From contig JBFWVL010000001.1 in the NCBI GenBank assembly GCA_050246755.1, forward strand, positions 160,001 through 224,000: a stretch of 64,000 nt of DNA. Direction: 5' to 3'. Numbering within the stretch: position 1 is the stretch's first letter; the number at the start of each line of letters is the position of its first letter. The notes under the pieces are model-generated. The model saw only the letters and a program-made list of their open reading frames with translations, was not told where the DNA came from and did not search any database. Made by a program: the position numbers and the translations under genes. Shown piece after piece: positions 1 through 64,000 of the stretch. The stretch comes from Bacteriovoracia bacterium (GTDB taxonomy: Bacteria > Bdellovibrionota > UBA1018 > CAIPTA01).

Positions 1-274
1 TATGGTAAATCGTGTCCATGAAGGCCGGGCCGGCCTGCTGCATGCGGGCCTGGAAGGCGAGCGGATGCATTTTCACCGAAGCATTCGGATTATCGGCGAG
101 GTTGAGGGCGTCGCAGCCTTTTTGCCCGAGCTGAAAGCAGCCTTCCCGCATCTTGAGAGTCTTATGGCCCTGGGGCATCCCTACTTCCACGGTCACGAAG
201 CGGTATTGGGGGGCGTAGAGTTTTTCGAGGAGACGCTGGCGGAAATGCGCCGTGGGCTTATGCATAGGGGATAA
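1..274 (+). CDS. hypothetical protein, probably the 3' part of a gene running in from the left edge
   Basis: Open frame from the window edge to TAA at 272-274, convergent with cysS; no recognisable motif. Confidence 0.5.
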   Translation, partial: MVNRVHEGRAGLLHAGLEGERMHFHRSIRIIGEVEGVAAFLPELKAAFPHLESLMALGHPYFHGHEAVLGGVEFFEETLAEMRRGLMHRG

Positions 275-369
275 ATCGCTTGAAACGCCCCGTGATTCAA
301 GGATTTCCTGAGGCGCCGGCAAGAAATAACGCAGCGCCTAGCCGGCGAAGGCGAAGCGGCGCGCTAAAC

Positions 370-1761
370 CTACTTCGAAACCTTGGTTCCTTGAGGCGTA
401 TCGTTCACGCGGTAGCCCTTGGCCTGGAGCTCGGCTTTGAGCCGGTCGCTCTCGGCAAAGTTCTTGGCGGCACGGGCCTGGTCGCGGGCGCTGACTAAGG
501 CCTGCACCTCGGAGGGAATTTCCTCCGCTTTCCCGAGCAGCTCTTCAATCCTGAGGCCGAATACTCCATCGAAATCGATCGCGAGCTTCACCTTATCGGC
601 CGACGAGAGCGCAGTGTCTTTGGCCGCCTGGAAAAATACCGCGAGGGCTTCGGGCATATTCAAATCGTCGAAGACGGCTTTATCGAAGGCGGCGGTATAT
701 TTGGAAAGATCGCCCGTGGAGCTTCCGCCCTTCGCGTGCCAGTCCCGTAATCTTTCCATGAGCCCGCGGCGCCCGGCTTGCGCGGCCCTCAGGGCATCGT
801 AGGAAAACAATAATTGCGTGCGGTAATGGGCCTGCAAAAGCAGGAACCTGTAATCCATAGGATCAAAACCATCGCGCTCGAGCACGCTCAGGGTAAGCGT
901 CTCCCCCTTGGACTTGCTCATCTTGCCCGAATCCTCGTTGAGGAATTCGCCGTGGAGCCAGAAATTCGCGAAGCGCTTTCCGGTGGACGCCTCACTCTGC
1001 GCCACTTCGTTGGTATGGTGCACGCGCACGTGGTCGATGCCGCCGCAGTGGAGGTCGAAGGTGGCGCCCAAATATTTCATCGCCATCGCCGAGCACTCGA
1101 TATGCCAGCCAGGGAATCCCTTACCCCAGGGAGAATCCCATTCCTGCTGGCGCTTTTTGTCTTTGGGCAAAAATTTCCAGAGCGCAAAATCCGTGGGCGC
1201 TTTCTTCTCGCCGAGAGCCACGCGCTTGCCGGCCTCCTGGTTTTCCACGTCGAGGTGGGCAAAGTTCGGGTAGGCGGGAAACTTTTCGGTATTGAAGTAG
1301 ACGCCGTCGCTCGTGACGTAGGTGAAGCCCTTTTTTTCCAGGTCGGCGATCAGCGCGATCATCTCGGGAACGTGGTCGGTGGCTTTCGGAATCGTTTGCG
1401 GCTTCACCACGTTTAGCTTGGCCAGATCATCGAAAAAAACCTTGGAGTAATAGTCCGCGATCTCCCAGATCGTTTTACCGGCCTTGCGCGCCCCAACTTC
1501 CATTTTGTCTTCGCCATCGTCGCCATCTGAGACAAGATGTCCCACGTCGGTAATATTCATCACATGGTTCACGGCGTAGCCCGCGCGCTTCAAAACCCGC
1601 ACCAAAAAATCCTCGAAAACGTAGGTGCGCAAATTGCCAATATGCGCGTAATGATAGACAGTTGGCCCGCAAGTATAGAGCCCCGCTTTGCCGGCCTGGA
1701 GGGGCTGGAATCTTTCCTTTTGGCGGGCCGGAGTATTGAACAAAAACAGGTCTTTAGGCAT
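370..1761 (-). CDS. cysS: cysteinyl-tRNA synthetase
   Basis: YTCGPTVY..AHIGNLR (HIGH), PGWHIECSAM and KMSKS motifs. Start placed at ATG 1761, 6 nt after a TAGCAT -10 box (the ORF track starts at TTG 1767). Confidence 0.97.
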   Translation of the reverse strand: MPKDLFLFNTPARQKERFQPLQAGKAGLYTCGPTVYHYAHIGNLRTYVFEDFLVRVLKRAGYAVNHVMNITDVGHLVSDGDDGEDKMEVGARKAGKTIWEIADYYSKVFFDDLAKLNVVKPQTIPKATDHVPEMIALIADLEKKGFTYVTSDGVYFNTEKFPAYPNFAHLDVENQEAGKRVALGEKKAPTDFALWKFLPKDKKRQQEWDSPWGKGFPGWHIECSAMAMKYLGATFDLHCGGIDHVRVHHTNEVAQSEASTGKRFANFWLHGEFLNEDSGKMSKSKGETLTLSVLERDGFDPMDYRFLLLQAHYRTQLLFSYDALRAAQAGRRGLMERLRDWHAKGGSSTGDLSKYTAAFDKAVFDDLNMPEALAVFFQAAKDTALSSADKVKLAIDFDGVFGLRIEELLGKAEEIPSEVQALVSARDQARAAKNFAESDRLKAELQAKGYRVNDTPQGTKVSK

Positions 1762-1818
1762 TTTCAAATGCTACCAGAAGGCTAGCCCAAAAGCAGTTGC
1801 TATGTTAGAAGTGGCGGG

Positions 1819-2883
1819 ATGCAGAACGGCGCCGTATCGCTCGCGGAATATAAAAAGCTTCTCCAGGAATACTTCCCGGCAAACCCTTGGATTTATTGGT
1901 CGGATCTTTTGTGCACGGCGATCGTGGGCTACGGATCCTTCGTGGTGACGGAACGCTTCCCGGCGTTTTCCGCGCCTTACCTGCTTTTTTTCACGATCTC
2001 GGTTTTCGCGCTTTACCGCGGAATGCTCTTCATCCATGAGCTCACGCACCGCGAGCGCTCCGACCTTCCCGGATTTTCCATCGCGTGGAACCTGATCTTC
2101 GGCGTGCCGTTTTTGTTTCCCTCGTTCATGTACCGCGGCGTGCACATCGATCACCATAAGAAAAATTCCTACGGCACCGACGAAGACGGCGAATACCTTC
2201 CGCTCGGCGCGCATCCCTTCTGGAAAACAGTGCTCTACTTAGCGCAGTCGGTATATTTGCCGGTACTCATCGTGCTCCGCTTCGGCTTGCTCACGCCCCT
2301 ATCGCTTTTGCATCCGAAACTCCGGCACCTCGTGGTCACCCGCACCTCCGCGCTCGCCATCCGCGCCGACGTGCCCCGCAAAGCACCCCAAGGCGTGGAC
2401 CTCCGTAACTGGCACGTGCTCGAGGCCCTCTGCTTCGTATACGTCTGGGGCATGGTCTACCTCTTCGCCTCTGGCATCCTTGGCCTCTCCACCTTGGAGC
2501 ACATGTACGCGGCGATGCTCTGCATGTTCCTCGTGAATTCCTTACGCACGATCGTGGCCCACCGCTACCTGAACCGCTCGGCCGCCGAGCTCAGCTTCCA
2601 GGACCAGCTCCTCGACTCCGTGAATATCGAAGGCAATCCCATCATCGCCGAACTCGTGGCGCCCGTGGGCCTGCGCTACCACGCGCTTCACCACTTGTTC
2701 GCTACGCTGCCTTACCATAACCTCGGCCACGCCCACCGCCGCCTGCGTGCGCATTTGCCCGCCGATTCCTTTTATCACCTCACCAGCGAGCCCAGCTTCT
2801 TCCACGCCCTCGCCACCCACTGGCGCAATACGAAGAAGCATTCGGCGGTCCAGTCCGATCTGAATCCCACCCGCATCGCCTAA
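1819..2883 (+). CDS. membrane fatty acid desaturase family protein
   Basis: Three His boxes (HELTH, HIDHH, YHALHH) and several transmembrane segments. Confidence 0.88.
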   Translation: MQNGAVSLAEYKKLLQEYFPANPWIYWSDLLCTAIVGYGSFVVTERFPAFSAPYLLFFTISVFALYRGMLFIHELTHRERSDLPGFSIAWNLIFGVPFLFPSFMYRGVHIDHHKKNSYGTDEDGEYLPLGAHPFWKTVLYLAQSVYLPVLIVLRFGLLTPLSLLHPKLRHLVVTRTSALAIRADVPRKAPQGVDLRNWHVLEALCFVYVWGMVYLFASGILGLSTLEHMYAAMLCMFLVNSLRTIVAHRYLNRSAAELSFQDQLLDSVNIEGNPIIAELVAPVGLRYHALHHLFATLPYHNLGHAHRRLRAHLPADSFYHLTSEPSFFHALATHWRNTKKHSAVQSDLNPTRIA

Positions 2884-3021
2884 ACAAAAATAGCCATGTC
2901 TCCGCGCCGCCATACAGGTGCCTAAACCCTAGACACCCAGCTCGCGTTAAACCCCTCGCCGGGGCGGCATGCTAGTTGCTTTGACAGGCCTGTCGCTTAC
3001 CAAACCCGCAGGAGATTTTCG

Positions 3022-3762
3022 TTGATGTTCAAGTCCAACCCAGTTGTTGCCCAAATTCTCGCCCTCGCCCTGATCACCGGCTTTAGCGCCCAGGCCCTCG
3101 CCGCACCCGCCGCCGCCCCGGCCGCACCCGCGAAGGCCACTCCCGCTGCCCCTGCCGCCGCCGCTCCCGTAGCCGTTCTCTCCCCCCTCGTTCCCCTGCA
3201 ACAGGACTACGATAAAACCGCCAAGATCATCGAGGACAACCTGAAAGTATTCCTCAAGCACGGCGAAAGCTGCGGCATGATCGGCACCAAGATCGTGGAA
3301 GGCATGAAAGAGCAAAAAGCCCTCGCCAACCAGGAAAGATCCCATAAAGAAGTAGTGGCCGCGTTCGCCACCGCCGCCACCGAAGCCGACGCGAAGAAAT
3401 TGGCCGCCGCCAAGAAACGCATCGAAAAAGAAATCGGCACCATCCTGGAAGTGTATAAACAAATCGACGACAATATGGACGCCATCAAGATGGGCCTCGA
3501 TACCCCCGAAGTGAAAACCTGCGTAACCGCCGGTAAATCCTTCTACTTGGTGCGCGGCACCGCCGACAAAATGCTCTCGAGCCTCGAGAAAGCCAATAAG
3601 CTCCTCGGCGCCAAGCCCAAAAAGAAACAAGCCAATCTGCTCACCGACGGCCTCCCGGCCTATGGCTCGCATGAAGCGGCCTACGATACCGCCGCCGCCC
3701 AGGTGGAATTCGAACGCGCCCAAGCCGAAGAACGCGTAGAAACTTCCGAACTCACTTTCTAA
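3022..3762 (+). CDS. secreted hypothetical protein with Ala/Pro linker and helical domain
   Basis: GGAGA RBS, signal peptide ending AQALA, APAAAPAAPAK linker, strong codon bias, downstream terminator. Confidence 0.8.
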   Translation: MMFKSNPVVAQILALALITGFSAQALAAPAAAPAAPAKATPAAPAAAAPVAVLSPLVPLQQDYDKTAKIIEDNLKVFLKHGESCGMIGTKIVEGMKEQKALANQERSHKEVVAAFATAATEADAKKLAAAKKRIEKEIGTILEVYKQIDDNMDAIKMGLDTPEVKTCVTAGKSFYLVRGTADKMLSSLEKANKLLGAKPKKKQANLLTDGLPAYGSHEAAYDTAAAQVEFERAQAEERVETSELTF

Positions 3763-3793
3763 ATCTCCTCCCTCCTCTCTCTCTTATCTAGGC

Positions 3794-3832
3794 AAAGGCG
3801 GATCCATGTTGGGATCCGCCTTTTCTTTTTTT
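3794..3832 (+). terminator. Rho-independent terminator
   Basis: aaaggcggatcc-atgttg-ggatccgccttt hairpin followed by a T-tract. Confidence 0.85.
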
Positions 3833-3855
3833 CCCGAGAGCCTTATCGTGAGCGC

Positions 3856-4167
3856 ATGCTCTCCCTCATTTTTTATGTCCCCGACTCCCACCTCGAATCC
3901 GTGAAAGCCGCCATCTTCCAGGCCGGCGCCGGCAAGCTCGGCCACTACGACCAATGCTGCTGGCAAACCAAGGGCGTGGGCCAGTTCCGCCCGCTGCCGG
4001 GAAGTGATCCGCATTTAGGTTCGGTGGGCGCGCTGGAAAAGGTGGAGGAGTGGAAGGTGGAAGTGGTTTGCGCGGAAGCGTGCATCGGCGCAGTGGTGGA
4101 AGCACTCAAAGCCGCACACCCCTACGAGACCGCCGCGTTTTTGGTGCTGAAGCCGCATTCACTATAG
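3856..4167 (+). CDS. YqfO/NIF3-related small PII-like protein
   Basis: FYVP..HLESVKAAIFQAGAG..GHYDQC..G.GQFRP...AHPYE signature. Confidence 0.9.
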   Translation: MLSLIFYVPDSHLESVKAAIFQAGAGKLGHYDQCCWQTKGVGQFRPLPGSDPHLGSVGALEKVEEWKVEVVCAEACIGAVVEALKAAHPYETAAFLVLKPHSL

Positions 4168-4218
4168 CGCCTTGGTTTAGGTTTTAGCCGGGCGCGCTCG
4201 GCGCACCATTATTCCGCG

Positions 4219-4785
4219 CTACCCCGAGGGCCAGCCGCGCTGGCGGTCATGCGCGCGGGCAATGATAAACCCGGCGTCGAAACGGCTATACCCAGCGCCC
4301 TCGAGCTTATTGATTTCGATATAGTCGGTGAGCCGCAGGTAACCGGACTTGCTGAGCACCAGGCGCGTGAAGGGGCGGTAGTCCCAAAATTTTTCCTTCA
4401 CCTTATTCCAGCGGCTCTTCCCCGCAACGGCCATCGCGATCGCGGCGGTAACAGCGCGGATAAATGGCTTATAGCCATGGAGCTTGGCTAGCTTTAGGTG
4501 AAAGTGCAGGTGATTGCCCACGTTCGCCAAGGAGATAATTTCCACACGGTACTTGGCCGCGAAACGCTTCACGATCGCTTGGATTTTTTGGGCATTGCGG
4601 GGCTGCTTGAAACTTAACGGGCCTTTGGCTCGGGAGGCCCGCAGCACCACATGCATGCTATTTCCGGTAGCGATCGGCCTAGGCCCTGCCCGCTCTACGC
4701 GTAGGCTGCGCAGCTGCCCTCCGTAGGCCAACGGGTTTCGCTTTTTATATAGCTGGCGGTTTTTTAGGGTGGTGGTGGCCGGCAA
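4219..4785 (-). mobile_element. Y1 HUH transposase (IS200/RAYT-like), stand-alone
   Basis: HVVLR, GNHLH (HUH), KFW..RPFTR and DYIEIN (catalytic Tyr). Start placed at TTG 4785 after an AAGGA RBS and a TTGCCT-N17-TATAAG promoter. Confidence 0.8.
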
Positions 4786-4984
4786 TGTTCTCGTCCTTTT
4801 TAACCTATACGGAAAACTCTTATACCTTCGGTCACAAAAATAGGCAAATAAACAAACAAAAATGAGCAAGCAAGCTCAACCCACGCACCCTAACCCCCCA
4901 CCGCCACGCACCAACCCCAATTGAGCTCGATAACCGCTGCGCTAACTGCTTCGGCTCCTAAGGCCGGCACCATAGGCCCGCATG

Positions 4985-5014
4985 ACCGGAGCCCACCGCA
5001 CCGGAGCCCACCGC
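4985..5014. repeat. 15-bp tandem duplication ACCGGAGCCCACCGC x2
   Basis: Read directly: 4985-4999 is identical to 5000-5014. Confidence 0.9.
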
Positions 5015-5076
5015 TTAAGAAATTCGCCGCTCCGCCCCATCCGCGATGCCATGGTAGAAACTACGCAGGAGAAAAC

Positions 5077-6150
5077 ATGTTTAACTACAGCAAAATTCAG
5101 GAATCCCTCGGCAAAGACGCAGCGAACCTTCTGGGCTTCAAAAATCCCAAGGTTTCCAAAGATGTACTCACGCTGCCCGGCCCAGATTTTGTGGAACGCG
5201 TATTTCTGCAGTCGGACCGCAACCCCCAAGTGCTCCGCTCCCTGCAAGCCATGTACGGCCACGGCCGCCTAGCAAATACGGGTTATTTATCGATCCTTCC
5301 CGTAGACCAAGGGATCGAGCACTCGGCCGGCGCCTCTTTCGCCCCGAACCCCGCTTACTTTGATCCCGAAAATATCATTCAGCTCGCCATCGAAGGCGGC
5401 TGCAACGCCGTGGCCACCACGCTCGGCACGCTCGGGCTCATGTCGCGCAAATACGCGCACAGAATTCCCTTCATCCTGAAGATCAACCACAACGAGCTCA
5501 TGACCTACCCAAACAAGTTCGACCAAATCATGTTCGCGCAGGTGAAGCAGGCCTGGGACATGGGTTGCACCGCCATTGGCGCCACGATTTATTTCGGCTC
5601 CGAAGAATCCGGCCGCCAGATCGTGGAAGTATCCAAGGCTTTTAAGCAAGCGCATAGCTTGGGAATGGCCACGATCCTCTGGTGCTATACGCGCAATAAC
5701 GCCTTCAAAGTAGACGGCAAAGATTATCACACCGCCGCCGATCTCTCGGGCCAGGCCAACCATATCGGCGCCACGATCGAAGCCGATATCGTGAAGCAGA
5801 AAATGCCCACCATCAACGGCGGCTTTAAGGCGCTGAACATGGGCAAGAGTTCTTATGGAAAACTTGACGAGAAGATGTATACCCAGCTTTCGAGCGATCA
5901 CCCGATCGACATGACCCGCTACCAAGTGATCAACGGCTATATGGGCAAGATCGGCCTGATCAACTCGGGGGGCGCGGCCGGCGCGAACGACCTCGAAGAA
6001 GCGCTCTCCACCGCCGTGATCAATAAGCGCGCGGGCGGAATGGGATTGATCTCGGGACGCAAAGCGTTCCAGAAGCCGATGAAAGACGGCGTGGCTCTCC
6101 TGCAGGCCATCCAAGACGTTTACCTCTGCAAAGAAGTTACGATCGCGTAA
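5077..6150 (+). CDS. fbaB: class I fructose-bisphosphate aldolase (FbaB/DhnA)
   Basis: [33 protein letters not shown] motifs; AGGAG RBS before ATG 5077. Confidence 0.95.
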
Positions 6151-6155
6151 GCGCG

Positions 6156-6692
6156 GTGGTGAACCCTAAAAAAATCGTGGTGATCGGCGACAGTTGCGCC
6201 GGGAAAACTACGTTGGCAAAAACGCTCGCTTCCGCCTTAAACGTAAAACACGTGGAACTCGACGCGCTTCACTGGGAACCGGGCTGGAAAGAAGCCGATA
6301 AAAAAGCATTTCAGGAACGATTGACGGCGGCGCTAACGGATGAGAGCTGGGTGGTAGACGGAAACTATACCAGTAAAACGGAAGAACTCGTTTGGACACG
6401 CGCCGAGATGGTGATCTGGCTGGATCCTCCGCTCGCGACGATTCTTTACCGCTTCGTATTGCGGTCCTTCACCCGCGCTTTTACCCGTGAAGTTCTATGG
6501 GATGGATGCCGCGAGAGCCTGCGCAATAGTATTTTCAAAAAAGATTCCCTGCTGGTTTGGATTCTCACCACGCACCAACGCCGAAAGAAACAATTCTCCG
6601 CGCTGATGACTGCCGGACAATATCCTAATATCGAGTTTTTCCACGTAAAGACGGCCGCAGAACGCCGAGCACTGTTAAAAAGATTTATTTAG
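6156..6692 (+). CDS. adenylate kinase-like P-loop NTPase (FlaR/topology modulation family)
   Basis: GDSCAGKTT P-loop, LDALHWEPGW, WVVDGNY. Confidence 0.85.
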   Translation: MVNPKKIVVIGDSCAGKTTLAKTLASALNVKHVELDALHWEPGWKEADKKAFQERLTAALTDESWVVDGNYTSKTEELVWTRAEMVIWLDPPLATILYRFVLRSFTRAFTREVLWDGCRESLRNSIFKKDSLLVWILTTHQRRKKQFSALMTAGQYPNIEFFHVKTAAERRALLKRFI

Positions 6693-6774
6693 CTCCAAGA
6701 GTTTAACTTGTCTCTTGCCGAAAGCCCCTCCTTACGCTATTTCTTAGCCGCCATTTTCAAACCTGGGGAATTCC

Positions 6775-7386
6775 ATGAAAAAATTCGCACTCGCCACTTC
6801 TTTGATCCTAGCCCTCACCGCGTGCGGCGGCAACGATAGCGGCACCGCTTCTTCCACCCTGGGCTCCGACGGCAGCCCCCAAGTAGCCATTCCCGCCGAT
6901 GCCACCACCCAGGATTATACCTGCCGGGTAACGCATGTTTTCAGTGATAACGGCGCCCCCGAAGAGACCTCCACCTTTGATTACTCCGGGGTAATTCACG
7001 ACTGGCAAGAAGGAGACCTCTTCGTTTCCTTCGATTGGGATTCCAGTGGCAACGAAGCCTACCTCACGAAGGTGCGTTCGGAGAAAATCACCGAGATCCA
7101 GAAACGATCCTTCATCCAGCAAACCCACTGGGAACGCGAAAACGGCGCGTGGATCCAGACCGTAAAAAATATTGAGAGAGTTTCGGAGCGCGAAAACGGC
7201 CAGTTCCGCGTGATCTCCAATAAGGTAAACGGCGTGGAAACGCCCTATGACTGGAACGCGGAATTCACTCCCGTGAACGATAACCAGTTCAAGGAAATCC
7301 GCCGTCACAAAGATCCCAGCTCGAGGAATAAAGATGGGATCCGCTACTCGAAAATCGAGGATGTCTGCAGCTATACCAACCGCTAG
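6775..7386 (+). CDS. lipoprotein of unknown function
   Basis: MKK..LTAC lipobox, RBS, downstream terminator. Confidence 0.8.
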   Translation: MKKFALATSLILALTACGGNDSGTASSTLGSDGSPQVAIPADATTQDYTCRVTHVFSDNGAPEETSTFDYSGVIHDWQEGDLFVSFDWDSSGNEAYLTKVRSEKITEIQKRSFIQQTHWERENGAWIQTVKNIERVSERENGQFRVISNKVNGVETPYDWNAEFTPVNDNQFKEIRRHKDPSSRNKDGIRYSKIEDVCSYTNR

Positions 7387-7401
7387 AAATCACCAATAAG
7401 C

Positions 7402-7434
7402 AAAAAGCTGGCGCCAATCGCGCCGGCTTTTTTT
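7402..7434 (+). terminator. Rho-independent terminator, possibly bidirectional
   Basis: aaaaagctggcgc-caatc-gcgccggcttttttt. Confidence 0.85.
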
Positions 7435-7441
7435 ATGCCTG

Positions 7442-7663
7442 AAAAAGGTGAAGCCCCACTCCCTGAGGAAGAGTGAGGCTTCGGTGTGGCCAGCTGGCTC
7501 ACACGATCGATGGATCGCGCCCGCTAGGTGGATGGAGACACCTAACGGAAAGTACTAATCTCTCGGATAACTGAGGGGGCCGAGAAACTAGGCGATTTGT
7601 CTGGGGGAAAAAATTCTAAAGAGCCGGGATCGTGGAGACTCTGGTTGTGAAGGAGCAGCGGGC
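7442..7663 (-). ncRNA. putative novel ~220-nt structured small RNA
   Basis: Own TTGTAT-N17-TATAAC promoter, several hairpins with G-U pairs favouring the minus strand, terminator plus U-tract, no ATG in the transcript. Confidence 0.72.
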
Positions 7664-7670
7664 GAGGAGA

Positions 7671-7699
7671 GTTATACGTCCGGAGCCGCTAAAATACAA
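7671..7699 (-). promoter_or_regulatory. sigma70 promoter of the putative sRNA
   Basis: TTGTAT (7699-7694), 17-nt spacer, TATAAC (7676-7671). Confidence 0.75.
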
Positions 7700-7738
7700 G
7701 TAAAATAGTCAGGAATTTACTGGTTTAAAATCAACAAC

Positions 7739-8203
7739 TTAGGGACTTGCCTGGAGCATCAGGCCCTCGATCGCGATCGCGCCCACGGCATTCTTCACTC
7801 CGTAGTAGCTCTGGAGAAGCACGGAGCCGTCCGGCTGGGGGTGGAGCTTGAGATTATAGGCGTAAGAAACACCGCCGCTCCGGGAAACGGTGATGAGGGT
7901 AGTGTCGGTGATAGTGCCCACCTGCTCTTCGTCTTCCCCCTCACCCTCGAATACTTTTCCGTCCCGGATCGTCTGCGCTACCGGCCCCCAATTGGAATCA
8001 TAGGTTCCGCAATTGGCGCGGTACTGCTTGGTGAGAAGGAGCCCCTCTTTTTGCTCGATCACGATTTCGATCTTCGAGCAATCACCCTTGATGCCCACGG
8101 TGCTATTGATCTTTCCGGTGGTGGTGAGCCAGTGGCCGGAGAAATTTCCCACGGCGAAGGCGGGGGTGGAAACTAGAGCGGCGAGTAAGAATAGAGTTTT
8201 CAT
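7739..8203 (-). CDS. secreted hypothetical protein
   Basis: Signal peptide MKTLFLLAALVSTPAFA; beta-rich mature part with 2 Cys. Confidence 0.75.
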   Translation of the reverse strand: MKTLFLLAALVSTPAFAVGNFSGHWLTTTGKINSTVGIKGDCSKIEIVIEQKEGLLLTKQYRANCGTYDSNWGPVAQTIRDGKVFEGEGEDEEQVGTITDTTLITVSRSGGVSYAYNLKLHPQPDGSVLLQSYYGVKNAVGAIAIEGLMLQASP

Positions 8204-8273
8204 AAGTAGACGCTACCGCAGCCCTGCGGAGAGAGCAAATGACGCGCATCTTAACCAAAGGTGCCTGACACCA

Positions 8274-8867
8274 TCAGCGGCGAAATACCAAATCCCAGCA
8301 GATTTCCCCGCGCGCCAAATATTTCTTCTCAAAATGCGTGCGCGGCTCGGCGTGAGCGGGAACGATACCTTCAGTTACAAGTTCGAGGCCCCACTCTCCC
8401 GTAATTTTCTCCTTCGCCCCCGCCCGATAAAAATCCATATTCGTAGCGAGAGTCAATAAACCACCCACCCGCATGGTCTCCACGATCACCGAGAAAAACG
8501 GCATCTCGTGGAAACGCAAATTCCGCTGGCTCTCTTTTGGATAGGGGTTGGGATACAGCAAAAAATATCGGTCCACCGAACCGGGCGAAACCCCGTGCGT
8601 GATCCAGGGAATCGCGTCGCCGTGAATCGCCCGCAAATTCGGCAAGGCCGGGTGGTGCGCCAGTCTTCCTTGAAACCGCGCGAATTTCTCCGCCGTGCGC
8701 TCGAAGGCCACTAATTGCCGCCCGGGATTCTCGCGGGCGTATTTCAAAGGATGAAATCCCACGCCGCAGCCTATTTCAATATCCAAAGGCATGCCCGTAC
8801 GCAAAGCCAAGGGAGAAAAATCCGGAGGCAGCGGAATTTTCTCCCGCGGAAAAACGCGCACGATCAA
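8274..8867 (-). CDS. trmB: TrmB-like tRNA (guanine-N7) methyltransferase
   Basis: DIEIGCGVG SAM motif, YPNPYPK, RTHFEKKY. Confidence 0.8.
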   Translation of the reverse strand: MIVRVFPREKIPLPPDFSPLALRTGMPLDIEIGCGVGFHPLKYARENPGRQLVAFERTAEKFARFQGRLAHHPALPNLRAIHGDAIPWITHGVSPGSVDRYFLLYPNPYPKESQRNLRFHEMPFFSVIVETMRVGGLLTLATNMDFYRAGAKEKITGEWGLELVTEGIVPAHAEPRTHFEKKYLARGEICWDLVFRR

Positions 8868-9703
8868 CCCATTTTCTTGGATTGGGGATCGAGGGCATCG
8901 CGGAGACCATCGCCCAAAAAGTTAAACGCCAGGATCGTGAGGAAGAGCGCGATGCCGGGGAAAAAAATCAAATAGGGATAGGTGCGGTAGGCGCGCCAGC
9001 CTTCGTTGGCGAGGGTGCCCCAGCTCGCGAAGGGCGGCTCGAGCCCGAGGCCCACGAAGCTCAGAAAACTTTCCGCCAAAATATTCTGGGGAATCCCGAA
9101 CGTGAGGCTCACGATCACCGGCCCGAGAATATTGGGCAGGATATGCTGGAACAAAATCCTCGTGCTGCGCATGCCAAGCGAGCGCGCCGCTTCCACGTAG
9201 AGCATTTCTTTGGCCTGCAGCACTTGCCCGCGCACAAGCCGCGCTTCCCCTACCCAGCCCACGATCCCGAGCGCCAGGAAAATCCCCAAAGGCCCCCGGC
9301 CCACCACGAGCATGAGCATCACCGTCACGAGCAGCGAGGGCAGCGCCAATAAAATATCCGCGGCCCGCATCATCACGGTATCGATCTTGCCGCCCGCATA
9401 GCCCGAGATGGCGCCATAGACGGTGCCGATGACCAGGGAAAAAATCGCGGTGAAAAATCCCACCGCCAGCGAAATGCGTGCGCCGTAGAGGATGCGGGAA
9501 AAAAGATCGCGGCCCAGGGAATCGGTGCCGAACCAGAAAGTGGAATTAGGAAACTGCAGGGCCTGATCAGCATCCTGGGCGAAATAGGAAAATTTCGTGA
9601 GCCAGGGCGCGAGGATCGCCACTAGCGAGAGCAGAAGCAGAAAGCCGAGGCTCACCATGGCTAGGCGATGACGCTTCAATCTTTTCCAGGCTTCGCCGTA
9701 CAT
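8864..9703 (-). CDS. oppC: oligopeptide ABC transporter permease (OppC)
   Basis: WFGTDSLGRD, EAA loop, HILPN, ESFLSFVGLG. Confidence 0.92.
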   Translation of the reverse strand: MYGEAWKRLKRHRLAMVSLGFLLLLSLVAILAPWLTKFSYFAQDADQALQFPNSTFWFGTDSLGRDLFSRILYGARISLAVGFFTAIFSLVIGTVYGAISGYAGGKIDTVMMRAADILLALPSLLVTVMLMLVVGRGPLGIFLALGIVGWVGEARLVRGQVLQAKEMLYVEAARSLGMRSTRILFQHILPNILGPVIVSLTFGIPQNILAESFLSFVGLGLEPPFASWGTLANEGWRAYRTYPYLIFFPGIALFLTILAFNFLGDGLRDALDPQSKKMG

Positions 9704-10621
9704 CTAGCGCACCCGGATCCTGGGATCGATCACCACGTAGGCGATGTCCACGAGCAAATTGGCCATCACGAGCGTAAAGCCATAGACCATCGTTACGCCC
9801 ATGATCAGCGGATAATCGCGGTTCGTGACCGCATCGATGAAGTATTTTCCCATACCGGGAATCGCGAACACGTATTCGATCACGAAGGTGCCGGTGAGCA
9901 CGTAGGCCGCCAAGGGGCCAATCAGCGTGACCACGGGAATCAGCGAGTTCCGCAGAGCGTGCTTGAGCACCACCATCGATTCGCTCACGCCCTTGGCGCG
10001 GGCGGTGCGCACGTAGTCGGAACGGATGCTCTCGAGCAGGGCCGCGCGCGTGAGCCGCGCAATTAAGGCTGCCGGGCGCGTTCCTAAAGTAATGGTGGGC
10101 AAAATTTTATGCACCCACTCTTCCCAGAGCGCGGGCGGGAGCCAATTCAGCTGGAGTGAAAACACGTAGATCAAAATCGCGGCCACGAAATAAGAAGGCA
10201 GGCTGATCCCCGCCACCGCCATGAACATCGCGGAAAAATCTACCCAGGTATTTTGCTTATAGGCTGAAAGAATCCCGAGCGGGATGCCGAGCGCGATCGC
10301 CAGCACCAGCGAATAGATCCCGAGCTCCATCGAGGTGGGCAAGGTATCGAGAATGATCTCGCTCACGGTGCGGCCAATATACTTGAAGCTCGGGCCGAAA
10401 TCGAAACGGGTCATGCCGCTGAGGTAATTGAAATACTGCACGGCCAGCGGCTTATCGAGGCCGAATTTGGCTTCCACGTTGGCCTTGATGTCGGGAGGCA
10501 AGGCTTTATCGGAATCGAAGGGCCCGCCCGGCACGATGCGAAGCAGAAAAAACGTGATCGTGGCGAGCACGAAGAGCGTCGCGAAAATGGTGAGAATTCG
10601 TCTCAGGAGAAAAGCGGCCAT
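9704..10621 (-). CDS. oppB: oligopeptide ABC transporter permease (OppB)
   Basis: PGGPF, DYVRTARAKG, KHALRN, NRDYP. Confidence 0.93.
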   Translation of the reverse strand: MAAFLLRRILTIFATLFVLATITFFLLRIVPGGPFDSDKALPPDIKANVEAKFGLDKPLAVQYFNYLSGMTRFDFGPSFKYIGRTVSEIILDTLPTSMELGIYSLVLAIALGIPLGILSAYKQNTWVDFSAMFMAVAGISLPSYFVAAILIYVFSLQLNWLPPALWEEWVHKILPTITLGTRPAALIARLTRAALLESIRSDYVRTARAKGVSESMVVLKHALRNSLIPVVTLIGPLAAYVLTGTFVIEYVFAIPGMGKYFIDAVTNRDYPLIMGVTMVYGFTLVMANLLVDIAYVVIDPRIRVR

Positions 10622-10660
10622 CTATTATTTCTTATCTCTCGACCCGGCCTCAACCGCAAT

Positions 10661-12280
10661 CTAAGACTTACCGCCACTAGTTCTCATGCGGCGCCAAAGC
10701 GATCTACCTACGGATTTCCAAGAATCTTCCTCGAAATAGAAGTTCTGGAAGTACCATTTATCCAAAATATTCAAATTGACGCCCCGCAATTGAGCCCGCG
10801 CCAGGGCTTGATGGCTAGTAAAAAAGAGCGGCATGATCACGGCTTGGTCTTCCAGTAAAAGCTTCTGGGCTTCGCGATATAAGCCCGCACGCACGCCCTC
10901 GTCGGCCGTAGAAACGGCGCGCTCGATCAGCTTATCGTAAGCGGCATTACTCCAGCCCGTATAATTGCTTTCGCTCGTGGAAGTGAACACGTTCATGAAG
11001 CTATGGGGATCGGGATAATCAGCCACCCACCCGAGGTAGACGATATTGGGCATTTTTTCCCTCTTGCCCCCCGTGAGCGAAGATAAAAACTTTCCGTACT
11101 CCCGCGAATCCATCTGCTCGAGCTTGGTGCGCGCGCCCAAGTTCTCGGCTACCAAGCGCTGTAGAGTTTGGAATAATAAATTCCAGGTATCGTTTCCACT
11201 GAAGCGAACGTCTAAGGTTTGCCCAGCCAGGAGGCGGCTTTTTTGCGAATCGGTGGCAATGCCGATTTCGGGGCGGTAGCCGATCAGCCCAGGAGGAATC
11301 CAGGAAGACGTGGGATTCTGGGAACCCTGAAAAAAAGAGGCCAGGAGCGGACGGTCCAGCGCGCGGATAAAGGCGCGGCGGTTTTCTACCTTATCGAAGG
11401 GAGGTTTGCGCGTATTGAAAAGCAAATAACTCACCGACAGCTTGGGGCCCGAGCGATAGTCGGGATGCGCCTGTAGCTTACGCGCGAACGAGGGCGGTAG
11501 ATCGCGGGGGATGATATCTAGCTCCCCGTTCTCGTACATCGCGAAGGCCGTGAGCGGCTCGGCGATCATGCGGCAAATCACGGTGTCGATGGCGGGCGGT
11601 TCGCCGTGGTACCCGCGGAATCCTTTCAACACGATGCGATCGCCCTGGGTCCACTCGGCCACGCGGTAGGGCCCGAGGGTGACCAGCTTCTCGGGATCGG
11701 TCCACTGCTCCCCGTATTTTTCGATGAGATCTTTGCGGATGGGAAACGTGGAGGGCGAAGCCACGAGGTGCAAAAAATACGGCACCGGGCGCCGGAGCTT
11801 TACCTCGAGCGTGAGATCGTCGATCGCCTTCACGCCCACCCTCGAGAAATCCTTGATTGCGCCATCGGCGAAGGCTTTCGCGTTTTCAATATCGAAAAGA
11901 TGGTAGGCATTCGAACTATGCGTGGCGGGAGAGAGCAGCCGCTCCCAGGAGTCCACGAACTGCTGAGCCGTGAGCGGCGCGCCGTCCGTCCACGCCGTTC
12001 CCGCGCGCAGGCGAAACCGGTATACCTTCCCCTGCTCCGCCACGGTCCAATATTCGGTGAGCGCAGGCAGCGGGCGAATTAGTTCCAGGCGTGCGCTTTT
12101 GACGGGATCGGAATAGGTGGTGAGGCCTTCCATTACATTATCGAGAATCGTGACGGAGGTGGTATCGATGGCGCGGTTCCAATCGAGCTGCAGCGCTTCG
12201 ATGCCGAGATTAAACTGCAGGGGGCGATCGCCGCCGCTGCAGCCCACGAGCAACAGTAAAAGTGCTAAGGCTCTTGCCAC
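10661..12280 (-). CDS. oppA: peptide ABC transporter substrate-binding lipoprotein (family 5)
   Basis: LVGC lipobox, WTDGAPLTA..FV.SW, GWVADYPDP. Confidence 0.9.
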   Translation of the reverse strand: MARALALLLLLVGCSGGDRPLQFNLGIEALQLDWNRAIDTTSVTILDNVMEGLTTYSDPVKSARLELIRPLPALTEYWTVAEQGKVYRFRLRAGTAWTDGAPLTAQQFVDSWERLLSPATHSSNAYHLFDIENAKAFADGAIKDFSRVGVKAIDDLTLEVKLRRPVPYFLHLVASPSTFPIRKDLIEKYGEQWTDPEKLVTLGPYRVAEWTQGDRIVLKGFRGYHGEPPAIDTVICRMIAEPLTAFAMYENGELDIIPRDLPPSFARKLQAHPDYRSGPKLSVSYLLFNTRKPPFDKVENRRAFIRALDRPLLASFFQGSQNPTSSWIPPGLIGYRPEIGIATDSQKSRLLAGQTLDVRFSGNDTWNLLFQTLQRLVAENLGARTKLEQMDSREYGKFLSSLTGGKREKMPNIVYLGWVADYPDPHSFMNVFTSTSESNYTGWSNAAYDKLIERAVSTADEGVRAGLYREAQKLLLEDQAVIMPLFFTSHQALARAQLRGVNLNILDKWYFQNFYFEEDSWKSVGRSLWRRMRTSGGKS

Positions 12281-13122
12281 TGCAGCTTCCTCGGGCCGCC
12301 CAGGAGCTTGCGGGGCTTGGCGATATTTCCCCAGCGGGGGTCGAACTCGGGCTCTTCGAGCAAACCCAACCCTTCGTAGGCCGCCATCCAGGCGCAGAGA
12401 AGCGCATCGAACGCCGTGAGCTCCTGGGATAGCTGGGAAATCTCGCTATTGTATAAAAATAAATGCGGGATCTCGGGATGCCGCGGAGGCGAACTTAGTT
12501 TATCGAGCAAGGTGAAGCGATTCTCGAGCCCGTCCTCCACGTCGCGGGCCCGGCGCAGCTCGCGGGAATTAAAATCGTACTGCTCCGCGATCCCGCTCAG
12601 CGCCAGGCGCGGATTCACTTCGAGCAAGGTTTCCGCCTCGAGATGGCGGCGCAGGTACTGCATGCGCACGGCTAGCGGGGCGCGCGAAGAGCCGAACGAT
12701 TCGTCCACCGGAAAAGGCACGATCGCATCGTCTTGCCATTTTCCCCGCATTAAATAGTCCACGGGCCGCTGAGTATACGGCGAAGGGAATCGTACTTTCC
12801 CCCAGCGCTTGCCCTCTTCGCGCATCCAGCGCACGGCCCCTACTTCGCAGCGGGAAAACGTGGGGCAAATATCGAGGGTGCAAGCCACGCAGGGCGGCAG
12901 CGAGAGCGGAGCATCGATGCCGATGATCTCGGGCTCGAGCTCGTTCAGGTAGGCGATGAGCTGATCGTCGGAAGATTGCTCCTCGGTGGACTGAAAATTC
13001 GTGCGCAGCTCAGCAAGGAAAACTTTTTTCTGCTCCGGAAAATAATCGAGCGCCACCACCGCCGTGCGGCGGCCGCTGCCCAGTTCCAGCCCAACGTATC
13101 GAGTCTTAGTACTCATAGTCAC
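12265..13122 (-). CDS. DUF429-like RNase H-fold protein with a Cys cluster
   Basis: GIDAPL, LEVNP, DALLCA motifs; CxxCxxxxCxxxxxC insert. Confidence 0.7.
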   Translation of the reverse strand: MTMSTKTRYVGLELGSGRRTAVVALDYFPEQKKVFLAELRTNFQSTEEQSSDDQLIAYLNELEPEIIGIDAPLSLPPCVACTLDICPTFSRCEVGAVRWMREEGKRWGKVRFPSPYTQRPVDYLMRGKWQDDAIVPFPVDESFGSSRAPLAVRMQYLRRHLEAETLLEVNPRLALSGIAEQYDFNSRELRRARDVEDGLENRFTLLDKLSSPPRHPEIPHLFLYNSEISQLSQELTAFDALLCAWMAAYEGLGLLEEPEFDPRWGNIAKPRKLLGGPRKLQWQEP

Positions 13123-13149
13123 CTATCGTACCAGAAAAGAGAGGCGCTC

Positions 13150-14160
13150 TTAGTAAGAGTTGATGCTCAGGCCTTCGGAGTCCACGTGGAAATCGATGAT
13201 CTTCGCGTCTTTTTCGCGGAGTTTTTTGATCAAGGGATATTTATCCGTGGGATTCGTCCAGAACATCACGCAGCCACCCCCGCCGGCGCCGCAAATTTTG
13301 GCGGCCTTCGCGCCGTTCTCTTTGGCGAAGGTGATCAGCTCTTCGATTTCCGGGGTGGAAATCTCGGGAGCCAGCTTCCGGCGATGTTCCATCTCGAACT
13401 CGATCGCTTTCGCGGCCTCTTCGTAACGGCCGGTTTTGAGCGCCACTTCGAGCTCGAGGGTAGCTTCCTGGATCGCGTGCATATGGCCTTGCACTTCTTT
13501 GTTGCCATCGAGGAAATCGCGCATCACTTGCCAGTTATTGATCCCGGAATTGCGGGTTTTGCCGCTATAGATCAGCACGATCCGCGATTCGATCTGGTGG
13601 GCGAGAATATGCGAATGGCGCAGCAATCCATCGCCGGTGACTTCGAGGAGAACCGAATTCAAGCCGCCGTACATGGCCGGATAATAATCCTGCACGCCCG
13701 CGGGCTTACGCAGCACCTGGGTTTCCACGTTTTTGGCGATCGTGATGAGCTCTTCGCGGGAATGGCGGCCGCCGATCAGGCTATTCATCGCTCCGCAGAG
13801 CGCGATATTGAGCGCCGAGGATCCGCCGAGGCCGGCGCCGGCGGGGCTCATGCAGGAAGTGGAAATTTTCAATCCGCCCTCGGGGCGGAAGAAGGCGAGC
13901 AGCCGCAATACCAGCTCTAGGGGATGGCCCGGCTCCACTTCGTCGACGTAATCGATCGACGGTAGGCGGTGATTCAGTTCCTGGTCTTCCGAGCGGATCT
14001 CGATGGCGTTGCCGCCCACTTGCTCGATCTTCGCTTTAGCGCGCTGATCGATCGCCACGTTCAAGGTGCGGGATCCGGGGTGAAAAAGGTAGAGCGGCCA
14101 GATATCGGTGGTGCCACCGGCGAGGTCGATGCGAGTGGGTGCGCTGCTGTTAACGATCAT
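13150..14160 (-). CDS. GHMP sugar kinase (HddA heptose-7-phosphate kinase-like)
   Basis: APTRIDLAGG.TD, PAGAGLGGSS, G.QD, KICGAGGGG. Confidence 0.87.
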   Translation of the reverse strand: MIVNSSAPTRIDLAGGTTDIWPLYLFHPGSRTLNVAIDQRAKAKIEQVGGNAIEIRSEDQELNHRLPSIDYVDEVEPGHPLELVLRLLAFFRPEGGLKISTSCMSPAGAGLGGSSALNIALCGAMNSLIGGRHSREELITIAKNVETQVLRKPAGVQDYYPAMYGGLNSVLLEVTGDGLLRHSHILAHQIESRIVLIYSGKTRNSGINNWQVMRDFLDGNKEVQGHMHAIQEATLELEVALKTGRYEEAAKAIEFEMEHRRKLAPEISTPEIEELITFAKENGAKAAKICGAGGGGCVMFWTNPTDKYPLIKKLREKDAKIIDFHVDSEGLSINSY

Positions 14161-14190
14161 TTTGTCTCCTTAGCAACCGGAAAATTCCGC

Positions 14191-14733
14191 TTAGAGCGGG
14201 CGTTCCACGGCGCCGATATAGGAGAGACCTCGATACCGTTCTTGGTGATCGATCCCGTAGCCGACAACGTATTCGTCCCCGATCTGGAAGCCCACGAAAT
14301 CGATTTCGAATGGGCTGCGCAGGGTATGAGGTTTCAGGAATAGCGTACAAACACGCAGGCTCGCGGGTTTGCGGGCCTCCAGCGTTTGCATGAGGAATTG
14401 CAAAGTAGTTCCCGAATCAATCACGTCTTCCACGAGCAAAACGTGTTTTCCGGCCACGGAGCTCGCGAGGTCGAGAGTAACTCTCACCTCACCCGATTGT
14501 TTCGGGCGGCTTCCATAACTGGTGATACCGAGAAAATCACAATTCATCGGCAGATCGATGCCGCGGATCAAATCGGAGAAAAACACAAAGGAACCCTTCA
14601 GCACGCAAATTGCGACGAACGGTTCTTTCCCTTGGTAATGCTCCTCAATCTCTTTTGCCAGTTCCCTTACGCGCGAACGGAGGCGTTCCTCCGGAATCAG
14701 GCAGCGGGGATTGTCTGGCCTTTCGATCGCCAT
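14191..14733 (-). CDS. hpt: hypoxanthine phosphoribosyltransferase (copy 1)
   Basis: VLKGSFVFFSDL, VLLVEDVIDSGTTL, VVGYGID. Confidence 0.93.
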   Translation of the reverse strand: MAIERPDNPRCLIPEERLRSRVRELAKEIEEHYQGKEPFVAICVLKGSFVFFSDLIRGIDLPMNCDFLGITSYGSRPKQSGEVRVTLDLASSVAGKHVLLVEDVIDSGTTLQFLMQTLEARKPASLRVCTLFLKPHTLRSPFEIDFVGFQIGDEYVVGYGIDHQERYRGLSYIGAVERPL

Positions 14734-14957
14734 CGATCTTCCTTACTACGAATGGGCAGAGTCTCACGACTCGGCTTTCGGCTTTGGTCCGGTCTCTCCG
14801 GATATTTAATAAACCTTTGCGTTCTAGCACTTGCCATCAATTCTGAAAGCTTCGCGCTAACGCTACTAAGAATTTAAATTAACTTAGATTGCCGTAAAGC
14901 GGAATGCTAACGGCGTAGATTCTTCTTTTTCACGAGGAGAAAACGCGGTGCGCAACC

Positions 14958-16298
14958 CTACTTCGAGGGTTTCGCCACCTTGGGCTTAGACACCGACGCG
15001 GGTTTCGGTGAAGGTTTGGGTTTTCCCACTACCTTCACCTTGGCCGGTTTACTTTTCGGCTTATCGGCAGGAATCACCCCATTCGCCGGCACCGGCGCAA
15101 GCGGGAGATCAGCCACCGTTTCCACGCCGCAAAAAGTTTTCCATTCCGGCACCTGCTTGAGTGCGGGCCTCATCTCGGCAACGCACTGCGGAGCGTAAGA
15201 ATAGAGCAGCCCGCCCCCGGCCAGCTTCGCCAACAAAGGCTTTCCGCGGCCCGGAACAAAACCGAGGCAAGCATTCGTGCGGCCCATCGGCATCCGGGTT
15301 CCGTCGAAATTATATTTCGCCTCGTGGGCCACTACGCCGTCGTTCTCCGCCATCCAGTTTACTTCGGGCGTGAGCCCCACCAGCTTCACCCCATTTTTTC
15401 CGGCCGCGAGCAAAGGCCAGCCATTTCCGCGGCCGTGGTCCGAATAGTAATAATCGCCGAACTTAAAAAATCCCGGTCGCTGCAAACCATTCCCGCCTTT
15501 GGTACCACATTTTTTCAGCATCCCGCGGTGCTGAGGATCGCCGGGGTACCCCGCGCCCGCCATTCCACCGCCATGGGAAACCTTTTCCTGCAGGAGCTTC
15601 CCGTTCGCGAGATCGAGGAGGTAAAAGCGCTTATTGCGCGAGTTCTGCGAATAGTCGGCGATGCCGATCACCGGCTTGGTAACCTTCCGCGGGCCGGCCT
15701 TTTCCTTTTGCTGGCGGGAATAAAACAATAAAGCTTGTTTAAGTGGGGCGGACGGCACGCCCATCGCGTGAAATTTATTATAAAGCTCGCAGAGAGGTTC
15801 CTTCTTCGCTTCGGGCGGAGTGGTGGCGGGTGTTGCTTTAGGAGCCGCCTCGGGGCGCGGCTTCGGGAGCGGCACCGGCTCGGCTTTCGGGCGCTCGAGC
15901 GCCGGGCGGCGGTCCGAGAAAGGATCGAGTTTGTCGGCGGTGGCGTCCATCGTCTGGCAGGTGGCGCATTTTTCTTTCTCCGCCCCGTTCTCCGTGGCCT
16001 TAAGGCCCGCCGAGATCTTACGGCTAAGAATCTGCCTCAGCTCTTCGGCCGTGATTTCATAGTAACCATCGAGGGCTTTACCGTCGGGACTAAACACGCG
16101 GATCACGGCGATGTCGGTGAGCTGCTCGGAAACCTCGTAGCTATAGCCCTGGCTCGCGGGCAGCACGAGCGGCGTTTTCGAATCGTGATCCTGCAGCTTC
16201 AGCTCGAGCTCTACATTGTAGCGCGTGGCCGCGCGCACGTGAGCGCCAGCGCAAAGCGCCATGAGCGAAACGATCGTAAAGAAAACAAAGTTCCTCAT
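14958..16298 (-). CDS. secreted murein L,D-transpeptidase-like protein (YkuD_2-type domain)
   Basis: Signal peptide; ADYSQNS..KRFY, VSHG, VVAHEA and GRTNAC catalytic His/Cys; Pro/Lys-rich tail. Confidence 0.8.
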   Translation of the reverse strand: MRNFVFFTIVSLMALCAGAHVRAATRYNVELELKLQDHDSKTPLVLPASQGYSYEVSEQLTDIAVIRVFSPDGKALDGYYEITAEELRQILSRKISAGLKATENGAEKEKCATCQTMDATADKLDPFSDRRPALERPKAEPVPLPKPRPEAAPKATPATTPPEAKKEPLCELYNKFHAMGVPSAPLKQALLFYSRQQKEKAGPRKVTKPVIGIADYSQNSRNKRFYLLDLANGKLLQEKVSHGGGMAGAGYPGDPQHRGMLKKCGTKGGNGLQRPGFFKFGDYYYSDHGRGNGWPLLAAGKNGVKLVGLTPEVNWMAENDGVVAHEAKYNFDGTRMPMGRTNACLGFVPGRGKPLLAKLAGGGLLYSYAPQCVAEMRPALKQVPEWKTFCGVETVADLPLAPVPANGVIPADKPKSKPAKVKVVGKPKPSPKPASVSKPKVAKPSK

Positions 16299-16306
16299 CC
16301 CTTTCT

Positions 16307-16334
16307 TTATCGGTAAAAAGGGAGAAAAACTTAA
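16307..16334 (-). promoter_or_regulatory. sigma28 (FliA)-type promoter
   Basis: TTAAG-N15-ACCGATAA. Confidence 0.75.
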
Positions 16335-16385
16335 TGAAACTAAGTACTTTGCCGGCTTTTGCCCTAGGAGAAAACCCTAGGCATT

Positions 16386-17015
16386 TTACATACTTACGGT
16401 AGAAGCCGCGGGGCTATGGGTTATGCCTCGCCGAGCCCCCCTCCCAACCCGGATTTCGGGTTCGGGATGGTGATGCGCCCGGCAGCGTGCTTCGTAGGAA
16501 TCTTGGGCGCCCACGAGCACCGTTTCGTCGGAGCTGGAAACGCGCTGGGAGCGAGTGGCGGGAGCCGAGCAAACCACGCAGATCGCGCTCAGCTTGGTCA
16601 CTTGCTCCGCCGTGGCGAGCAAACCGGGCATCGGACCAAAAGGCTTGCCGCGGAAATCCATATCGAGGCCAGCCACCACCACGCGGATCCCCCGCATCGC
16701 TAGACGCTCCACCACTTCGAGCAAACCATCGTCGAAAAACTGGGCTTCATCCACGCCCACTACGCGCGTAGAATCATCCACCTTCATCAAGATTTCGTGG
16801 GCGCTTTGCACGGGAACGGAATCAATGCGATTCGCATTGTGAGAAGCTACGTACTCGACTCCATAGCGATCGTCGATGGCGGGCTTGAATACCTGCAGCT
16901 TCTGGCGTGCAATCTGCGCGCGCTTCATCCGGCGGATCAACTCCTCGGTTTTTCCGCTGAACATGCAGCCACAGATAACTTCCACCCAGCCGTACGCGCT
17001 TACGCCTTCTCTCAT
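16386..17015 (-). CDS. tdk: thymidine kinase
   Basis: GCMFSGKTEEL, VDEAQFF, AGLDMDF, Zn Cys motifs; GGGGA RBS before ATG 17015. Confidence 0.95.
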   Translation of the reverse strand: MREGVSAYGWVEVICGCMFSGKTEELIRRMKRAQIARQKLQVFKPAIDDRYGVEYVASHNANRIDSVPVQSAHEILMKVDDSTRVVGVDEAQFFDDGLLEVVERLAMRGIRVVVAGLDMDFRGKPFGPMPGLLATAEQVTKLSAICVVCSAPATRSQRVSSSDETVLVGAQDSYEARCRAHHHPEPEIRVGRGARRGITHSPAASTVSM

Positions 17016-17140
17016 CCGAATATTCCCCCATTTCGGCCTGCACGGCCGACCCGGCGAGAATCCTAAAAGGATTGAAAAATGAATGCAACAATGTTGCGCC
17101 GCGCCCACTCCAAATACTTCCGGTCACTTCTGGCAAAAAG

Positions 17141-17164
17141 AAAGGGCTCCGCAAGGAGCCCTTT
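17141..17164 (-). terminator. Rho-independent terminator of the secreted-protein operon
   Basis: aaagggctcc-gcaa-ggagcccttt hairpin with a U-tract on the minus strand. Confidence 0.85.
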
Positions 17165-17181
17165 GTGTTTAACCACTTAGG

Positions 17182-17274
17182 TTAATTTCCGCCGGGCGGT
17201 GCGCCCTGCGCGTGCAGACTAGACAGGCGATGCCTCGTTTGGTTCGTCGGTTTTTTCCATGTGCCTATTTTCAT
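17182..17274 (-). CDS. putative 30-aa small protein MKIGTWKKPTNQTRHRLSSLHAQGAPPGGN
   Basis: G-rich RBS (GAGGGGGG) before ATG; lies between the upstream gene and the terminator. Confidence 0.45.
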   Translation of the reverse strand: MKIGTWKKPTNQTRHRLSSLHAQGAPPGGN

Positions 17275-17308
17275 ACGCACCCCCCCTCATCATTAAAGAG
17301 CGAGAAGA

Positions 17309-18571
17309 CTAGATCGCGCCGCGGCGGCCGATTTCTTTAATGCGTGAACGCACCATCGTGAAGATCGAGCCGCTGTCTTCGGTATGAATACCGGCGTTCT
17401 GATCCGTGGTGGCGAGATCGCGCGTGGGCTCGGCACCACCGAGGGTGGAATCGAGCGGGGCGCCGGCATCGAGGCCGAGATCGGCGAGGCTATCGTTGCC
17501 CTTGGACTTCATTCCGAGGAAGGAAGGACGCGAACTGCCGTTGCTATAGCCTTCGAGATCTTCGGACGCTTTGGCGAGCGCGGGAGCCAAGGCCGCAGGA
17601 CCAGCTGCACCCCCTTCTCCGCCGCCACCGGCGCCGAGACTGCCCATGCTGCTGGAGCCAGACGAATTTCTGCCTTCACTGCCGCTACCCGCGGGCGCGC
17701 CGGTGAACATCTCGGGCTTCGCGCTGGAAATGCCGGAGTCAAAGCTCGCGCCGTTGCCGGGATTGAACACGCCGGTTTTCGACTCGGCGGTTTTATCGTC
17801 GGTGCCGCCGATGCCCACTTTATTGCCGGCGAGCTGGTTGCCGCTCAAGCTGGAGCCGGCCACTTTCTCGGGAGTGGTCACGTCGGATTTAGGAGCTTCG
17901 GCCTTAGGCTTCTCTTCTTGCTTGGGCATCTCGGGCATTTTCGGAGGCTCCATGCCTTTGCCGTTTTCGTCGCCCTTTTTTTCGTTCTCCGCCATTTTAG
18001 CGGCTTCCGCGTCTTTTCCGGCGGCAGCTTGCTCGGCGGCGCCGGCAGCTTGCTTACATTTATCCGCAACTTTTTTCGCTTCCGCGGCAGGACCCGAGCC
18101 CACGTCGGATTCGCTACACTTGCTCTCAATTTCGGACGAGCAAGTATTGAGCGGTTCCACTAGTTCGCGAGCGTTGCCCGCCTGAGCCTTGCTTGCATCA
18201 CTTCCGGCAGAGCTTACGCCCGCACCTTTATTCATGCTATTGCGAGCGCTGGCAGCCTTGGCTAAGGCGGCCGCATTGTCTTTAGCGGCCGAAGTACCTT
18301 TCGCCACGATGCCGGCGTCTTTGGCTTTCGCCTTGGCAATAGCTTTTTCTACGGCCTGCTTCTGCTTTTGTACTTCAGTAGAACAGGCACTCATGCATTT
18401 CTGCTTCTGTTCGTCTTTTTCCGCAGCACTGCAATTGGGCTCGCTACCGCCGCCGCCATAAGCGGAGACGATGCTGTCGAGGTAAGGCGAAGCGGAAGCC
18501 TGCGCGCTTGCGAGAGAAACTCCCATAATTGCCATCAAACTAATTTTCGAAATGCTAGAAACCATCCGCAT
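17309..18571 (-). CDS. secreted low-complexity Ala/Gly/Ser-rich protein
   Basis: Signal peptide, spaced Cys, C-terminal SIFTMVRSRI motif. Confidence 0.8.
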   Translation of the reverse strand: MRMVSSISKISLMAIMGVSLASAQASASPYLDSIVSAYGGGGSEPNCSAAEKDEQKQKCMSACSTEVQKQKQAVEKAIAKAKAKDAGIVAKGTSAAKDNAAALAKAASARNSMNKGAGVSSAGSDASKAQAGNARELVEPLNTCSSEIESKCSESDVGSGPAAEAKKVADKCKQAAGAAEQAAAGKDAEAAKMAENEKKGDENGKGMEPPKMPEMPKQEEKPKAEAPKSDVTTPEKVAGSSLSGNQLAGNKVGIGGTDDKTAESKTGVFNPGNGASFDSGISSAKPEMFTGAPAGSGSEGRNSSGSSSMGSLGAGGGGEGGAAGPAALAPALAKASEDLEGYSNGSSRPSFLGMKSKGNDSLADLGLDAGAPLDSTLGGAEPTRDLATTDQNAGIHTEDSGSIFTMVRSRIKEIGRRGAI

Positions 18572-19883
18572 TTGCTACCCCTTTTCCCCCAATGGAACGG
18601 CCACGAGAGTCGAAACCATAAATCATACGAAACTTTTCCTGGTACTTACGGTGCACCACCTGAAAGATCGAGGAAGCGGCCCGCATCTGCGCGGTATCGC
18701 GATCGGCCAGGGCGGCCTGAATCTCGGGACTCAGCTGATCGCGATCGCCGGCCAAGCTGGTGGCGGCGTCGGGAGCTTTATCTCCGCCGAGGAGATCGGA
18801 CATATCGTCGAGCTCTTTCGAAGAGCTGGAGCGCGAAGCGCTTTTGCCGGCGGTGGAGATAGGATCCACGGGAACCGTGCTCGCGAGATCGCGGCTGAGC
18901 TCATTCATGCCCGCCATCGCCGCATCTTTTTGTTCCTGCGACATATTCTTAGCCGCCGAGAAGGCCATATTCATTTCGTCGGCGGTGAACGCGTTCTTCG
19001 GCGCGTTCATCAGCAACGAACGAGGATCAGCGCCATTCAGCAGCGCATTCGCGAAATCTTCGCGCGGGATTCCGAAGTTTTTCTCGAATTCGTTAAATAC
19101 GGAGGCCGCTTTGCCTTCCCGCAGCAACGAAGGGTCGATTTTAATCGGCGTCGTATTGCCGGTTCCGTTTCCGATATTGGATCCCGCCACTTGCACCGGA
19201 GCGGCTTCGGTCAAATTGCCTAAATTAGAGCCGTTGGTGGCGGCTTGCTTGCCGCTTTCTTTACCGGCCATCAGCCCCATTAGGCCTTGAAGCATCTGCA
19301 TCGCCCCTTGGGCCATCGACATCATGGCATCGTTACAGCCGGCCACGGCTTCGGCGCGGGTTGGGCGAAAAAGATCGAAAAGCATTTTGGCTTTGGAGCC
19401 ATTCCCCATGCAGAGGAAAGCATTCTCCGCGGGTTTGGAATAACGATTCCATCCCGTGGGCGACATTTGCGCAGGCCCACTCTCTTGCATGCGGGGTGCG
19501 CTCGGAGCTTGCGGAGCAGAACCGCCGGGCGACATGTTCTGAATGGCTTTCCCGGCGCCTTGCGCGGCACCATCCTGCGCGGCTTTATTCGCGGTAGCTT
19601 CTTTACCGGCGCCATCGCAGCCTTCTTTGCAGCAAGCCATCTGCTGCTTGCCCTTCGCCATGGAGTTAGCACCCTGAGCGGCAGTGGTGGCACCGATCGC
19701 AGAACTTAAAGGACCGGCCATACCTTGCAGACCTTTGGCCGCGGTAAAGGCAGCGCTAGGATCGAGGCCAGCGGCATTCACCGTAGTAGGAGCCATACAA
19801 ATCGCCGTGCTCAGCACGCAAACAGAAGCCGTGCGCGTAAGCGAACGCAGCGAACTAACTATTTGATAACGAAAAGACCCCAT
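18555..19883 (-). CDS. secreted low-complexity protein with Gly/Met-rich helices
   Basis: Signal peptide, MAQGAMQMLQGLMGLMAG, C-terminal SIFQVVHRKY motif; overlaps the next gene. Confidence 0.8.
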   Translation of the reverse strand: MGSFRYQIVSSLRSLTRTASVCVLSTAICMAPTTVNAAGLDPSAAFTAAKGLQGMAGPLSSAIGATTAAQGANSMAKGKQQMACCKEGCDGAGKEATANKAAQDGAAQGAGKAIQNMSPGGSAPQAPSAPRMQESGPAQMSPTGWNRYSKPAENAFLCMGNGSKAKMLFDLFRPTRAEAVAGCNDAMMSMAQGAMQMLQGLMGLMAGKESGKQAATNGSNLGNLTEAAPVQVAGSNIGNGTGNTTPIKIDPSLLREGKAASVFNEFEKNFGIPREDFANALLNGADPRSLLMNAPKNAFTADEMNMAFSAAKNMSQEQKDAAMAGMNELSRDLASTVPVDPISTAGKSASRSSSSKELDDMSDLLGGDKAPDAATSLAGDRDQLSPEIQAALADRDTAQMRAASSIFQVVHRKYQEKFRMIYGFDSRGRSIGGKGVANADGF

Positions 19884-19928
19884 ACAGATTCCCCCAAGGA
19901 GGATTGCCCCTCCTTTAATCTTACCTCT

Positions 19929-19956
19929 TAATCGACTCTTTTATTCAGGAACTTGA
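19929..19956 (-). promoter_or_regulatory. sigma28 (FliA)-type promoter
   Basis: TCAAG-N15-GTCGATTA. Confidence 0.7.
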
Positions 19957-20142
19957 ATGGGTAATGGAATAGCCAAAGCTTTCGAGTAGTTAAAAGCTGC
20001 GGAGGAAATAGCGGCAGGGAACTTATGAGGAGAAAATTTTTCGAAGCCGTCTCCGCGAAGAGACGGTAGGTGCCGTGAAGCGCACTAGTCGGTTCGCGCG
20101 CCCTAAGTGACCAGCAAAAACAACAATCAAGTAGACCAGCTC

Positions 20143-21295
20143 TTAAACGTCATCCGTATCCGCGCCGGTTTTACGCTCTATCATGCCCTTATCGAAGAGC
20201 AGGAAAGTTTTGATGAAGGGATCGATGGCGCCGTCCAGCACCTCTTCGGCGGAAGAGGTCACTTCGCCGGTGCGGTGATCTTTCACCATCTTATAGGGGT
20301 GCAGCACGTAGGAGCGGATCTGGGACCCCCACTCCACGGCTTTTTTTCCGGCTTCCACGGCGGCCTGCTTGGCGCGCTCTTCCTCTAAATGTTTTTCATA
20401 GAGACGGGCTTTCAGCACCTTCATGGCGGTGGAACGGTTCTTGATCTGCGATCTCTCGTTTTGGCAAACCACCACGAGGCCGGAGGGAAAGTGGGTGATC
20501 CGCACCGCGGAGTCGGTGGTATTCACGCCCTGGCCCCCGGAGCCGCCGGAACGGAATACGTCCACGCGGATATCGGTTTCCTTCACTTCGATTTCTACGT
20601 CGTCGTCTACCTCGGGATACACGTAGGCCGAGGCGAAGCTGGTATGGCGGCGCTTATTGGAATCGAAGGGAGAAATTCTCACGAGGCGGTGCACGCCGGC
20701 TTCGGCGCGCAAGAGCCCGTAGGCATTCAGGCCGGAAACGAGCACGGTGGCGCTCTTGATGCCGGCCTCTTCGCCCTCCGAAACCTCCACGATTTCTTTC
20801 TTAAAACCTTTTTTCTCGCACCAGCGCAGGTACATGCGGAGAAGCATCTTGGCCCAGTCCTGGGATTCGGTGCCGCCGGCGCCGGAATTGATATTAAGGA
20901 AGGCGTTGCGCCCGTCGTTCTCGCCGCTCAGTAGGGTACGGCCCTCCATCTCGTCCACTTTTCCGCGGATCACGTCGATGGAGGAAGAAAGCTCCTGGAG
21001 AAGGGAGGCATCTTTAGGATCTTCTTCGGCAAGTTCCACGAGGGCGAGAGCATCGTCCACGAGGGAGCGGAGGGAACCGTATTCTTTTAAGGTGTCGGAG
21101 ATCTGCGCTTTCTCGCGCTGGATCGCCTGGGCTTTGCGGTTATCGTTCCAAAAAGTGGGATCGGCTTCGCGGGCCTGGATATCGCCTAGGCGGCGTTCTT
21201 TGGTCTCGACGTCAAAGCGACCTCCCGAGAGCCTCTAATTTGCTCTTCTGGGATTCGATCGTTGATTTACAGTCTTTTAAGCTGATCTCTTGCAT
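20143..21295 (-). CDS. prfB: peptide chain release factor 2 with programmed +1 frameshift
   Basis: SPF and GGQ motifs; a 27-codon first frame from ATG 21295 ends GGGAGG-TCG-CTT-TGA-C. Confidence 0.97.
21211..21226 (-). promoter_or_regulatory. RF2 +1 frameshift cassette
   Basis: Internal SD GGGAGG 3 nt before CTT TGA C. Confidence 0.95.
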
Positions 21296-21372
21296 CGGGG
21301 GAATATACTCCCTTTTGCCCTTCCTGCACTAGCCACTTTCCACAAAGGCGGGCCTGGATTAAGGTAGAGCCC

Positions 21373-22467
21373 ATGATCATCCTCACCGGAGCAGCGGGTT
21401 TCATCGGCAGCCATGTGGCAGGGCAGCTAGAGCGCGACCACCGGATGCTGCTCGTAGACAAACCGGAGCATTTTCGCGAGCGGCCTTACCTGCACCTCGA
21501 CGAAGCCGACCTTTCCGACTGGATGCGCGGAAACCATTCCCGTCCTAGCCGCTTCAAGATCGTGGACCGCGCTTATTTTCCCAAAATTCTCGATACGATC
21601 GCCCCCGCGGCTCCGGCCGGAAATCCTCAAGCGAAGGAACACGTGCTGCTTCCTCCCGGCGAAAAAATCGAATGGGTGATCCACCTCGGGGCCTGCACGA
21701 ACACGGGCGAAACCCGCAAAGATTTCCTCGACGAATGGAACGTGGAATACACGAAAAAAATCTGGAACTGGTGCACCGAGCATAAAGTTCCCCTCATCTA
21801 CGCGAGCAGTGGTGCCACCTACGGCAACGGCGAAGCGGGATTTTCAGATTCTTGGGAAACGGCCGAGAAATTAAAGCCCATGAATCCCTACGGGCAATCG
21901 AAGCAAGACTTCGACCTCTGGGCCCACGGCGAAGTGAAGGCCGGGCGTACCCCGCCCCACTGGTACGGCCTGAAGTTTTTCAACGTTTACGGCCCCCAAG
22001 AAGGCCACAAAGGACGCATGGCCTCGGCGGTGCTGCACTCCTTCCGCCAAATCCAGCGCACCGGCGCCTGCAAGCTTTTCAGATCGCATAACGAAGCGGT
22101 GAAAGACGGTGAGCAAAGCCGTGATTTCATCCACGTGCACGATATCGTGAACCTGATCCGTTTCTTTATGCAAAAACTTCCACCCTCGGCCCTCTATAAC
22201 TGTGGCACCGGCAAAGCCCGCACCTTCCGCGATCTCGTGGAAGCGATTTTCGTTTCCCTGGATAAGCCCGTGCAGATCGAGTGGACCGAAACCCCGCCCC
22301 AGTTCCGCAAGGCCTACCAGTATTTCACCGAGGCCGACATGAGCCGCGTGCGAGAGGCGGGCTATAGGTCCAGTTTCATCGCACTCGAAGACGGCGTGGA
22401 CCAATACGTGGAGTGGCTGAAAGAAAACGACACCACTGAAGCCGTGCTGCCTAAGAACTTTCAGTGA
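21373..22467 (+). CDS. hldD: ADP-L-glycero-D-manno-heptose 6-epimerase
   Basis: TGAAGFIGS, HLGAC, YASSGATYG, YGQSK, FFNVYGP.E.HKGRMAS, YQYFTEAD. Confidence 0.93.
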   Translation: MIILTGAAGFIGSHVAGQLERDHRMLLVDKPEHFRERPYLHLDEADLSDWMRGNHSRPSRFKIVDRAYFPKILDTIAPAAPAGNPQAKEHVLLPPGEKIEWVIHLGACTNTGETRKDFLDEWNVEYTKKIWNWCTEHKVPLIYASSGATYGNGEAGFSDSWETAEKLKPMNPYGQSKQDFDLWAHGEVKAGRTPPHWYGLKFFNVYGPQEGHKGRMASAVLHSFRQIQRTGACKLFRSHNEAVKDGEQSRDFIHVHDIVNLIRFFMQKLPPSALYNCGTGKARTFRDLVEAIFVSLDKPVQIEWTETPPQFRKAYQYFTEADMSRVREAGYRSSFIALEDGVDQYVEWLKENDTTEAVLPKNFQ

Positions 22468-22563
22468 GCCTTTACTCGGCGCGTTGGATTTATACCATTT
22501 AGTGGGCCGCGAGAATTCCTTGAACTCAGGCCCGATTTCGCATAAGTTTTCCGAAGTTTCAGG

Positions 22564-22639
22564 GGGCGCTTAGCTCAGTTGGTAGAGCACCTGCTTTGCA
22601 AGCAGGGGGCCATCGGTTCGATCCCGTTAGCGTCCACCA
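22564..22639 (+). tRNA. tRNA-Ala(TGC)
   Basis: Cloverleaf with G3-U70 pair, TGC anticodon, GGTTCGA T-loop, encoded CCA. Confidence 0.97.
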
Positions 22640-22641
22640 TT

Positions 22642-22686
22642 AAAAAATCCGACCTAGCTTTTGGCTGAGTCGGATTTTTTATTTTT
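22642..22686 (+). terminator. terminator after tRNA-Ala
   Basis: aaaaaatccgac...gtcggatttttt. Confidence 0.8.
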
Positions 22687-22720
22687 GTCCCTAGAGAATC
22701 AAGCATGGTAGGGAAATCCC

Positions 22721-23737
22721 ATGACGCAAAATCTTCCAATCCTAGAGTTTCTCTTAAAAAATTATAAAAATTTCAATTCGCGGGCCACGCGCGACGCCAC
22801 CCTCGCTTACTGGAAACATATCGAAGGCGGCGGGAAGATGTATTGGTCGGTAGCGGGCGCCATGTCTTCGGCCCAGCTGGGGATCACCCTCGCTCCTGCC
22901 ATCCGCGCCGGATTGATCCACGGCCTCTCCGTTACGGGCGCCAACTTAGAAGAGTCGCTTTTCCGCCTGGTGGCGCACCATAGCTATAAAGACTTCCCCG
23001 AATACCGCTACATGACCAAAGAGGACGATACCAAAATCCTCGAGCAGCGCATGCGCCGGGTAACCGACACGAGCATTCCCGAAGACGAAGCGTTCCGCGC
23101 CGTGGAAAAATATATCGTGCCGATGTGGACCGAAGCCTCCACGAAGGGCACGCGCCGCTTCTGGCACGAGTATTTTTACGAGGTGATCCAGAAAATCGAT
23201 TCCAAGATCTTCGAAGGCAATCCGGATGAATGCTGGCTGCTCGCCGCGGCCAAGGCCAAACTCCCCCTCGTGGTGCCCGGCTATGAAGATTCCACCTTCG
23301 GCAATATTTTTGCGTCGTACGTGAAAACGGGCGAATGCCAAGCCTCGGTGGCCAAATCCGGCATCGAGTACATGGGCCAGCTCTACGACGATTATCGCGA
23401 GATGAGCTCCGGCAAGGGCGTTGGATTCTTCCAAATCGGGGGCGGCATCGCGGGCGACTTCCCCATCTGCGTGGTGCCCTCGATCAAATACGATCTCAGC
23501 CAACCCGTGAAGCCTTGGGCTTACTTCTGCCAGATTTCGGATTCCACCACTTCGTATGGTTCCTACTCCGGCGCCACGCCGAATGAAAAAATAACCTGGG
23601 ATAAACTCACCCAGAACACCCCCATGTTCGTGGTGGAATCGGATGCCACCATTGTGGTGCCCTTGATGCTGAGCGCATTGCTGGAAGCCAAACAGAATCC
23701 GCAAGGAGCTAACGCGCTGATCGCGAAATTGAAGTAA
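22721..23737 (+). CDS. deoxyhypusine synthase-like protein (probably polyamine/homospermidine synthesis)
   Basis: TGANLEE, DSTFG, IGGG, SGATPNEKITW.K with the active-site Lys, ESDATI. Confidence 0.9.
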   Translation: MTQNLPILEFLLKNYKNFNSRATRDATLAYWKHIEGGGKMYWSVAGAMSSAQLGITLAPAIRAGLIHGLSVTGANLEESLFRLVAHHSYKDFPEYRYMTKEDDTKILEQRMRRVTDTSIPEDEAFRAVEKYIVPMWTEASTKGTRRFWHEYFYEVIQKIDSKIFEGNPDECWLLAAAKAKLPLVVPGYEDSTFGNIFASYVKTGECQASVAKSGIEYMGQLYDDYREMSSGKGVGFFQIGGGIAGDFPICVVPSIKYDLSQPVKPWAYFCQISDSTTSYGSYSGATPNEKITWDKLTQNTPMFVVESDATIVVPLMLSALLEAKQNPQGANALIAKLK

Positions 23738-23753
23738 TTCTAGCTAGCCAGAC

Positions 23754-24206
23754 CTAATCGCATTTATAGCTGGCGTCACCCGGAATCTTCGCTTCGTAGG
23801 CCTTTAGCTGGGGCTGAAACCCTTCGAGCTGCTGCACGCATTCCTTCATCTCGAGCAGTCGCGCCCCGGGCAGGGCTTTTTCCACGTCGGCCTTCGTGGC
23901 TTTGATTTTTTCGCGGAAGTCTTTGGCGAGCGTAGCTAAGCCCACCTGCGAGGAACGCATATTGGTGATCGCCGCGGGATTCTCTTTGTGGGTTTGGTAA
24001 TAGATGCAGGCACTGCGGAAATCTACCTCCCCTTTATTCACCTTCGCGGCCAAACCGGGAAGATCCGCGTGGTTTCGCGCGATCTTGGTCACGATCGGCG
24101 AAACTCCCACGAGTTTGGAGCAAGGCCGTCCGTCGACGCCCGCAAAGCAAAACGTGGGGATAAGAATTAGAAAAGAGAGTACGAAAGACTTTGCCGTTGG
24201 GATCAT
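23754..24206 (-). CDS. secreted hypothetical protein
   Basis: GGAGG RBS, signal peptide, Cys pairs. Confidence 0.75.
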   Translation of the reverse strand: MIPTAKSFVLSFLILIPTFCFAGVDGRPCSKLVGVSPIVTKIARNHADLPGLAAKVNKGEVDFRSACIYYQTHKENPAAITNMRSSQVGLATLAKDFREKIKATKADVEKALPGARLLEMKECVQQLEGFQPQLKAYEAKIPGDASYKCD

Positions 24207-24230
24207 GGGCCACCTCCGAGGAATTGTACC

Positions 24231-24662
24231 CTAATCCACCGAAAAAATAACCCGCACTCCGGGATCGCGAACGGCCCCGCTCACGTAACCGATCCCGCCC
24301 TTATTTTCGCGCACGTACTGCAAGATTTCCTTCTCGCTACTTAGGGCGCGGGGAGGAGTTCCGGCACCGGTAAAGATCGTAGTGGACCAGTAGAGCTTCA
24401 TATCCATGTCGGATTTTTCGAAAAATTTCTTATAAAAAAGGTTCCGCACGGCATCGCCTTCGGGCAGATCCACCGGCTTGGCGGTAAGCCCTTCCGCGAA
24501 TTGGCGGATTTTTCCCAGAAAAATATTCTTCACCCGCTCCTGATCGAGCGAGACGGAATTTTCGGCATTCACGATCACGTCGATCCGCGCGTGGGCCTGA
24601 GCCGCAGCCAGAAAAATTCCCGCCAGCAACAGAGAGAAAAAACTTCTTTTAATGATAGGCAA
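24231..24662 (-). CDS. small PstS-like periplasmic protein
   Basis: VIVN..N..L....V.NIFLGK, YW...IFTG.G.PP, GIGYV. Confidence 0.82.
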   Translation of the reverse strand: MPIIKRSFFSLLLAGIFLAAAQAHARIDVIVNAENSVSLDQERVKNIFLGKIRQFAEGLTAKPVDLPEGDAVRNLFYKKFFEKSDMDMKLYWSTTIFTGAGTPPRALSSEKEILQYVRENKGGIGYVSGAVRDPGVRVIFSVD

Positions 24663-24677
24663 GCTTCCCTCTTTTCC

Positions 24678-25772
24678 CTAAAAAACGAAATCCGCCGAAG
24701 CGGTTACGGTGTTTACGCGATAGTTGAGGCTATTATCCACGAAGCGGAAGCCGGTGCGCATGAATTCGGCTTTCAATACGGTGGAGAGGCCGAGACGGAA
24801 GTTCAAGCCCCCGCTGTAGGCATACGTGCTCGTCAAATAGGTTCTGGGCGTAGGTACGGCCACGCTCGGATGCCCACTCATGGTGGCAGAGATGGAATCG
24901 CGCCAGGCGCCGGAAATATAGGGCGTGAATACCGGAGTTACGTGATAACCAAATGTTGTGTATCCAGCGGTGGTGGAATCCAGGATCCCGCTGTTACCGA
25001 GCGCGCGGATGCCCTCGGCGATCACCAAAAATTTACTGGAATCGTAGCTCGCCCCGGCGGTGAATACCTGCAAAAACTTCAAATCGGAGGACGGAAGCGA
25101 GGGGCTGAAATAAACTTTCGAATGGTTGGAAGAATTATAGTGAAGGTGGAATTTAAAATCATTTACCGTGAGGGTGGCCGCCGCCCCCTTCAGGGCGTTG
25201 GCCGAGGTGGTGATATCGCTCGGCGCTCCCCCCGCGCTGAGGCCGGGGAGCACTAGCTCGCCGCCGCCGGCGAATGCCTGAACCACGAGCTGGGCCTTGC
25301 CGAAAAATACGGTATAAAGAGCCGAAACCCCGTTCACCGATTTTACCGGAAACGTTCCGTAAACCTGGTGCGGGAGGCGGGCCCAGATATAGGTATAGCC
25401 GACATCTGTTTGCTCGGAAAAAATAAACGCGGGAATAATTTGCCGCCCCATCCGGAAAGACCAATGCTCGGTGGCCCGGTAAGTAAGGAATAGCCAGTCG
25501 GCCCGGAGGTTATAATATCCGCCGCCGGCGCCGCGGGCCACGATCTGGCTGGCGAAGCTCAGCTTTTCGCCCAGCTCTGAGCTTAGGTTGAGCCCGAGCC
25601 GGCTTTCTTCGTCGAAGCCTATCGTTTTCCCCCGGTTGCCAATGCTATTTACGGCGTAATCGCTATTGCTCTGGGAGGTTACTAAGTCCCCGAACCCGTG
25701 AATATTGATTTCCGCCTTGGCGGGAGAGGCGAAGAAAATTAAAGCCAAAAAAACGAATAGATTGGATTTCAT
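24678..25772 (-). CDS. outer-membrane porin-like beta-barrel
   Basis: Signal peptide, SRLGLNL, DWLFLTY, VGYTYIW.R.P..VY, C-terminal Phe. Confidence 0.8.
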   Translation of the reverse strand: MKSNLFVFLALIFFASPAKAEINIHGFGDLVTSQSNSDYAVNSIGNRGKTIGFDEESRLGLNLSSELGEKLSFASQIVARGAGGGYYNLRADWLFLTYRATEHWSFRMGRQIIPAFIFSEQTDVGYTYIWARLPHQVYGTFPVKSVNGVSALYTVFFGKAQLVVQAFAGGGELVLPGLSAGGAPSDITTSANALKGAAATLTVNDFKFHLHYNSSNHSKVYFSPSLPSSDLKFLQVFTAGASYDSSKFLVIAEGIRALGNSGILDSTTAGYTTFGYHVTPVFTPYISGAWRDSISATMSGHPSVAVPTPRTYLTSTYAYSGGLNFRLGLSTVLKAEFMRTGFRFVDNSLNYRVNTVTASADFVF

Positions 25773-25899
25773 AAAGGCGGCTCTCCATTTAGCCATTTCA
25801 ACCAGGCCTTTAGCATCTCAATGAGCACGGCATTATGTAAATGATCAATTGTGGGCAACTACCATTCAAGAAGGTAAGCCTCCTTTCCGAAACGCCAGT

Positions 25900-27279
25900 A
25901 TGCGACAGCTGAGATCCTTCATCACGAATACCGCCCTACGTACTTGGTCTACCGGCGTAATGCGTTACATTCACTATCTTGGACTAGCTTTTGCCGTGTT
26001 TATGCTGGTGAGCGCGCGCCGTTCTTCGCAGGAAACAGACCAGACGCTGAGCCACTCCGCCTACAAGCAGCAAAACTTACGCAGCATCCTCTGGGTAAAT
26101 TTACTTATTCAGCGCTCTACGAGCTTGGCGCTTACCGCTAACCAGGTAAAGGATCCCTCCTACCTCGACCGGGCAAAGACCATCGCCGACTCGCTCGAGC
26201 GTCCGATCTCCAATATCGGCGCCAACGCCAAGTTCGAGCCCCTCACCGACATGCGGGCAGTGGTTCAGCAGAATGGAATCGAGTTTAGGGAATCCCTCGC
26301 GAAATACCTCGCGCGCCAGGCGGACTCCTCCCAACTCTCCGCCGACGTGGACCGTATCGGCGCCCAGCTCAACCAGCTCGAAAGCGAGGAGTGGTATAAG
26401 CTGAATGAACAAAATACCCTCCTGCTCAGCAATATTCACCACGATCACGTGAAGCTCATGATCATGCTCGGGATCTTCGTGGCCTACCTTGCCCTCCTAG
26501 GCTGGATCCTTAAGCAAAAAGAAAAAGCCGAGTCCGCCCTCCACGATGCGGAAGCCAAGATGCTGAATTCGGCTAAAATCTCCGCCCTCGGGGAAATGGC
26601 CGGCGGCGTGGCACACGAAATCAACAACCCCCTCGCCACCATCAGCCTCCTCAATGAGCAGGTAATCGAGGTGCTCCAGGAGAAAGCAGCCGATAATTCT
26701 TTGGCCCTCGAGATGCTGCAAAAAGTGACCAAAACTGTGGCGCGGATCAGCGCCATCGTGCAGGGCCTACGCACTTTCTCCCGCGACGGCAGCCAGGATC
26801 CTTTCGTGGCCACCCGGGTGATCGAGATCGTGGAGTCCACGCTATCTCTCTGCCAAGAAAAATTTAAGAACAACGGCATTCAAGTGACCGTAACCATCGA
26901 GCCCGAAAACCTATCCATCAAATGCCGCCGGGTGCAGCTCTCGCAAGTGCTGCTGAACCTCTTCAATAACTCCTGCGACGCGATCAGTAACCTGCCGGAA
27001 AAATGGATTAAGATTTCCGCCACCGCGCACGCAGGAACATTGCAGCTCGCGGTAACAGATAGCGGCGCCGGGATTCCCGAGGCGGTTAGCCAAAAGATCT
27101 TCAATCCCTTCTTCACCACCAAAGAGATCGGCAAGGGCACCGGCTTGGGGCTAAGCATTTCCAAGGGAATCGTGGATGCCCACCAAGGTAAGATCTTCGT
27201 GGACCGCACCTGCCCTAATACCCGGCTCGTGCTCGAGCTGCCGCTGCTAGACCCCCAGGGCGAAAAAAGCGTAGCCTAA
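25900..27279 (+). CDS. sensor histidine kinase (NtrB-like)
   Basis: LGEMAGGVAHEINNPL, D.GAGI, FFTTK..GKGTGLGL; start uncertain (25849, 25900 or later). Confidence 0.9.
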   Translation: MRQLRSFITNTALRTWSTGVMRYIHYLGLAFAVFMLVSARRSSQETDQTLSHSAYKQQNLRSILWVNLLIQRSTSLALTANQVKDPSYLDRAKTIADSLERPISNIGANAKFEPLTDMRAVVQQNGIEFRESLAKYLARQADSSQLSADVDRIGAQLNQLESEEWYKLNEQNTLLLSNIHHDHVKLMIMLGIFVAYLALLGWILKQKEKAESALHDAEAKMLNSAKISALGEMAGGVAHEINNPLATISLLNEQVIEVLQEKAADNSLALEMLQKVTKTVARISAIVQGLRTFSRDGSQDPFVATRVIEIVESTLSLCQEKFKNNGIQVTVTIEPENLSIKCRRVQLSQVLLNLFNNSCDAISNLPEKWIKISATAHAGTLQLAVTDSGAGIPEAVSQKIFNPFFTTKEIGKGTGLGLSISKGIVDAHQGKIFVDRTCPNTRLVLELPLLDPQGEKSVA

Positions 27280-27320
27280 GGCTAGGCAGCTCTTCATTCG
27301 CTGGGAAATATGGGCGAAAA

Positions 27321-28445
27321 ATGCGAAAATCGCTAGAACCTCCCCCTGAAAACGAGACCGGATCGGGGCCTAAATTGCTTTCGAAATATAAAATTCTCGG
27401 GTTCGTGATCGCCTCGTTGCTTTCCGCAAATGCGGGGGCCCTCGAGATCTCCAAGAACAAAGCCGGGCACATTATCCTCAGCGGTATTTCCTGCGAAGAC
27501 ATTCCCGCGCAGAGTAAAGCGCTGAGGCAATGGACCGAAAGCACGGATGCCACCTGCCGTTTCGGGCGCGTGCGTAAGAAGGGAGCGCTCTGCGAAATGG
27601 ATTTGCAGAACTGCTTGCCCGCGCACGTAAAAAAATACCAAGGCGCCAATCCCGCGAAGGATGGGCCTAATTGCTGGAATCTCGCCCTCGTTACCAAAAA
27701 TCTTCTGCCCTATCTGCGCATGTCTTCCAATGAAGAGATGAGCTTCTTCATGAATTCCGGCATGTGCCAGCAAATCGGCAATGGAGCAAAGCCCGCCCCC
27801 GGCGATATCGGCGCGATCCGGAAAAAAGATACCAACTGCCAGCCCGGAGAAGCCGCCTGCGAGGTGCACGGTTTCATCTACGTTTCAGAGCAGCTGGCTT
27901 ACTCAAAAAACAGCCAGGACGCCCTCGACTCCTACGCCCTCCAGGACATTAATCACGTATACTCCATGTACGACGCCGGCCCATTCACGTGCAGCGAAGA
28001 AGGCAATTCCAGCGCCTGCCCCGCTCACCAAATCGATTTTTTCCGCTGCCAATCGTTCCCGGATTTTCTCGCCAAGGCTAAAGCAGCCGCGGAATACCGG
28101 AAGGCTTTCGAAGTCCTCGACTTTGCGGAGTGTAAAGTCTCGGGTGCGTCGATGCGCCCCGTGGTCTTCGACCAAAAAGAAAAAACGAATATCGCCGCCG
28201 CCATCGGAGCGGTCACCGGATTTCTGAACCGGGCCGAGGCGGCCACGAAATCCCCGGACGAAATTTTCCTCTATGAAGCGCTGGGCGTTCGTTTGCGCTC
28301 GATGGCCGAACAAGTAAATTTATTTCCCTACGCCCCGGTGAACCCCGGCTTTCCCAGCGGCAAGCGGCAGCTGGACGAGAAATGGTGGAAAGCGGTGGAT
28401 CCCGATCCGGCCCAGCGGTCCACCCAGGAATGGCCCTTTCCCTAA
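27321..28445 (+). CDS. secreted hypothetical protein with a probable papain/NlpC-P60-like Cys-His dyad
   Basis: GPNCWN, PGDIG, HGFIY motifs; signal peptide ending ANAGA. Confidence 0.6.
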   Translation: MRKSLEPPPENETGSGPKLLSKYKILGFVIASLLSANAGALEISKNKAGHIILSGISCEDIPAQSKALRQWTESTDATCRFGRVRKKGALCEMDLQNCLPAHVKKYQGANPAKDGPNCWNLALVTKNLLPYLRMSSNEEMSFFMNSGMCQQIGNGAKPAPGDIGAIRKKDTNCQPGEAACEVHGFIYVSEQLAYSKNSQDALDSYALQDINHVYSMYDAGPFTCSEEGNSSACPAHQIDFFRCQSFPDFLAKAKAAAEYRKAFEVLDFAECKVSGASMRPVVFDQKEKTNIAAAIGAVTGFLNRAEAATKSPDEIFLYEALGVRLRSMAEQVNLFPYAPVNPGFPSGKRQLDEKWWKAVDPDPAQRSTQEWPFP

Positions 28446-28448
28446 ATT

Positions 28449-28476
28449 TAAAGCAAACCGGCCACTTACCCGATAA
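28449..28476 (+). promoter_or_regulatory. sigma28 (FliA)-type promoter
   Basis: TAAAG-N15-CCCGATAA, 7 nt before ATG. Confidence 0.78.
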
Positions 28477-28483
28477 GCCGTAG

Positions 28484-29410
28484 ATGCCCTATTTCGTAAC
28501 CTTACTCCTATTTTTCGCGGCGCTTTCCGGCCCACCTGCGCACGCAAAAACTTCTTCCGCCGATTGCGTGGATTGCGGCACGAAAAAGAGCAAGGCCGGG
28601 TCGTTTAAAACAAGTTCTATAGAAACGATGATCGACCATCTCAGCGGCATTCCCCCTGCCCTTCCCCAGAAAGTGCAAACCGCCGCGCTCTATGGCGGGC
28701 ATAAGATCGAAGAGATGAAAGCGGGCTACCCCTGGAACGGCATCGGCCGCCTATTTCCCAACGCGAAATCCGGCACGGACTTTTGCACCGCCGTGCGGGT
28801 CAGCGCCTGCCACATCATGAGCGCCGGTCACTGCGCCCGCGACGCGAACGGAAGCTACGAAAAACAGATCACCTACGTTCCGCCCTTCGAAAAGAAGGCG
28901 TACTTCGTGGATAAAGTTCTGGCCGGCGAGGGAAATTTCCTCAAAGACCGTTCGCTGGACTGGGCCGTGATGCGGCTCGAGGATTCGGCGTCGGGGAACC
29001 GCGACGGCTGGATGGGAATTGCCGACACCAAGGGCGGCGAGCTCGTGGGCAAGACCTTCGTGCATTCCGGCTACCATCTGGATCTTTCTCCCAACGCGAA
29101 ATTCGCCTACGTAGACGATCAGGCGAAGGTGATCAAGACCAATAAGGGAATCTTTTCCGGCAACGCCAACCACGTTTTCCTGCGCGCCAACGCCGGCCGC
29201 GGCGGATCGGGCGGGCCGGTATTTCGGCTCGACGATAGCGGCCAGGCCTGGCTCGTTTGCTTGGCGAATGCGGGAGTATCGGTAGAGGGTCAGGGCACCA
29301 CCGCCGTGCTCGGCGCCGACGAAACCGAGCACCTCACCCAGTGCGCGGCCAGCAACGCTTTCTTCGCCAAGGTCCAGCAATTCATGGCAGAAAATCCCTG
29401 TAAGCCCTAA
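28484..29410 (+). CDS. secreted trypsin-like (V8-type) serine protease
   Basis: SAGHC, DWAVMRL and GGSGGP triad motifs; signal peptide. Confidence 0.87.
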   Translation: MPYFVTLLLFFAALSGPPAHAKTSSADCVDCGTKKSKAGSFKTSSIETMIDHLSGIPPALPQKVQTAALYGGHKIEEMKAGYPWNGIGRLFPNAKSGTDFCTAVRVSACHIMSAGHCARDANGSYEKQITYVPPFEKKAYFVDKVLAGEGNFLKDRSLDWAVMRLEDSASGNRDGWMGIADTKGGELVGKTFVHSGYHLDLSPNAKFAYVDDQAKVIKTNKGIFSGNANHVFLRANAGRGGSGGPVFRLDDSGQAWLVCLANAGVSVEGQGTTAVLGADETEHLTQCAASNAFFAKVQQFMAENPCKP

Positions 29411-29562
29411 ACCTGGGGGCAGGCCTGGGCGGCAATAACTAAATTTAGCCACTCCTCCGTTCGCGCATTCCTATTTCTTTTAGAAAATCTGAAAATCGGT
29501 CGATTGATTATATAGTATTTATATATACTTAATAAATCAGGCGATTTAGGGGGGATGGCTAA

Positions 29563-30300
29563 GTGGGCAGCCCGAGAAACTTCATGATAGCCGAGGCGGA
29601 CGCCAAGCACTTGCAGCAGGTGCTCGGCATCTTGCGTGCGGCATTTCCCGATGCGATTCTCTCTCACGCGTCTGATGCTCGCTCCGCGCTTTTTAAAATG
29701 CAGAACGTTCCTCACCAAGTTTTGGTAACCACGGCGGGAGAGCTGGAAAAAAATGGCACCGGCCTCCAGCTCATCGATGCCGTCTCGCAGGATCCCGGCA
29801 TCCAAGTGGGAATCGTGGTACTGGCAACGGCGTCGATTCCCGAAAACTATACCCCGGAAATCCTCAGCGGGCGCCTCCACATCTGCGCCCGCCCGGTGCA
29901 GCAGGCTTCTTTCCTGCGTGCGATGGGCCACGCGCTCCATTATCGCCCCAACCAGTTCAGCGGAAGCTTTCAAATCCATTCGCTGCAGCCCGGAGAAATT
30001 TTGTTCCTCGAAGGCGATAGAGCGGAATTGGCCTTCCTCGTAAAGTCAGGAAAGCTCCGCGCCTCCAGATCCCGAGACGGAAAAGTTAGCGTGCTCGGTG
30101 AGATCTTACCGGGAGAATTCGTGGGGGAAATGGCGTATATCAACGGCGATCCCCGCTCCGCCGATGTGGAAGCCCTCGAAGGCTGCGAACTCATCCAAAT
30201 TCCCCTGAGCGTATTCGATAGCCTGCTCTTCACGAAACCAGCCTGGTCGATGGCGATGATGAAAACCCTCTCTAAGCGCCTAAAAACCGCCAACGATTAA
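29563..30300 (+). CDS. degenerate receiver domain plus cyclic nucleotide-binding domain protein
   Basis: C-terminal GEFVGEMA...PRSADV; N-terminal CheY-like region without the canonical Asp/Lys. Confidence 0.8.
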   Translation: MGSPRNFMIAEADAKHLQQVLGILRAAFPDAILSHASDARSALFKMQNVPHQVLVTTAGELEKNGTGLQLIDAVSQDPGIQVGIVVLATASIPENYTPEILSGRLHICARPVQQASFLRAMGHALHYRPNQFSGSFQIHSLQPGEILFLEGDRAELAFLVKSGKLRASRSRDGKVSVLGEILPGEFVGEMAYINGDPRSADVEALEGCELIQIPLSVFDSLLFTKPAWSMAMMKTLSKRLKTAND

Positions 30301-30401
30301 AGATATTATCAATTAAAATCAGCAACTTATATTACTTAATTTAAATGGTCAGCCATAGAGAAATTGCTTATACTAGAGAGTAGGATATCCGGGGGGATTT
30401 C

Positions 30402-31130
30402 ATGCGCTCTATCGTTTCCATCGCTCTCGCCGCTTCGCTGCTTGCCGCCGCCGCTCAGGCGCAGAGCATTCCTAATAGCCCCGGCTGGAAGCTCGATCGA
30501 ATGGAGAAAGACGCAGAAGAAACCGCGGAAGGCGTGGTTTTTGAATACGCCGACTATTTCGCGCTCTACCCGAACGATACCCGGCCCGCGATCACCATCG
30601 ACGGCGGAACCGCCACGCGGATCCTGAGCGGCCAAGCTACCGCCGAATCCATCTACTATGCTCGCACTAACGGCGCGGCCCTCGAGGCCGGCAAGCAGGC
30701 CGAAAGCACCTCGGGCAGCGGCGCTGTGGGCTGGCAGATCGCCGAATCCACCTACGTGCCCGCGGGGCAGGAGACCAATCCGGCCCGGGCACCCGCTTCG
30801 GCGCAAATAAATTATAATAATTTACAAGAAAGATCCGGTGCCTCGGCGAGCCCCGTGGCGGCTTTTGGTGGCGGAGCCGCTATGCCGGTAGGCGGGGCAA
30901 CCGGCGTGGCCTCCAGCGTCGCGGGCGGAAATGGGGTTACGATCTATAACCCGGGAGGCGGCGGAGCCATGGCGGCAGCTAGGCCAGTATACCCATCTTC
31001 CGCGCCCGACAAGACTGAACCCGCCGGGCCCCTTACCTACTCCCAGATGATCGATAAGGCCATGAGCTCGGCTAGCAGCAGCCTCTGCGGCCGCATGGGC
31101 GCCTATGCCGGCGCCGGGCAATGTAAATAG
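30402..31130 (+). CDS. secreted hypothetical protein
   Basis: RBS, signal peptide ending AAQA, Gly/Ala-rich tail with 2 Cys. Confidence 0.75.
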   Translation: MRSIVSIALAASLLAAAAQAQSIPNSPGWKLDRMEKDAEETAEGVVFEYADYFALYPNDTRPAITIDGGTATRILSGQATAESIYYARTNGAALEAGKQAESTSGSGAVGWQIAESTYVPAGQETNPARAPASAQINYNNLQERSGASASPVAAFGGGAAMPVGGATGVASSVAGGNGVTIYNPGGGGAMAAARPVYPSSAPDKTEPAGPLTYSQMIDKAMSSASSSLCGRMGAYAGAGQCK

Positions 31131-31146
31131 ACGCCAGCTGGTCTGC

Positions 31147-31668
31147 CTATTTGTCGAACTTGCATTCGTCATTATAGTAATTCATCGACATTTCCTGCAC
31201 CGGAGGACTACCCGCGATATTCAGGGAAAGCACCACGCGCGTGAAGCTAAACTTCATGTCGAAAATCTGGCGGGTATTCCTTTCCGTCACGAGATTGAGC
31301 GCTTCCACGTCGAGCCCGCCGATAGTACGGCGCTCTCCGCCCGCGCAGCTGATCAACCCTTCGCCGAAAGTTTTGCAGCGGCTGCGTGGAAAACGGAACT
31401 CGGTTTCCGTCCCAAGAAGCGGCAGCGTTTTAGCCTTGCGCTCGAGGTACGCCATATCGTTGGGAACGATGATGCCTTCGTGGATCGGCATATAAGCCGT
31501 GCCGTTATGGTGAAGAACCTTTAGCACCATTTCCTCGCCGCGGTCTTCCAGCATAAAGCTGGTAGTGGGCATAGCGGCTTTGCACGCGAAGCCGAATTTT
31601 TCGGCCGGTGCCTCACCCGCAACGGCGTGAACGCTAAGAAGAGAGAGAAGTAAGGAAAAAAGTTTCAT
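31147..31668 (-). CDS. secreted hypothetical protein
   Basis: GGAGG RBS, signal peptide, 4 Cys. Confidence 0.78.
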   Translation of the reverse strand: MKLFSLLLSLLSVHAVAGEAPAEKFGFACKAAMPTTSFMLEDRGEEMVLKVLHHNGTAYMPIHEGIIVPNDMAYLERKAKTLPLLGTETEFRFPRSRCKTFGEGLISCAGGERRTIGGLDVEALNLVTERNTRQIFDMKFSFTRVVLSLNIAGSPPVQEMSMNYYNDECKFDK

Positions 31669-31839
31669 GGAGCCTCCGTAAAAAAACCACCTGCTACTAG
31701 GCTAAATCTTTCCGCGAAGGCTGGCCAGAGCTCTTCTGACACAGTAGAGGGTAAGGCCCCCAGAAATCCCATGACTTTCGGCCGGAGAGAAATAAAATAG
31801 AGGCCGGGGGGAATTATAGATTCCCCGTTGGGGGAATTC

Positions 31840-33972
31840 ATGCGGCACATTGCTCTTTCGTTATTTTCATTACTCGTTCTATCGCAATGCAGCTGGCAAA
31901 ATAATCTGAGCCGCCTACCCGCTTCCGGTAAGAACATCCTCGATAAGAGCGGCTACCTCTACGACCCCAAAGACAAATCCTGCGACGGGTTTCCCCGCCT
32001 GCAGGTGGAAACGATGCCCGGCACTTGCCTCGGGCTCGTGCTTCCGCGCGACCGCGCCGTGAACCCGGGCACGAAGAAACCCCTCGTGATGCCGCGTACG
32101 CTGCAGGAAATCCCCGGAACCAAGGAATTCCTCCTCGTGGATATGGGCGGCTGGAAGGAAAACAACGGCGCACTCTACTGGCTGAAGCCAGACGCAGCCG
32201 GGCAGTATGGCCTCACCCCGCTAAAAATGGGACTAAATAAGCCGCATGGACTCGTGTTTCACTCCGACGGCTTCGTTTATCTCGGGGAAACGAATCGCAT
32301 CTCCCGCTTCCGCTTCACGGCCGGAAAAATGGGCGCCTGGGAACTAGTGATCGATCACCTTCCCCGCCCCAAGGGAGACATGCACCCGCTCACCCAGTTC
32401 ACTTTCGACGCCCGCAATAACGATCTTTTTTTGAATACCGGCGCCCCCACCGATCACTGCTACGTGAAGGAAAACGAAGGAAACTACGCAAACTGCCCCG
32501 AAGACACCGAGCAGGGCATGGGCGCCATCTATCGGATTCCCGGTGCCAAGCTGAAAACCATTCCCACGGGCGGGATCACCGTCATGGAGCTCACGGCCGC
32601 GGGCCTGCGCAATTCCATGGCGATGGCCGTGCATTCCTCGGGCACCCTGGTGCAGGGAGAAAATGGCCGCGACTTTCCGGAGCTCGAAGAGCCCTACGAA
32701 GAAATCAACGTAATCGAACCACGCAATCCCGGCTTCCACTACGGCTGGCCTTACTGTTTCGATTTTCACGGCGTCTCTCCCGAATGGCGTTTCGGCGAAA
32801 ATGCCACCGATCCACTGCGTAAGCGCTTCGATAAGCCCGTGGACTGCAGCCTCAAGGCGCCCAAAGAGCCCGGCCAATACCAGCCCCCCCACGCGCTCAT
32901 GCCGCCCCACGTGGCCCCGCTTCACGCTGGCTACTACCAAGGCGCGATGTTCGATAAATCGTTGAGCGGAAAACTACTCATGACCTGGCACGGCTACCAG
33001 CCCACCGGGCACCGCCTGGTGGCCTACGACGTAGACGAAAAAGGACGCCCGCGCACTACTTCCACCTCCGCCGGGCTTAACTATGCCTTCGATACCAAAG
33101 GCGGCTGCCCGGTGTCCCGCGCCTTCAACCCAATCGGCGGGGCCGACCGTTTCGCTCCCTATACCGAGGTGATCAGCCGCTGGGACGCTCAGCCCGGCCT
33201 GCGCCCCCGCGGCGCTCCCGTGGGATTCACGGTGGCTGCCGATGGATCTATTTGGATCGCCGAAGACAAAGAGAATCGTACCGTCGTGCGCTTGGCCCGC
33301 TCCGATGAGCCGCAAAAAACGGCGGACTGCGATCCCGCCAATTCTACGCAGAAGGACCCGCGGATCGAGTTGCTCGCGTGGAGAAATTATTTGGCCGGCA
33401 ATGCCCAGGCCAGCGGCGAATACGTGAAAATTCAGCAGAATCTCACCCAAAAATACTGCGCGGGTTGCCACGGAAATTTTGAGGAAAAAGATATTACCCT
33501 CGATAAATACTCGAATCTCGATTTTTTCGTCAAGAACGAGTGGATCAATCCCGGAAAACCGGAGCTAAGCAAACTCTACGCGGCCATTTCCCAGAGCGGC
33601 GAAACGCCGCCTATGCCGCCGGGAGGCTCGGCCCAATTTTTCGGCACCGCCGAGGGCGCCGCTATTCTCAAGCTCACGGCGAACTGGATCGCCTCGTTAC
33701 CGCCCAACATCGGCAGCACCATCAAGCGCGTCAAGCTCACGGAAATGCGCCGGGTCCGGAATCTCCCTACGAAGAAAAACTCTGTGGAGTGCGGGCAATT
33801 CGATGCCGGGGGCATCGTTTATTTGGAAAGCAATCCGAAACTAGAAATTCGCGCCGATGGGTTCGTGTGGGCAAAAACCTACGTATTGCCCGGCGATTCG
33901 CGCTTGTTCAAGCGAGCCTGCGCCTACCCCGCCGATGGGGTTTTCTATACGGCCCTACGCAGAAGTAAATAA
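31840..33972 (+). CDS. glucose/sorbosone dehydrogenase-type beta-propeller fused to c-type cytochrome
   Basis: GLRNSM, YGWPYC, PPHVAP, P.G.TVAADGSIW; CAGCH heme motif with a later MPP; lipobox-like LSQC. Confidence 0.85.
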   Translation: MRHIALSLFSLLVLSQCSWQNNLSRLPASGKNILDKSGYLYDPKDKSCDGFPRLQVETMPGTCLGLVLPRDRAVNPGTKKPLVMPRTLQEIPGTKEFLLVDMGGWKENNGALYWLKPDAAGQYGLTPLKMGLNKPHGLVFHSDGFVYLGETNRISRFRFTAGKMGAWELVIDHLPRPKGDMHPLTQFTFDARNNDLFLNTGAPTDHCYVKENEGNYANCPEDTEQGMGAIYRIPGAKLKTIPTGGITVMELTAAGLRNSMAMAVHSSGTLVQGENGRDFPELEEPYEEINVIEPRNPGFHYGWPYCFDFHGVSPEWRFGENATDPLRKRFDKPVDCSLKAPKEPGQYQPPHALMPPHVAPLHAGYYQGAMFDKSLSGKLLMTWHGYQPTGHRLVAYDVDEKGRPRTTSTSAGLNYAFDTKGGCPVSRAFNPIGGADRFAPYTEVISRWDAQPGLRPRGAPVGFTVAADGSIWIAEDKENRTVVRLARSDEPQKTADCDPANSTQKDPRIELLAWRNYLAGNAQASGEYVKIQQNLTQKYCAGCHGNFEEKDITLDKYSNLDFFVKNEWINPGKPELSKLYAAISQSGETPPMPPGGSAQFFGTAEGAAILKLTANWIASLPPNIGSTIKRVKLTEMRRVRNLPTKKNSVECGQFDAGGIVYLESNPKLEIRADGFVWAKTYVLPGDSRLFKRACAYPADGVFYTALRRSK

Positions 33973-34117
33973 TTTATGGCTGCGCCAAAATTCCGTCTGG
34001 TGATTTTTCGCTAACCTCACGCAATGCGCCATCACAAAACCAACAACTCCTCGTCGATAAATAGTGCTCAAAGCCCAATTTTATTGAACACAAAACATTT
34101 TCCCATATACTTTTCAG

Positions 34118-34840
34118 GTGCAATATAAAGTCTTGATCGTCGACGACGAAGATGATCACCAAAAAGTGGTCCGTAAGGTTCTAGACCGCAGTTGCCGTGT
34201 CGTGCAAGCGCTTACCCTCGCCGATGCCGATCGCGAATTGCTGAAGCAAAACTTCGATCTCATTTTGCTCGACGTCACACTGCCCGACGGGGACGGCTTC
34301 TCCTTCTACGCCAAATTGCGAACCCAAGAGCATACCGCCGACACGCCGGTGATGTTCGTGACTTCCCGATCCGACACCCCGAATGAAGTCATGGGATTTT
34401 CCCTCGGCGCGGAAGACTATATCGCCAAGCCCATCGACCCGCCGCGCCTTAAGGCAAGAGTAGAATCGCGCCTCAAGCTCATCAGCGAGCGTCGGCAGAA
34501 AGAAATGACCCTCTGTAAAGGAAACCTAAAGCTCAGTGTTTCTCTGCAAAAAGTTTCGGTGGTGAACGAGGGCCAGGAAATTCCGATCGACCTAACCCCC
34601 GTAGAGTTTAAGCTTCTGTTCCACCTCTTACGCCACGAAGACCAGGTTTTTTCCCGGGAGCAATTGCTGATCGCCGTCTGGGACAATGCTTCCGAGGTTT
34701 TCGATCGCACGGTGGACATGCACGTGAGCAAGCTCCGAAAAAAAATCAATCTTAGCGACTTCCAGATAAAGGCCGTGCACGGGCTAGGCTACCGTCTCTC
34801 CAAGGCCCCCATCCCTCCGGTGACGTTCCCCGCTAGCTAA
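34118..34840 (+). CDS. OmpR-family response regulator
   Basis: VDDE, LLDV.LPDGDG, KP, DRTVDMHVSKLRKK. Confidence 0.93.
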   Translation: MQYKVLIVDDEDDHQKVVRKVLDRSCRVVQALTLADADRELLKQNFDLILLDVTLPDGDGFSFYAKLRTQEHTADTPVMFVTSRSDTPNEVMGFSLGAEDYIAKPIDPPRLKARVESRLKLISERRQKEMTLCKGNLKLSVSLQKVSVVNEGQEIPIDLTPVEFKLLFHLLRHEDQVFSREQLLIAVWDNASEVFDRTVDMHVSKLRKKINLSDFQIKAVHGLGYRLSKAPIPPVTFPAS

Positions 34841-35532
34841 GCCGCTTTAGGGATATAAGAAACTGGTCGTTTCACGTTCAGCCAGGCGCCGTAAAGTAAT
34901 TTACTCTCCGGAGCCAGGTAAATGATCTCCACCCCCGCAAAAATTTGGCCGCTATGCCCACGCCTCACCCAGCGCACCACGCCTCTTCCCTCGAGTTTCA
35001 GGCATTGCTCGCCAAAGTCCACTCCCAACTGGAAGTCCACATCGGCCCCGATGCGGAGAGCGGGGCCAAATTCCACCTGAAAGCCTCCGCGGCCGATGGA
35101 ATTTTCCGGCAGATTGGCGTGGATCTCTACCATGCCGTCGCCATTGCTCTCTATTTTGTTACTGAATCCCACGTCTAAGGAACGCTCCACTACGCGTAGC
35201 AGGTCTTGCCGCTCAAATGGCTTGGAAAGGATCGCGGTAGCCCCGAGGTCGTATACCTCTTCCAGCGAGAGATCGGCGAATCCGCTCATGAAGATGATTA
35301 CCGGCAAAAAAGGATCCCGACGTTTGGTACATTTAATGAGATCGATCCCGTCACCGTCGCGCATCCTCACATCAGTCAATACTATGTCCACTGCTTCCAC
35401 CTCGAGAATCGCGAGCGCTTCGTTACCGCTAGCGGCCGAAAGCACGTCGTACCCGGCTTTCGTGAAAAGCGTGCATAGCCCTTTGCGCAGGATGTCTTCG
35501 TCGTCTACCACCAGTATTCTTTTACTCGCCAT
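34837..35532 (-). CDS. response regulator with C-terminal PilZ-like domain
   Basis: Receiver motifs; SIGRGG and G.VRW..G.E pattern. Confidence 0.8.
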   Translation of the reverse strand: MASKRILVVDDEDILRKGLCTLFTKAGYDVLSAASGNEALAILEVEAVDIVLTDVRMRDGDGIDLIKCTKRRDPFLPVIIFMSGFADLSLEEVYDLGATAILSKPFERQDLLRVVERSLDVGFSNKIESNGDGMVEIHANLPENSIGRGGFQVEFGPALRIGADVDFQLGVDFGEQCLKLEGRGVVRWVRRGHSGQIFAGVEIIYLAPESKLLYGAWLNVKRPVSYIPKAA

Positions 35533-35798
35533 CTGCGGTTTCCCCTCTCACCTTCCGTTGCCCATATAACCATCATCGGCCATAGCTGTGACGGGGATTT
35601 CTCGCAAATATTACCAATCCGTTACCTACGATCCCGAGTGATCCTCGAAGAAACGCGGAGCCCATTTGTAAACAAAACGAAATATTTCCATAGGAACTCC
35701 TATATATACGCCCCCGATACCAGCCCACGGCAACCGGTATTGGCGAAGAAATGGTTAAAACCTAAGTAAAAGCAGGCTTTTCTCCGATATATACCAGG

Positions 35799-38191
<2,393 letters not shown>

Positions 38192-38195
<4 letters not shown>

Positions 38196-38884
38196 AATTT
38201 CGCCACGAGCGCGGTGGTATACGTCGTATCGGTGTTTTTCGCATTCACCGGCTCATTGTCGTAACGAACCAAGTACGCTAGCTTCACCGCGAACACCGCG
38301 TTCAGCGCGAAGCTACTCGAGAATTCCCCATTGAGCAGCCAGTCCCGCGTGCGCGATAAGTTGGGTAAATACTCCAACCAAAGCTTAGAGCTGGCCGTTT
38401 CGCTCCAGCTGCGGCTCGCTTCCGTATAGGTACGCACCAGACTGTCACGGGCGCGCGAGCCATTCGTGCGATTCTCCATTTGGTAACGGTAGCCAAGCTC
38501 GGCAAACCACTCCCACTCCTTCTCCACGCGGTAGAGCCAGTGCTTCGCGCCCAAGTCGGAGGCGTATCTTTGCTGGTAGCCGGCGAAGCGGTCCGATTCG
38601 AGACTTTGCCCCAGGAAAACTCGCCACATTCTGCTCAGCTCTCGCTCGTAGCGGATCCCGAAATCCCAGCGCCGAGCGCTAAGCTGGCCCTGATTTTTCG
38701 CCTGGAGAAAGCTGCCCTTCACATGCGCCGAGTTGGCCGACCATTCGTAGTCGCTCGCCTGCTTGGCGCTTAGGCTTTGGGCTCGCGAATTCCCGGTAGA
38801 AATAATCACCCCGGCTTCACCCTCATTTTTCCATTCCGCCGCGAAGGTGGGAACGGCTAATAAAAGCAGAAAGAAGAATTTCAT
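38192..38884 (-). CDS. DUF481/YdiY outer-membrane beta-barrel
   Basis: TGN, DRF.G, YDNEP, terminal Phe. Confidence 0.85.
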
Positions 38885-38985
38885 CTTAGCTCAGTAACTT
38901 GGCCAAGGCGGAAACGTCAATATACGGCAACGCCGCCCCGCAGTACCCCTTCCCTTACTCGCCGAACTGCGTTAATCCCTTATCC

Positions 38986-39990
38986 ATGAGCCAACAAGCC
39001 TTTACCTACGACGACGTGCTTCTCGTTCCTAACTATAATAGCCATGAGTCCCGGCGCGCGGTGGATATTTCGATGAGCGATCGCTCGGGCAAGCTACGCC
39101 TCGATCTCCCCGTTTTCACCGCCAATATGGACTCGGTTACCGAGAGCGGAATGGCAAACTTCATCGGGGAGAAAGGCGGAATGGGCGTGCTCCACCGCTT
39201 TCTCTCGATTGAACAAAACGTGGAAGAATTCAAGAAGTGCTCCCATAAAACCTTCGTATCGATCGGCTGCTCCGAAGCGGATCTCGAACGAGCCGACGCC
39301 CTGCGCGCGGCGGGCGCAAATTATTTTTGCGTAGACGTGGCCCATGCCCACGGAAAATACGTGGGGAAAACCCTGAAGCGCCTCCGCGAATTCCTGCCCG
39401 ACGCCTGCCTCATGGCCGGCAACGTGGCCACCTACGCCGGGGCCGACTACCTCGCCTCCTGCGGAGCCGATATCATCAAAGTGGGAATCGGCGGCGGCTC
39501 CGTTTGTACCACGCGAATCAAAACCGGTTTCGGCGTTCCTAATCTCACGGCGATCAAAGAATGCGCAAAGGCCGACCGCTCCATTATCGCCGACGGCGGA
39601 ATCCGCACTCCCGGCGACGTGGTGAAAGCTCTCGCCTTCGGTGCCGACTTCGTGATGATCGGCGGAATGCTCGCCGGCACTCGCCCCACTCCAGGAAAGG
39701 TAATCGAGGCGAACGGCAAGAAAGCGAAGCAGTACCGCGGAATGGCGAGCTTCGAAGCGCAGCAGGATTTTTTAGGCGGAGTTCCCGAATGGAAAACCGC
39801 GGAGGGTGTGGCCGTTACCGTTCCCTACCGGGAAGACGAAGAGGCCATCATCGCGGACATCGTGGGTGGCTTACGCTCGGGCTTAACCTACGGCGGAGCG
39901 GCCACCATTAAGGAACTGCAGCGTAAGATGAATTACGTGATCGTGACGCAGGCGGGACGGATTGAAAGCATGGCGCATAAGGCGCTTTAA
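38986..39990 (+). CDS. guaC: GMP reductase (IMPDH/GMPR family, no CBS domains)
   Basis: TYDDVLLVP, ANMD, GIGGGSVCTTR, ADGG, YRGMAS; lacks the IMPDH flap Arg-Tyr dyad. Confidence 0.78.
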   Translation: MSQQAFTYDDVLLVPNYNSHESRRAVDISMSDRSGKLRLDLPVFTANMDSVTESGMANFIGEKGGMGVLHRFLSIEQNVEEFKKCSHKTFVSIGCSEADLERADALRAAGANYFCVDVAHAHGKYVGKTLKRLREFLPDACLMAGNVATYAGADYLASCGADIIKVGIGGGSVCTTRIKTGFGVPNLTAIKECAKADRSIIADGGIRTPGDVVKALAFGADFVMIGGMLAGTRPTPGKVIEANGKKAKQYRGMASFEAQQDFLGGVPEWKTAEGVAVTVPYREDEEAIIADIVGGLRSGLTYGGAATIKELQRKMNYVIVTQAGRIESMAHKAL

Positions 39991-39996
39991 TCCATT

Positions 39997-40177
39997 GTCG
40001 GTTGGCCGTTTGCGGTTATCGGTTAGCAGTGGGCGGCTAAAACAAAGCGGATGCGGATCTGATTCCGCCTTCTGTTCTCGGAAAAGAATTCTGATTGCCG
40101 AATCGGATCCGAAATCCAGCCCGATTCCGATTTCCGCGTTCCCACCGCCAACCGCAAACAGCCAATCGCCAACTGAC
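39997..40177. repeat. imperfect ~37-bp inverted repeat built from 7-mer units, with internal hairpins
   Basis: Left arm 39997-40033 is an imperfect reverse complement of 40141-40177 (AACCGCC-like heptamers). Confidence 0.7.
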
Positions 40178-40711
40178 CTACCCCTGCATCACCCCGATAT
40201 ACGGCAATTCACGGTAGGCCTGGGCGTAATCGAGGCCGAATCCGATCACGAACTCATTGCCGATGGAAAACCCTACGTATTCCACCTTCACGTCCACCTT
40301 GAGGGCCGCGGGCTTTTGCAAAAGCGAGCAGCAGGCGATCGACGCGGGATTTCTCACCTGAAAAAGATCGCGGATATATTTCAGGGTCAGGCCCGTGTCC
40401 ACGATATCCTCCACGATCAAAACGTCGCGGCCATCGAGCGGTGCCGTTACGTCGAGGGCTAATTTCACTTCACCCGAAGAAGTTTTTTCGTTGCCGTAAC
40501 TCGAGCAAGAAATGAACTCCACTTTCACGGGAACCTTCACCGCTCTCACGAGATCCGCGAAAAACAGGAAGCTGCCCTTCAGCACGCAGATCATGGTGAG
40601 CTCGCGCCCTTGATAATGGGCATTGATCTCCGCGGCCAATTCTGCCACGCGCTTAGCGATTTGTTCTTCGGAAATAAGTACGCGAATATTGGGTTTCATG
40701 GGCCCTTTCAT
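40178..40711 (-). CDS. hpt: hypoxanthine phosphoribosyltransferase (copy 2)
   Basis: VLKGSFLFFADL, VLIVEDIVDTGLTL, VIGFGLDY. Confidence 0.94.
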   Translation of the reverse strand: MKGPMKPNIRVLISEEQIAKRVAELAAEINAHYQGRELTMICVLKGSFLFFADLVRAVKVPVKVEFISCSSYGNEKTSSGEVKLALDVTAPLDGRDVLIVEDIVDTGLTLKYIRDLFQVRNPASIACCSLLQKPAALKVDVKVEYVGFSIGNEFVIGFGLDYAQAYRELPYIGVMQG

Positions 40712-40785
40712 ATGCCAAATAACCCTATAATTCCAGCGAACAAATCACCCTTCCCACTCAGGCGGGATTGCGGTATCCCTTTTGG

Positions 40786-41466
40786 ATGACTGCGCTTCGT
40801 AGCCGCTCCGAGCTTTTGGCCTGGATCCAGCAGAATCCGAAACTCAAGCCCTTGCTCGACCACATTTCCCAGCAAAACAGCGATGATTCCGCTCACGACC
40901 TCGCCCATTTGCTCCGGGTCGGTCTTTGGACCATGGAATTAGCGGGCTCCGCCGTGGAGCGCGAAGAGGCCGCCGCCGCCGCCCTCCTTCACGATCTGGT
41001 AAATATTCCCAAAGATCATCCCGATCGCGCGAAAGCCAGCGAGTTTTCGGCTAAAGCCGCGGTTCCCCTCCTGGAAAAATCGGGCTTCTCTTCCGAAGCC
41101 ATTACTCGCGTCACGGAAGCCATCCGGGATCATTCCTTCAGCCGGGGAGCTATTCCCGCCTCTCCACTGGGTAAAGCCCTGCAGGACGCTGATCGCCTCG
41201 AGGCCGTGGGCGCGATCGGCTTGATGCGGGTTTTCTCTACCGGCGTTCGCATGGGCGCCCGTTATTTCAATCCCGAAGACCCTTGGGCGAAAAATCGCCC
41301 CCTCGACGATAAAGCTTTTTCGGTAGACCATTTTTTCACGAAACTGCTTCGCCTCACTCCCTCGTTTCATACCGAGCTCGGGAAAAAAGAAGCCGCCCGC
41401 CGCACCGCCGTGCTGGAGAAATTTCTGGTGGATCTAGGAACCGAGATTGGGGAGCCCCAGCCATGA
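40786..41466 (+). CDS. HD-domain phosphohydrolase (YedJ-like)
   Basis: AHD..H..RV, LLHD, HSFS, QDADRLEA.GAIG. Confidence 0.9.
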   Translation: MTALRSRSELLAWIQQNPKLKPLLDHISQQNSDDSAHDLAHLLRVGLWTMELAGSAVEREEAAAAALLHDLVNIPKDHPDRAKASEFSAKAAVPLLEKSGFSSEAITRVTEAIRDHSFSRGAIPASPLGKALQDADRLEAVGAIGLMRVFSTGVRMGARYFNPEDPWAKNRPLDDKAFSVDHFFTKLLRLTPSFHTELGKKEAARRTAVLEKFLVDLGTEIGEPQP

Positions 41467-42134
41467 GACTGCTCGTAGTGGAAGACGAAAAGAAAATGGC
41501 CGGCTTTCTAAAAAAGGGCCTGATGGAAGCGGGCTATTCCGTGGACCACGCCGCCACGGGTACCTCCGCCGAGGCCCTCGCCAGCGAAAACATCTACGAC
41601 TGCATCGTGCTCGACGTAATGCTTCCCGACCAAACCGGCTTCGATACCGCCACCAATCTCCGCCGCGAGGGTTATGCCGGCCCGATTCTTTTCCTGAGCG
41701 CGCTTTCCGGCACCCGCGATAAGGTACGCGGACTCGACGCCGGCGCCGACGACTATTTGACCAAGCCCTTCTCCTTCGACGAACTGCTCGCCCGGGTGCG
41801 CGCCCTGCTCCGCCGGCAGAGCGACACGAAGAGCACCGTGATCCGTTTTGCCGAGATCGAGCTCGATCTCGTGAAGCGGAAAGTGCAGCGCGCCGGGCGG
41901 GAGCTCGATCTCACCGCCAAGGAGTTCGCGCTGCTCGAATATTTCATGCGCAATCCTAATAAGCCGCTTTCCCGCACCTCCATCGCAGAACACGTCTGGG
42001 ACGTGCACTTCGATTCCGACTCCAACGTGATCGACGTGTACGTGAATATGCTGCGGAAAAAACTGGGGCAAAAAGAGGAGAAACGCCTGATCCATACGAT
42101 CGTGGGCGTCGGCTATGTACTTCGCGAAGATTAA
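41463..42134 (+). CDS. OmpR-family response regulator (CusR/CzcR-like)
   Basis: MRLLVVEDE, GADDYLTKPF, SNVIDVYV. Confidence 0.93.
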   Translation: MRLLVVEDEKKMAGFLKKGLMEAGYSVDHAATGTSAEALASENIYDCIVLDVMLPDQTGFDTATNLRREGYAGPILFLSALSGTRDKVRGLDAGADDYLTKPFSFDELLARVRALLRRQSDTKSTVIRFAEIELDLVKRKVQRAGRELDLTAKEFALLEYFMRNPNKPLSRTSIAEHVWDVHFDSDSNVIDVYVNMLRKKLGQKEEKRLIHTIVGVGYVLRED

Positions 42135-43590
42135 GCCCTTCGTCTATAGCTTGCGCATGCGCCTCACGGCCCTTTATCTCGGCCTGCTCGCCGTCACGCT
42201 CGCGGTATTCTGCAGCGTGCTCTACCAAGTTTTCGTGCGTAATCACCAGCAAGAATTCGACTTTGCGCTCTATAACCACGCGGTAGACGTTTCCCGCTCC
42301 ATTACCGTCGATTTTTTCGGCGATCTCGTTTTCACGCCGAACGCTCTTTACTCGAAAGAAAAAGTTTTTCCTTTTTCCCTAGGAAAATCCTTCGCCCAGG
42401 TGGTTTCCCTCGAAGGCCAGGTAATCAATCCTTCTGAAAACCTCGGCAATGCCTACCTCCCGCTTTACACCGAGGATTGGCAGGAAGTATTCCGCCGCGG
42501 CCATACTTACCGCACGCTCGGCCCCAGCGAACTGAAGAACATCAAGGAAGCCCTGCCCAAGGAGAGCTATCGCCTCATCACCTACATGATTCGGCGGGGA
42601 AAACCCGTGTTCATCCTACAGATCGCCGTGCCTCTCACCCTGCTCGAGCGTGAGGCGGCCAGCCTGATCCTCTTCTTCGTGATCGGCGTTCCGATGGCGC
42701 TGATCTTGTTCGCCGTCTGCGGCCTTTACGTGGCCAATAAAGCGCTTGAGCCCGTGCGGGGGATCATCAAGAAAGCCTCGCAGCTGAATCCTTCCAATCT
42801 TTCGCAGCGCCTGCCCGAGCCCAATACGGAAGACGAAATTCGCCGCCTCACCGTTACGCTCAACGGATTGCTCGGCCGGATTGAGCGCGCCTTCGAGAGC
42901 CACGAGAATTTTATCGCCGATGCCTCCCACCAGCTGAAAACCCCCCTCGCCATTCTCCGCGGCGAGCTCGACGTCTTCCGCTCCAAGCCCCGCTCTCCGG
43001 AGGAGGTAGCGGCGCTGGTGAATTCCGCCTCTCAGGAACTGCATCATATGTCTCGCCTCCTCGATGATCTCCTGCTGCTGGCGAAGATCGATGCCGGCGC
43101 CGGCTCCCTCACCATGCGTAAGCTGCGCGTGGATGAACTAGTCGTAGAATGCGTGGCACGATTCGAAGTGCTCGCCAATAAAAAAAATATCTCCATTCGC
43201 TTCGATCTCGACGACCGCACCGAAGGCACCTCCGCCGACGATTTCCTCGTGGACGGCGACTCCGACCTTCTACAATCCATGTTTAGGAATCTCGTAGACA
43301 ACGCGATCAAATATTCCCCCGAAGGCACTCCCATCGAAGTGCGCGTGATCAACGAGGCCACCCGCGTGGTCACCCAGATCCGCGATTTCGGCGACGCCAT
43401 CGACCCGGAAACCGCCGAACGTCTTTTCCGACGCTACGAAAGAGGGAACTTGCTTGTGAGCACCGTGTCAGGAACGGGTTTAGGGCTTACTATCGCCCAG
43501 CGCATTGCCGAGCTTCATGGCGGTAACATATCGATTATTCAGGACAATTCTCCCGGAAAAGCCTTCCAAGTAGAGATGAAAAAGAATTAA
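42115..43590 (+). CDS. HAMP-domain sensor kinase (CusS-like)
   Basis: Two TM segments, HAMP, DASHQLKTPL, NAIKY, GTGLGL. Confidence 0.92.
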   Translation: MYFAKIKPFVYSLRMRLTALYLGLLAVTLAVFCSVLYQVFVRNHQQEFDFALYNHAVDVSRSITVDFFGDLVFTPNALYSKEKVFPFSLGKSFAQVVSLEGQVINPSENLGNAYLPLYTEDWQEVFRRGHTYRTLGPSELKNIKEALPKESYRLITYMIRRGKPVFILQIAVPLTLLEREAASLILFFVIGVPMALILFAVCGLYVANKALEPVRGIIKKASQLNPSNLSQRLPEPNTEDEIRRLTVTLNGLLGRIERAFESHENFIADASHQLKTPLAILRGELDVFRSKPRSPEEVAALVNSASQELHHMSRLLDDLLLLAKIDAGAGSLTMRKLRVDELVVECVARFEVLANKKNISIRFDLDDRTEGTSADDFLVDGDSDLLQSMFRNLVDNAIKYSPEGTPIEVRVINEATRVVTQIRDFGDAIDPETAERLFRRYERGNLLVSTVSGTGLGLTIAQRIAELHGGNISIIQDNSPGKAFQVEMKKN

Positions 43591-43636
43591 TACGCTTTTC
43601 ATCTCGTTTTAACCTCCCCCCGATATTGTCGTTCAC

Positions 43637-43965
43637 ATGGAAGCTTAATCGCTTCCCTTCCTGGAAACAGGACAACGGAAACGTTGAAACGAATGGAATG
43701 AAAAGGCGTGGCGATGAGTACAGGAAGGAAATTTAAGAAAGAGATTTACGTCGGGTTTCTCCTCTTTCTTTTATCCTTCCTGTACTTGTCGCATTTAAAC
43801 CAGGAATTCCAGCCAATTCACGCAGACGTAACTGCTCCCCCGTCCGCAAACACGGAGAAGCAGCCTAGTTAGGTACTACGGCCATACAAATAGTTTTCAT
43901 GCTCCCTCAGGGCTCAAGCGTCCAACCCTCCATCAACCACCAAACGCTTGGGCCCCCTTTATTTT
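43637..43965 (+). ncRNA. putative structured RNA (~330 nt), possibly dual-function with a 52-aa ORF
   Basis: Serial hairpins, a 19-bp stem 43711-43729/43774-43792 with G-U pairs on the plus strand, and a terminator with a C-rich loop. Confidence 0.6.
43714..43872 (+). CDS. putative 52-aa single-TM small protein
   Basis: MSTGRKFKKEIYVGFLLFLLSFLYLSHLN...; AAAAGG upstream; the start codon sits inside the long stem. Confidence 0.45.
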   Translation: MSTGRKFKKEIYVGFLLFLLSFLYLSHLNQEFQPIHADVTAPPSANTEKQPS

Positions 43966-44103
43966 CGCGGTTTGGGTCCTGAACTCGGTACCTGTTTCTG
44001 TGATTCCCTCTCTCAGTTAGCGGAGGCAGAATCGAAGGCGGGACTCAAACTGATTTTCTGCTCGCTTGCGCCCAAACTAAAAAAAGATAACACTGAACCT
44101 CGA

Positions 44104-45327
44104 ATGCGAATCCGCCAGGTCTTTTTTATCCTTTCTCTGACTCTATTTTCCATTCTTGCGTTGGAAGCCGCGGCGTTCCTCCTCGCGCTCGTTCTCCAGT
44201 TCGCTTTCTACGAAGACTGGGTCCCCATGGAAAAAAGGCCTCCCGTGGGCGTGCTGGCCAAACGGCTCGGCTTTCTCTACCAGGACCAAACCAAGAAATC
44301 GGATTTCGTGCTTTCTCCTTTTTTTGGGTTCAAGAATGCGGCCGGATCCATCAGAAGCTCCTTCGACGTGCTCGACCCTAAGGGCGAAAAAAGGCTGCTG
44401 GTAGGTCCGGAAGGCTTCGTAAAAAACAATTCGGACCCCGCCGATCCCGAGCTCGTGCCCAAAGACACTCCCCTCATCTTTATTTCGGGCGGCTCCCCCG
44501 TGGTCGGCTGGGGCGTGGATAAAAATGAAGATACCATTCCCGCCCTGCTGGCCGCCCGTTTAGCCCGCCGCTGCGAAAGCAGCTCCACCACTCCCCATTT
44601 TCGCGTCGTAAACGCCGGCGTGGCCGGCCACAACTCCTACATGGAACTGAATTATTTCAGCAGCGAACTCTCTTGGTATAAGCCGGTGGCCTGGATTCAG
44701 CTGAGCGGCATCAATGAAGCCTGGGTGATCGGCAAGCCATCCGGCTCTTTCGAAATCGACTACCACCGCAGCTGGATGAACTCTCCCATCGCCGACAAAG
44801 TTTTATTTTCCTCCTGGATGCCCGCCACCCAAAAGTTAGTTTCGATCTGGCTGCCCCTTTTATTTAAGAAACAAAATCCGACTTCGCTTGCGCCGAAATT
44901 CAGCGCCGGACTGAACCCCCGCTGGACGGAACGGACTTCTGCCCATTTTTTGCGAAATATCGCCCTAGCCGACGGTATCGCCAGCTCGCTAGGGGTAAAG
45001 CATTATTTCTTTTTCCAGCCCACCCAGGCCACCGACCAACGCGTGGCACCAAGGGCTGAGCTAGAAAGAAGATCCGTTACCATCCGGGAAAGTGCCTGGC
45101 CGCTTTTCCAAAGCCGTGCCCAGGCTTTCTACGACGAAGTGAGAACGGAATTGGCGTTCACGCATCAAAAAAATAATAACTGGCACGACCTCTCGAAAAT
45201 CTTCGATGGCGATGGCCACGAAATCTACTCCGATCCGCGCCACTACCTGCGCTACGGCAACGAAAAAATCGCGGCCGAAATGGAAAAGAAAATCTGGCCC
45301 AGCCTTCGCCAAATAATCTGTCACTAA
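44104..45327 (+). CDS. membrane-anchored SGNH/GDSL-like hydrolase
   Basis: N-terminal TM, GGS..G.G, VVNAGV.G, G.NE, D..H...GN. Confidence 0.78.
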   Translation: MRIRQVFFILSLTLFSILALEAAAFLLALVLQFAFYEDWVPMEKRPPVGVLAKRLGFLYQDQTKKSDFVLSPFFGFKNAAGSIRSSFDVLDPKGEKRLLVGPEGFVKNNSDPADPELVPKDTPLIFISGGSPVVGWGVDKNEDTIPALLAARLARRCESSSTTPHFRVVNAGVAGHNSYMELNYFSSELSWYKPVAWIQLSGINEAWVIGKPSGSFEIDYHRSWMNSPIADKVLFSSWMPATQKLVSIWLPLLFKKQNPTSLAPKFSAGLNPRWTERTSAHFLRNIALADGIASSLGVKHYFFFQPTQATDQRVAPRAELERRSVTIRESAWPLFQSRAQAFYDEVRTELAFTHQKNNNWHDLSKIFDGDGHEIYSDPRHYLRYGNEKIAAEMEKKIWPSLRQIICH

Positions 45328-45383
45328 ACATTTTTGTAATCATAAATAAGCAGCAAAAATAAGCTTATTCCGTTCCGGACTTC

Positions 45384-46898
45384 ATGGTAAATCCAAGCCC
45401 TATGGTAATGGAAATCCGCTACGATCCCGCCCTCGTAACCCTCTCGGTACTAGTGGCTATCCTCGCCTCCTATGTAGCGCTTGGTTTAGCGAACCGCATC
45501 ACCCAGGCGCGCGGCCACGCGAGAACGGTTTGGCTTTCCTTTGGCGCGCTCGCCATGGGGATCGGTATCTGGAGCATGCATTTTGTGGGAATGCTGGCCT
45601 CCGAAATGCCCGGCATGGCCATGGCCTACGATATTCCCTTGATGATTTTGTCCATCTTGATTGCCATCGGCGCCTCCGCGGTGGCGCTTTACGTGGTGAG
45701 CCGCCCGAAAGTTTTCGTTATTTCCGTCGTAATCGGAGGCACTTTCATGGCCGGCGCGATCGCGGGAATGCATTATGTGGGCATGTTCTCCATGCGCATG
45801 GCGGCCACGATTCAGTGGAACGCGCTGCTCGTGACTCTCTCCATTCTCATCGCCCTCGTGGCTTCCTTCGTGGCCCTGCTGGTTTCCATCCGCTTGCGAG
45901 ACGATTCCGAAGGGCATTGGCGCCAGTTGATAGCTAGCGCAATCATGGGAGTGGCCATTGCCGGAATGCACTATACGGGGATGGCAGCCGCCACTTTCAT
46001 CCATTCGGACACCACGTATTCTCTTGGCTCGGAGCCCCTGGCAAATTCATCCGGCCTCACCGTCGCGGTTCTTTCCACCACCTTGGCCATCCTAGGCCTG
46101 GCCCTCGGAAGCTCGATCATGGATCGGGCCCTTTCCCGGCGAACGAAAGTGGCCAACGAAAATGCACAACTCTACCGCGAAGCCAAAGAAGCCGTGCACA
46201 GTCTTCACGAGGAAAGAGAGCTGCGCCAGCGCTTCGTGTCCGCGATGGCCCACGATCTGCGTAACCCCTTAGCCGCCGCCACCATGAGTATGCAATTATG
46301 CGTGCGGCAACCAACCAATCCCGAAGGCGTAGAGAAACTGGGACGCAAAGCGATCGATAGCCTCCAGCGTATGGAACAAATGATCGAGGATTTGCTCGAT
46401 GCCCATCGCATCAGCGCCGGCCAATCGCTACCCCTCCAGCGAGAGGCTTGTAGGCTGAAAGAATTTCTCCAGAGTACCATCGAAGACCTGATCACCGTGC
46501 ACGGAAATCGCTTCGTTCTGCGGACCAATCTCGAAATTCAGGGAAATTGGGACTGCAAGTACTTGCGGAGAGCCGTAGAAAACCTCTGCACCAACGCGGT
46601 AAAATACGGAAAAGAAGATAAGCCAATTTTCATCGGAGCCAAGCTCAGCCCGGACGGAAAAATTGCCACCGTTTCGGTGACCAACGAGGGTGAACCCCTA
46701 AGCGTGGACGAAAAAAATAAGCTCTTTAGTTTATTCAGCCGCGGGAAAAAAGCCGAAAAAAGCGGAAAACAAGGATGGGGATTAGGCCTGACCATCGTGC
46801 GCGGAATCGTAGAGGCCCACGGCGGAAGCGTCACCGTGGAAAGCGCCGCGGGAGCCGGCACAACTTTTTTCATGCACCTACCGATTGCAAAGGCCTAA
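45384..46898 (+). CDS. MHYT-domain sensor histidine kinase
   Basis: WSMHFVGM, MHYVGM, MHYTGM repeats; AHDLRNPL; GWGLGL. Confidence 0.92.
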   Translation: MVNPSPMVMEIRYDPALVTLSVLVAILASYVALGLANRITQARGHARTVWLSFGALAMGIGIWSMHFVGMLASEMPGMAMAYDIPLMILSILIAIGASAVALYVVSRPKVFVISVVIGGTFMAGAIAGMHYVGMFSMRMAATIQWNALLVTLSILIALVASFVALLVSIRLRDDSEGHWRQLIASAIMGVAIAGMHYTGMAAATFIHSDTTYSLGSEPLANSSGLTVAVLSTTLAILGLALGSSIMDRALSRRTKVANENAQLYREAKEAVHSLHEERELRQRFVSAMAHDLRNPLAAATMSMQLCVRQPTNPEGVEKLGRKAIDSLQRMEQMIEDLLDAHRISAGQSLPLQREACRLKEFLQSTIEDLITVHGNRFVLRTNLEIQGNWDCKYLRRAVENLCTNAVKYGKEDKPIFIGAKLSPDGKIATVSVTNEGEPLSVDEKNKLFSLFSRGKKAEKSGKQGWGLGLTIVRGIVEAHGGSVTVESAAGAGTTFFMHLPIAKA

Positions 46899-46901
46899 AT
46901 A

Positions 46902-48143
46902 TCAGGCTTTTGCTCGCAGCGCCGCAATCCGCTGGGTCACCGGCGGGTGACTATAATCCAAAAATACTTTCCAGGGATGCGGATTCAGATTAGATAAGCT
47001 CTCCACGCTCAGGCGTTTCAGCGCCTCGATCAAGGCCGAGCCGTCCCCGGTAGTTTCTCGCGCAAACTCGTCGGCCTCGAATTCATATTTCCGGGAGAGA
47101 ATCTGGAATGCCAAAGAAACTAGGAGGCCAAGGGGAGCGTAGAGGAGAAAAGCCACCGTGAGGCTCGCGTGCAGGGAGGGCTCGGCGAACCCCAGGAGAT
47201 GCGCCATCGTTACCTGATTATTGATCACCAGGGAAAGAAGCCAGAACAACCCCAAAAAAACCGCGAAGGAAAGCGCGATCTGCTTCAGAATATGCCCGCG
47301 CTTGAAATGCCCTACTTCGTGGGCCAATACCGCCACCAACTCATTCGTGGGATGGCGGCTCACCAAGGTGTCGAACAATACGATCCGGCGAAAACGGCCA
47401 AAGCCGGTGAAAAAGGCATTGGCCTTCGAAGAGCGCTTCGAGCCATCCATCGTGAAAATTCCCTGCAATTTAAAGTTAACCCCTCTAGCGTAGGCCTCAA
47501 TCGCTAACCGCAGGTCACCCGCCGCTAGCGGCTCAAACTTATTAAAAAGCGGCATGATCACGATGGGCGCCAAGAATCCCACCACGATTTGGAAAAAGCA
47601 CATAAATGCCCATGCCCAAATCCAAGCACTTTCTCCGGCCGAAAGCAGGAACCAGAAAAGCGTGGCCATCAATGCGCCACCGATAATCAATCCCAAAACC
47701 CACCCCTTCAGCGTGTCTTTCACGAAGGTGCCGAAGGTGGCGCGATTGAAGCCGAATTTTTCTTCCAGCACGAAGGTGTGATACCAACCGAGCGGCAAGC
47801 CGAGCAGCTCCGAGAGCGCGCCCAGGCCTAGAAAATAAATCAGCGCGGTGGCAATGGGGCCGAAGCCAAAATGACGGGCCCAAGTATCGACCCAGGAAAA
47901 TCCACCGAACCAGAGAAATACGAGGGTAGCCACCAGCGAAATCACGCGGCTAAAAATTTGGTAGCGGGTTTGATCGGCCAAGTAGGCCTGGGCGTCCGCA
48001 TATTTTTTTTCGTCCACCATCGCCCGAAAATCTACCGGCAGCACGGCCGTGCGCGCATGGCGCCAATTGAGAAAATCCACCGCCGTTCTTAGCAGAAAGG
48101 GGAGAACGAGGAGGGCCGTGAGTAGAAAAAAGAAGTCTGTCAT
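46902..48143 (-). CDS. M48 zinc metalloprotease (Ste24-like)
   Basis: DGSKRS..NAFFTG, AHEVGH, EFEAD, SHPP. Confidence 0.93.
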   Translation of the reverse strand: MTDFFFLLTALLVLPFLLRTAVDFLNWRHARTAVLPVDFRAMVDEKKYADAQAYLADQTRYQIFSRVISLVATLVFLWFGGFSWVDTWARHFGFGPIATALIYFLGLGALSELLGLPLGWYHTFVLEEKFGFNRATFGTFVKDTLKGWVLGLIIGGALMATLFWFLLSAGESAWIWAWAFMCFFQIVVGFLAPIVIMPLFNKFEPLAAGDLRLAIEAYARGVNFKLQGIFTMDGSKRSSKANAFFTGFGRFRRIVLFDTLVSRHPTNELVAVLAHEVGHFKRGHILKQIALSFAVFLGLFWLLSLVINNQVTMAHLLGFAEPSLHASLTVAFLLYAPLGLLVSLAFQILSRKYEFEADEFARETTGDGSALIEALKRLSVESLSNLNPHPWKVFLDYSHPPVTQRIAALRAKA

Positions 48144-48170
48144 GGGGGAATTATACTATACTCGCTGATT

Positions 48171-49475
48171 ATGGACCGCTTTTTACTCCAGAACGAAAAC
48201 CCCCTCTCCTTCTTCGAGCACCTAAGAAAACGTGGGCTCATCCAAGACCATACCCCCGGCCTCGAGGCCTACCTGAAATCTTGCCACAGCTCTGGCACGG
48301 TACCCCGCGCCTATATCGGTTTCGATCCCTCGGCCGAAAGCCTCCAGGTAGGAAATTTGATGCAGGCCCTGATTCTGCGCCGGGCACAACTGCACGGCGT
48401 GCAGCCGGTGGTTTTATTGGGCGGAGCCACGGGGCTCGTAGGCGATCCCTCCGGAAAAAAAGAAGAGCGCACTCTATTGGATAAGGAAGTAGCCACCGCG
48501 AATTTGGAAAAATTTAAAGTTCAGCTATCCAAGCTAGTGGACACCGACGCGGGAAAGTACCAGGCCAAGATCGTAAACAACTACGACTGGTTCAAGGATT
48601 TCAAATTCCTCGATTTTCTCCGCGACGTAGGAAAATTCATCACCGTAAATTACATGACCGCCAAGGACTCGGTGAAGATCCGCATGGAGACCGGCATCTC
48701 TTATACCGAGTTCGCCTACATGCTGATCCAGGGCTACGATTTTCTTCACCTCTTCGAGAAAGAAAACTGTGCGATCCAGATGGGCGGCTCCGACCAGTGG
48801 GGAAACATGACCACCGGCCTCGAGCTCATCCGCCGCAAACACGGCAAAGAAGCCCACGCACTCTCCACTCCCTTACTCACCGACGCCGCCGGCAATAAAC
48901 TGGGTAAATCCGAGAAGGGCACCATTTTTCTCGATCCCAAACTCACCTCCCCCTACCGTTTCTACCAGTATTGGCTAGGCCAGGCCGACACCGACGTGGA
49001 AAAGCTGCTTAGCTTCCTTACCCTCTTCGAAGACTCCTATATCGCAGAAGTGGTGGCCCAATCGCAGAAGCAACCCGAAGCGCGTACCGGTCAGAAAATC
49101 TTGGCCCACGAGCTCGTGCGCATGGTGCACGGAGAAGAGGCGGCCCTCGGTTCCGAGAACGCCACCCGCGTGCTCTTCTCCAAAGACCCGAAAGTGCTCG
49201 AATCGCTGAGCCCCACCGGGCTAGAGATGCTCGCGCAGGAAGTGCCGAGCTCGAAATTTTCCGGCACCGAAACGGGAATTTTAGATCTGATGGTTCAGTG
49301 CGGGCTCTGCGCCTCGAAGGGCGAAGCCAAGCGGCATATGAAGGGCAATGCGGTAACGATGAACCGCGAGAAAATCACCGACGAAGGCCTCAAGGTGAAT
49401 ACCGAAACCTTCGCCGGTAGAAAGATGCTCTTGCTTGGTATCGGCAAGAGCAATCTGCATTTATTGCTGCGTTAG
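48171..49475 (+). CDS. tyrS: tyrosyl-tRNA synthetase
   Basis: YIGFDPSA, QMGGSDQWGN, KLGKS, C-terminal S4-like domain; HIGH motif reads QVGN. Confidence 0.96.
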   Translation: MDRFLLQNENPLSFFEHLRKRGLIQDHTPGLEAYLKSCHSSGTVPRAYIGFDPSAESLQVGNLMQALILRRAQLHGVQPVVLLGGATGLVGDPSGKKEERTLLDKEVATANLEKFKVQLSKLVDTDAGKYQAKIVNNYDWFKDFKFLDFLRDVGKFITVNYMTAKDSVKIRMETGISYTEFAYMLIQGYDFLHLFEKENCAIQMGGSDQWGNMTTGLELIRRKHGKEAHALSTPLLTDAAGNKLGKSEKGTIFLDPKLTSPYRFYQYWLGQADTDVEKLLSFLTLFEDSYIAEVVAQSQKQPEARTGQKILAHELVRMVHGEEAALGSENATRVLFSKDPKVLESLSPTGLEMLAQEVPSSKFSGTETGILDLMVQCGLCASKGEAKRHMKGNAVTMNREKITDEGLKVNTETFAGRKMLLLGIGKSNLHLLLR

Positions 49476-49481
49476 GACGCG

Positions 49482-50375
49482 CTAGTAGCGGCGATAGATC
49501 GGGTTAGTGCACTTTACCGAACGAAGCTCTGCTTTTGCCTGGGCCTCTAACTCTTCCGTCTCATGCCTTGCATCTATTTCCGAGAATTCGTTAAAGAACT
49601 CGATACGCTTATCTAGCGCCCGGCTGGCCATTTCGTTATTGATCCGCGAGGGAAGGCATTCCGCCTTCTGGTATATACGCTCCTGAGCGAGATACCTCGC
49701 GCGTTCGGCCGCCGTGAAATATAAACCAAAACCTGAATTCACGGCAGCCTTCTGGATCTCTGCGTAATCCGGATTCGCGGCCCGCAATAAACGGCTTAGT
49801 TCCCGCACGGCTTCGTCCGAAACCTTGGCCTTTCCTTTATACAACTGCAAGCTTACCAGGAGCTCGTGAATCACCAGGGGAGCACGCAATTCCGGATGTG
49901 CCGTAAAAAATGCTTTGTCCGCACGTACGGCCAACGAGGACTGGCAGGCCCTTATCTCTAGCTGCACCGACAAAACGCTCTGGTTGCGGCAGTTACCGTC
50001 TTGCCTCAAGGGCTTGGACTCGAGGTACCATTTCTTGGATTGGATTCCTCTTTCCAGAGCGGCGGCCATCGCGGGAAGATTCTTGCGCAAACCAGAGAGG
50101 TAGGGTTCAGCGAGCGTGCGTAATTCCGCCTGCGAAATAACTTCCGAGCCTTTGTTCTCATAGTCGTCGAAGAGTTCGGTGCCGTGGAAGTTTCCGCCGC
50201 CGGCGTCGGCGCCGCCCTCGGACTTCTGCAGTTCCGCGCTGGGCGCTTCCGCCATCTCGGCATAGGCCACCAAACCCGACTCATCGCTAGACGACTGCGC
50301 ATTTGCTAGACAAACAAGCGGGGAGGCAGCGATAAAACCTATATAAAACAAGGTGCTTAGCTTAAAAATTCTCAT
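49482..50375 (-). CDS. secreted hypothetical protein (GGADAGGGN motif; HELL zincin-like remnant)
   Basis: Signal peptide, AGGT RBS, divergent from a TIGR02147 gene. Confidence 0.75.
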   Translation of the reverse strand: MRIFKLSTLFYIGFIAASPLVCLANAQSSSDESGLVAYAEMAEAPSAELQKSEGGADAGGGNFHGTELFDDYENKGSEVISQAELRTLAEPYLSGLRKNLPAMAAALERGIQSKKWYLESKPLRQDGNCRNQSVLSVQLEIRACQSSLAVRADKAFFTAHPELRAPLVIHELLVSLQLYKGKAKVSDEAVRELSRLLRAANPDYAEIQKAAVNSGFGLYFTAAERARYLAQERIYQKAECLPSRINNEMASRALDKRIEFFNEFSEIDARHETEELEAQAKAELRSVKCTNPIYRRY

Positions 50376-50476
50376 ACTTCTTACCTTTCAATTTTTGGTC
50401 CAACTTTGGGGGCAAAAAGAAGATAAACGCGCTGCGCAAAAATCTCTATAGCAATATTGCAATTTATCTATTAAAA

Positions 50477-50495
50477 TTATTACAAATTGTAATAA
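50477..50495. promoter_or_regulatory. perfect 9-1-9 palindrome, candidate operator
   Basis: TTATTACAA-A-TTGTAATAA in an AT-rich divergent intergenic region. Confidence 0.55.
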
Positions 50496-50519
50496 TAAAA
50501 TCCGAAACCTATTGAACTT

Positions 50520-51332
50520 ATGAGTATTTTCTCGCATCAAAATTACCGGGATTTTCTTAAATCTTACGTAAATAATTTGCCCAAAAATGGCCGCGGGGAA
50601 ATTGGAAAAATGGCCAAGGCCACCTCCATCCACCCCACCCTCCTCAGCCTGATTTTTTCGGGAAAGCGCGATCTCTCCCCCGAGCAGACCCATGACCTCG
50701 CCGCTTATTTAAAACTTACCGAGCTCGAGGCCGACTACTTTTCCCTGCTCGTGCAGCACGCCCGCGCCGGAAATCACCGCCTCAAATCCCACCTCAAGAA
50801 AAAAATTCTGACCCTGCAAGCAGAGAGCTCCAAACTCTCCCAGCGTTTCGAACACGAAAAGACACTCTCGGAAGTGGAGCGCTCAATTTTCTATTCGAGC
50901 TGGCTTTACTCCGCCGTTCGCCTCTTTGCCTCCACCAGCGAAAATGGCAAAACGGTGGACGAAATCACCTCCCGCTTTCTTCAGCCGCGCCAGCGCGTCG
51001 TGGGAATCTTAAATTTCCTTGTTTCCACTGGCCTCGTAGTAGCAGAGCGCGATCGCTATAAAATCGGCCCGCTGCGCACCTTTCTCGAACAAGGCTCCCC
51101 GCACCTCGTGCGCCACCACACGAACTGGCGCAATAAAGCCGTGCAGAAGGCCGATCAAGTTTCCGAGGAAGAACTGATGTTCACGTCACCCATTTCGCTC
51201 TCGCGCGAGGATTTCGCCAAGATCCGCGAACAGATGGCCGAGCTCCTCAAGTCCGTTTCGGTCACGGTGAAAGAGTCCCCCGCCGAGGAAATTGCCTGCC
51301 TGAATATTGATTTGTTTTGGATTGAACGCTAA
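50520..51332 (+). CDS. TIGR02147/DUF4423-family HTH protein
   Basis: IF....YRDFL, HTH ending S.IFSGKR.L, YSSW, LNIDLF. Confidence 0.85.
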   Translation: MSIFSHQNYRDFLKSYVNNLPKNGRGEIGKMAKATSIHPTLLSLIFSGKRDLSPEQTHDLAAYLKLTELEADYFSLLVQHARAGNHRLKSHLKKKILTLQAESSKLSQRFEHEKTLSEVERSIFYSSWLYSAVRLFASTSENGKTVDEITSRFLQPRQRVVGILNFLVSTGLVVAERDRYKIGPLRTFLEQGSPHLVRHHTNWRNKAVQKADQVSEEELMFTSPISLSREDFAKIREQMAELLKSVSVTVKESPAEEIACLNIDLFWIER

Positions 51333-51455
51333 GCCTTCCCACAAGCGCCTTCTCGGGCGCGGCATTACGTCCTTTACTCTCTGCCTTCTTTGGCGCGTAA
51401 TTCGCAAAACTGAACCCGGAGTCCTTTATGGCCCCACCATCAATCGGAGAATTTT

Positions 51456-52001
51456 ATGCTCTATAAATCGCTCTTTGCCACCATCCTCTTCGCCAGCCTC
51501 TTTTCGGCTCTGGCCCAAGCCGAGCCACGCACCGTGCCCTTCGTAGACGTGAACCGTTATATTGCCGGCCCTTGGTACGAGATCTCCGCCAACCCAATGC
51601 CCTTCGAAAAAGACTGCACCTGCTCGCGGCAAGTGCTTGGCCTAGAATCCGACGGGCGCCTGAACGTGCGCAATACCTGTAATGATAAGACCCAGCGCGG
51701 CCCTGTGCGGGAGGTAAAAGGTTTCGCCACTAACGACGACACCGCCTCCAACGCGAAATTCACTGTAGATTTTGGTTTTCCCATCAAAGGAAAGTACTGG
51801 ATCATCGCCCTCGATCCGGCCTACCAGTGGGCGGTGGTTTCCGATCCCACCGAGCTTTCTTTGTTCGTGCTTTCGAAGACGCCCACCCTCGACCCCGCCC
51901 TCTACGACGCCGCGATCGCCGAAGCCTCTAGCGCGGGCCAGGTGGACACTTCCAAGCTAGTAAGCATGCAGCAAACCGGCTGCAGCTACCCGGCTCAATA
52001 A
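51456..52001 (+). CDS. lipocalin (Blc-like)
   Basis: VD..RY..G.WYEI, YWII.LD..Y, LSKTP. Confidence 0.9.
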   Translation: MLYKSLFATILFASLFSALAQAEPRTVPFVDVNRYIAGPWYEISANPMPFEKDCTCSRQVLGLESDGRLNVRNTCNDKTQRGPVREVKGFATNDDTASNAKFTVDFGFPIKGKYWIIALDPAYQWAVVSDPTELSLFVLSKTPTLDPALYDAAIAEASSAGQVDTSKLVSMQQTGCSYPAQ

Positions 52002-52565
52002 TTAGAAGCTTCGAATTCCGCGCTCGGTAACGATTATTTCCAATGGCTGGTCGTGAGGCTCCACCGGAATATGCCCGGCGGCTTCCTGCCAGCTAAAACC
52101 CACGCCCACTTTTTTGCCGTGGAACTTTTCGAGAAACCTATCGTAGTAGCCCTTCCCCTGCCCCAGGCGAAAGCCGCCGGCATCGAAGGCCACCATCGGC
52201 ACGAAACAGAGCGCGATCTCTCCCGGAGCAACCAGCGTTGCCTCTGGTCCGGGCTCCCTAAGACCGAATCGGCCCGTCACAAACTCGTCTGGATCGTTCG
52301 CGTCCTTCACCGCAAAAAATTCCATCTGCCCGTTTTCATAGGAGCGCGGGAAGCAGAAGCGGTGGTCACTACCAAAGATCGTCGCCAAATTGGCCTCATG
52401 CGGCATAGCTTGGTAGGCGGCAACTAGAGAATTTTGCGGAATAGTGGCGAGTACTTCCTCGAGGTAAGGCTTCAGTCCAAGATTCCAGGCGAGGTAATTT
52501 TCGGGAAGAAAAGTAGACTGGAGCCGACGGAAAAACAGGCGTACTTCCTGTTTGCTTTGTCCCAA
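52002..52565 (-). CDS. 5-formyltetrahydrofolate cyclo-ligase
   Basis: VP.VAFD..G.RLG.GKGYYDR, EPHD. Confidence 0.92.
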   Translation of the reverse strand: MGQSKQEVRLFFRRLQSTFLPENYLAWNLGLKPYLEEVLATIPQNSLVAAYQAMPHEANLATIFGSDHRFCFPRSYENGQMEFFAVKDANDPDEFVTGRFGLREPGPEATLVAPGEIALCFVPMVAFDAGGFRLGQGKGYYDRFLEKFHGKKVGVGFSWQEAAGHIPVEPHDQPLEIIVTERGIRSF

Positions 52566-52584
52566 AGTCGGCTCCTAGCGGTGA

Positions 52585-52872
52585 CTAAACGGGGAATTCT
52601 CTTTCGAGCTGCGTCAAAAGCGACTGGGACCGGGCCTTCACGTCGCTCTTGAATACATTGGTTTCTTCCTGCTTTTTCAAGAGATCTTCTGCCAGAGTCA
52701 TCGCCAGCAGGAGGAGAACTTGGTGAGACAGGGGCTGCGTCGGGGGCAAAATGGCCGCCAGGCGTTTATTCACCAGATCTGCCACTTCTTGAACCCGGGC
52801 CGGATCTTCATTGGTTCTCAGCATCAATCGCTGTTGGCCAACCACCACTTCTACGGATTTTTTCTGCGTCAT
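52585..52872 (-). CDS. zapA: cell division protein ZapA
   Basis: Size and pattern (V.V.G, VA..V, LLAM.LA), canonical position upstream of the cyclo-ligase. Confidence 0.85.
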   Translation of the reverse strand: MTQKKSVEVVVGQQRLMLRTNEDPARVQEVADLVNKRLAAILPPTQPLSHQVLLLLAMTLAEDLLKKQEETNVFKSDVKARSQSLLTQLEREFPV

Positions 52873-52961
52873 ACCAAAACGATACGAGGGGCAAGAAACC
52901 GTGTCAAGCCGCGAAATTATTTACAAAAGTAATCCAATCTAGTAACTTTCGGGACTGGTGT

Positions 52962-53037
52962 TCAGGATTAGCTCAGTTGGTAGAGCAAATGACTGTTAAT
53001 CATTGGGTCCCCGGTTCGAGTCCGGGATCCTGAGCCA
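52962..53037 (+). tRNA. tRNA-Asn(GTT)
   Basis: TCAGGAT/ATCCTGA acceptor stem, AATGA-CTGTTAA-TCATT anticodon arm, encoded CCA. Confidence 0.97.
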
Positions 53038-53457
53038 ACTAAAAAAACTCATCGCGCAAGCGGTGGGTTTTTTTAGTTTGGGCTTAGAATTCCGAGGAGA
53101 CGAGAACGCAGGACCACCGGTTCGACAAAATCCGCAGGAAGCGGATTTTGCACGCGCAGCCGAAGGCGAGCGCGCGCAAGCGGCAAGGGCGGGACGCCCG
53201 AGCTGAGTCCGGGATCCTGAGCCAACTAAAAAAACTCATCGCGCAAGCGGTGGGTTTTTTTAGTTTGGGCTTAGAATTCCGAGGAGACGAGAACGCAGGA
53301 CCACCGGTTCGACAAAATCCGCAGGAAGCGGATTTTGCACGCGCAGCCGAAGGCGAGCGCGCGCAAGCGGCAAGGGCGGGACGCCCGAGCTGAGTCCGGG
53401 ATCCTGAGCCAACTAAAAAAACTCATCGCGCAAGCGGTGGGTTTTTTTAGTTTGGGC
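53018..53457 (+). repeat. tRNA-linked tandem repeat (rtT-like), 187-bp unit, about 2.35 copies
   Basis: Identical units start at 53018, 53205 and 53392; each begins with the last 20 nt of tRNA-Asn plus a terminator. Confidence 0.93.
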
Positions 53458-53608
53458 CATCTATAAAAAAAGTTTACAAAACCTCCAGCCAGAATTTTCC
53501 GCATCCCAAGCGCTAAAACAGTCACGCCCTCACGCCGCCGTGTACGCGCCTCCGTTCAATTCGCATATATCTCAATTGAAGCTCGGGCGGGCGGGCCTCC
53601 ACTTACTT

Positions 53609-53636
53609 TCAAGGCCAAGCTTTTTTACGTCGATAA
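53609..53636 (+). promoter_or_regulatory. sigma28 (FliA)-type promoter
   Basis: TCAAG-N15-GTCGATAA. Confidence 0.72.
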
Positions 53637-53657
53637 GTTATCGGAAAGAAAGATTAA

Positions 53658-55055
53658 ATGCGGGCCACTAACCACATTCAGCTACCCCTCACAAAAGCGA
53701 TCACGCTTGCGCTCACGCTCAGCTTTTTTGCACCCGCGATCGCCCGCGCGGAATTTCCCGAAAATCCCTGCCCGGGATTTTTTACCAGGCTCCTACCGCC
53801 GAAAACAAAACCGAATCCGGACCTATACTTCGCCCTCCGCGACGCAAAAATTTCTGACTACTTTCCCGAAACCGTCATGCTCAAGCCCCAGCCGCAAATC
53901 GCGGTGGTCGGCGCGAAGATCACCGACGAAACCTTGATGAAGTTCGAGAAAGATTTCGACTCTCTTCTAAACCAGCGCGCCGCTACCTTCGGCTTTCCCG
54001 CCGAAGATTTCCGCACTTACCTCCGCTCCAAGCACCCGCAGGCCCAGCCTTACCCCGTTTTTGAGCCGCTCTATTTGGAGCAAGCATTCAAGGCAATGGG
54101 GGTAACCCTCGAAGACGTACAGAACGTTTACTTCCTCGAATTCCTCAATGCCTCCAAGAAAAGCACCGTGGCGGAAGTTTTAGATAGAATGCGCATCGCC
54201 GACATCAGCCGTATCGCCCTCACGATGTCGAAAAAGCTCGGCAAAAGAGGCTGGGCGGTTCTCGGCGGCGCCATGGTGGCCGGGCCGGTGGCGGGAATCG
54301 TGAACTCTTTTTTCAGCGCCCCGATGAAACCGATTCTCGAATCTTCCGAGCAGGCCAGCAATATCTTATTCAGCAGCGTAGCGCAGATGGTGCAGCACTT
54401 TACGGGAGAGCGAATCTCCGATCTGCGCTCCCACATGAGCGAAATGAAATCGATCACGGACACGCTGGATAAGTATGATTTCAACGGCATGGACCGGGAA
54501 GAGGCAAAGAAAATCATGGGGCAGCTCGAGGCCCGCTATAATAAAGTTTTCCTGCGCTTCAAGAGCTTCATGCCCCAGTACCAGCAAATCGGCCGGGAAA
54601 TCGTGCGCGACTGGCTCATCATGCAGCCCTTGCAGCTCGCCAACCACGCCTCCACCTTTAATTCCGAATACACCATAAACGAAGCCCTCTTGAGCGCCCT
54701 CGAAGAGAAAATCGCGGTGCGTGGCACGCCGGCCACCGCCAAAGAAAAAGAAACCATGGAGCAGTTCCGCGAAAATATGGAGAGCGCCGAGAACCGGCTG
54801 GCCGTGACCCTCGCATCCTGGAAGCTCTACACTTTCGCATTCGCCGAAGTTTCCCGCCGCCCCACGAATAAAGACGCGAACGCCATGCTGATGGGCACGC
54901 TCACGCGTTACCAAAAATTCATGAACATGGATAAATACCGCAAAGAGCTTTCCGCCAAGATCAAAGAAGCGTTCGAGAATCTCGACCCTTCGTTCTCCGA
55001 CTTGCAGAAGCTGGAAAAGCGCCGGGAGAAAAACCCCGCCCCCGCCGAAGAGTAA
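53658..55055 (+). CDS. exported alpha-helical hypothetical protein
   Basis: Signal peptide ending ARA, central hydrophobic Gly/Ala segment, coiled-coil character. Confidence 0.8.
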   Translation: MRATNHIQLPLTKAITLALTLSFFAPAIARAEFPENPCPGFFTRLLPPKTKPNPDLYFALRDAKISDYFPETVMLKPQPQIAVVGAKITDETLMKFEKDFDSLLNQRAATFGFPAEDFRTYLRSKHPQAQPYPVFEPLYLEQAFKAMGVTLEDVQNVYFLEFLNASKKSTVAEVLDRMRIADISRIALTMSKKLGKRGWAVLGGAMVAGPVAGIVNSFFSAPMKPILESSEQASNILFSSVAQMVQHFTGERISDLRSHMSEMKSITDTLDKYDFNGMDREEAKKIMGQLEARYNKVFLRFKSFMPQYQQIGREIVRDWLIMQPLQLANHASTFNSEYTINEALLSALEEKIAVRGTPATAKEKETMEQFRENMESAENRLAVTLASWKLYTFAFAEVSRRPTNKDANAMLMGTLTRYQKFMNMDKYRKELSAKIKEAFENLDPSFSDLQKLEKRREKNPAPAEE

Positions 55056-55274
55056 ATATTTTTTAGTTAAGACACCGCTCTCATGGACAAATTAGCCGAA
55101 GCATTTTTGGCAAGCTTTTCAAGGGATATTTTTACACGGCTCTTACCTGGTAAGTTATCCAGCTCATTGCACCGAGCCGAACGCGTTTTTGTGCGTGAGT
55201 TGTGTATTGCTTGTGGGTAAGTGCTTGAAAATACTTACTGCGGCCCTATTGACTAAGAATTTTTTTTTGTCGAA

Positions 55275-55330
55275 TTGACAGTACCCACCACAACCGATAG
55301 CGTTTTTATATAGGCACAACCACCAGCGGT
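55275..55330 (+). promoter_or_regulatory. nrdAB promoter with possible NrdR boxes
   Basis: TTGACA-N17-TAGCGT; two CACAACC....AGCG-type repeats 26 nt apart that loosely resemble NrdR boxes. Confidence 0.5.
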
Positions 55331-55647
55331 TGGCTCTTCCTAGGGAAACCTAGAAAAGCCTCCCAAAGTAGAAGTCGAGTACGCAGGATGCGAATGACCC
55401 AAGGACGCGGAAGAATTACTCGACTAAGTGACAGCAGAATTGCAATGTCCAAGCTCCTCGCCGCTACACGGTTTTGTCTACGCGCTCTTCGATCCACTGA
55501 GATTTAACGAAGCATTCGCCGCAAAGCGAAGGAGTTTTTTAGTCTCTAAAATCGCAGGGCCACGAGGGGAATTTTTTACTTATTTTAAAGGCTTCAATGG
55601 CCCAAGCATGGGCTTGCGGTAGCTTTTTTGTCAAAAGGGGCATTCAC

Positions 55648-57957
55648 ATGATGGAAGTGATCAAGCGCGACGGAACCAGGGAAACGGTCCGCATGGAAAA
55701 AATTCTCGATGCCGTGAACCGCGCCTGCCGCGGTCTCGACAACGTAGAACCAATCGAAATAGCCAAGCGCACGATCGCCGGCCTCCACAACAGAAGCACC
55801 ACCGAAGAGCTAGATCAGCTCTCCATTTCCAACGCCGTGATGCTCATGGCAGACGAGCCCAACTATTCCAAGGTGGCTTCACGCATGCTCGCCGAAGGCA
55901 TCTGCAAAGAAGTGGGCCGCAATAATGTGTTTTCCGACTACGTAGAAACCGCCTTCGAGCAAGGCCTTCTCAGCGGACACGTAATGGAGCTCGTGCAGGC
56001 GAATTCTCAGGCGATCGATTTCGCCATCCGCAATGAGCGCGACGATCTCTTCGAATACTTCGGCCTCAAAACCGTAAAAGACCGTTACTTACTGCGTCAC
56101 CCGAAAACACGCAAGATCATCGAGCGCCCCCAGTGGCTCTTCATGCGCGTGGCCCTTGGCCTTTCGCAAAATATCTCCGAGGCGATCGAGTTCTACGACA
56201 TCATCAGCCAATTTCTTTACATGCCTTCCACGCCCACTCTCTTCAACTCGGGCACGCGCCATCCACAGATGAGCTCTTGTTACCTGCTCACCGTGGCCGA
56301 TGATTCGCTCGATGGTATTTATAAATCCATCACCGACTGCGCGCGCCTCTCGAAATTCTCGGGCGGTATCGGCATCGACTGGACCCCCGTGCGCGCTTCC
56401 GGATCTTTGATCCGCGGCACCAACGGCCTCTCGAACGGAATCGTCCCCTTTATGAAGGTGTTCGATTCTTCCGTCCATGCCGTGAACCAAGGCGGAAAGC
56501 GTAAAGGTGCCGCCGCCGTTTACCTCGAGCCCTGGCATGCCGATATCGAAACTTTCCTCGAGCTCCGCAACAACACGGGCTCCGAGGAGCGCCGCACCCA
56601 TAACTTGAACTTAGCTCTCTGGGTTCCGGATCTGTTCATGAAGCGGGTGGAAACCGACCAGCCCTGGAGCCTTTTCTCTCCTAGCGACTGCCCGGAGCTC
56701 CTCGATTGCTTCGGCCCCGAATTCGATAAGCGCTACGAGGCCGCGGAAGCCGCCGGCAAGGCGATGAAGTCGATCTCGGCCCGCGCGCTCTACGCCCGCA
56801 TGATCCAAACCTTGGCCGAAACTGGCAACGGCTGGATGTGCTTTAAGGACAAGGCCAACCTTCGTTCCGCCCAAACGGCGAAAGCCGGAAACGTGATCCA
56901 CTCTTCCAACCTCTGCACGGAGATCCTCGAAGTCACGAACGCCGGCGAGACGGCCGTATGTAACCTCGGCTCCGTGAACCTTGCGGCCTACGTGAAAAAT
57001 GGAAGCTTCGACTACGACCTCCTCCGTAAGGTAGTGAACGTGGCCACGAAATTCCTCGATCGCGTGGTAGACATCAATTTCTATCCCACGGTGGAATCCA
57101 AAACTTCCAATAACAAATGGCGTCCCGTGGGCCTGGGCATCATGGGCCTGCAGGATGCGTTCTTCCGCATGAAGCTCCCCTTCACCTCGGAAAAGGCCCG
57201 CGATATGTCGGCCCGCATCCAGGAAACCATATACTACCAAGCCCTCACCACCAGCATGCGCCTGGCGAAAGAGCATGGCGCCTTCGAAGAGTTCGCGAAC
57301 TCCCGCTACGCGCAGGGAAAACTGCAAGTACAACTGGCTGAAGAGCTTCAGGCCGAAATGCCCGAGCTTCACTTCGACTGGGACACGCTTGCCAAAGAAG
57401 TGCAGAAGAACGGCCTGCGCAACTCGCTCTTGATCGCGATCGCGCCTACCGCCACGATTGCTTCCTTGGTGGGTTCATTTGAAAGCATCGAGCCGCAGAT
57501 CTCCAACTTCTTCAAGCGCGAAACCCTGAGTGGCGAATTTCTGCAGGTAAATAAATACCTCATTCTCGACCTCAAGGCCCGCGGCCTCTGGAACGACAAT
57601 ATCCGTGGAAAAATCATCACCGCCGATGGCTCCATCCAGAACATCGACGAAATTCCCCAGGATGTGAAAGATCTCTATCGCACGGTTTGGGAAACGCCGC
57701 AGAAAGACCTCATCGACATGGCCGTGGAGCGCTCTGCCTTCGTTTGCCAGTCCCAGAGTCTCAATCTTTTCATGGAAAACCCGAATATCGGCAAGCTCTC
57801 TTCCATGTACATGTACGCCTGGAAGCAAGGGGTGAAAACCACCTATTACCTGCGCTCCCGCGCCAAAACGGCGATCCAGAAAACGACCGTTACCGAGAGC
57901 GAAGAAGCCGTAGTCTGCTCGCTCGAAAACCCGGAAAGCTGCGAAGCCTGCACCTAA
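55648..57957 (+). CDS. nrdA: class Ia ribonucleotide reductase alpha subunit
   Basis: ATP cone (VIKRDG), TPTLFN, SSC, SNLCTE, APTA, KT.YYLR, C-terminal CEAC. Confidence 0.96.
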   Translation: MMEVIKRDGTRETVRMEKILDAVNRACRGLDNVEPIEIAKRTIAGLHNRSTTEELDQLSISNAVMLMADEPNYSKVASRMLAEGICKEVGRNNVFSDYVETAFEQGLLSGHVMELVQANSQAIDFAIRNERDDLFEYFGLKTVKDRYLLRHPKTRKIIERPQWLFMRVALGLSQNISEAIEFYDIISQFLYMPSTPTLFNSGTRHPQMSSCYLLTVADDSLDGIYKSITDCARLSKFSGGIGIDWTPVRASGSLIRGTNGLSNGIVPFMKVFDSSVHAVNQGGKRKGAAAVYLEPWHADIETFLELRNNTGSEERRTHNLNLALWVPDLFMKRVETDQPWSLFSPSDCPELLDCFGPEFDKRYEAAEAAGKAMKSISARALYARMIQTLAETGNGWMCFKDKANLRSAQTAKAGNVIHSSNLCTEILEVTNAGETAVCNLGSVNLAAYVKNGSFDYDLLRKVVNVATKFLDRVVDINFYPTVESKTSNNKWRPVGLGIMGLQDAFFRMKLPFTSEKARDMSARIQETIYYQALTTSMRLAKEHGAFEEFANSRYAQGKLQVQLAEELQAEMPELHFDWDTLAKEVQKNGLRNSLLIAIAPTATIASLVGSFESIEPQISNFFKRETLSGEFLQVNKYLILDLKARGLWNDNIRGKIITADGSIQNIDEIPQDVKDLYRTVWETPQKDLIDMAVERSAFVCQSQSLNLFMENPNIGKLSSMYMYAWKQGVKTTYYLRSRAKTAIQKTTVTESEEAVVCSLENPESCEACT

Positions 57958-57992
57958 TAAAACTTTAACGACTTGCTCTCAGGAGATAAAGA

Positions 57993-59000
57993 ATGATCCT
58001 TAATCCAGACCTCGACCTCACGTTACGCCCGATGAAGTATCCCCAGTTTTTTCAGCTCTATAAGGACTCGCTGAAAAATATCTGGACCACCGATGAGCTC
58101 GACTTCTCGATCGACTTCGAGCACCTCCGCGATAAAGTTACGCCCCAGGAAGCGCACCTCATCAAGCGCCTCGTGGCCTTCTTCGCCACTGCCGATAATA
58201 TCGTGGCGCATAACCTCGTGCTTAACTTCTACAAGCATATCAACTCACCCGAGTTCCGCATGTTCCTCGGCAAGCAGCTCTTCGACGAAATGCTCCACGT
58301 AGAAACCTACCTCCTACTCGTGGACAACTATATCCCCGACATGGAAGAACGCCGCCAGGCCTTCGATGCCTTCAAGAATATCCCCTCGGTAAAAAAGAAG
58401 GCCGACTTCTGCTTCAAATACATGGACTCAATCGACAAGATCGACCGCCTCGATACCGACGAGAAGCGCCGCCAGTTCATCGAGAACCTCGTTTGCTTCG
58501 CGGCTTGCGTGGAAGGGCTCTTCTTCTTCGGCTCCTTCGCCTACGTTTACTACCTGCGCAACCGCGGCATCCTTCCCGGCCTGGCCACCGCCACGAACTG
58601 GGTATTCCGCGATGAAACCATGCATATTGAAGCCGCGATGGGCGCCCTGGCCACCATCAAGCAAGAGTACCCTCACCTCTTCGACGCCGCCCTCGAGAAA
58701 AAAATCCATCTCATGATCGAGGAAGCCCTCGAGGTAGAAATGAACTTCTGCACCGACGCTCTTTCCCATGGCGTTACGGGCCTTTCGCCGGCTTTGATGT
58801 ATGAATACCTGCAGTACGTGGCCGATCAGCGGCTCGTGCAGCTCGGCTTCAAAAAGCGTTACCTGGCGAAGAACCCATTCAGTTTCATGGTGCTGCAAGA
58901 CGTGCAGCCCCTCACGAATTTCTTCGAGAAGAAAGTTACCGAATACCAAAAAGGCTTCGAGGCAAAATCGAGCTCCGTGGTTTTCGACGCTTCTTTCTAA
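57993..59000 (+). CDS. nrdB: class Ia ribonucleotide reductase beta subunit
   Basis: FFA.AD, E..H...Y radical Tyr, EG..F..SF, DE..H, NFFE. Confidence 0.96.
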   Translation: MILNPDLDLTLRPMKYPQFFQLYKDSLKNIWTTDELDFSIDFEHLRDKVTPQEAHLIKRLVAFFATADNIVAHNLVLNFYKHINSPEFRMFLGKQLFDEMLHVETYLLLVDNYIPDMEERRQAFDAFKNIPSVKKKADFCFKYMDSIDKIDRLDTDEKRRQFIENLVCFAACVEGLFFFGSFAYVYYLRNRGILPGLATATNWVFRDETMHIEAAMGALATIKQEYPHLFDAALEKKIHLMIEEALEVEMNFCTDALSHGVTGLSPALMYEYLQYVADQRLVQLGFKKRYLAKNPFSFMVLQDVQPLTNFFEKKVTEYQKGFEAKSSSVVFDASF

Positions 59001-59012
59001 AGAACCAGCTTA

Positions 59013-59054
59013 AAAACAAAAGGGGCGCCGGTTCACCGGCGCCCCTTTTGTTTT
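59013..59054. terminator. bidirectional terminator
   Basis: aaaacaaaaggggcgccgg-ttca-ccggcgccccttttgtttt. Confidence 0.9.
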
Positions 59055-59067
59055 GGCTTCAGTAAAA

Positions 59068-59343
59068 CTACTTCACCTTTTTTGCTTTGCCTTTTTTGCC
59101 CTTGTGGTGCTCGGGGTGGCCGCAACCGCAATCTTTTCCTGGCGCCATCGCATCGGCCTTCTGCTCACTGCAAGATCCGTTTTCCATCCCGCAAGAATGC
59201 TCCGCTCCGCCGCAGCCGCAGCCCTCGCTGATTTTCTGGGCCTGCATATTGGAATCCGTTAAGCCATTGCTCACTACGTCGCCGCCTTTTTGCGCGCAGC
59301 CAGTTAACGCCAAGCAAACCAGCGCCGCTAATAAAAACTTCAT
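59068..59343 (-). CDS. small Cys/His-rich lipoprotein
   Basis: LTGC lipobox, CGCG..EH motif twice, Lys-rich tail; ATGA overlap with the upstream gene. Confidence 0.75.
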   Translation of the reverse strand: MKFLLAALVCLALTGCAQKGGDVVSNGLTDSNMQAQKISEGCGCGGAEHSCGMENGSCSEQKADAMAPGKDCGCGHPEHHKGKKGKAKKVK

Positions 59344-60260
59344 TTTATCTCCTCTGCAGTATGAAAAAAGAACTGCATATTTAATTGGCAAACATCTTTA
59401 CTATCGTCGTCACAGAAATCCTTATCGAATTTATCACGGAACTCGCGAATGGCTTTCTTAATTTCGGGCAATTTTTTACGGCTCACTCGTAACGTCAGGC
59501 AGGTAAATTCCCGGTCCGTCATCGGCTGACGCTGCAGAGCCTCCTTAGCCTGGTCCATCTGCTCGCTATGATGTTTCCTCACCGCGGCGGAAGGAATATC
59601 GGCCATGGTAATCAATGATTCTGATCCATTCGCCAACCTTAGTTTTCCGCCGGCATCGCGTTCAATTAATTTGAGGCGCTCGAGCAATTCCAAGGAAGTC
59701 ACTACCTCCTCTACGCTCACCTTGTTTCCCAGCTTCGCAGCAATCCATTCAGGCGAGTCCTTAAAGCCTGGCGCCGAAAATAACTGGCGGATCACGTAGT
59801 GGTGCCAACCCGACACGTAACTAAATACTTCGGTATCAATCGCCTTTCGACGAATCAATTTAGGATTCAGCTTCAGCAACTCATCCGCAATCGCCTTGGG
59901 CACGTTACCCTTGTGTTTTTCTTTTCTAACCAGCAGTTCGAAATAGCGGCGCTCGGCTTCCGAATGATCTAAATCCATGGAAAAAGCCAAAATCAAATCT
60001 TCCGAAGGCAGTCTTTGCCCTTTGAGCACCATCGCGATGCTGCGGGGAGAACGATAATTCAATTTTTTCGCCCAGCGCTCCAGCGTAATTGGGCGCTTCA
60101 GGCCGGGATAGTTACAGCGAACGTGATTGAGGTAATTGCGAAAGTCGTCGAATTCAAACACGGTCATAGCTTCAGGCGTCTCGAGTGCGGGGTAAGAGTT
60201 TCCGCGCTGGTTCCAGGTCGGTTGAAGGTCGGTGTCAGTAAATAGTTTTATTGCTTCCAT
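59340..60260 (-). CDS. TIGR02147/DUF4423-family HTH protein
   Basis: VF.FDDFR.YL, VLKGQR.P, YVSGW.H..IR, QLNMQFF; start uncertain. Confidence 0.85.
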   Translation of the reverse strand: MEAIKLFTDTDLQPTWNQRGNSYPALETPEAMTVFEFDDFRNYLNHVRCNYPGLKRPITLERWAKKLNYRSPRSIAMVLKGQRLPSEDLILAFSMDLDHSEAERRYFELLVRKEKHKGNVPKAIADELLKLNPKLIRRKAIDTEVFSYVSGWHHYVIRQLFSAPGFKDSPEWIAAKLGNKVSVEEVVTSLELLERLKLIERDAGGKLRLANGSESLITMADIPSAAVRKHHSEQMDQAKEALQRQPMTDREFTCLTLRVSRKKLPEIKKAIREFRDKFDKDFCDDDSKDVCQLNMQFFFHTAEEIK

Positions 60261-60457
60261 GCCCCTAGAATCAGCCAGGCAGCCCAAATCCTCTAGCAAC
60301 ATAGCGCCTTCGGCGGAGCGGGAAGCGTAAATGGCGCACATCCTGTGCGCCGATCTCAGGATGGCCGATTTTGGCGGATTGCACAATAGCCCCACTAGAA
60401 AACATTGCTCCGGCTTAGAAAATTGAATTTCTCCCCCGAAAATGCCATAGCTGAAAC

Positions 60458-61357
60458 ATGCCCTCTAAATACGAAAGTGCCATGACTATGGCCATTAATG
60501 CGGCCGAAAAATTCCATGGTGCCACCACTCCACTTCCTCCCGCGGGCGCCATCGCGCTCGACAAAGGCGGCAAAGTTCTCCTCGGAGCGGCACTCCAGTC
60601 GGCCGAAAGCCCTTCCGCCGAAGCAAAACTTTTAGATTTAGCGCAAAAGCTCGGCAAATTGGCCACGATCGAAACCCTGGTCTGCACTCTCGAGCCCGAA
60701 GCCGAGCTCATTTTGAAGCATAAGAATATTCGCCGCGTGGTGCTCGGCGCGAAGAATCCAAAAGGCGGGACCGCGATCGAAAAACTGCGCAAGGCCGGAG
60801 TGGAAATCCTGGAAGGAACGGTTCAACAAGAATGTGAATTCCTCATCCGGGCCTTCACAAAATTCCAGCGCACCGGAAAGCCCTACGTCACGCTCAAGGG
60901 TGCATTCACCACCGAGGGCGCACAAAAAGCACTCAGTTCCAAACCCTCGCTTATTTTTTCCCACGAGCTCCGCCGGCGCTGCGATGCCATCTGGACCTCC
61001 AGCGGCACCGTGCTCGCGGAGAAACCCGATCTATCTGTGTCCTGGGTTCCTGACCATCCGCAAAAAAAGCGCCAGCTCGTTTTATCCGACCGCCGACGAC
61101 GAATACCCCCTGAGTGGATAGCCCGCACTAAAGCCAGCGGCTTTACTGCTCCCCACTTTGCCGAAAGCCTAGAGCAAGGGCTAGAATTCCTCGGCAAAAA
61201 AAATGTTTTAGAAGTGCTCGTAGAAGCAGGCCCTACGCTGCGCGACGCATGGCTAGAAAGCGGTCTTTGGGACGAATCTGTGGTATTTCTACAAGGCGAA
61301 GGCGACGCTGACGACGAGATCGATATTCAGTTTCGCCATGAAACAGGAGAAGACTGA
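60458..61357 (+). CDS. ribD: RibD-like deaminase/reductase, catalytically degenerate
   Basis: P.PPAGA, TLEP, PYVTLK, LR..CDAI and VEAG match RibD; HxE reads SAE and the PCx8C zinc motif is absent. Confidence 0.75.
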   Translation: MPSKYESAMTMAINAAEKFHGATTPLPPAGAIALDKGGKVLLGAALQSAESPSAEAKLLDLAQKLGKLATIETLVCTLEPEAELILKHKNIRRVVLGAKNPKGGTAIEKLRKAGVEILEGTVQQECEFLIRAFTKFQRTGKPYVTLKGAFTTEGAQKALSSKPSLIFSHELRRRCDAIWTSSGTVLAEKPDLSVSWVPDHPQKKRQLVLSDRRRRIPPEWIARTKASGFTAPHFAESLEQGLEFLGKKNVLEVLVEAGPTLRDAWLESGLWDESVVFLQGEGDADDEIDIQFRHETGED

Positions 61358-61977
61358 TGTTCACTGGCACGATTGAGCAAACCGGAAAAATTATCAGCAT
61401 CGACGACCGCCGCGGCCAGCGCCGCATCGTAGTACAGACCCGATGGGAAGATTTAGCCTTAGGTGAGAGCATATCTCTAAACGGGGTGAGTCTCACAGTG
61501 GCCGAAGTTACCTCCCAGCATCAGGCTCAATTTTTACTCAGCGAGGAAATCCTCGAGCGCACCACGCTGAATAAGCTAGAACCGGAAATGAAAGTAAATC
61601 TCGAGCGCGCCCCCACTCCCTCCACTCGCCTCAGCGGCCACTTCGTTCAAGGCAGCATCGACGCCAAGGGCCTCATCCTCAATTTGGTGGAATCCGAAGG
61701 CGCGCACAAATTGACCGTGGCGCTCGACGCCAAGTATGGCCGCTACTGCGTGGAAAGAGGCTCGATCGCAATTGAAGGCGTAAGCCTAACGATCCATTCG
61801 CTCACCGAAACCAAGCTCAACGAATTCATGATCACCTGCGCGATCGCTCCCCAAGTTTGGAAAAATACGAATTTCTCGAACTTGAAAATTGCCGATGCCG
61901 TGAACGTAGAAGTGGATGTGCTCGCCAAGTACATCGAAAAACTGAATCCCCAACTCGCTTTGACGCCCGCGAACTAG
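61357..61977 (+). CDS. ribE: riboflavin synthase-like protein, divergent
   Basis: MFTG start, NGVSLT, VNLERA, GH.VQG, VNVEVD..AKY. Confidence 0.85.
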   Translation: MFTGTIEQTGKIISIDDRRGQRRIVVQTRWEDLALGESISLNGVSLTVAEVTSQHQAQFLLSEEILERTTLNKLEPEMKVNLERAPTPSTRLSGHFVQGSIDAKGLILNLVESEGAHKLTVALDAKYGRYCVERGSIAIEGVSLTIHSLTETKLNEFMITCAIAPQVWKNTNFSNLKIADAVNVEVDVLAKYIEKLNPQLALTPAN

Positions 61978-61980
61978 CGT

Positions 61981-62427
61981 ATGCCGGGCACTACCTTCGT
62001 TCCCTGCTCCAACTGCAATAAGCTCAATCGCGTGAACCTCACGCAGGCGAATGAGAAGGAACCGGTTTGCGGGCATTGCCGCACCACGCTTCCGCTTCAC
62101 TTCGGGGTGGTAGAGGTAAATGAACGTGGGCTAAAGGTACTCACCGAGAAAAGCTCACTGCCCGTGTTTTGCGACTTCTGGGCCCCCTGGTGCGGCCCCT
62201 GCAAAGCCTTTGCGCCAACCTTCCAGCAACTCGCGCTGCAATACGGTGGCCGCATTGTGTTCGCGAAACTAAATACGGAAGCCTATCCTATCGGTGGGCA
62301 GGCCCATCAAGTGCGCAGCATTCCCACTTTGATTTATTTTCAAGGCGGAATAGAGAAGGAGCGGCTCTCGGGGGCACTCCCCGCTTCCCACCTCACTCAG
62401 TGGCTCGACGCTAAATTATCTTCGTAG
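61981..62427 (+). CDS. trxC: thioredoxin 2 with N-terminal zinc finger
   Basis: CxxC...CxxC plus DFWAPWCGPC. Confidence 0.93.
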   Translation: MPGTTFVPCSNCNKLNRVNLTQANEKEPVCGHCRTTLPLHFGVVEVNERGLKVLTEKSSLPVFCDFWAPWCGPCKAFAPTFQQLALQYGGRIVFAKLNTEAYPIGGQAHQVRSIPTLIYFQGGIEKERLSGALPASHLTQWLDAKLSS

Positions 62428-62431
62428 AAAT

Positions 62432-62472
62432 AAAAAAGCCTCTCGGTTTCCCGAGAGGCCCTTTTACTTTTT
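62432..62472. terminator. bidirectional terminator
   Basis: aaaaaa-gcctctcgg-tttc-ccgagaggc-ccttttacttttt. Confidence 0.85.
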
Positions 62473-62481
62473 CGGCTGCCG

Positions 62482-64000
62482 TTAGAGCCTGCCGCCGGTG
62501 AGCGCAGGTACGCTCATCGTGGTTCCGAACTGAACGGGATTGGTGAAACCGGCGCCGCCGTATCCAATCGATCCGCCGGTATAGTACGAACCCTGCATTT
62601 GTCCCATTACTTGTCCGTAACGATTCTGGGCCTCGCTCAGAGCTTGGGCCGCCACTTGTGCATCTTGGGCTAGCACTGCTTGCTGCTGAGCCTGGCGCAT
62701 CTGCGCCTGGGCCTGCAACTGCTGCTGTTGGTAGAATGCGCCCAGGCCGCCGCTATTGTACTGGCTGTTGATATTCGACATCCACGGATTATAGCCGCTT
62801 AGGCCTCCGTAGTTGTTCGTGTTGAAACCGTAGCCAGGGTTGGCGTAGGGATTCTGTACTCCTGGGTAACCGAAAGGCGATCCAGGAATTTGTCCCATGC
62901 CGGGGTAGCCGATTCCGGGGCTAGGGTAACCGCCGACTCCGGGATATCCTCCCGGAAAGCCGCCTCCCACGTAACCACCGCCGTAGCCGCCACCGGCGTA
63001 AGGCATCCCAATTCCAAACGGCGAGAAAGATCCACCCCCGTAAGGAACGCCGTAAGCTCCGCCACCTATCGGGCTAAATACGGAGCCAATACCAGCGCCC
63101 ATGGCGTACGGCATTCCGCCCATTGCGTAGGGAGCATAACCGCCGCCGCCCATCGCGAACGGACTAAATACGGAACCGATCCCCGCGCCCATCGCGTAGG
63201 GCATTCCCATGCCCATGGCATAAGGCATTCCGCCCATTGCGTAGGGAGCATAACCACCACCGCCCATCGCGAACGGACTAAATACGGAACCGATCCCCGC
63301 GCCCATCGCGTAGGGCATTCCACCCATCGCGTACGGCATCCCCATCATCCCGCCCATGGCATAGGGCATTCCAAATCCACCGCCGAAGCCACCACCGCCC
63401 ATCGCGAACGGGCTAAATACGGAGCCAATACCAGCGCCCATGGCGTACGGCATCCCCATGCCGAACGGCATTCCAAATCCACCACCAAAGCCACCGAAAC
63501 CGCCGCCGATTCCCACGCCGAAACCGCCGCCGCCGAAACCGCCATTGCCGCTTCCGTTCATGAACATAGAAGACATCATGGCCGGGCCAAGGAAGGAGCC
63601 CATCAAGCCCCCGTAGCCTTGCGGAGGAGCCGAGGGCAAGCCAAGCAAGGTATTGTTGGCGTTATAATAGCGATAATCGTTGCTCTGGAACTGCGCGCCT
63701 TTGTAGGCACCGTAGAGCCCCATGGCTCCAAGACCAAGCGGAGTGGCCGCTCTCAGCACGTCGGCGAAACCTTCCCAGCCGGATTTACCTTGCTGAGGAG
63801 GGCCTTTACGGCCGGAGCAATTTCCATCCGGGCAATCATCCGACTTTTTTTCGGGAGTGCTGCTGAGCCGTTCAATGGCGTCTTCGGCTTTCTCTATTTT
63901 TTCGCCGTACGTTTCGCGATCTTCTTTTGCCTCATTCAGGCGCCTCTTCAAAGCATCGCGCGTGTCTTTCGCCGAGTTATAGCGGCCTTCCCATTCGTCC
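62482..64000 (-). CDS. large Gly/Met/Pro/Tyr-rich repeat protein (5' end outside the window)
   Basis: Frame stays open to the window end (DEWEGRYNSAKD...); coiled coil, then repeats, then a Gln-rich tail. Confidence 0.85.
   Translation of the reverse strand, partial: DEWEGRYNSAKDTRDALKRRLNEAKEDRETYGEKIEKAEDAIERLSSTPEKKSDDCPDGNCSGRKGPPQQGKSGWEGFADVLRAATPLGLGAMGLYGAYKGAQFQSNDYRYYNANNTLLGLPSAPPQGYGGLMGSFLGPAMMSSMFMNGSGNGGFGGGGFGVGIGGGFGGFGGGFGMPFGMGMPYAMGAGIGSVFSPFAMGGGGFGGGFGMPYAMGGMMGMPYAMGGMPYAMGAGIGSVFSPFAMGGGGYAPYAMGGMPYAMGMGMPYAMGAGIGSVFSPFAMGGGGYAPYAMGGMPYAMGAGIGSVFSPIGGGAYGVPYGGGSFSPFGIGMPYAGGGYGGGYVGGGFPGGYPGVGGYPSPGIGYPGMGQIPGSPFGYPGVQNPYANPGYGFNTNNYGGLSGYNPWMSNINSQYNSGGLGAFYQQQQLQAQAQMRQAQQQAVLAQDAQVAAQALSEAQNRYGQVMGQMQGSYYTGGSIGYGGAGFTNPVQFGTTMSVPALTGGRL
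63065..63480 (-). repeat. intragenic coding repeats (MPYAMGAGIGSVFSP x4 plus further MPYAMG units)
   Basis: Visible in both the translation and the DNA. Confidence 0.9.

What the first reader, a model, noticed from the sequence alone, without database searches (positions are those of the whole stretch)
7442..7699. Unannotated ~220-nt sRNA with multiple anti-Shine-Dalgarno loops
Seen on the minus strand: a near-consensus promoter (TTGTAT-N17-TATAAC), no AUG, and a terminator ending in a U-tract at ~7442. Stems include CUAGUUUCUCGG/CCGAGAGAUUAG (loop CCCCCUCAGUUAU), CCGUUAGGUG/CACCUAGCGG (loop UCUCCAUC) and the terminator (loop CCUCA). The G-U pairs in these stems work only on this strand. Other C-rich words include CUCCUUC, GUCUCCAC and UUCCCCC. 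The 5' end GCCCGCUG can alternatively pair with UAGCGGGC, which is mutually exclusive with one hairpin. I do not recognise it as 6S, SRP, RNase P, tmRNA or a riboswitch. Inference: a multi-seed translational repressor like staphylococcal RNAIII, perhaps acting at a life-cycle switch.
Basis: partly seen in the sequence, partly recalled or inferred. Interest (0 to 1): 0.8.

Follow-up and report, generated by a model that had tools for sequence, protein, structure and literature searches.

The report
Conserved clade-specific small RNA gene candidate
The gap between two genes of an uncultured bacterium holds what looks like a real gene for a tightly folded RNA of about 220 bases that does not code for protein; related strains have kept it almost unchanged, but its job is still a guess.

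Summary
On the minus strand, 7664-7442 folds into five hairpins closed by an end-to-end helix (tool z -6.19, 0 of 200 shuffles as stable). In my own script the candidate scores z -9.6, and 0 of 110 random intergenic windows of this genome reach z -4. Nine of 63 pairs are G-U and fit only this strand. There is an intrinsic terminator and no ATG. No Rfam family matches. 6S, tmRNA, SRP RNA and RNase P RNA lie elsewhere.

New evidence comes from a related strain in a wastewater metagenome. It differs at 3 of 229 bases here, against 30 of 292 in the adjacent gene, where 22 of 97 third codon positions differ. The unchanged block starts 1 base upstream of the -35 box. A second strain shows the same trend more weakly.

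The RNA was not found in the other 126 genomes of its class, nor in 400 other genomes sampled from the phylum. No RNA-seq run was listed.

The promoter is modest (8 of 12), not near-consensus. A target scan gave the anti-Shine-Dalgarno idea no specific support. Nothing bears on the life-cycle idea.

Verdict: a probable new, narrow-range sRNA gene of a known general kind. This scan noted similar C-rich-loop sRNAs in other genomes, none on this DNA.

The parts
7694..7699 (-). -35-like box TTGTAT
   Evidence: Read; 3 of 6 to TTGACA. Unchanged in strain X3, whose first upstream difference is at 7701.
7671..7676 (-). -10-like box TATAAC, 17 nt after the -35-like box
   Evidence: Read; 5 of 6 to TATAAT. 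Not called by the scan tool, which demands T at position 6. Unchanged in X3. The 6S gene of this genome has TTGTCA-N16-TATATT.
7442..7664 (-). Predicted transcript of about 223 nt (inferred start about 7664, end in the U-tract at 7442)
   Evidence: MFE -86.3 kcal/mol with 63 pairs, 9 of them G-U. Tool z -6.19 for 7670-7435. No ATG. The wider stretch 7442-7670 (229 nt) shows 3 substitutions and one 1-nt deletion in X3, all four inside this transcript.
7489..7663 (-). Closing helix P1: 7663-7661 and 7659-7653 paired with 7500-7489
   Evidence: MFE and centroid; pair probability 0.998 for 7659-7493. The X3 change at 7657 turns one U-A pair into C-A.
7620..7642 (-). Hairpin Ha, 6 bp, 11-nt loop UCCACGAUCCC
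   Evidence: loop unpaired probability about 0.9.
7555..7591 (-). Hairpin H1, 12 bp, 13-nt loop CCCCCUCAGUUAU
   Evidence: I5. The X3 change at 7567 is the last loop base.
7521..7548 (-). Hairpin H2, 10 bp, 8-nt loop UCUCCAUC
   Evidence: I7. No X3 difference shown.
7501..7520 (-). Hairpin H3, 8 bp, loop CAUC, abutting H2 and P1 with no linker
7442..7482 (-). Intrinsic terminator T1: 14-bp stem, loop CCUCA, then ACC and UUUUU
   Evidence: Three G-U pairs fit the minus strand only.
7404..7437 (.). Second, two-way terminator T2. It fits the plus-strand 203-aa gene better, because it has a C-A mismatch on the minus strand
   Evidence: I3. Homology with X3 ends at 7416 and with X5 at 7402.
7701..7738 (-). 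Fast-changing spacer between the stop codon of the 154-aa gene and the -35-like box; it holds no terminator
   Evidence: 7 X3 substitutions in 38 nt. No terminator-like site there.
7739..8203 (-). Upstream gene for a 154-aa secreted protein, linked to the RNA in G000, X3 and X5
   Evidence: Signal peptide read. 22 of 30 X3 substitutions fall at third codon positions. No Pfam family. Lipocalin-like leads only.

Best explanation
This is a real non-coding RNA gene on the minus strand, kept by selection. A sigma-70-type promoter (TTGTAT-N17-TATAAC, 7699-7671) would start a transcript near 7664. The terminator at 7482-7442 would end it, giving about 223 nt.

The RNA folds into hairpins Ha, H1, H2 and H3 inside a closing helix, followed by the terminator hairpin. 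Because no terminator separates it from the 154-aa gene upstream, the same terminator probably also ends that mRNA. This is the layout of a 3'-UTR sRNA with its own promoter.

Most likely it acts in trans by base pairing, without Hfq. It would use its exposed C/U-rich loops and linker (UCUCC twice, CCUCAG twice, UUCCCCC) against G-rich ribosome-binding regions.

Shown: structure, strand, terminator, conservation.
Inferred: promoter use, the 5' end, any pairing with mRNAs.

My odds: a functional minus-strand RNA element 0.75; own promoter 0.6; anti-Shine-Dalgarno pairing as the mode of action 0.3.
For: Structure
- Tool z -6.19, with 0 of 200 shuffles as stable.
- In my script the candidate scores z -9.6, while 0 of 110 intergenic windows of the genome reach z -4.

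Strand
- 9 of 63 pairs are G-U.
- The plus strand scores only z -3.40.
- The U-tract follows the hairpin only on the minus strand.

Conservation
- In X3 there are 3 substitutions in 229 nt, against 30 in 292 nt of the adjacent coding sequence (Fisher p 1.4e-5).
- The spacer has 7 in 68 nt (p 0.0017), and 22 of 97 third codon positions differ.
- 7658-7700, which holds both promoter boxes, is unchanged; the first difference upstream is at 7701.
- In X5, one piece has 5 of 188 differences, against 98 of 1247 in five coding pieces (p 0.009).

Not a leader
- The downstream gene lies on the other strand. It is a real lipoprotein gene (GC3 0.68), while the minus-strand ORF over it is a shadow.

Not coding: no ATG.

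Not a known RNA.

Pairing idea
- The 16S tail is CACCUCCUUUC.
- AGGAG and GGAGA are the commonest 5-mers at -22 to -3.
- No Hfq gene was found. The C-rich sRNAs of Staphylococcus are likewise Hfq-independent (PMC2790875, passages).
Against: - No expression data. No RNA run was listed, so neither the transcript nor its ends are shown.
- No covariation. The only variants are 3 substitutions and 1 deletion, and one of them (7657) breaks a pair of the closing helix.
- The promoter is 8 of 12 with C at the last -10 position, and the scan tool did not call it.
- The terminator has a 3-nt spacer before a run of only five U.
- The difference tables are cut: 141 rows of substitutions and 6 of indels are not shown. 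The X3 count therefore assumes that the rows come in order of place. The even density beyond them supports this: about 90 in 830 nt after 8030, against 37 in 330 nt before it.
- Low divergence could also come from a recombination tract.
- Target scan: translation start regions pair no better than windows inside genes. Means agree within 0.7 kcal/mol, and counts in the best 2% for the two main loops are 79 against 70 and 84 against 72.
- C-rich words are not enriched beyond the base composition (p 0.17).
- My gene starts were chosen with a Shine-Dalgarno filter, which biases towards the pairing idea.
Confidence: 0.5

Rival explanations
1. It is only the structured 3' untranslated region of the mRNA for the 154-aa secreted protein. 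It would have no promoter of its own. It would protect that mRNA from 3' exonucleases, tune it in cis, or be cut out as a processed sRNA.
For: - It lies 75 nt downstream of the stop codon on the same strand, with no terminator between.
- The RNA stays linked to this gene in G000, X3 and X5, while the other flank differs from 7416 or 7402 onward.
- The promoter is weak (8 of 12; one search finds none).
Against: - The first 38 nt after the stop codon change at a near-neutral rate (7 of 38).
- The next 43 nt (7700-7658) are predicted to be only weakly structured and hold the two boxes at the right spacing. They are unchanged in X3. A pure 3'-UTR fold would not need that stretch.
Confidence: 0.2
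2. It is a structured RNA whose function lies in its fold, not in pairing by its loops. It would bind or titrate a protein or a small molecule.
For: - The architecture is closed and multi-branched. H2, H3 and the closing helix abut with no linker, which is unlike the open hairpin strings of most pairing sRNAs.
- The structure is very stable and near-invariant across its whole length, not only in the loops.
- The target scan gave no signal.
- Loop words recur in pairs: GUCUCCA in Ha and H2, CCUCAG in H1 and T1.
Against: - No known partner. There is no linked RNA-binding protein gene; the neighbours are a secreted protein and a lipoprotein.
- No Rfam family of this type matches.
- A repeated 7-mer in 223 nt is expected by chance. 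My estimate is about 1.4 such pairs, an inference not made by a tool.
- The range is very narrow.
Confidence: 0.15
3. It is not a functional RNA. The low divergence would be a recent recombination tract or a DNA-level site next to a rearrangement break, and the hairpins would be incidental palindromes plus terminators between convergent genes.
For: - Synteny with X3 and X5 breaks right beside it, at 7416 and 7402.
- It is found in no other genome.
- There is no expression evidence.
Against: - Two separate strains both show the dip, and with different numbers of changes.
- All 9 wobble positions fit one strand, which DNA palindromes would not do.
- The structure is far outside the genome's intergenic background.
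- Two terminators need about 80 nt, not 285.
Confidence: 0.08
4. The gene is on the plus strand and is a CsrA-titrating RNA. On that strand the loops read GGA-containing words such as AUGGAGA and GAGGAA.
For: A CsrA gene is present (90.9 bits). The plus strand also folds better than shuffles (z -3.40).
Against: - Nine pairs become C-A mismatches on the plus strand.
- No plus-strand terminator-like site was found in 7000-8300.
- The plus-strand z is much weaker, and 2 of 200 shuffles match it.
Confidence: 0.02

Closest known systems
Staphylococcus aureus RNAIII and the Rsa class of C-rich-motif sRNAs (RsaE/RoxS). PMC2790875, passages read
   Same: A stable RNA with several hairpins and a terminator. 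Unpaired C-rich words sit in loops: UCCC in the Ha loop and the linker, CCCCC in H1. No Hfq is at hand. The proposed action is on Shine-Dalgarno regions.
   Different: - No sequence or structure match to any Rfam family at E up to 10.
- Another phylum.
- About 223 nt, not 514 (the 514 figure for RNAIII is recalled, not from a call).
- No encoded peptide, since there is no ATG.
- A closed multi-branch fold.
- No demonstrated target.
- The loops differ from each other.
Cuckoo RNAs of Alphaproteobacteria (RSs0680/CcsR, SmelC397). PMC4615179, passages read
   Same: Several adjacent hairpins show anti-Shine-Dalgarno-like loop words. Some are transcribed together with an upstream small hypothetical gene and end in a terminator-like hairpin.
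   Different: The defining loop motif CCUCCUCCC is absent from the sequence. Cuckoo RNAs form no multiloop, whereas this fold is closed by a terminal helix.
3'-UTR sRNAs with their own promoter that share the terminator of the upstream mRNA (the 'type I' layout, for example DapZ and MicL of enterobacteria; recalled, no paper read here)
   Same: Position right after a coding sequence on the same strand. No terminator lies between them. A promoter-like site precedes the RNA. The terminator is shared.
   Different: Those examples depend on Hfq and their promoters lie inside the coding sequence. Here the boxes lie after the stop codon, and no Hfq gene was found.
Attack-phase intergenic sRNAs of Bdellovibrio bacteriovorus HD100 (8 listed, 98-655 nt, including merRNA). 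PMC3627812, passages read
   Same: Intergenic sRNAs of unknown function in the same phylum, with conservation limited to the lineage. The phylum label comes from earlier notes of this scan and I did not check it.
   Different: - No c-di-GMP riboswitch or other Rfam hit here.
- I saw no sigma-28-type box by eye (consensus recalled).
- Sequences could not be compared, because that paper's sRNA sequences were not at hand.

Membership tests
RNAIII (Rfam) and other catalogued C-rich sRNAs (RsaE, 6C, the alphaproteobacterial families) | Match to the family's covariance model | tested here: not met
   There are no matches at gathering score other than two tRNAs elsewhere. At E up to 10, 18 weak matches appear. 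All lie below their cut-offs, and nearly all sit on the terminators at 7349-7492.
Rsa/RNAIII-type C-rich-motif class (a functional class, not a homology family) | Unpaired UCCC or C-rich words in loops or linkers | tested here: met
   AUCCC in the Ha loop, UUCCCCC in the linker and CCCCC in the H1 loop all have unpaired probability about 0.9. The class definition comes from PMC2790875.
Rsa/RNAIII-type C-rich-motif class | Pairing with Shine-Dalgarno regions that blocks the initiation complex | tested here: inconclusive
   Complementary words exist. The duplex scan shows no outlier and no enrichment for the two main loops.
Cuckoo RNA family | CCUCCUCCC in every hairpin loop; 2-4 adjacent hairpins without a multiloop | tested here: not met
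   The motif is absent from the printed sequence. The MFE fold has a multiloop closed by P1. The definition comes from PMC4615179.
Independent sRNA gene (promoter plus intrinsic terminator, non-coding, conserved) | Intrinsic terminator on the same strand | tested here: met
   14-bp stem at 7482-7450 followed by a U-tract.
Independent sRNA gene | Own promoter and a primary 5' end | tested here: inconclusive
   The boxes match 8 of 12 and the scan did not call them. However, 7658-7700 is unchanged in X3 while 7701-7738 has 7 changes. No TSS data exist.
Independent sRNA gene | Conservation above the neutral rate | tested here: met
   3 of 229 against 22 of 97 third codon positions in X3. 5 of 188 against 98 of 1247 in X5. 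Caveat: the tables are cut.
Independent sRNA gene | Compensatory base changes that support the fold | not testable with these tools
   Only two near-identical relatives are known, and their sequences could not be fetched. There are no homologs in the other 126 genomes of the class or in 400 other genomes of the phylum.
Independent sRNA gene | A detectable transcript | not testable with these tools
   The 5 runs listed are all DNA contigs.
Housekeeping RNAs (6S, tmRNA, SRP RNA, RNase P RNA) | Being the genome's copy of that RNA | tested here: not met
   6S is at C3:142935-143113 (82.7 bits). tmRNA is at C7:96352-96704. SRP RNA is at C1:1501249. RNase P RNA is at C1:1178213.
5' leader or riboswitch | A gene downstream on the same strand | tested here: not met
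   The next gene, 6775-7386, is on the plus strand and looks real (lipobox, GC3 0.68). The minus-strand ORF 7308-6808 has shadow-frame composition, with GC1 0.70 and GC3 0.54.
CsrB/RsmZ-type CsrA sponge (plus strand) | Transcription of the strand that shows GGA loops | tested here: not met
   The G-U pairs, the terminator and the z-score all favour the minus strand.

The most novel reading that the evidence does not exclude
This is a new class of compact, five-helix structured RNA confined to a small uncultured clade. Earlier notes of this scan place the clade in Bdellovibrionota. On this reading the whole fold is the functional unit, for example a binder of a protein or a small molecule. The fold would then explain why the RNA is nearly invariant along its entire length, while synonymous sites beside it have diverged by about 23%.
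Probability: 0.15. Interest if true: 0.55.

Novelty: new member of a known kind. Interest (0 to 1): 0.35.

Why it matters
If real, it adds a regulatory RNA to a lineage in which almost nothing is known about RNA regulation and in which I found no Hfq gene. It would also be a clean case of a non-coding gene conserved far better than its protein-coding neighbour. Its reach is small. It occurs in one species-level clade, has no known target, and belongs to a well-known general kind (promoter-to-terminator sRNA with C-rich loops). It would not surprise a specialist.

Tried and rejected
- RNA evidence: no RNA holder listed. The 5 runs found are all DNA contigs.
- Homolog searches that found nothing beyond the window itself:
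  - BLAST in 41 relatives.
  - BLAST in 401 genomes of the phylum. Five other genomes gave only 21-29-nt matches at E 5e-4 to 8e-3, which I take as chance.
  - A covariance model built from two identical copies, in 61 relatives and all 127 genomes of the class.
  - A 22-base pattern from hairpin 2 in metagenome, genome and viral contigs.
  - The 154-aa protein as a handle in metagenome and genome contigs.
  - blastn against phages and plasmids.
- Synteny: the flanking genes are orphans, found in 2 of 41 and 1 of 41 genomes. In three same-genus genomes TrmB is followed directly by an unrelated convergent gene.
- Own genome: no second copy.
- Target prediction: no convincing target. The convergent lipoprotein's start region pairs with the linker at -19.5 kcal/mol. 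That is inside the bulk of the distribution, whose 10th best value is -25.0.
- Housekeeping RNA, leader, small protein and plus-strand CsrA sponge were all considered and rejected (see the membership tests).
One search failed on wrong coordinates and was resent without that item.
- The sequences of the X3 and X5 contigs could not be fetched, so I made no alignment or covariation test.
- Literature searches turned up nothing on this RNA. They cannot find a sequence, so this is no claim that it is unpublished. Supplements were not opened.

Full report
WHAT IS THERE

The finding lies in a 352-nt gap (7387-7738) between two convergent genes.
- Upstream, on the minus strand, is a 154-aa gene (8203-7739). 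Its product starts with a signal peptide. It has no Pfam family and only lipocalin-like leads below the 0.9 bar.
- Downstream, on the plus strand, is a 203-aa gene (6775-7386). It has a lipoprotein signal and a GC3 of 0.68.
- The minus-strand ORF that overlaps the 203-aa gene has shadow-frame composition (GC1 0.70, GC3 0.54). Nothing therefore follows the element on its own strand, and it is not a leader.

The minus strand 7670-7435 folds at -87.2 kcal/mol, with z -6.19 and none of 200 dinucleotide shuffles as stable. The plus strand scores z -3.40, with 2 of 200 as stable.

The fold has these parts:
- a closing helix P1 (7663-7653 with 7500-7489);
- hairpin Ha (loop UCCACGAUCCC);
- hairpin H1 (12 bp, loop CCCCCUCAGUUAU);
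- hairpin H2 (10 bp, loop UCUCCAUC);
- hairpin H3 (8 bp, loop CAUC), abutting H2 and P1 with no linker;
- a 14-bp terminator hairpin at 7482-7450, followed by ACC-UUUUU.

Nine of the 63 pairs are G-U and would be C-A on the other strand. This is also why the DNA-level inverted repeats are only 83-92% complementary.

As a background control I scored 110 random 223-nt windows from the intergenic gaps of this genome with my own shuffle script. None reached z -4, the lowest was -3.62, and the candidate scored -9.6 in the same script. The tool's figure of -6.19 is the more reliable absolute value.

There is no ATG in 7664-7442.

The alternative pairing of the 5' end with 7526-7519 is real (8 nt, 100%). 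The best fold that contains it is 7.3 kcal/mol worse (-79.0 against -86.3). It is the MFE only for the 160-nt nascent chain.

Three points were overstated.
- The promoter TTGTAT-N17-TATAAC matches the consensus at 8 of 12 positions and ends in C. The scan tool found 0 promoter-like sites. For comparison, the 6S gene of this genome has TTGTCA-N16-TATATT.
- The word UCUCCUC lies between the -10 box and the probable start, so it is likely not in the RNA.
- The 8 CUCC/CCUC words in 229 nt are in the top 1.3% of genome windows. They are not unusual for a stretch with 35% C (shuffle p 0.17).

IT IS NOT A KNOWN RNA

At Rfam gathering scores the window holds only two tRNAs, both elsewhere. At E up to 10 there are 18 weak matches. 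All lie below their cut-offs, and nearly all sit on the two terminators.

The genome's housekeeping RNAs are elsewhere:
- 6S RNA at C3 (82.7 bits);
- tmRNA at C7;
- SRP RNA at C1:1501249;
- RNase P RNA at C1:1178213.

THE NEW EVIDENCE: CONSERVATION

No RNA run was listed. The DNA is held by landfill and wastewater metagenome runs, and I laid four of them on 6700-8900.

Run X3 (a 16.3-kb contig) covers 7416-8860, with 131 other letters and 17 gap letters.
- In the rows shown, 7442-7670 has 3 substitutions (7554, 7567, 7657) and one 1-nt deletion (7608).
- The spacer 7671-7738 has 7 substitutions, all at 7701 or beyond.
- The 154-aa gene has 30 in its first 292 nt.
- Of those 30, 22 fall on third codon positions. 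The gene is therefore real and under purifying selection, and near-neutral divergence is about 23% (22 of 97).
- The RNA is thus about 17 times less diverged than third positions. Fisher p is 1.4e-5 against the coding sequence and 0.0017 against the spacer.
- The unchanged block begins at 7700, one base upstream of the -35 box (7699-7694). The first difference is at 7701. The 43 nt from 7700 to 7658, predicted to be only weakly structured, hold both boxes.

Run X5 gives complete per-piece counts.
- 5 of 188 differ over 7402-7589.
- 5 differ, plus 6 gap letters, in 159 over 7561-7719.
- Five coding pieces together have 98 of 1247 (p 0.009 for the first piece).

Three of the four X3 changes lie in unpaired positions. 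The fourth turns a U-A pair of P1 into C-A. The variant keeps all hairpins (-83.5 against -86.3).

Caveats:
- The tables are cut (141 substitution rows and 6 indel rows are not shown). My X3 count assumes that the rows are listed by place. The even density supports this: about 90 in the 830 nt after 8030, against 37 in the 330 nt before it.
- Two strains cannot show covariation.
- A recombination tract is not excluded, though two strains with different numbers of changes argue against it.

RANGE

The RNA has one copy in its genome. It was found in none of the other genomes searched:
- 40 relatives by BLAST;
- 400 other genomes of the phylum by BLAST, where 5 gave only 21-29-nt chance-level matches;
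- 60 relatives and then all 126 other genomes of the class with a covariance model.

Pattern and protein-handle scans of metagenome, genome and viral contigs found nothing. blastn against phages and plasmids also found nothing.

Both flanking genes are orphans. In three same-genus genomes TrmB is followed directly by an unrelated convergent gene. In X3 and X5 the block TrmB, 154-aa gene and RNA is kept, while the sequence beyond 7416 or 7402 is different.

Earlier notes of this scan call the genome Bdellovibrionota. I did not check that.

HOW IT MOST LIKELY WORKS

I read it as an RNA gene with its own sigma-70-type promoter that shares its terminator with the upstream mRNA. No terminator lies between the stop codon and the RNA.

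For the mode of action the data are thin.

In favour of pairing with ribosome-binding sites:
- The 16S tail is the usual CACCUCCUUUC.
- AGGAG and GGAGA are the commonest 5-mers upstream of starts (biased by my choice of starts).
- The loops offer UCUCC twice, CCUCAG twice and UUCCCCC.
- No Hfq gene was found in a genome that is 95.7% complete. This matches the Hfq-independent C-rich sRNAs of Staphylococcus (PMC2790875, passages).

Against:
- I ran a duplex scan of six unpaired segments against 3632 rough start regions and the same number of windows inside genes. It gave equal means (within 0.7 kcal/mol) and no outlier.
- Counts in the best 2%, start regions against internal windows: S1 (5' linker after P1) 106/51; S2 (Ha loop) 83/77; S3 (linker) 91/56; S4 (H1 loop) 79/70; S5 (H2 loop) 84/72; S7 (T1 loop) 92/60.
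- The two main loops therefore show nothing specific.
- The neighbours are not notable targets.

The closed, linker-free junction of H2, H3 and P1, and the conservation along the whole length, fit a fold-based function about as well.

I put the odds at:
- 0.75 for a functional minus-strand RNA element;
- 0.6 for its own promoter;
- 0.3 for anti-Shine-Dalgarno pairing;
- 0.15 for a fold-based binder;
- 0.2 for a 3'-UTR element without a promoter.

Nothing bears on a life-cycle switch.

COMPARISON WITH WHAT IS KNOWN

It works, if at all, like the C-rich-loop sRNAs. RNAIII carries UCCC in three loops, and the Rsa RNAs carry the same motif (PMC2790875). It is not a member of any such family, because no model matches.

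It is not a cuckoo RNA. The defining CCUCCUCCC loop motif is absent, and cuckoo RNAs have no multiloop (PMC4615179).

In layout it resembles 3'-UTR sRNAs with their own promoter (recalled, no paper read).

In its phylum, eight intergenic attack-phase sRNAs of unknown function are on record for B. bacteriovorus (PMC3627812). Their sequences were not at hand for comparison.

This scan has noted similar C-rich-loop sRNA candidates in other genomes, but none on this DNA.

VERDICT

The sRNA-gene reading is supported by strong comparative evidence. The RNAIII-like mechanism is unproven. It is a new member of a known kind, of narrow range and modest interest.

Noticed in passing
window 7404-7437: The second terminator is two-way but asymmetric. 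It has a U-G wobble on the plus strand and a C-A mismatch on the minus strand, so it suits the 203-aa gene. The loose end of the X3 contig shows a left arm that would pair perfectly, although the DNA beyond it is unrelated.
   Followed up: partly
window 7739-8203 (minus) and G000 C1:607964-608320: The 154-aa secreted protein has no Pfam family and only lipocalin- or avidin-like leads. It has a 25%-identical paralog elsewhere in the genome and a weak relative in one genome of the same order.
   Followed up: partly
window 6775-7386 (plus): An orphan 203-aa lipoprotein (lipobox LTAC). It has no relative in 40 related genomes and is absent from the X3 and X5 contexts.
   Followed up: no
whole genome G000: No Hfq domain was found, although the genome is 95.7% complete. 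A CsrA gene is present at C1:1612944-1613099.
   Followed up: no
window 4219-4869 (minus): A 216-aa ORF with a weak IS200-like Y1 transposase match below Pfam's cut-off (E 3e-4, 21.3 bits against 23). It lies 2.5 kb from the RNA.
   Followed up: no
window 7438-7486: A 252-nt contig of landfill run X4 matches only the terminator hairpin (49 nt, 5 differences), and the rest of the contig is unlike. It may be a more distant relative or a chance look-alike.
   Followed up: no
whole genome G000: The palindrome GCGATCGC occurs 349 times in 3.55 Mb. By my own estimate from base composition, that is several times more than expected.
   Followed up: no

Follow-up and report, generated by a model that had tools for sequence, protein, structure and literature searches.

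Does the short stretch that directly follows a sensor histidine kinase gene in this Bacteriovoracia genome encode a regulatory RNA, a membrane peptide, or an RNA that is also a message? An earlier note on the window (the whole 64,000-nt stretch of DNA that was analysed) had described a structured RNA here that conceals the start of a small ORF, and had offered a dual-function sRNA, a CsrA sponge and a type I toxin-like mRNA as readings. All of the elements on which that description was built, namely the repeats, the −10 element, the hairpins, the stem, the ORF and the terminator, are present where it had placed them (Table 1).

Table 1. Features of the unit and of the genes upstream (positions are those of the window).
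Feature	Coordinates	Strand	Remarks
HD-domain hydrolase gene	40768-41466		stop overlapped by response regulator start
OmpR/PhoB-type response regulator gene	41463..42134	+	Pfam Response_reg and Trans_reg_C
Sensor histidine kinase gene, 491 aa	42115..43590	+	Pfam
Three 7-bp direct repeats, putative response-regulator box	43585..43613	+	start-to-start 11 and 11 bp
Repeat AATTAAT	43585-43591	+	overlaps kinase stop codon
Repeat TTTTCAT	43596-43602	+	
Repeat TTTTAAC	43607-43613	+	ends 10 bp before −10
−10 element TATTGT	43624-43629	+	distance to repeats fixed
5′ leader	43636..43710	+	three small hairpins, then single strand
Leader hairpin 1, GGAAGC/GCTTCC	43639-43656	+	
Leader hairpin 2, CCTG-GAAA-CAGG	43660-43671	+	
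Leader hairpin 3, CAACG-GAAA-CGTTG	43674-43687	+	
Conserved single strand AACGUUGAAACGAAUGGAAUGAAAAGGCGUG, 3′ of hairpins			SD AAGG at 43703-43706, 7 nt before AUG
Hairpin burying AUG, 82 nt	43711..43792	+	−42.3 kcal/mol
Outer stem, 19-bp arms	43711-43729 / 43774-43792	+	ATG at 43714 inside 5′ arm
Inner stem	43735-43743 / 43762-43770	+	
Small ORF, 52 aa and stop	43714..43872	+	starts MSTGRKFKKEIYVGFLLFLLSFLYLSHL
Intrinsic terminator	43910..43966	+	stem, large loop, U-tract
Terminator stem, 12 bp	43910-43921 / 43944-43955	+	
Terminator loop, 22 nt	43922-43943	+	contains CCCTCCATC; invariant core ACCCUCCAUCA at 43925-43935
U-tract 3′ of terminator stem	43956-43966	+	CCTTTATTTT

A conserved unit downstream of a two-component operon

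The unit is conserved within one family of uncultured Bdellovibrionales, where it always stands directly after an operon for an HD-domain hydrolase, an OmpR-type regulator and a CusS-like kinase. The regulator is nearest in NCBIfam to the CusR/CopR/SilR subfamily TIGR01387 (248 bits, under the cut-off of 279.2). The kinase, which is laid out as two TM helices, a periplasmic domain, HAMP, HisKA and HATPase (Pfam), is nearest to the CusS/CopS subfamily TIGR01386 (207.7 bits, under the cut-off of 292.55). The order of hydrolase, regulator and kinase genes is kept among relatives, and wherever a relative carries the unit, it comes after the kinase gene; the gene downstream of the unit varies. Of the eight family genomes, six have DNA homologous to the region directly 3′ of the kinase, whereas none of 52 other genomes searched has it. 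A profile of the small protein matches in 7 of the 8 family genomes, and these seven are also the ones with a kinase orthologue; the eighth genome (G006) has neither ORF nor kinase. In its own genome the region is single-copy. Kinase synteny, this co-occurrence (seven genomes with both, one with neither) and the retention of the three repeats with variable spacers support a tie to the adjacent two-component system, and are consistent with the proposal of the earlier note that the unit is the output of that system.

A 336-nt stretch folds with −116.5 kcal/mol, compared with −81.5 ± 5.2 kcal/mol for 100 dinucleotide shuffles, none of which does as well (z −6.73). An Rfam scan returned no bacterial family and only sub-threshold matches: miRNA precursors on the long hairpin, at 18-27 bits against gathering scores of 62-100, and two further matches elsewhere in the scanned stretch.

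The small ORF and the hairpin around its start

Comparison among relatives indicates that the small ORF is real and under selection. In all seven genomes examined the frame is open (51-70 aa) and stays so through unalignable tails of 23-42 further codons, for which we estimate a chance of about 1e-3 when the tails are treated as independent. Third codon positions are the most variable (18 of 28 columns, versus 12 and 9 for positions 1 and 2). The encoded protein has a basic N-terminus, one TM helix and a variable C-terminal tail. Nine homologues were found in metagenomes, and 28 cluster representatives of 51-87 aa among 1.84 billion proteins have the same core, KExYVGFLLxxLxFLYLSHL, followed by tails that cannot be aligned. 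Residues E10, Y12, G14, F15, L16, F22 and L23 are invariant; no column is conserved past residue 28, and conservation sits in the TM segment. The conservation of FLYLS is confounded, because this segment is also encoded by the 3′ arm of the stem. The protein of the window has no Cys.

Searches with the protein found 0 Pfam families at E ≤ 0.001 and 0 NCBIfam families, kinase-binding peptide and toxin families included, and the best ESM Atlas score of 0.81 is uninformative. A predicted complex of two copies of kinase residues 1-265 with the peptide scored 0.00, with partner pLDDT under 50, and gives no verdict. Six weak profile matches of family f4 (E 1e-3 to 1e-2, in frames of 41-926 aa) were set aside as noise from the table alone, and the metagenome match L018 proved to be a false positive.

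The same comparison points to selection on the stem that buries the start codon. The 82-nt hairpin has a predicted energy of −37.0 to −45.9 kcal/mol in 9/9 sequences, and its apical loop contains the invariant GUCGGGUUUCU. Among the 18 aligned pairs of the outer stem, 98.8% of cells are paired and three pairs carry compensatory double changes, and of the nine pairs of the inner stem five do so. Across the structure alignment 94% of cells are paired, versus 46-49% when partners are slid, and double changes occur at 11 pairs; none of 500 shuffles attains such values. Amino-acid changes in the 5′ arm are matched by synonymous changes in the 3′ arm: in G001, S2G (AGU to GGU) is offset by the silent change UUA to CUA, and in G007, T3M by the silent change CUG to CUA. 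As ORF and stem are both under selection, the earlier view of this RNA, as a structured message whose sequestered start belongs to a small membrane protein, is right. Start gating is not universal in the family, because G008, the most distant relative, has retained the box, the ORF core and the C-rich loop but has neither the three-hairpin leader nor an equivalent start-burying stem.

Promoter, leader, terminator and transcript

The three repeats are kept in 9/9 aligned relatives and in G008, with 4-nt spacers that vary. The −10 follows a TAnnnT pattern whose three specified bases do not vary in 9/9, and it lies at a constant distance from the repeats. A −35 consensus is absent 17 bp upstream of the −10 (ATCTCG is found there), and a sigma-70 consensus scan did not flag the promoter because it requires a −35. 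The repeats lie about one helical turn apart at the −35 position, as in regulator-dependent promoters of the OmpR/PhoB family, and we regard them as a putative regulator-binding box in place of the −35. A two-repeat box pattern occurs at three sites in the genome, versus 0.64 expected, one of which is this locus and none of which is beside the operon; thus no regulon or autoregulation backs the box assignment. It is also possible that part of the box is a kinase-operon hairpin or a palindromic site, as TTTTCAT forms an inverted repeat with the last codons of the kinase (7-10 of 10 pairs, without compensation).

Transcription probably starts near 43633-43637. All nine leaders form hairpins 1 and 2 despite differing sequence, and about 6-7 of the nine form hairpin 3; GAAA tetraloops are common among them, helix 1 covaries, and the AACGTTG...AGGCG block is invariant. 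A 5′-proximal AUG (CAUGG) was considered as a uORF and is not treated as conserved, since its frame is anywhere from 3 to about 30 codons long and is absent in G005.

At the other end, the consensus of the terminator stem comprises 14 aligned pairs, 95.5% paired, six of them with double changes; all eight sequences share an unchanged 11-nt loop core and have T-rich tails after the stem. The loop, at 22-31 nt, is atypically large for an intrinsic terminator, and a consensus terminator scan with an 8-nt limit on loop length missed it for that reason. A terminator covariance model has a single match in each of seven family genomes (74-88 bits) and finds no second copy in 127 class genomes. Its matches outside the family all score ≤33 bits and are ordinary terminators (eight inspected), except one oddity in G122. 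In G008 the CCCUCCA loop persists although an extra ORF is inserted before it. A by-eye search for pairing of the loop with the leader or the apical loop found only 4-5 bp, which are not conserved.

Four of four metatranscriptome runs examined (three studies) each contain one short contig of 221-267 nt, 90-95% alike. These cover just 43656 to 43814, 43829 or 43870, and one is 24 letters longer at its 5′ end, where it resembles hairpin 1; none aligns to the window's kinase gene upstream (43400-43655). They come from relatives, and as contigs rather than reads they do not prove transcript ends. They cover neither the terminator nor the kinase, an absence that carries no weight as evidence. The contigs give a weak sign that the unit is expressed.

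Proposed mechanism and rival readings

With moderate confidence, we propose that the unit is a separate gene of ~330 nt, an output of the CusRS-like system, and serves as a hairpin-gated mRNA for a small inner-membrane protein that probably acts on the adjacent kinase. The phosphorylated regulator would bind the three 11-bp-phased repeats, which would stand in for a −35, and the transcript would run from near 43636 to the terminator near 43965, as the RNA contigs weakly hint. A hairpin a few nucleotides from the 5′ end and two GNRA-capped hairpins may stabilize this RNA. The SD is predicted to be free, with the AUG and codons 1-5 paired with codons 21-26 in the 82-nt hairpin of ~−42 kcal/mol. 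Ribosomes might then load only on nascent RNA whose 3′ arm is still to be synthesized, or once the stem has been opened or cut, and each transcript would yield a short peptide pulse. The peptide is predicted to insert N-in and would most likely act on the co-inherited kinase via an invariant TM face made up of the residues listed above, possibly as a feedback element or connector in the manner of MgrB on PhoQ, as synteny and co-occurrence suggest. The folded RNA would still expose the invariant C-rich, anti-SD-like terminator loop, and an RNA-level function may be added. A more elaborate account appears unlikely: a two-component-induced bifunctional RNA in Bdellovibrionota that yields a pulse of kinase-modulating peptide during its own synthesis, has its start locked by the 82-nt hairpin, and then becomes an Hfq-independent riboregulator whose invariant terminator loop silences ribosome-binding sites. 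The hairpin would in that case be a switch between mRNA and sRNA fates, and the persisting RNA would be either intact or cut in the hairpin duplex by an RNase III-type enzyme.

A dual-function RNA in which riboregulation is the main role and the peptide is secondary seems possible rather than probable. Here the ACCCUCCAUCA loop would pair with target ribosome-binding sites, and the active form would be the stable folded transcript or a 3′ fragment cut from the long duplex. Such a role is consistent with the invariant loop core (8/8) on a stem that covaries at 6 of 14 pairs, with the retention of CCCUCCA in distant G008 despite the inserted ORF, and with the presence of both a small ORF under purifying selection and a conserved single-stranded seed. 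The short RNA contigs in 4/4 runs are the expected trace of an abundant small RNA, and no Hfq was found in the genome, which would fit chaperone-independent C-rich-loop pairing of the kind that PMC6486639 describes for the 6C sRNA. However, these contigs stop short of the terminator, and our search for targets, which covered perfect or near-perfect seeds and scanned the own genome by k-mer, argues against it. GAU before GGAGG is not enriched at putative SDs (11/1285, rank 48 of 64). The family-wide 10-mer TGATGGAGGG has 76 sites in nine genomes, with the seven copies of this locus included, versus 15 for a reversed control. We read 70 of the 76, with G007 complete and with G004 C67 and C121, G003 C206, G005 C250, G002 C47 and G001 C227 left out. 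Most of the sites read, 67 of which are outside this locus, fall within ORFs at conserved protein motifs, and none is at a gene start that recurs in at least three genomes; locus-free G006 has as many sites as the carriers. The best candidate target in the own genome, an HPt-like gene, was rejected, as it has an orthologue in one relative only and the site is missing there. The starts of the hydrolase, regulator, kinase, own and downstream genes show no pairing with the loop beyond the background of −9.9 ± 4.4 kcal/mol. The dual-function sRNA of the earlier note stays a candidate, with an invariant terminator loop in its favour and no conserved target identified.

The two other readings in that note are less likely. 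Titration of CsrA by the leader GGA words, or control of the mRNA by CsrA, is very unlikely, even though csrA is present in the genome (90.9 bits). As had been claimed, 43636-43965 contains nine GGA words; seven lie in the first 97 nt, a mild excess over the 4.0 ± 1.25 expected (43 of 2000 shuffles reach seven), and the GGA just 5′ of the SD is kept in 8/9 leaders. Against this, the leaders compared have just 2-5 GGA each, in variable number. The loop GGA is present in 6/9 for hairpin 2 and 5/9 for hairpin 3, thus lost in 3/9 and 4/9, whereas the GNRA-type loops and stems are kept; no CsrB/RsmY/RsmZ-type Rfam match was obtained at E up to 10, and G008 is without the leader altogether. A type I toxin-like module, in which the start-burying hairpin would keep a membrane-damaging peptide untranslated like that of hok or tisB mRNAs, is quite unlikely. 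A small single-TM peptide with a basic N-terminus and no known family, on a very stable mRNA with a sequestered start, would suit such a module, but it fits poorly with a single-copy locus in strict synteny with one kinase across the family and with a promoter that bears regulator-type repeats. No match to a known toxin family was found in Pfam or NCBIfam. No promoter-like site was flagged on either strand in 43000-44600 and no antitoxin RNA was seen; the sole minus-strand terminator-like match is a weak 5-bp stem, and the interval between ORF stop and terminator, the expected site of an antisense promoter, is not conserved.

To our knowledge, a handful of model bacteria have yielded kinase-tuning small membrane peptides and RNAs with both a coding and a regulatory role, and almost nothing of such peptides or RNAs has been described in lineages of predatory bacteria. 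The locus is compact and comparatively well supported: its roughly 330 nt are constrained at three levels, as a regulator box, as the code for a peptide, and as an RNA structure in which synonymous changes offset amino-acid changes and so preserve the stem. It offers a testable model of a coding sequence that doubles as its own translational lock, and defines an unannotated small-protein family, with the 28 cluster representatives noted above, that goes with a single kinase family. Action of the peptide on the kinase would mean that MgrB-like feedback had been invented independently, and pairing of the loop in trans would make the unit a new dual-function RNA.

MgrB-type peptides have conserved periplasmic cysteines and a functional periplasmic tail, whereas the peptide here lacks cysteines, its periplasmic tail is not conserved, and conservation lies in the TM segment. 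MgrB itself, described in PMC2789325 and bioRxiv 10.1101/438515 as a PhoP-activated 47-aa membrane peptide inhibiting PhoQ, resembles our peptide in being small and single-TM and in having a gene that is apparently an output of a two-component system. Our peptide is a natural candidate for kinase feedback. Unlike MgrB, to which it has no sequence relation (0 Pfam or NCBIfam families), the peptide is encoded directly 3′ of its kinase, by an mRNA whose start is locked in the conserved 82-nt hairpin. With type I toxin mRNAs that have sequestered translation starts (hok, tisB, zorO and aapA1), the unit has in common that the peptide is small and hydrophobic and that the primary transcript is highly structured and closed to translation; it differs in that no antitoxin RNA was found, in being single-copy and kinase-syntenic, and in its promoter of regulator-dependent type.

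SgrS/SgrT, RNAIII/hld, SR1/SR1P and AzuCR are examples of dual-function RNAs. The class as such is described in bioRxiv 10.1101/2021.06.30.450655. In the unit, too, one short transcript combines a small ORF in its 5′ part with a conserved, potentially base-pairing single-stranded element near the 3′ terminator. Here, in contrast, no target is predicted, the candidate seed lies inside the terminator loop, and the ORF forms the main structure. RsaE/RoxS are sRNAs with C-rich loops. The same holds for mycobacterial 6C, whose pairing is chaperone-independent according to PMC6486639. The exposed C-rich loop of the unit could likewise pair with G-rich ribosome-binding sites without Hfq, but it is a single such loop, in the terminator of a coding transcript, without an Rfam match and in a different phylum.

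PhoB-type promoters have two 7-bp direct repeats with 11-bp phasing that end about 10 bp before the −10 and replace the −35, and the box of the CusR/CopR subfamily is palindromic. The promoter of the unit has the PhoB-type arrangement: 7-bp direct repeats with a period of 11 bp run to a point 10 bp before TATTGT, and a −35 consensus is absent. Unlike PhoB, the regulator is nearest to the CusR/CopR subfamily, and unlike the Pho box, the repeats read TTT(T/A)(C/A)A(T/C).

Conservation of the small gene

The repeats, −10 element, hairpins, small ORF and terminator listed in the earlier note are all present where it had placed them, directly after a sensor kinase gene. Sequence comparison among relatives shows the ORF and the hairpin around its start, as well as the hairpins of the leader, the repeats and terminator, the conserved gene order and the joint occurrence with the kinase.

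Features of the locus and its neighbors (window coordinates)
Feature	Position	Strand	Remark
166-aa ORF	39962-40462
HD-domain hydrolase gene	40768-41466	+	first in local gene order
OmpR-type response regulator gene	41463-42134	+	after the HD hydrolase
HAMP/HisKA/HATPase sensor kinase gene	42115-43590	+	directly upstream of the small-ORF unit
Inverted repeat, GAGATGAAAA / TTTTCATCTC	43573-43582 / 43596-43605		perfect, 10 bp; spans the kinase stop codon
Putative regulator box	43585-43613		three 7-bp direct repeats
CTTTTCAT	43595-43602		repeat 2
5'-proximal CAUGG	43637-43648
AUGAAAAG	43698-43705		just before the SD
Outer stem	43711-43729 / 43774-43792		holds the AUG
Small ORF	43714-43872	+	52 aa
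Inner stem	43735-43743 / 43762-43770
Apical loop, GTCGGGTTTCT	43750-43760		loop of the long hairpin
Terminator	43910-43966
407-aa ORF	44104-45327	+	downstream, unrelated; then an MHYT kinase gene

The region occurs as one copy in its own genome. A DNA search of 61 genomes recovered it from all five same-genus genomes and from one genome of another genus in the same family; 52 genomes that represent other families in the class gave no match. A peptide profile search of 127 class genomes adds a distant family member, G008 (E 3.3e-7), and by this profile seven of the eight family genomes carry the small ORF; six weak matches outside the family lie in other frames and were set aside on tabulated values alone. 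The same seven genomes have an orthologue of the kinase, which is absent at E ≤ 1e-40 from the sole family genome without the small ORF (G006). The order hydrolase, regulator, kinase, small ORF is kept in every locus with enough flank, and the 407-aa gene was not found beside the unit in such relatives. The regulator and kinase are nearest to the CusR/CopR and CusS/CopS subfamilies, with scores below the cut-offs (248 bits vs 279.2 and 207.7 bits vs 292.55, respectively), and the 407-aa and 166-aa ORFs match no Pfam or NCBIfam family. Further copies of the unit lie on two metagenome contigs; a third metagenome match (L018) proved false.

Several properties indicate that the small ORF is real. 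Its frame is open from a conserved AUG in 7 of 7 genomes examined (51–70 aa), with AAGG 7 nt upstream of the AUG and AGGCG invariant in 9 of 9 sequences. Within the 28 conserved codons, variable columns number 18 at third positions versus 12 and 9 at the other positions. Beyond codon 28 the tails are unalignable and of differing length, yet the frame stays open in all seven; the chance of at least 23 extra open codons in each is estimated at ~1e-3, taking ~4% stops per random codon and independent tails. Among 29 sequences, E10, Y12, G14, F15, L16, F22 and L23 are invariant, L17, Y24, L25 and S26 are nearly so, and no peptide column past residue 28 is conserved. Because a basic N-terminus (MSTGRKFKKE) precedes a hydrophobic run of 18–20 residues, the peptide is predicted to be a single-pass membrane protein with its N-terminus inside.

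Neither the peptide family nor the RNA is annotated. The protein matches no Pfam or NCBIfam family, and an Rfam scan, which had been suggested for the RNA, returned no family, only noise: sub-threshold matches of the long stem to miRNA hairpins. Word-index and exhaustive HMMER protein searches found nine proteins, and the family comprises 28 cluster representatives (51–87 aa) among 1.84 billion proteins, none of them named; the sole name found is "hypothetical protein". No description of the locus turned up in a non-exhaustive literature search made for context.

Promoter region and candidate transcript

The three 7-mers, with consensus (A/T)TTTAAT, TTTTCAT and (T/C)TTTAA(C/T), are kept in G008 as well as in every aligned relative, while the 4-nt spacers separating them vary. 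The T, A and final T of the −10 element are kept at a fixed distance from the repeats. No −35 match was found, and 10 bp separate the −10 from the last repeat, the same geometry as in PhoB-type promoters, where the box replaces the −35. A two-repeat pattern occurs at three genome sites (0.64 expected), one being this locus, and thus the genome-wide scan reveals no regulon for the box.

The 3' arm of the inverted repeat is TTTTCAT, repeat 2 of the putative box, and its 5' arm consists of the last codons of the kinase. Relatives keep 7–10 of the 10 pairs with zero compensatory changes; in G007 and G008 the 5' arm is altered from ATG to ATT and TTTTCAT is unchanged. Since the 5' arm changes while TTTTCAT stays, a protein-binding site is favored over a hairpin. 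The inverted repeat could still be a palindromic site or a weak terminator of the kinase operon. Repeat 2, read as CTTTTCAT, is also complementary to AUGAAAAG; RNAalifold pairs the two, both sides are invariant and hence show no covariation, and the pairing would be relevant only to a read-through transcript from the kinase gene.

Sequencing-run searches place DNA carriers in landfill and wastewater metagenomes, and several metatranscriptomes share a few words with the stretch. Each of four RNA runs, drawn from three studies that covered soil, marine and sludge samples, yielded one contig of 221–267 nt, 90–95% alike, spanning 43656-43814, 43656-43829 or 43656-43870, with nothing else within 43400-44100. 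One extends 24 letters further at its 5' end, where it resembles the start of hairpin 1, and none of the four reaches the terminator. Because the contigs belong to relatives and cannot define transcript ends, and because RNA libraries can contain DNA, they hint only weakly at an abundant, discrete RNA, distinct from the kinase mRNA, with its 5' end near the predicted start.

RNA structure within the coding sequence

Like the ORF, the RNA structure is real. Nucleotides 43630-43965 fold at −116.5 kcal/mol, compared with −81.5 ± 5.2 for shuffled sequences (z −6.73, 0 of 100). In A2, an alignment of nine sequences, the proposed structure pairs 94.0% of cells versus 46–49% when partners are slid by 1–3 columns, and 11 pairs are changed on both sides. 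None of 500 shuffles matches the observed pairing, double-change or covariation values.

Of the 18 pairs in the outer stem (98.8% paired), 17 lack any unpaired cell. The replacement of Ser2 by Gly in G001 (AGU to GGU) is offset by a synonymous UUA to CUA change in a Leu codon, and that of Thr3 by Met in G007 (ACA to AUG) by a synonymous CUG to CUA change together with a G-U pair. In the inner stem, K/E codons pair with L-L-F codons, and 5 of the 9 pairs show double changes. Folding energies of the 82-nt hairpin lie between −37.0 and −45.9 kcal/mol in all nine sequences. All 9 leaders form hairpins 1 and 2, with differing sequences, and about 6–7 of them form hairpin 3; GAAA tetraloops are frequent. 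The stem of the terminator comprises 14 pairs, 6 of them with double changes (95.5% of cells paired), and the core of its loop, ACCCUCCAUCA, does not vary among 8 sequences. The unit is unusual for its triple constraint, especially a start-burying hairpin built from coding sequence and kept by synonymous compensation, together with this invariant loop.

The apical loop GTCGGGTTTCT is invariant in 9 of 9, including three third-codon positions (Val, Gly, Phe), whereas the third position is otherwise variable in 18 of 28 codons; an RNA-level constraint may act on the loop. The 5'-proximal CAUGG is also conserved and opens upstream frames of 3 codons here, 17 in G003 and the metagenome-derived sequence mg17, and none in G005; in one metagenome protein (P0019) this AUG frame is fused in frame with the peptide.

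Candidate functions

Our preferred reading, at even odds, is of an mRNA that the regulator activates, that encodes a small inner-membrane peptide and that carries, within its own coding sequence, the hairpin gating translation. The adjacent regulator would bind the repeats and the 5' hairpin would stabilize the RNA. Ribosomes might load only before the 3' arm, 60–78 nt past the AUG, has been made, or once the stem has been opened or cut, and the peptide may act on the co-inherited kinase, as MgrB does on PhoQ. G008 retains the box together with the core of the peptide (EIYLGFLLLVLAFLLF) and has CCCUCCA in its terminator loop; its ORF starts at the 5'-proximal AUG, which appears to be the peptide's own start there. 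The gating idea is weakened because G008 lacks the three-hairpin leader and the same stem. In its working the unit is most like a two-component-system-induced small membrane peptide gene such as MgrB, and possibly like SgrS/SgrT as a dual-function RNA; tested for sequence membership, it belongs to neither family.

The earlier note had offered a dual-function sRNA, a CsrA sponge and a type I toxin-like mRNA. That the C-rich terminator loop pairs with targets, beside a coding role, is in our view rather unlikely. The invariant, anti-SD-like loop within a covarying stem, kept even in G008, does need explaining, and Hfq was not found in the genome, which would suit chaperone-independent C-rich-loop pairing of the kind described for the 6C sRNA (PMC6486639). 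Target searches were all negative: the loop-complementary seed is not enriched at start sites, no start-site match is conserved across the family, the best own-genome candidate is not conserved and the loop does not pair with local genes, although these searches covered perfect or near-perfect seeds only and weigh weakly as negatives. A type I toxin is improbable: the peptide and closed mRNA fit such a role, but the single copy, the strict synteny and the regulator-type repeats at the promoter do not, and no antisense signal was seen. A CsrA sponge or target is very improbable. The suggested check did find csrA in the genome, and GGA words are mildly enriched (7 in 97 nt vs 4.0 ± 1.25; 43 of 2000 shuffles reach 7), but their number is low and variable and those in loops are not conserved.

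In a genome of another family of the class (G122, L124:1501-1596), the interval between rpsF and a 182-aa HTH/lysine-rich gene holds a terminator-like hairpin. It scores 31 bits with the terminator covariance model R1, and its large loop includes CCCCTCCATCAAAC, the core also present in the invariant loop; homologous DNA was found in none of the 9 other genomes of its family, and the match may reflect chance or a shared seed. Between its small ORF and its C-rich-loop terminator, the G008 locus (L026) carries an additional ORF of 88 aa, which has its own SD (AAGGAG) and weakly resembles, below threshold, the S30AE/HPF ribosome-hibernation family (19.1 bits vs a cut-off of 23.7). Several same-genus loci carry, at that place and without the ORF, a GAAAGGAG-like word that may be its remnant.

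Follow-up and report, generated by a model that had tools for sequence, protein, structure and literature searches.

Why would a bacterium keep two intact riboflavin biosynthesis genes whose products lack catalytic residues? This question is raised by ribD'-ribE'-trxC, a close-packed three-gene unit found by ORF reading on the + strand of the window (the whole stretch of DNA that was analysed, 64,000 nucleotides). The features of this locus are as follows.

60458-61357, + strand: ribD', 299 aa, a RibD homologue whose deaminase site is dead and whose reductase substrate site is altered
61357-61977, + strand: ribE', 206 aa, a riboflavin-synthase homologue with two lumazine-binding barrels and a C-terminal helix
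61975-61983, + strand: ribE'-trxC junction, consisting of TAG, 3 nt and ATG, read directly from the sequence
61981-62427, + strand: trxC, 148 aa, a TrxC-type thioredoxin (CxxC...CxxC finger at the N-terminus, active site WCGPC)
62438-62459, + strand: terminator-like hairpin of 9 pairs (7 GC) with a T-rich tail, at the 3' end of the three-gene unit

The stop codon of ribD' overlaps the start codon of ribE' in TGATG, and the ATG of trxC lies 3 nt downstream of the TAG that ends ribE'. The frames are uninterrupted, translationally coupled and followed by trxC, just as the initial annotation had described. In the sequence of the ribE'-trxC junction, no Shine-Dalgarno-like motif was visible before the trxC start. 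A consensus scan found no + strand terminator-like site between the three genes; it returned 5 such sites for the region, where shuffled sequence would give 5.2, and the hairpin alone is weak evidence. A scan of 59300-62700 for sigma-70-like promoters gave 1 site, at 61158-61187 inside ribD', against 1.9 expected from shuffles, and is uninformative. The third gene is the sole canonical gene remaining in the operon of the window. Its translation has the zinc finger and fold motifs of TrxC (CSNC...CGHC and WCGPC), and it scored 82.4 bits with Pfam Thioredoxin and 116.2 with NF008229, slightly below the cut-off of 125.

RibD' was aligned with the RibD of E. coli, T. maritima and other solved structures, and with the RibD of 20 relatives. 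The zinc site of RibD is described as one His and two Cys (PMC10366380). In RibD' the deaminase motif PHAE reads PSAE, with loss of the ligand His, and a 9-residue deletion has removed the PCx8C loop together with both ligand Cys, so the earlier claim that all zinc ligands are gone held in full. NPK stands in place of the longer DPNPxV. The reductase substrate loop SMIPPxG has been lost as well, through a deletion of 6 residues, and the adjoining KTFTS reads KALSS; the SKWIT segment, previously called missing, is an altered stretch whose preceding loop is deleted. The change of LADDP to LAEKP is real, but only the first Asp is conserved in this clade (LADxP), and therefore the meaningful change is that of the conserved reductase Asp to Glu. 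RibD' keeps the VEAGPTL cofactor motif and the entire C-terminal half. When columns at least 97% invariant in 69 canonical family members were counted, RibD' was changed at 27 of the 106, none of them past residue 195, and kept the other 79, as compared with a mean of 0.81 changes in a canonical RibD row. RibD' scored 52.5 bits with RibD_C (PF01872; cut-off 24.1) and 20.9 with the deaminase domain (cut-off 25), and it stayed below the RibD equivalog cut-offs (96.9 against 156.35 for TIGR00326, 76.7 against 500 for NF008052), departing from a TIGR00326-type RibD in its zinc site, in its substrate loop and Asp, and in the curated score.

RibE' was aligned with solved riboflavin synthases and with 29 relatives. 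Here the replacements seen at first reading were confirmed: MFTG is kept, while NGVCLT reads NGVSLT, E(T/S)L reads EIL, QGHVD reads QGSID and PHTW reads PQVW. The substitutions were Cys45 to Ser, His100 to Ser, His166 to Gln, Thr167 to Val, the ETL Thr to Ile, Asn147 to His, and Cys197 to Asn. Besides MFTG, RibE' retains the GxSLT motifs of both barrels, Ser38, Thr47, Ser143, Thr145 and Glu185. Among 74 columns at least 97% invariant in 72 canonical rows, which include Cys45, His100, His166 and Thr167, 10 are changed in RibE' and 64 are kept, against a mean of 0.43 changes in a canonical RibE row; the ETL position, where Thr and Ser alternate in canonical rows, lies outside this set. In both proteins the changed invariant columns are concentrated at the active sites, and their excess is far beyond chance. 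We take Cys45, His100, His166/Thr167 and the ETL Thr to be the equivalents of E. coli Cys48, His102, Thr165 and Thr67, for which Illarionov et al. reportedly provided mutant data in J Biol Chem in 2001. A literature search for Cys48/His102 or for C48S/H102Q riboflavin synthase mutants found nothing relevant.

RibE' had two matches to Pfam Lum_binding (117.6 bits) and scored above the riboflavin-synthase cut-offs (TIGR00187/NF006767), with 179.7 against 155 for NF006767 and also 162.5 against 156.6. It has the barrels, the MFTG motif, the C-terminal helix and the score of a riboflavin synthase, and lacks the active-site residues and the pathway context of one. The VDVLAKY motif of the C-terminal helix, which serves trimerisation in riboflavin synthases, is kept. 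The AF2 models had a pLDDT of 95.9 for RibD' and 91.1 for RibE' (helices at 188-196 and 198-201), which is weak evidence of folding because the AF2 alignments consisted mostly of canonical homologues. In Foldseek searches, the best matches of RibD' were RibD/RibG, and for RibE' riboflavin synthases ranked first, followed by lumazine proteins. Complex prediction of RibD' with RibE' gave a score of 0.00 against a mark of 0.32, which speaks neither for nor against binding.

Canonical rib genes were sought in the rest of the genome. In the whole assembly, which is 95.69% complete, neither PF00885 (ribH) nor PF00926 (ribB) had a match, in agreement with the reported absence of ribBA and ribH, and ribF was present; the organism is therefore a riboflavin auxotroph. 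The only PF00925 match was rejected as ribA. It is a 421-aa GTP_CH_N+GCHII protein adjoining a DUF1688 gene, presumably the URC1/URC4 uracil-catabolism pair, and it could not yield riboflavin anyway since ribB and ribH are absent. A second RibD_C protein of 219 aa, on contig C3, reached none of the NCBIfam cut-offs (106.5 against 186.45). The genome had no match to the FMN riboswitch (RF00050) and none to PnuX-type transporters (PF04973), the family to which the search for importers was confined.

Related genomes were used for comparison of the operon. Both ribH and ribB stand beside ribE in 36 of 41 of them, and three genomes of the same genus (G001, G004 and G005) have the order ribD-ribE-ribBA-ribH-trxC, so that the arrangement in the window is the ancestral operon minus ribBA-ribH, a point that the initial annotation did not make. 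Canonical RibD of the same-genus genomes is 59-62% identical to RibD'. Directly after ribH, trxC orthologues with 58-63% identity to that of the window were found in G001, where GGAG precedes the start, and in G004; the one in G005 is truncated (52% identity over 62 residues). Since ribBA and ribH occupy the place of the ribE'-trxC junction in these genomes, the junction marks the deletion. Judged by gene order, these comparisons showed that the deletion of ribBA-ribH brought trxC next to ribE'. In a further genome (G006), trxC directly follows ribE' and its start overlaps the ribE' stop; ribD is lost there, and tblastn with 8 RibD queries recognised no ribD remnant upstream of ribE' (best E=0.074). 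Three other auxotrophic genomes (G007, G011 and G036) have wholly lost ribE. Because of these losses of ribE and ribD, the dead Rib proteins are dispensable in some lineages.

Among 118 rows for each protein, 6 were degenerate for RibD and 6 for RibE. Within the dead-state clade, the proteins are 56-72% identical to those of the window and all full length; the searches took in called proteins (164-524 and 113-361 aa) and would miss broken copies. A careful RibE tree, from which 14 trait columns had been dropped, needed at least three origins of dead RibE. In AU tests a single RibE clade was rejected both for all six sequences (p=1.7e-7) and for the five without G006 (p=2e-4), and a single origin of RibD' was not rejected (p=0.164). 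The same RibE sites changed in independent lineages: Thr167 became Val or Ile in 6/6 dead rows, Asn147 was changed in 6/6 and His100 was lost in 5/6. The symmetric ligand-site threonines were replaced by Ile or Val in ETL of the N-barrel (5/6) and in HTW of the C-barrel (6/6), and these replacements, if anything, would speak against canonical lumazine binding by dead RibE. The position of the catalytic Cys holds Ser, Gly or Arg, differing even among close relatives. In RibD, the reductase Asp and the substrate loop are changed in 6/6 degenerate rows.

The same dead pair was present in a relative from another metagenome (run X4), with amino-acid identities of 91% for RibD' and 94% for RibE'. 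Its contig of 3182 nt covers 59025-62202, crosses the same ribE'-trxC junction without a large gap, and differs from the window at 272 letters (8.6%). Its RibD homologue P0002 has 26 differences and 1 gap column in 299 residues, and its RibE homologue P0121 has 12 differences in 206 residues. Of the 35 differences listed in nrdB between the window and this contig, 34 are synonymous, giving a dS of about 0.18-0.27. With this nrdB proxy as dS, rather than the codons of the genes themselves, ribD' had an omega of about 0.18-0.27 and ribE' one of about 0.12-0.18. When neutral evolution was simulated at d=0.086, so few amino-acid changes occurred in 0 of 2000 runs; a stop was gained in 77-99% of runs (91% and 77% at d=0.086). 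Window and contig also differ by two insertions, +2 and +1, which lie 10 nt apart and together restore the frame. In the same-genus genomes, at 58-65% protein identity, synonymous sites were saturated for codon-level dN/dS. Compared with the canonical sister, branch length in the degenerate lineages is greater by a factor of about 4-5, and hence constraint is much relaxed. These results showed that ribD' and ribE' are under relaxed but clear purifying selection. The view that this is not simple decay was thereby upheld, by the low omega against the X4 relative and by the recurrence of dead forms in several lineages.

Three other explanations were weighed. The 3-nt gap and the lack of a visible Shine-Dalgarno motif opened the first, in which the frames are functionless and held open for trxC transcription and translational coupling, trxC lacking a promoter and ribosome-binding site of its own, and their conservation reflects only selection against misfolding or toxicity. 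We regard this as rather unlikely, though it is the main rival. The junction fits it, as G001 has GGAG before trxC and G006 a start/stop overlap, and so does the lack of a + strand terminator-like site between the genes. Wherever the downstream gene was checkable (G000, G006 and contigs of 2981, 10938 and 1697 nt), the dead rib genes have trxC downstream, and it stands directly behind dead ribE' in G000, in G006 and on the contigs of 2981 nt (P0006/P0123/P0246) and 1697 nt (P0158/P0261), both too short for ribBA-ribH. G007, without ribE, is also without a full-length trxC orthologue, and the 4-5-fold faster evolution of the degenerate lineages than of the canonical ones points the same way. 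However, an omega of 0.12-0.27 is low for a functionless protein, and 64/74 invariant columns of RibE' and 79/106 of RibD' are still kept. In addition, independent lineages take similar residues at the released sites (Thr to Val or Ile in 6/6 rows). Moreover, ribBA-ribH were removed cleanly, as was ribD in G006; deletions that spare trxC do occur, and therefore useless frames should in time have gone too.

The second explanation, which we consider improbable, is that the proteins retain some enzymatic activity, residual or altered, with RibE' dismutating lumazine scavenged from prey and the reductase half of RibD' using NADPH on another substrate. The dismutation by riboflavin synthase is described as proceeding also uncatalysed (PMC10366380). 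The scores of RibE' above the NCBIfam cut-offs, its retained MFTG and GxSLT motifs with Ser38, Thr47, Ser143, Thr145 and Glu185, the kept VEAGPTL and C-terminal half of RibD', and the purifying selection would all agree with remaining activity. Against it, the genome has neither lumazine synthase nor DHBP synthase to supply the substrate, the catalytic Cys position is free to vary among close relatives, and His100, His166 and Thr167, all nearly invariant in canonical rows, are gone; RibD' has no zinc loop at all, and like every degenerate RibD row it has changes in the reductase Asp and in the substrate loop. That the genes are young pseudogenes in neutral decay, so far spared a stop or frameshift by luck, was already disfavoured and is very improbable: the loss of catalytic residues and partner genes, the several in-frame deletions, the long branches and the complete loss of the genes in other auxotrophic relatives would fit, but both frames are open in two genomes whose DNA differs by about 8.6%, with proteins 91% and 94% identical, the neutral simulations did not reproduce so few changes and mostly gained stops, the dead-state clade is full length, and the paired insertions restore the frame.

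Because the pair is intact and well conserved, yet without catalytic residues, it was seemingly kept for a non-enzymatic reason. We prefer the explanation that ribD' and ribE' are folded, non-catalytic operon remnants under relaxed purifying selection, retained with a protein-level role, and judge the chance that this is correct to be about even. A predatory-type lineage of Bdellovibrionota would have abandoned riboflavin synthesis, leaving ribD' and ribE' of ribD-ribE-ribBA-ribH-trxC, and riboflavin would presumably be obtained from prey and then converted by RibF. Both remaining proteins have lost the residues needed in their reactions yet are still full length and predicted to fold, and may have been retained as pseudoenzymes co-expressed with TrxC. 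Most likely they would serve as binders of a small molecule or partner, by means of the RibE' barrels and the NADPH-side/C-terminal half of RibD'. The repurposed pseudo-enzyme pair proposed by the initial annotation is thus partly supported: it stands as to the lost catalytic residues, the absent pathway and the conservation, and flavin or lumazine binding, sensing or scavenging would be a speculative role.

Known systems offer several points of comparison. RibE' is a direct descendant of bacterial riboflavin synthase (RibE/RibC; 1I8D, 1KZL, 4E0F, 7WUO), with two barrels, MFTG, the C-terminal helix and the ancestral operon position, but it lacks Cys45, His100, His166 and Thr167, in a genome without lumazine synthase. 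Similarly, RibD' has the same two-domain fold (Foldseek TM 0.7-0.8) and operon position as RibD/RibG (TIGR00326; 2G6V, 2B3Z, 2HXV), but is without the zinc ligands and both loops, has Glu for Asp, and scores far under the cut-off. Plant PyrR-type RibD homologues, reportedly described by Hasnain et al. in Plant Physiol. in 2013, are said to combine a zinc-less deaminase domain with an active reductase half and a complete pathway. RibD' shares with them the deaminase without zinc residues; its reductase signature, however, is also changed and the pathway is absent. For a non-enzymatic role of RibD, a precedent is the Francisella RibD-enolase complex (9NO2), which is described as stable, with a role independent of catalysis, although that RibD is catalytically active (PMC11908141); RibD' lacks catalytic residues, and partner binding would be by analogy only. 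Lumazine protein and the yellow and blue fluorescent proteins of Photobacterium/Vibrio are described as belonging to the riboflavin-synthase superfamily but lacking catalysis: they only bind lumazine, riboflavin or FMN, and they serve luciferase as monomers with a single N-terminal site (PMC6279958). Lumazine proteins (3A35, 3A3G, 3DDY) matched the RibE' model with TM 0.79. In contrast to them, RibE' is a recent offshoot of the RibE of its own family, being 76% identical to canonical P0122 and matching LumP only at E=3e-6; it also keeps the trimerisation helix and sits in a rib/trxC operon. Literature searches found no such case of riboflavin-related pseudoenzymes by title or abstract among the matches listed, and none on riboflavin synthase in Bdellovibrio.

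A bolder reading, which we hold to be doubtful, is that a module of TrxC and RibE', in most cases with RibD' as well, arose repeatedly among Bdellovibrionota auxotrophic for riboflavin, enzymes left without substrate by the loss of the pathway having turned into non-catalytic binders at least three times through the same site changes. Candidate roles of such a module would be the capture or buffering of prey flavins or pterin-like compounds, or that of a redox-linked partner of TrxC.

Since ribE' scores above the cut-offs, annotation pipelines would call it 'riboflavin synthase', and metabolic reconstructions could wrongly credit the genome with part of the riboflavin pathway. In auxotrophs, the loss of a function is usually taken to mean that its gene decays; here two genes outlive their pathway as conserved, catalytically dead proteins, in several independent lineages and with recurring changes at the same sites. 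If they are held in place for trxC, operon architecture can keep useless frames, and even folds, in place. If a new role is true, the family would offer a replicated natural experiment on the origin of pseudoenzymes from a vitamin pathway, and, after the lumazine proteins, a second branch of the riboflavin-synthase superfamily without catalysis.

As listed below, ribD', ribE' (the RibD and riboflavin synthase homologues without catalytic residues) and trxC are close-packed frames on the + strand.

Features of the locus (window coordinates)
59340-60395, opposite strand (-): TIGR02147/DUF4423 gene, upstream of ribD'
60458-61357, + strand: ribD', 299 aa frame
61357-61977, + strand: ribE', 206 aa frame
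61981-62427, + strand: trxC-type thioredoxin
62438-62459: GC-rich hairpin, then a T-rich tail, downstream of trxC

The start of ribE' overlaps the ribD' stop as TGATG and the trxC ATG lies 3 nt past the ribE' TAG stop, in agreement with the initial annotation of intact, coupled frames followed by trxC. Family scans placed nrdB further upstream, beyond the TIGR02147/DUF4423 gene. Two neighbouring genes on the - strand gave no match in Pfam searches. The first (59068-59391) encodes a predicted small lipoprotein of 107 aa, with a Cys lipobox in its signal peptide, a Cys/His/Gly-rich composition (CGCGG...CGCGH) and a Lys-rich tail, which may bind metal. The second (62482-63999) encodes a large, secreted-looking protein whose N-terminal part is charged and coiled-coil-like, whose long repeats (GMPYAMGAGIGSVFSPFAMGGGG units) are rich in Gly, Met, Pro and Tyr, and whose tail is Gln-rich; similar genes are convergent to the rib operon in the related genomes G002 and G006.

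In family scans RibD' matched RibD_C with 52.5 bits, its deaminase domain scored 20.9 bits, under the cut-off of 25, and its RibD equivalog score (96.9) was below the cut-off of 156.35. Alignment with solved structures and 20 RibD cut from related genomes showed that the HAE His is replaced by Ser, both zinc-loop Cys are removed by a 9-residue deletion, DPNPxV is shortened, the SMIPPxG loop is gone by a 6-residue deletion, and KTFTS has become KALSS. The zinc ligands of RibD are described as one His and two Cys (PMC10366380). Each RibD substitution claimed earlier was confirmed at the residue level; for LADDP to LAEKP, the conserved Asp of LADxP is indeed Glu, and only that first Asp is conserved in the clade. 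The 'SKWIT' segment, reported as missing, is altered and still present. RibD' departed from 27 of the 106 columns at least 97% invariant among 69 canonical family sequences (catalytic residues kept), against a canonical-row mean of 0.81. None of the 27 lay after residue 195; each fell within the deaminase site or the substrate loop of the reductase. The canonical RibD of this class (loci L007-L029; proteins P0003-P0120) is a short form of about 315 aa vs 367 in E. coli, with a shortened reductase domain, and lies within complete rib operons.

Both lumazine-binding barrels of RibE' were found by family scan, and it scored above two riboflavin-synthase cut-offs (179.7 vs 155; 162.5 vs 156.6). 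Alignments with solved structures and 29 RibE cut from related genomes bore out every claimed substitution: MFTG is retained, NGVCLT reads NGVSLT, E(T/S)L reads EIL, QGHVD reads QGSID and PHTW reads PQVW. The roles of riboflavin-synthase residues are reportedly those given by Illarionov and colleagues in 2001. Among 74 columns at least 97% invariant in 72 canonical sequences, RibE' departed from 10, against a canonical-row mean of 0.43. AF2 models of RibD' (pLDDT 95.9) and RibE' (pLDDT 91.1) matched RibD and riboflavin synthases, respectively, which is weak evidence as the alignments were mostly canonical sequences. Judged by these residues, RibD' and RibE' are clearly predicted to be dead enzymes.

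Judging by the names that its homologues carry, the organism belongs to Bdellovibrionota. The surroundings were then compared across a class survey of 41 genomes, the window's included. A RibE homologue was present in 38/41 and ribH with ribB in 36/41, mostly in a ribD-ribE-ribBA-ribH row; the other same-genus genomes were all canonical (5/5). In three of that genus a trxC orthologue directly follows ribH, with 58-61% identity in G001 and G004 and 52% over 62 residues in G005, where the contig ends inside trxC. This zinc-finger thioredoxin is the fifth gene of a ribD-ribE-ribBA-ribH-trxC operon (L040, L037 and L039 in G001, G004 and G005), and the riboflavin operons of G002 and G008 are without it; to our knowledge, such an association has not been described. 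The same-genus order indicates that the window holds this operon after a ribBA-ribH deletion joined trxC to ribE'. Five genomes have no ribH or ribB: the window's own (G000), which kept both ribD' and ribE'; G007, G011 and G036, also without ribE; and G006, of another genus, with a degenerate ribE' only (Cys to Gly, His to Ser), trxC directly behind it and no recognisable ribD remnant at the locus.

The absence of ribBA and ribH was found to hold genome-wide. In the own assembly (3.55 Mb, 10 contigs, 95.69% complete), profile searches that scored in all 14 control genomes detected neither lumazine synthase nor DHBP synthase, and RibE' is the sole lumazine-binding protein. The sole GTP cyclohydrolase II-like match, 421 aa long and carrying a GTP_CH_N domain, is unable to replace ribB or ribH; NCBIfam naming would make it 'GTP cyclohydrolase II'. 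It lies directly upstream of a DUF1688 gene and downstream of an aldehyde-dehydrogenase-like frame (L001, G000:C5:94533-97985), presumably a URC1/URC4 type pair, and the locus looks like a bacterial pyrimidine-degradation cluster of that type. A 219-aa protein of the 'pyrimidine reductase family', stand-alone and of RibD_C type (L004, G000:C3:199509-200141), was below all NCBIfam cut-offs. RibF is present; neither an FMN riboswitch nor a PnuX-type transporter, the sole riboflavin transporter family searched, was found in the own genome. With ribH and ribB missing, the organism is an auxotroph that needs imported riboflavin; its locus is what a deletion has left of a rib-trxC operon. Modelling is described as predicting riboflavin auxotrophy for Bdellovibrio bacteriovorus (PMC7529429).

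The tail of canonical RibE in the family is conserved (ERLCPQ...PS), and its invariant Cys is Asn in the window (61945-61977) and Ser in the homologues P0121 and P0184. Elsewhere among bacteria, the C-terminal peptide of RibE is described as docking the enzyme into lumazine-synthase cages (PMC13376624), so loss of ribH may have freed the RibE' tail.

Dead forms recurred among the homologues. The zinc site was missing in 6/118 RibD rows (window, P0002, P0006, P0054, P0058, P0059) and partly altered in P0010, and 6/118 RibE rows were degenerate (window, G006, P0121, P0123, P0158, P0184). A careful RibE tree of 40 rows, built without the 14 trait columns, put the window together with P0121 and P0123 in a clade (97/83) beside canonical P0122; canonical P0133 was the neighbour of P0158, and P0188 that of G006. 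A single clade was rejected by the AU test for all six degenerate RibE (p=1.7e-7) and for five without G006 (p=2e-4), p-values weakened by naming the groups after the first tree was seen. For RibD' a single clade was not rejected (p=0.164), and P0058 stood apart with canonical P0066 (aLRT 96). The RibE results show that its dead form arose repeatedly. Degenerate branches exceeded that of the canonical sister 4-5-fold in length, so constraint is relaxed but persists. Across independent lineages, largely the same invariant sites had changed: Thr167 to Val/Ile and Asn147 changed in 6/6 degenerate RibE rows, His100 lost in 5/6, Cys45 lost in 4/6 (to Ser, Gly or Arg), and Phe60, Ser38 and Leu162 also changed repeatedly. 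The confinement of the RibD' changes to catalytic sites is expected if catalysis-specific constraint alone was lifted with the fold still selected.

Selection was estimated from a 3182-nt contig of a wastewater metagenome (X4), which covers 59025-62202 and differs from the window at 272 letters, plus 4 small gaps (8.6%). Its proteins share the window's dead sites; P0002 differs from RibD' by 26 residues and 1 gap column in 299, and P0121 from RibE' by 12 in 206, mostly conservatively (e.g. Ile/Val, Ser/Ala). The X4 nrdB showed 49 differences in 1053 nt, 34/35 of those listed being synonymous (dS ~0.18-0.27). With this dS borrowed as proxy, minimal nonsynonymous counts of 32 (ribD'; dN 0.049) and 15 (ribE'; dN 0.032) gave omega of ~0.18-0.27 and ~0.12-0.18, respectively. 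In neutral simulations started from the window's own codons at 0.086, the regional mean and a conservative choice, 0/2000 runs had so few amino-acid changes, and a stop was gained in 91% (ribD') and 77% (ribE') of runs. Neutrality could account for RibD' only when divergence was set to 0.0465; this is the overall value for nrdB, a highly constrained gene, and not a neutral rate. The pair has thus been under purifying selection over the last ~9% DNA divergence, which upholds the claim that this is not simple decay. Relative to the window, X4 carries a +2 insertion (60761) and a +1 insertion (60771), 10 nt apart, which restore the frame; the stretch between is read in another frame (NPKGGTAI vs YPAKEGITA). 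None of the RNA runs searched contained the stretch.

The main rival is that the frames stay open since trxC expression passes through ribD'-ribE'. TrxC homologues lie on contigs of 2981, 10938 and 1697 nt, the same sizes as those of P0006 with P0123, of P0054 and of P0158, respectively; those of 2981 and 1697 nt leave no room for ribBA-ribH as well, so dead ribE' directly precedes trxC wherever this is checkable, as the rival expects. It also gains from the lack of a Shine-Dalgarno-like motif before the window trxC. However, the low omega (nrdB dS proxy) and the largely kept invariant columns of both proteins speak against it, as does the deletion of ribBA-ribH in the same lineages, and of ribD in G006, with trxC retained.

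As for a protein-level role, the symmetric barrel threonines are Ile/Val in degenerate RibE (ETL 5/6 rows, HTW 6/6), which would not favour canonical ligand binding, and the window RibE' retains its GxSLT motifs, Ser38, Thr47, Ser143, Thr145 and Glu185, compatible with RibE' still binding a ligand. Flavin or lumazine binding by the pair, the idea of the initial annotation, is a candidate role only. A literature search covering few subscription journals, which leaves absence unproven, turned up no published description of a dead RibD/RibE pair in a bacterium. Plants have RibD homologues whose deaminase is zinc-less, a parallel to RibD'. Lumazine proteins, described as non-catalytic relatives of riboflavin synthase (PMC6279958), parallel RibE', and the Francisella RibD-enolase complex is described as a RibD association independent of catalysis (PMC11908141), a further parallel for RibD'. 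We infer, at about even odds, that RibD' and RibE' themselves have a non-catalytic role as proteins.
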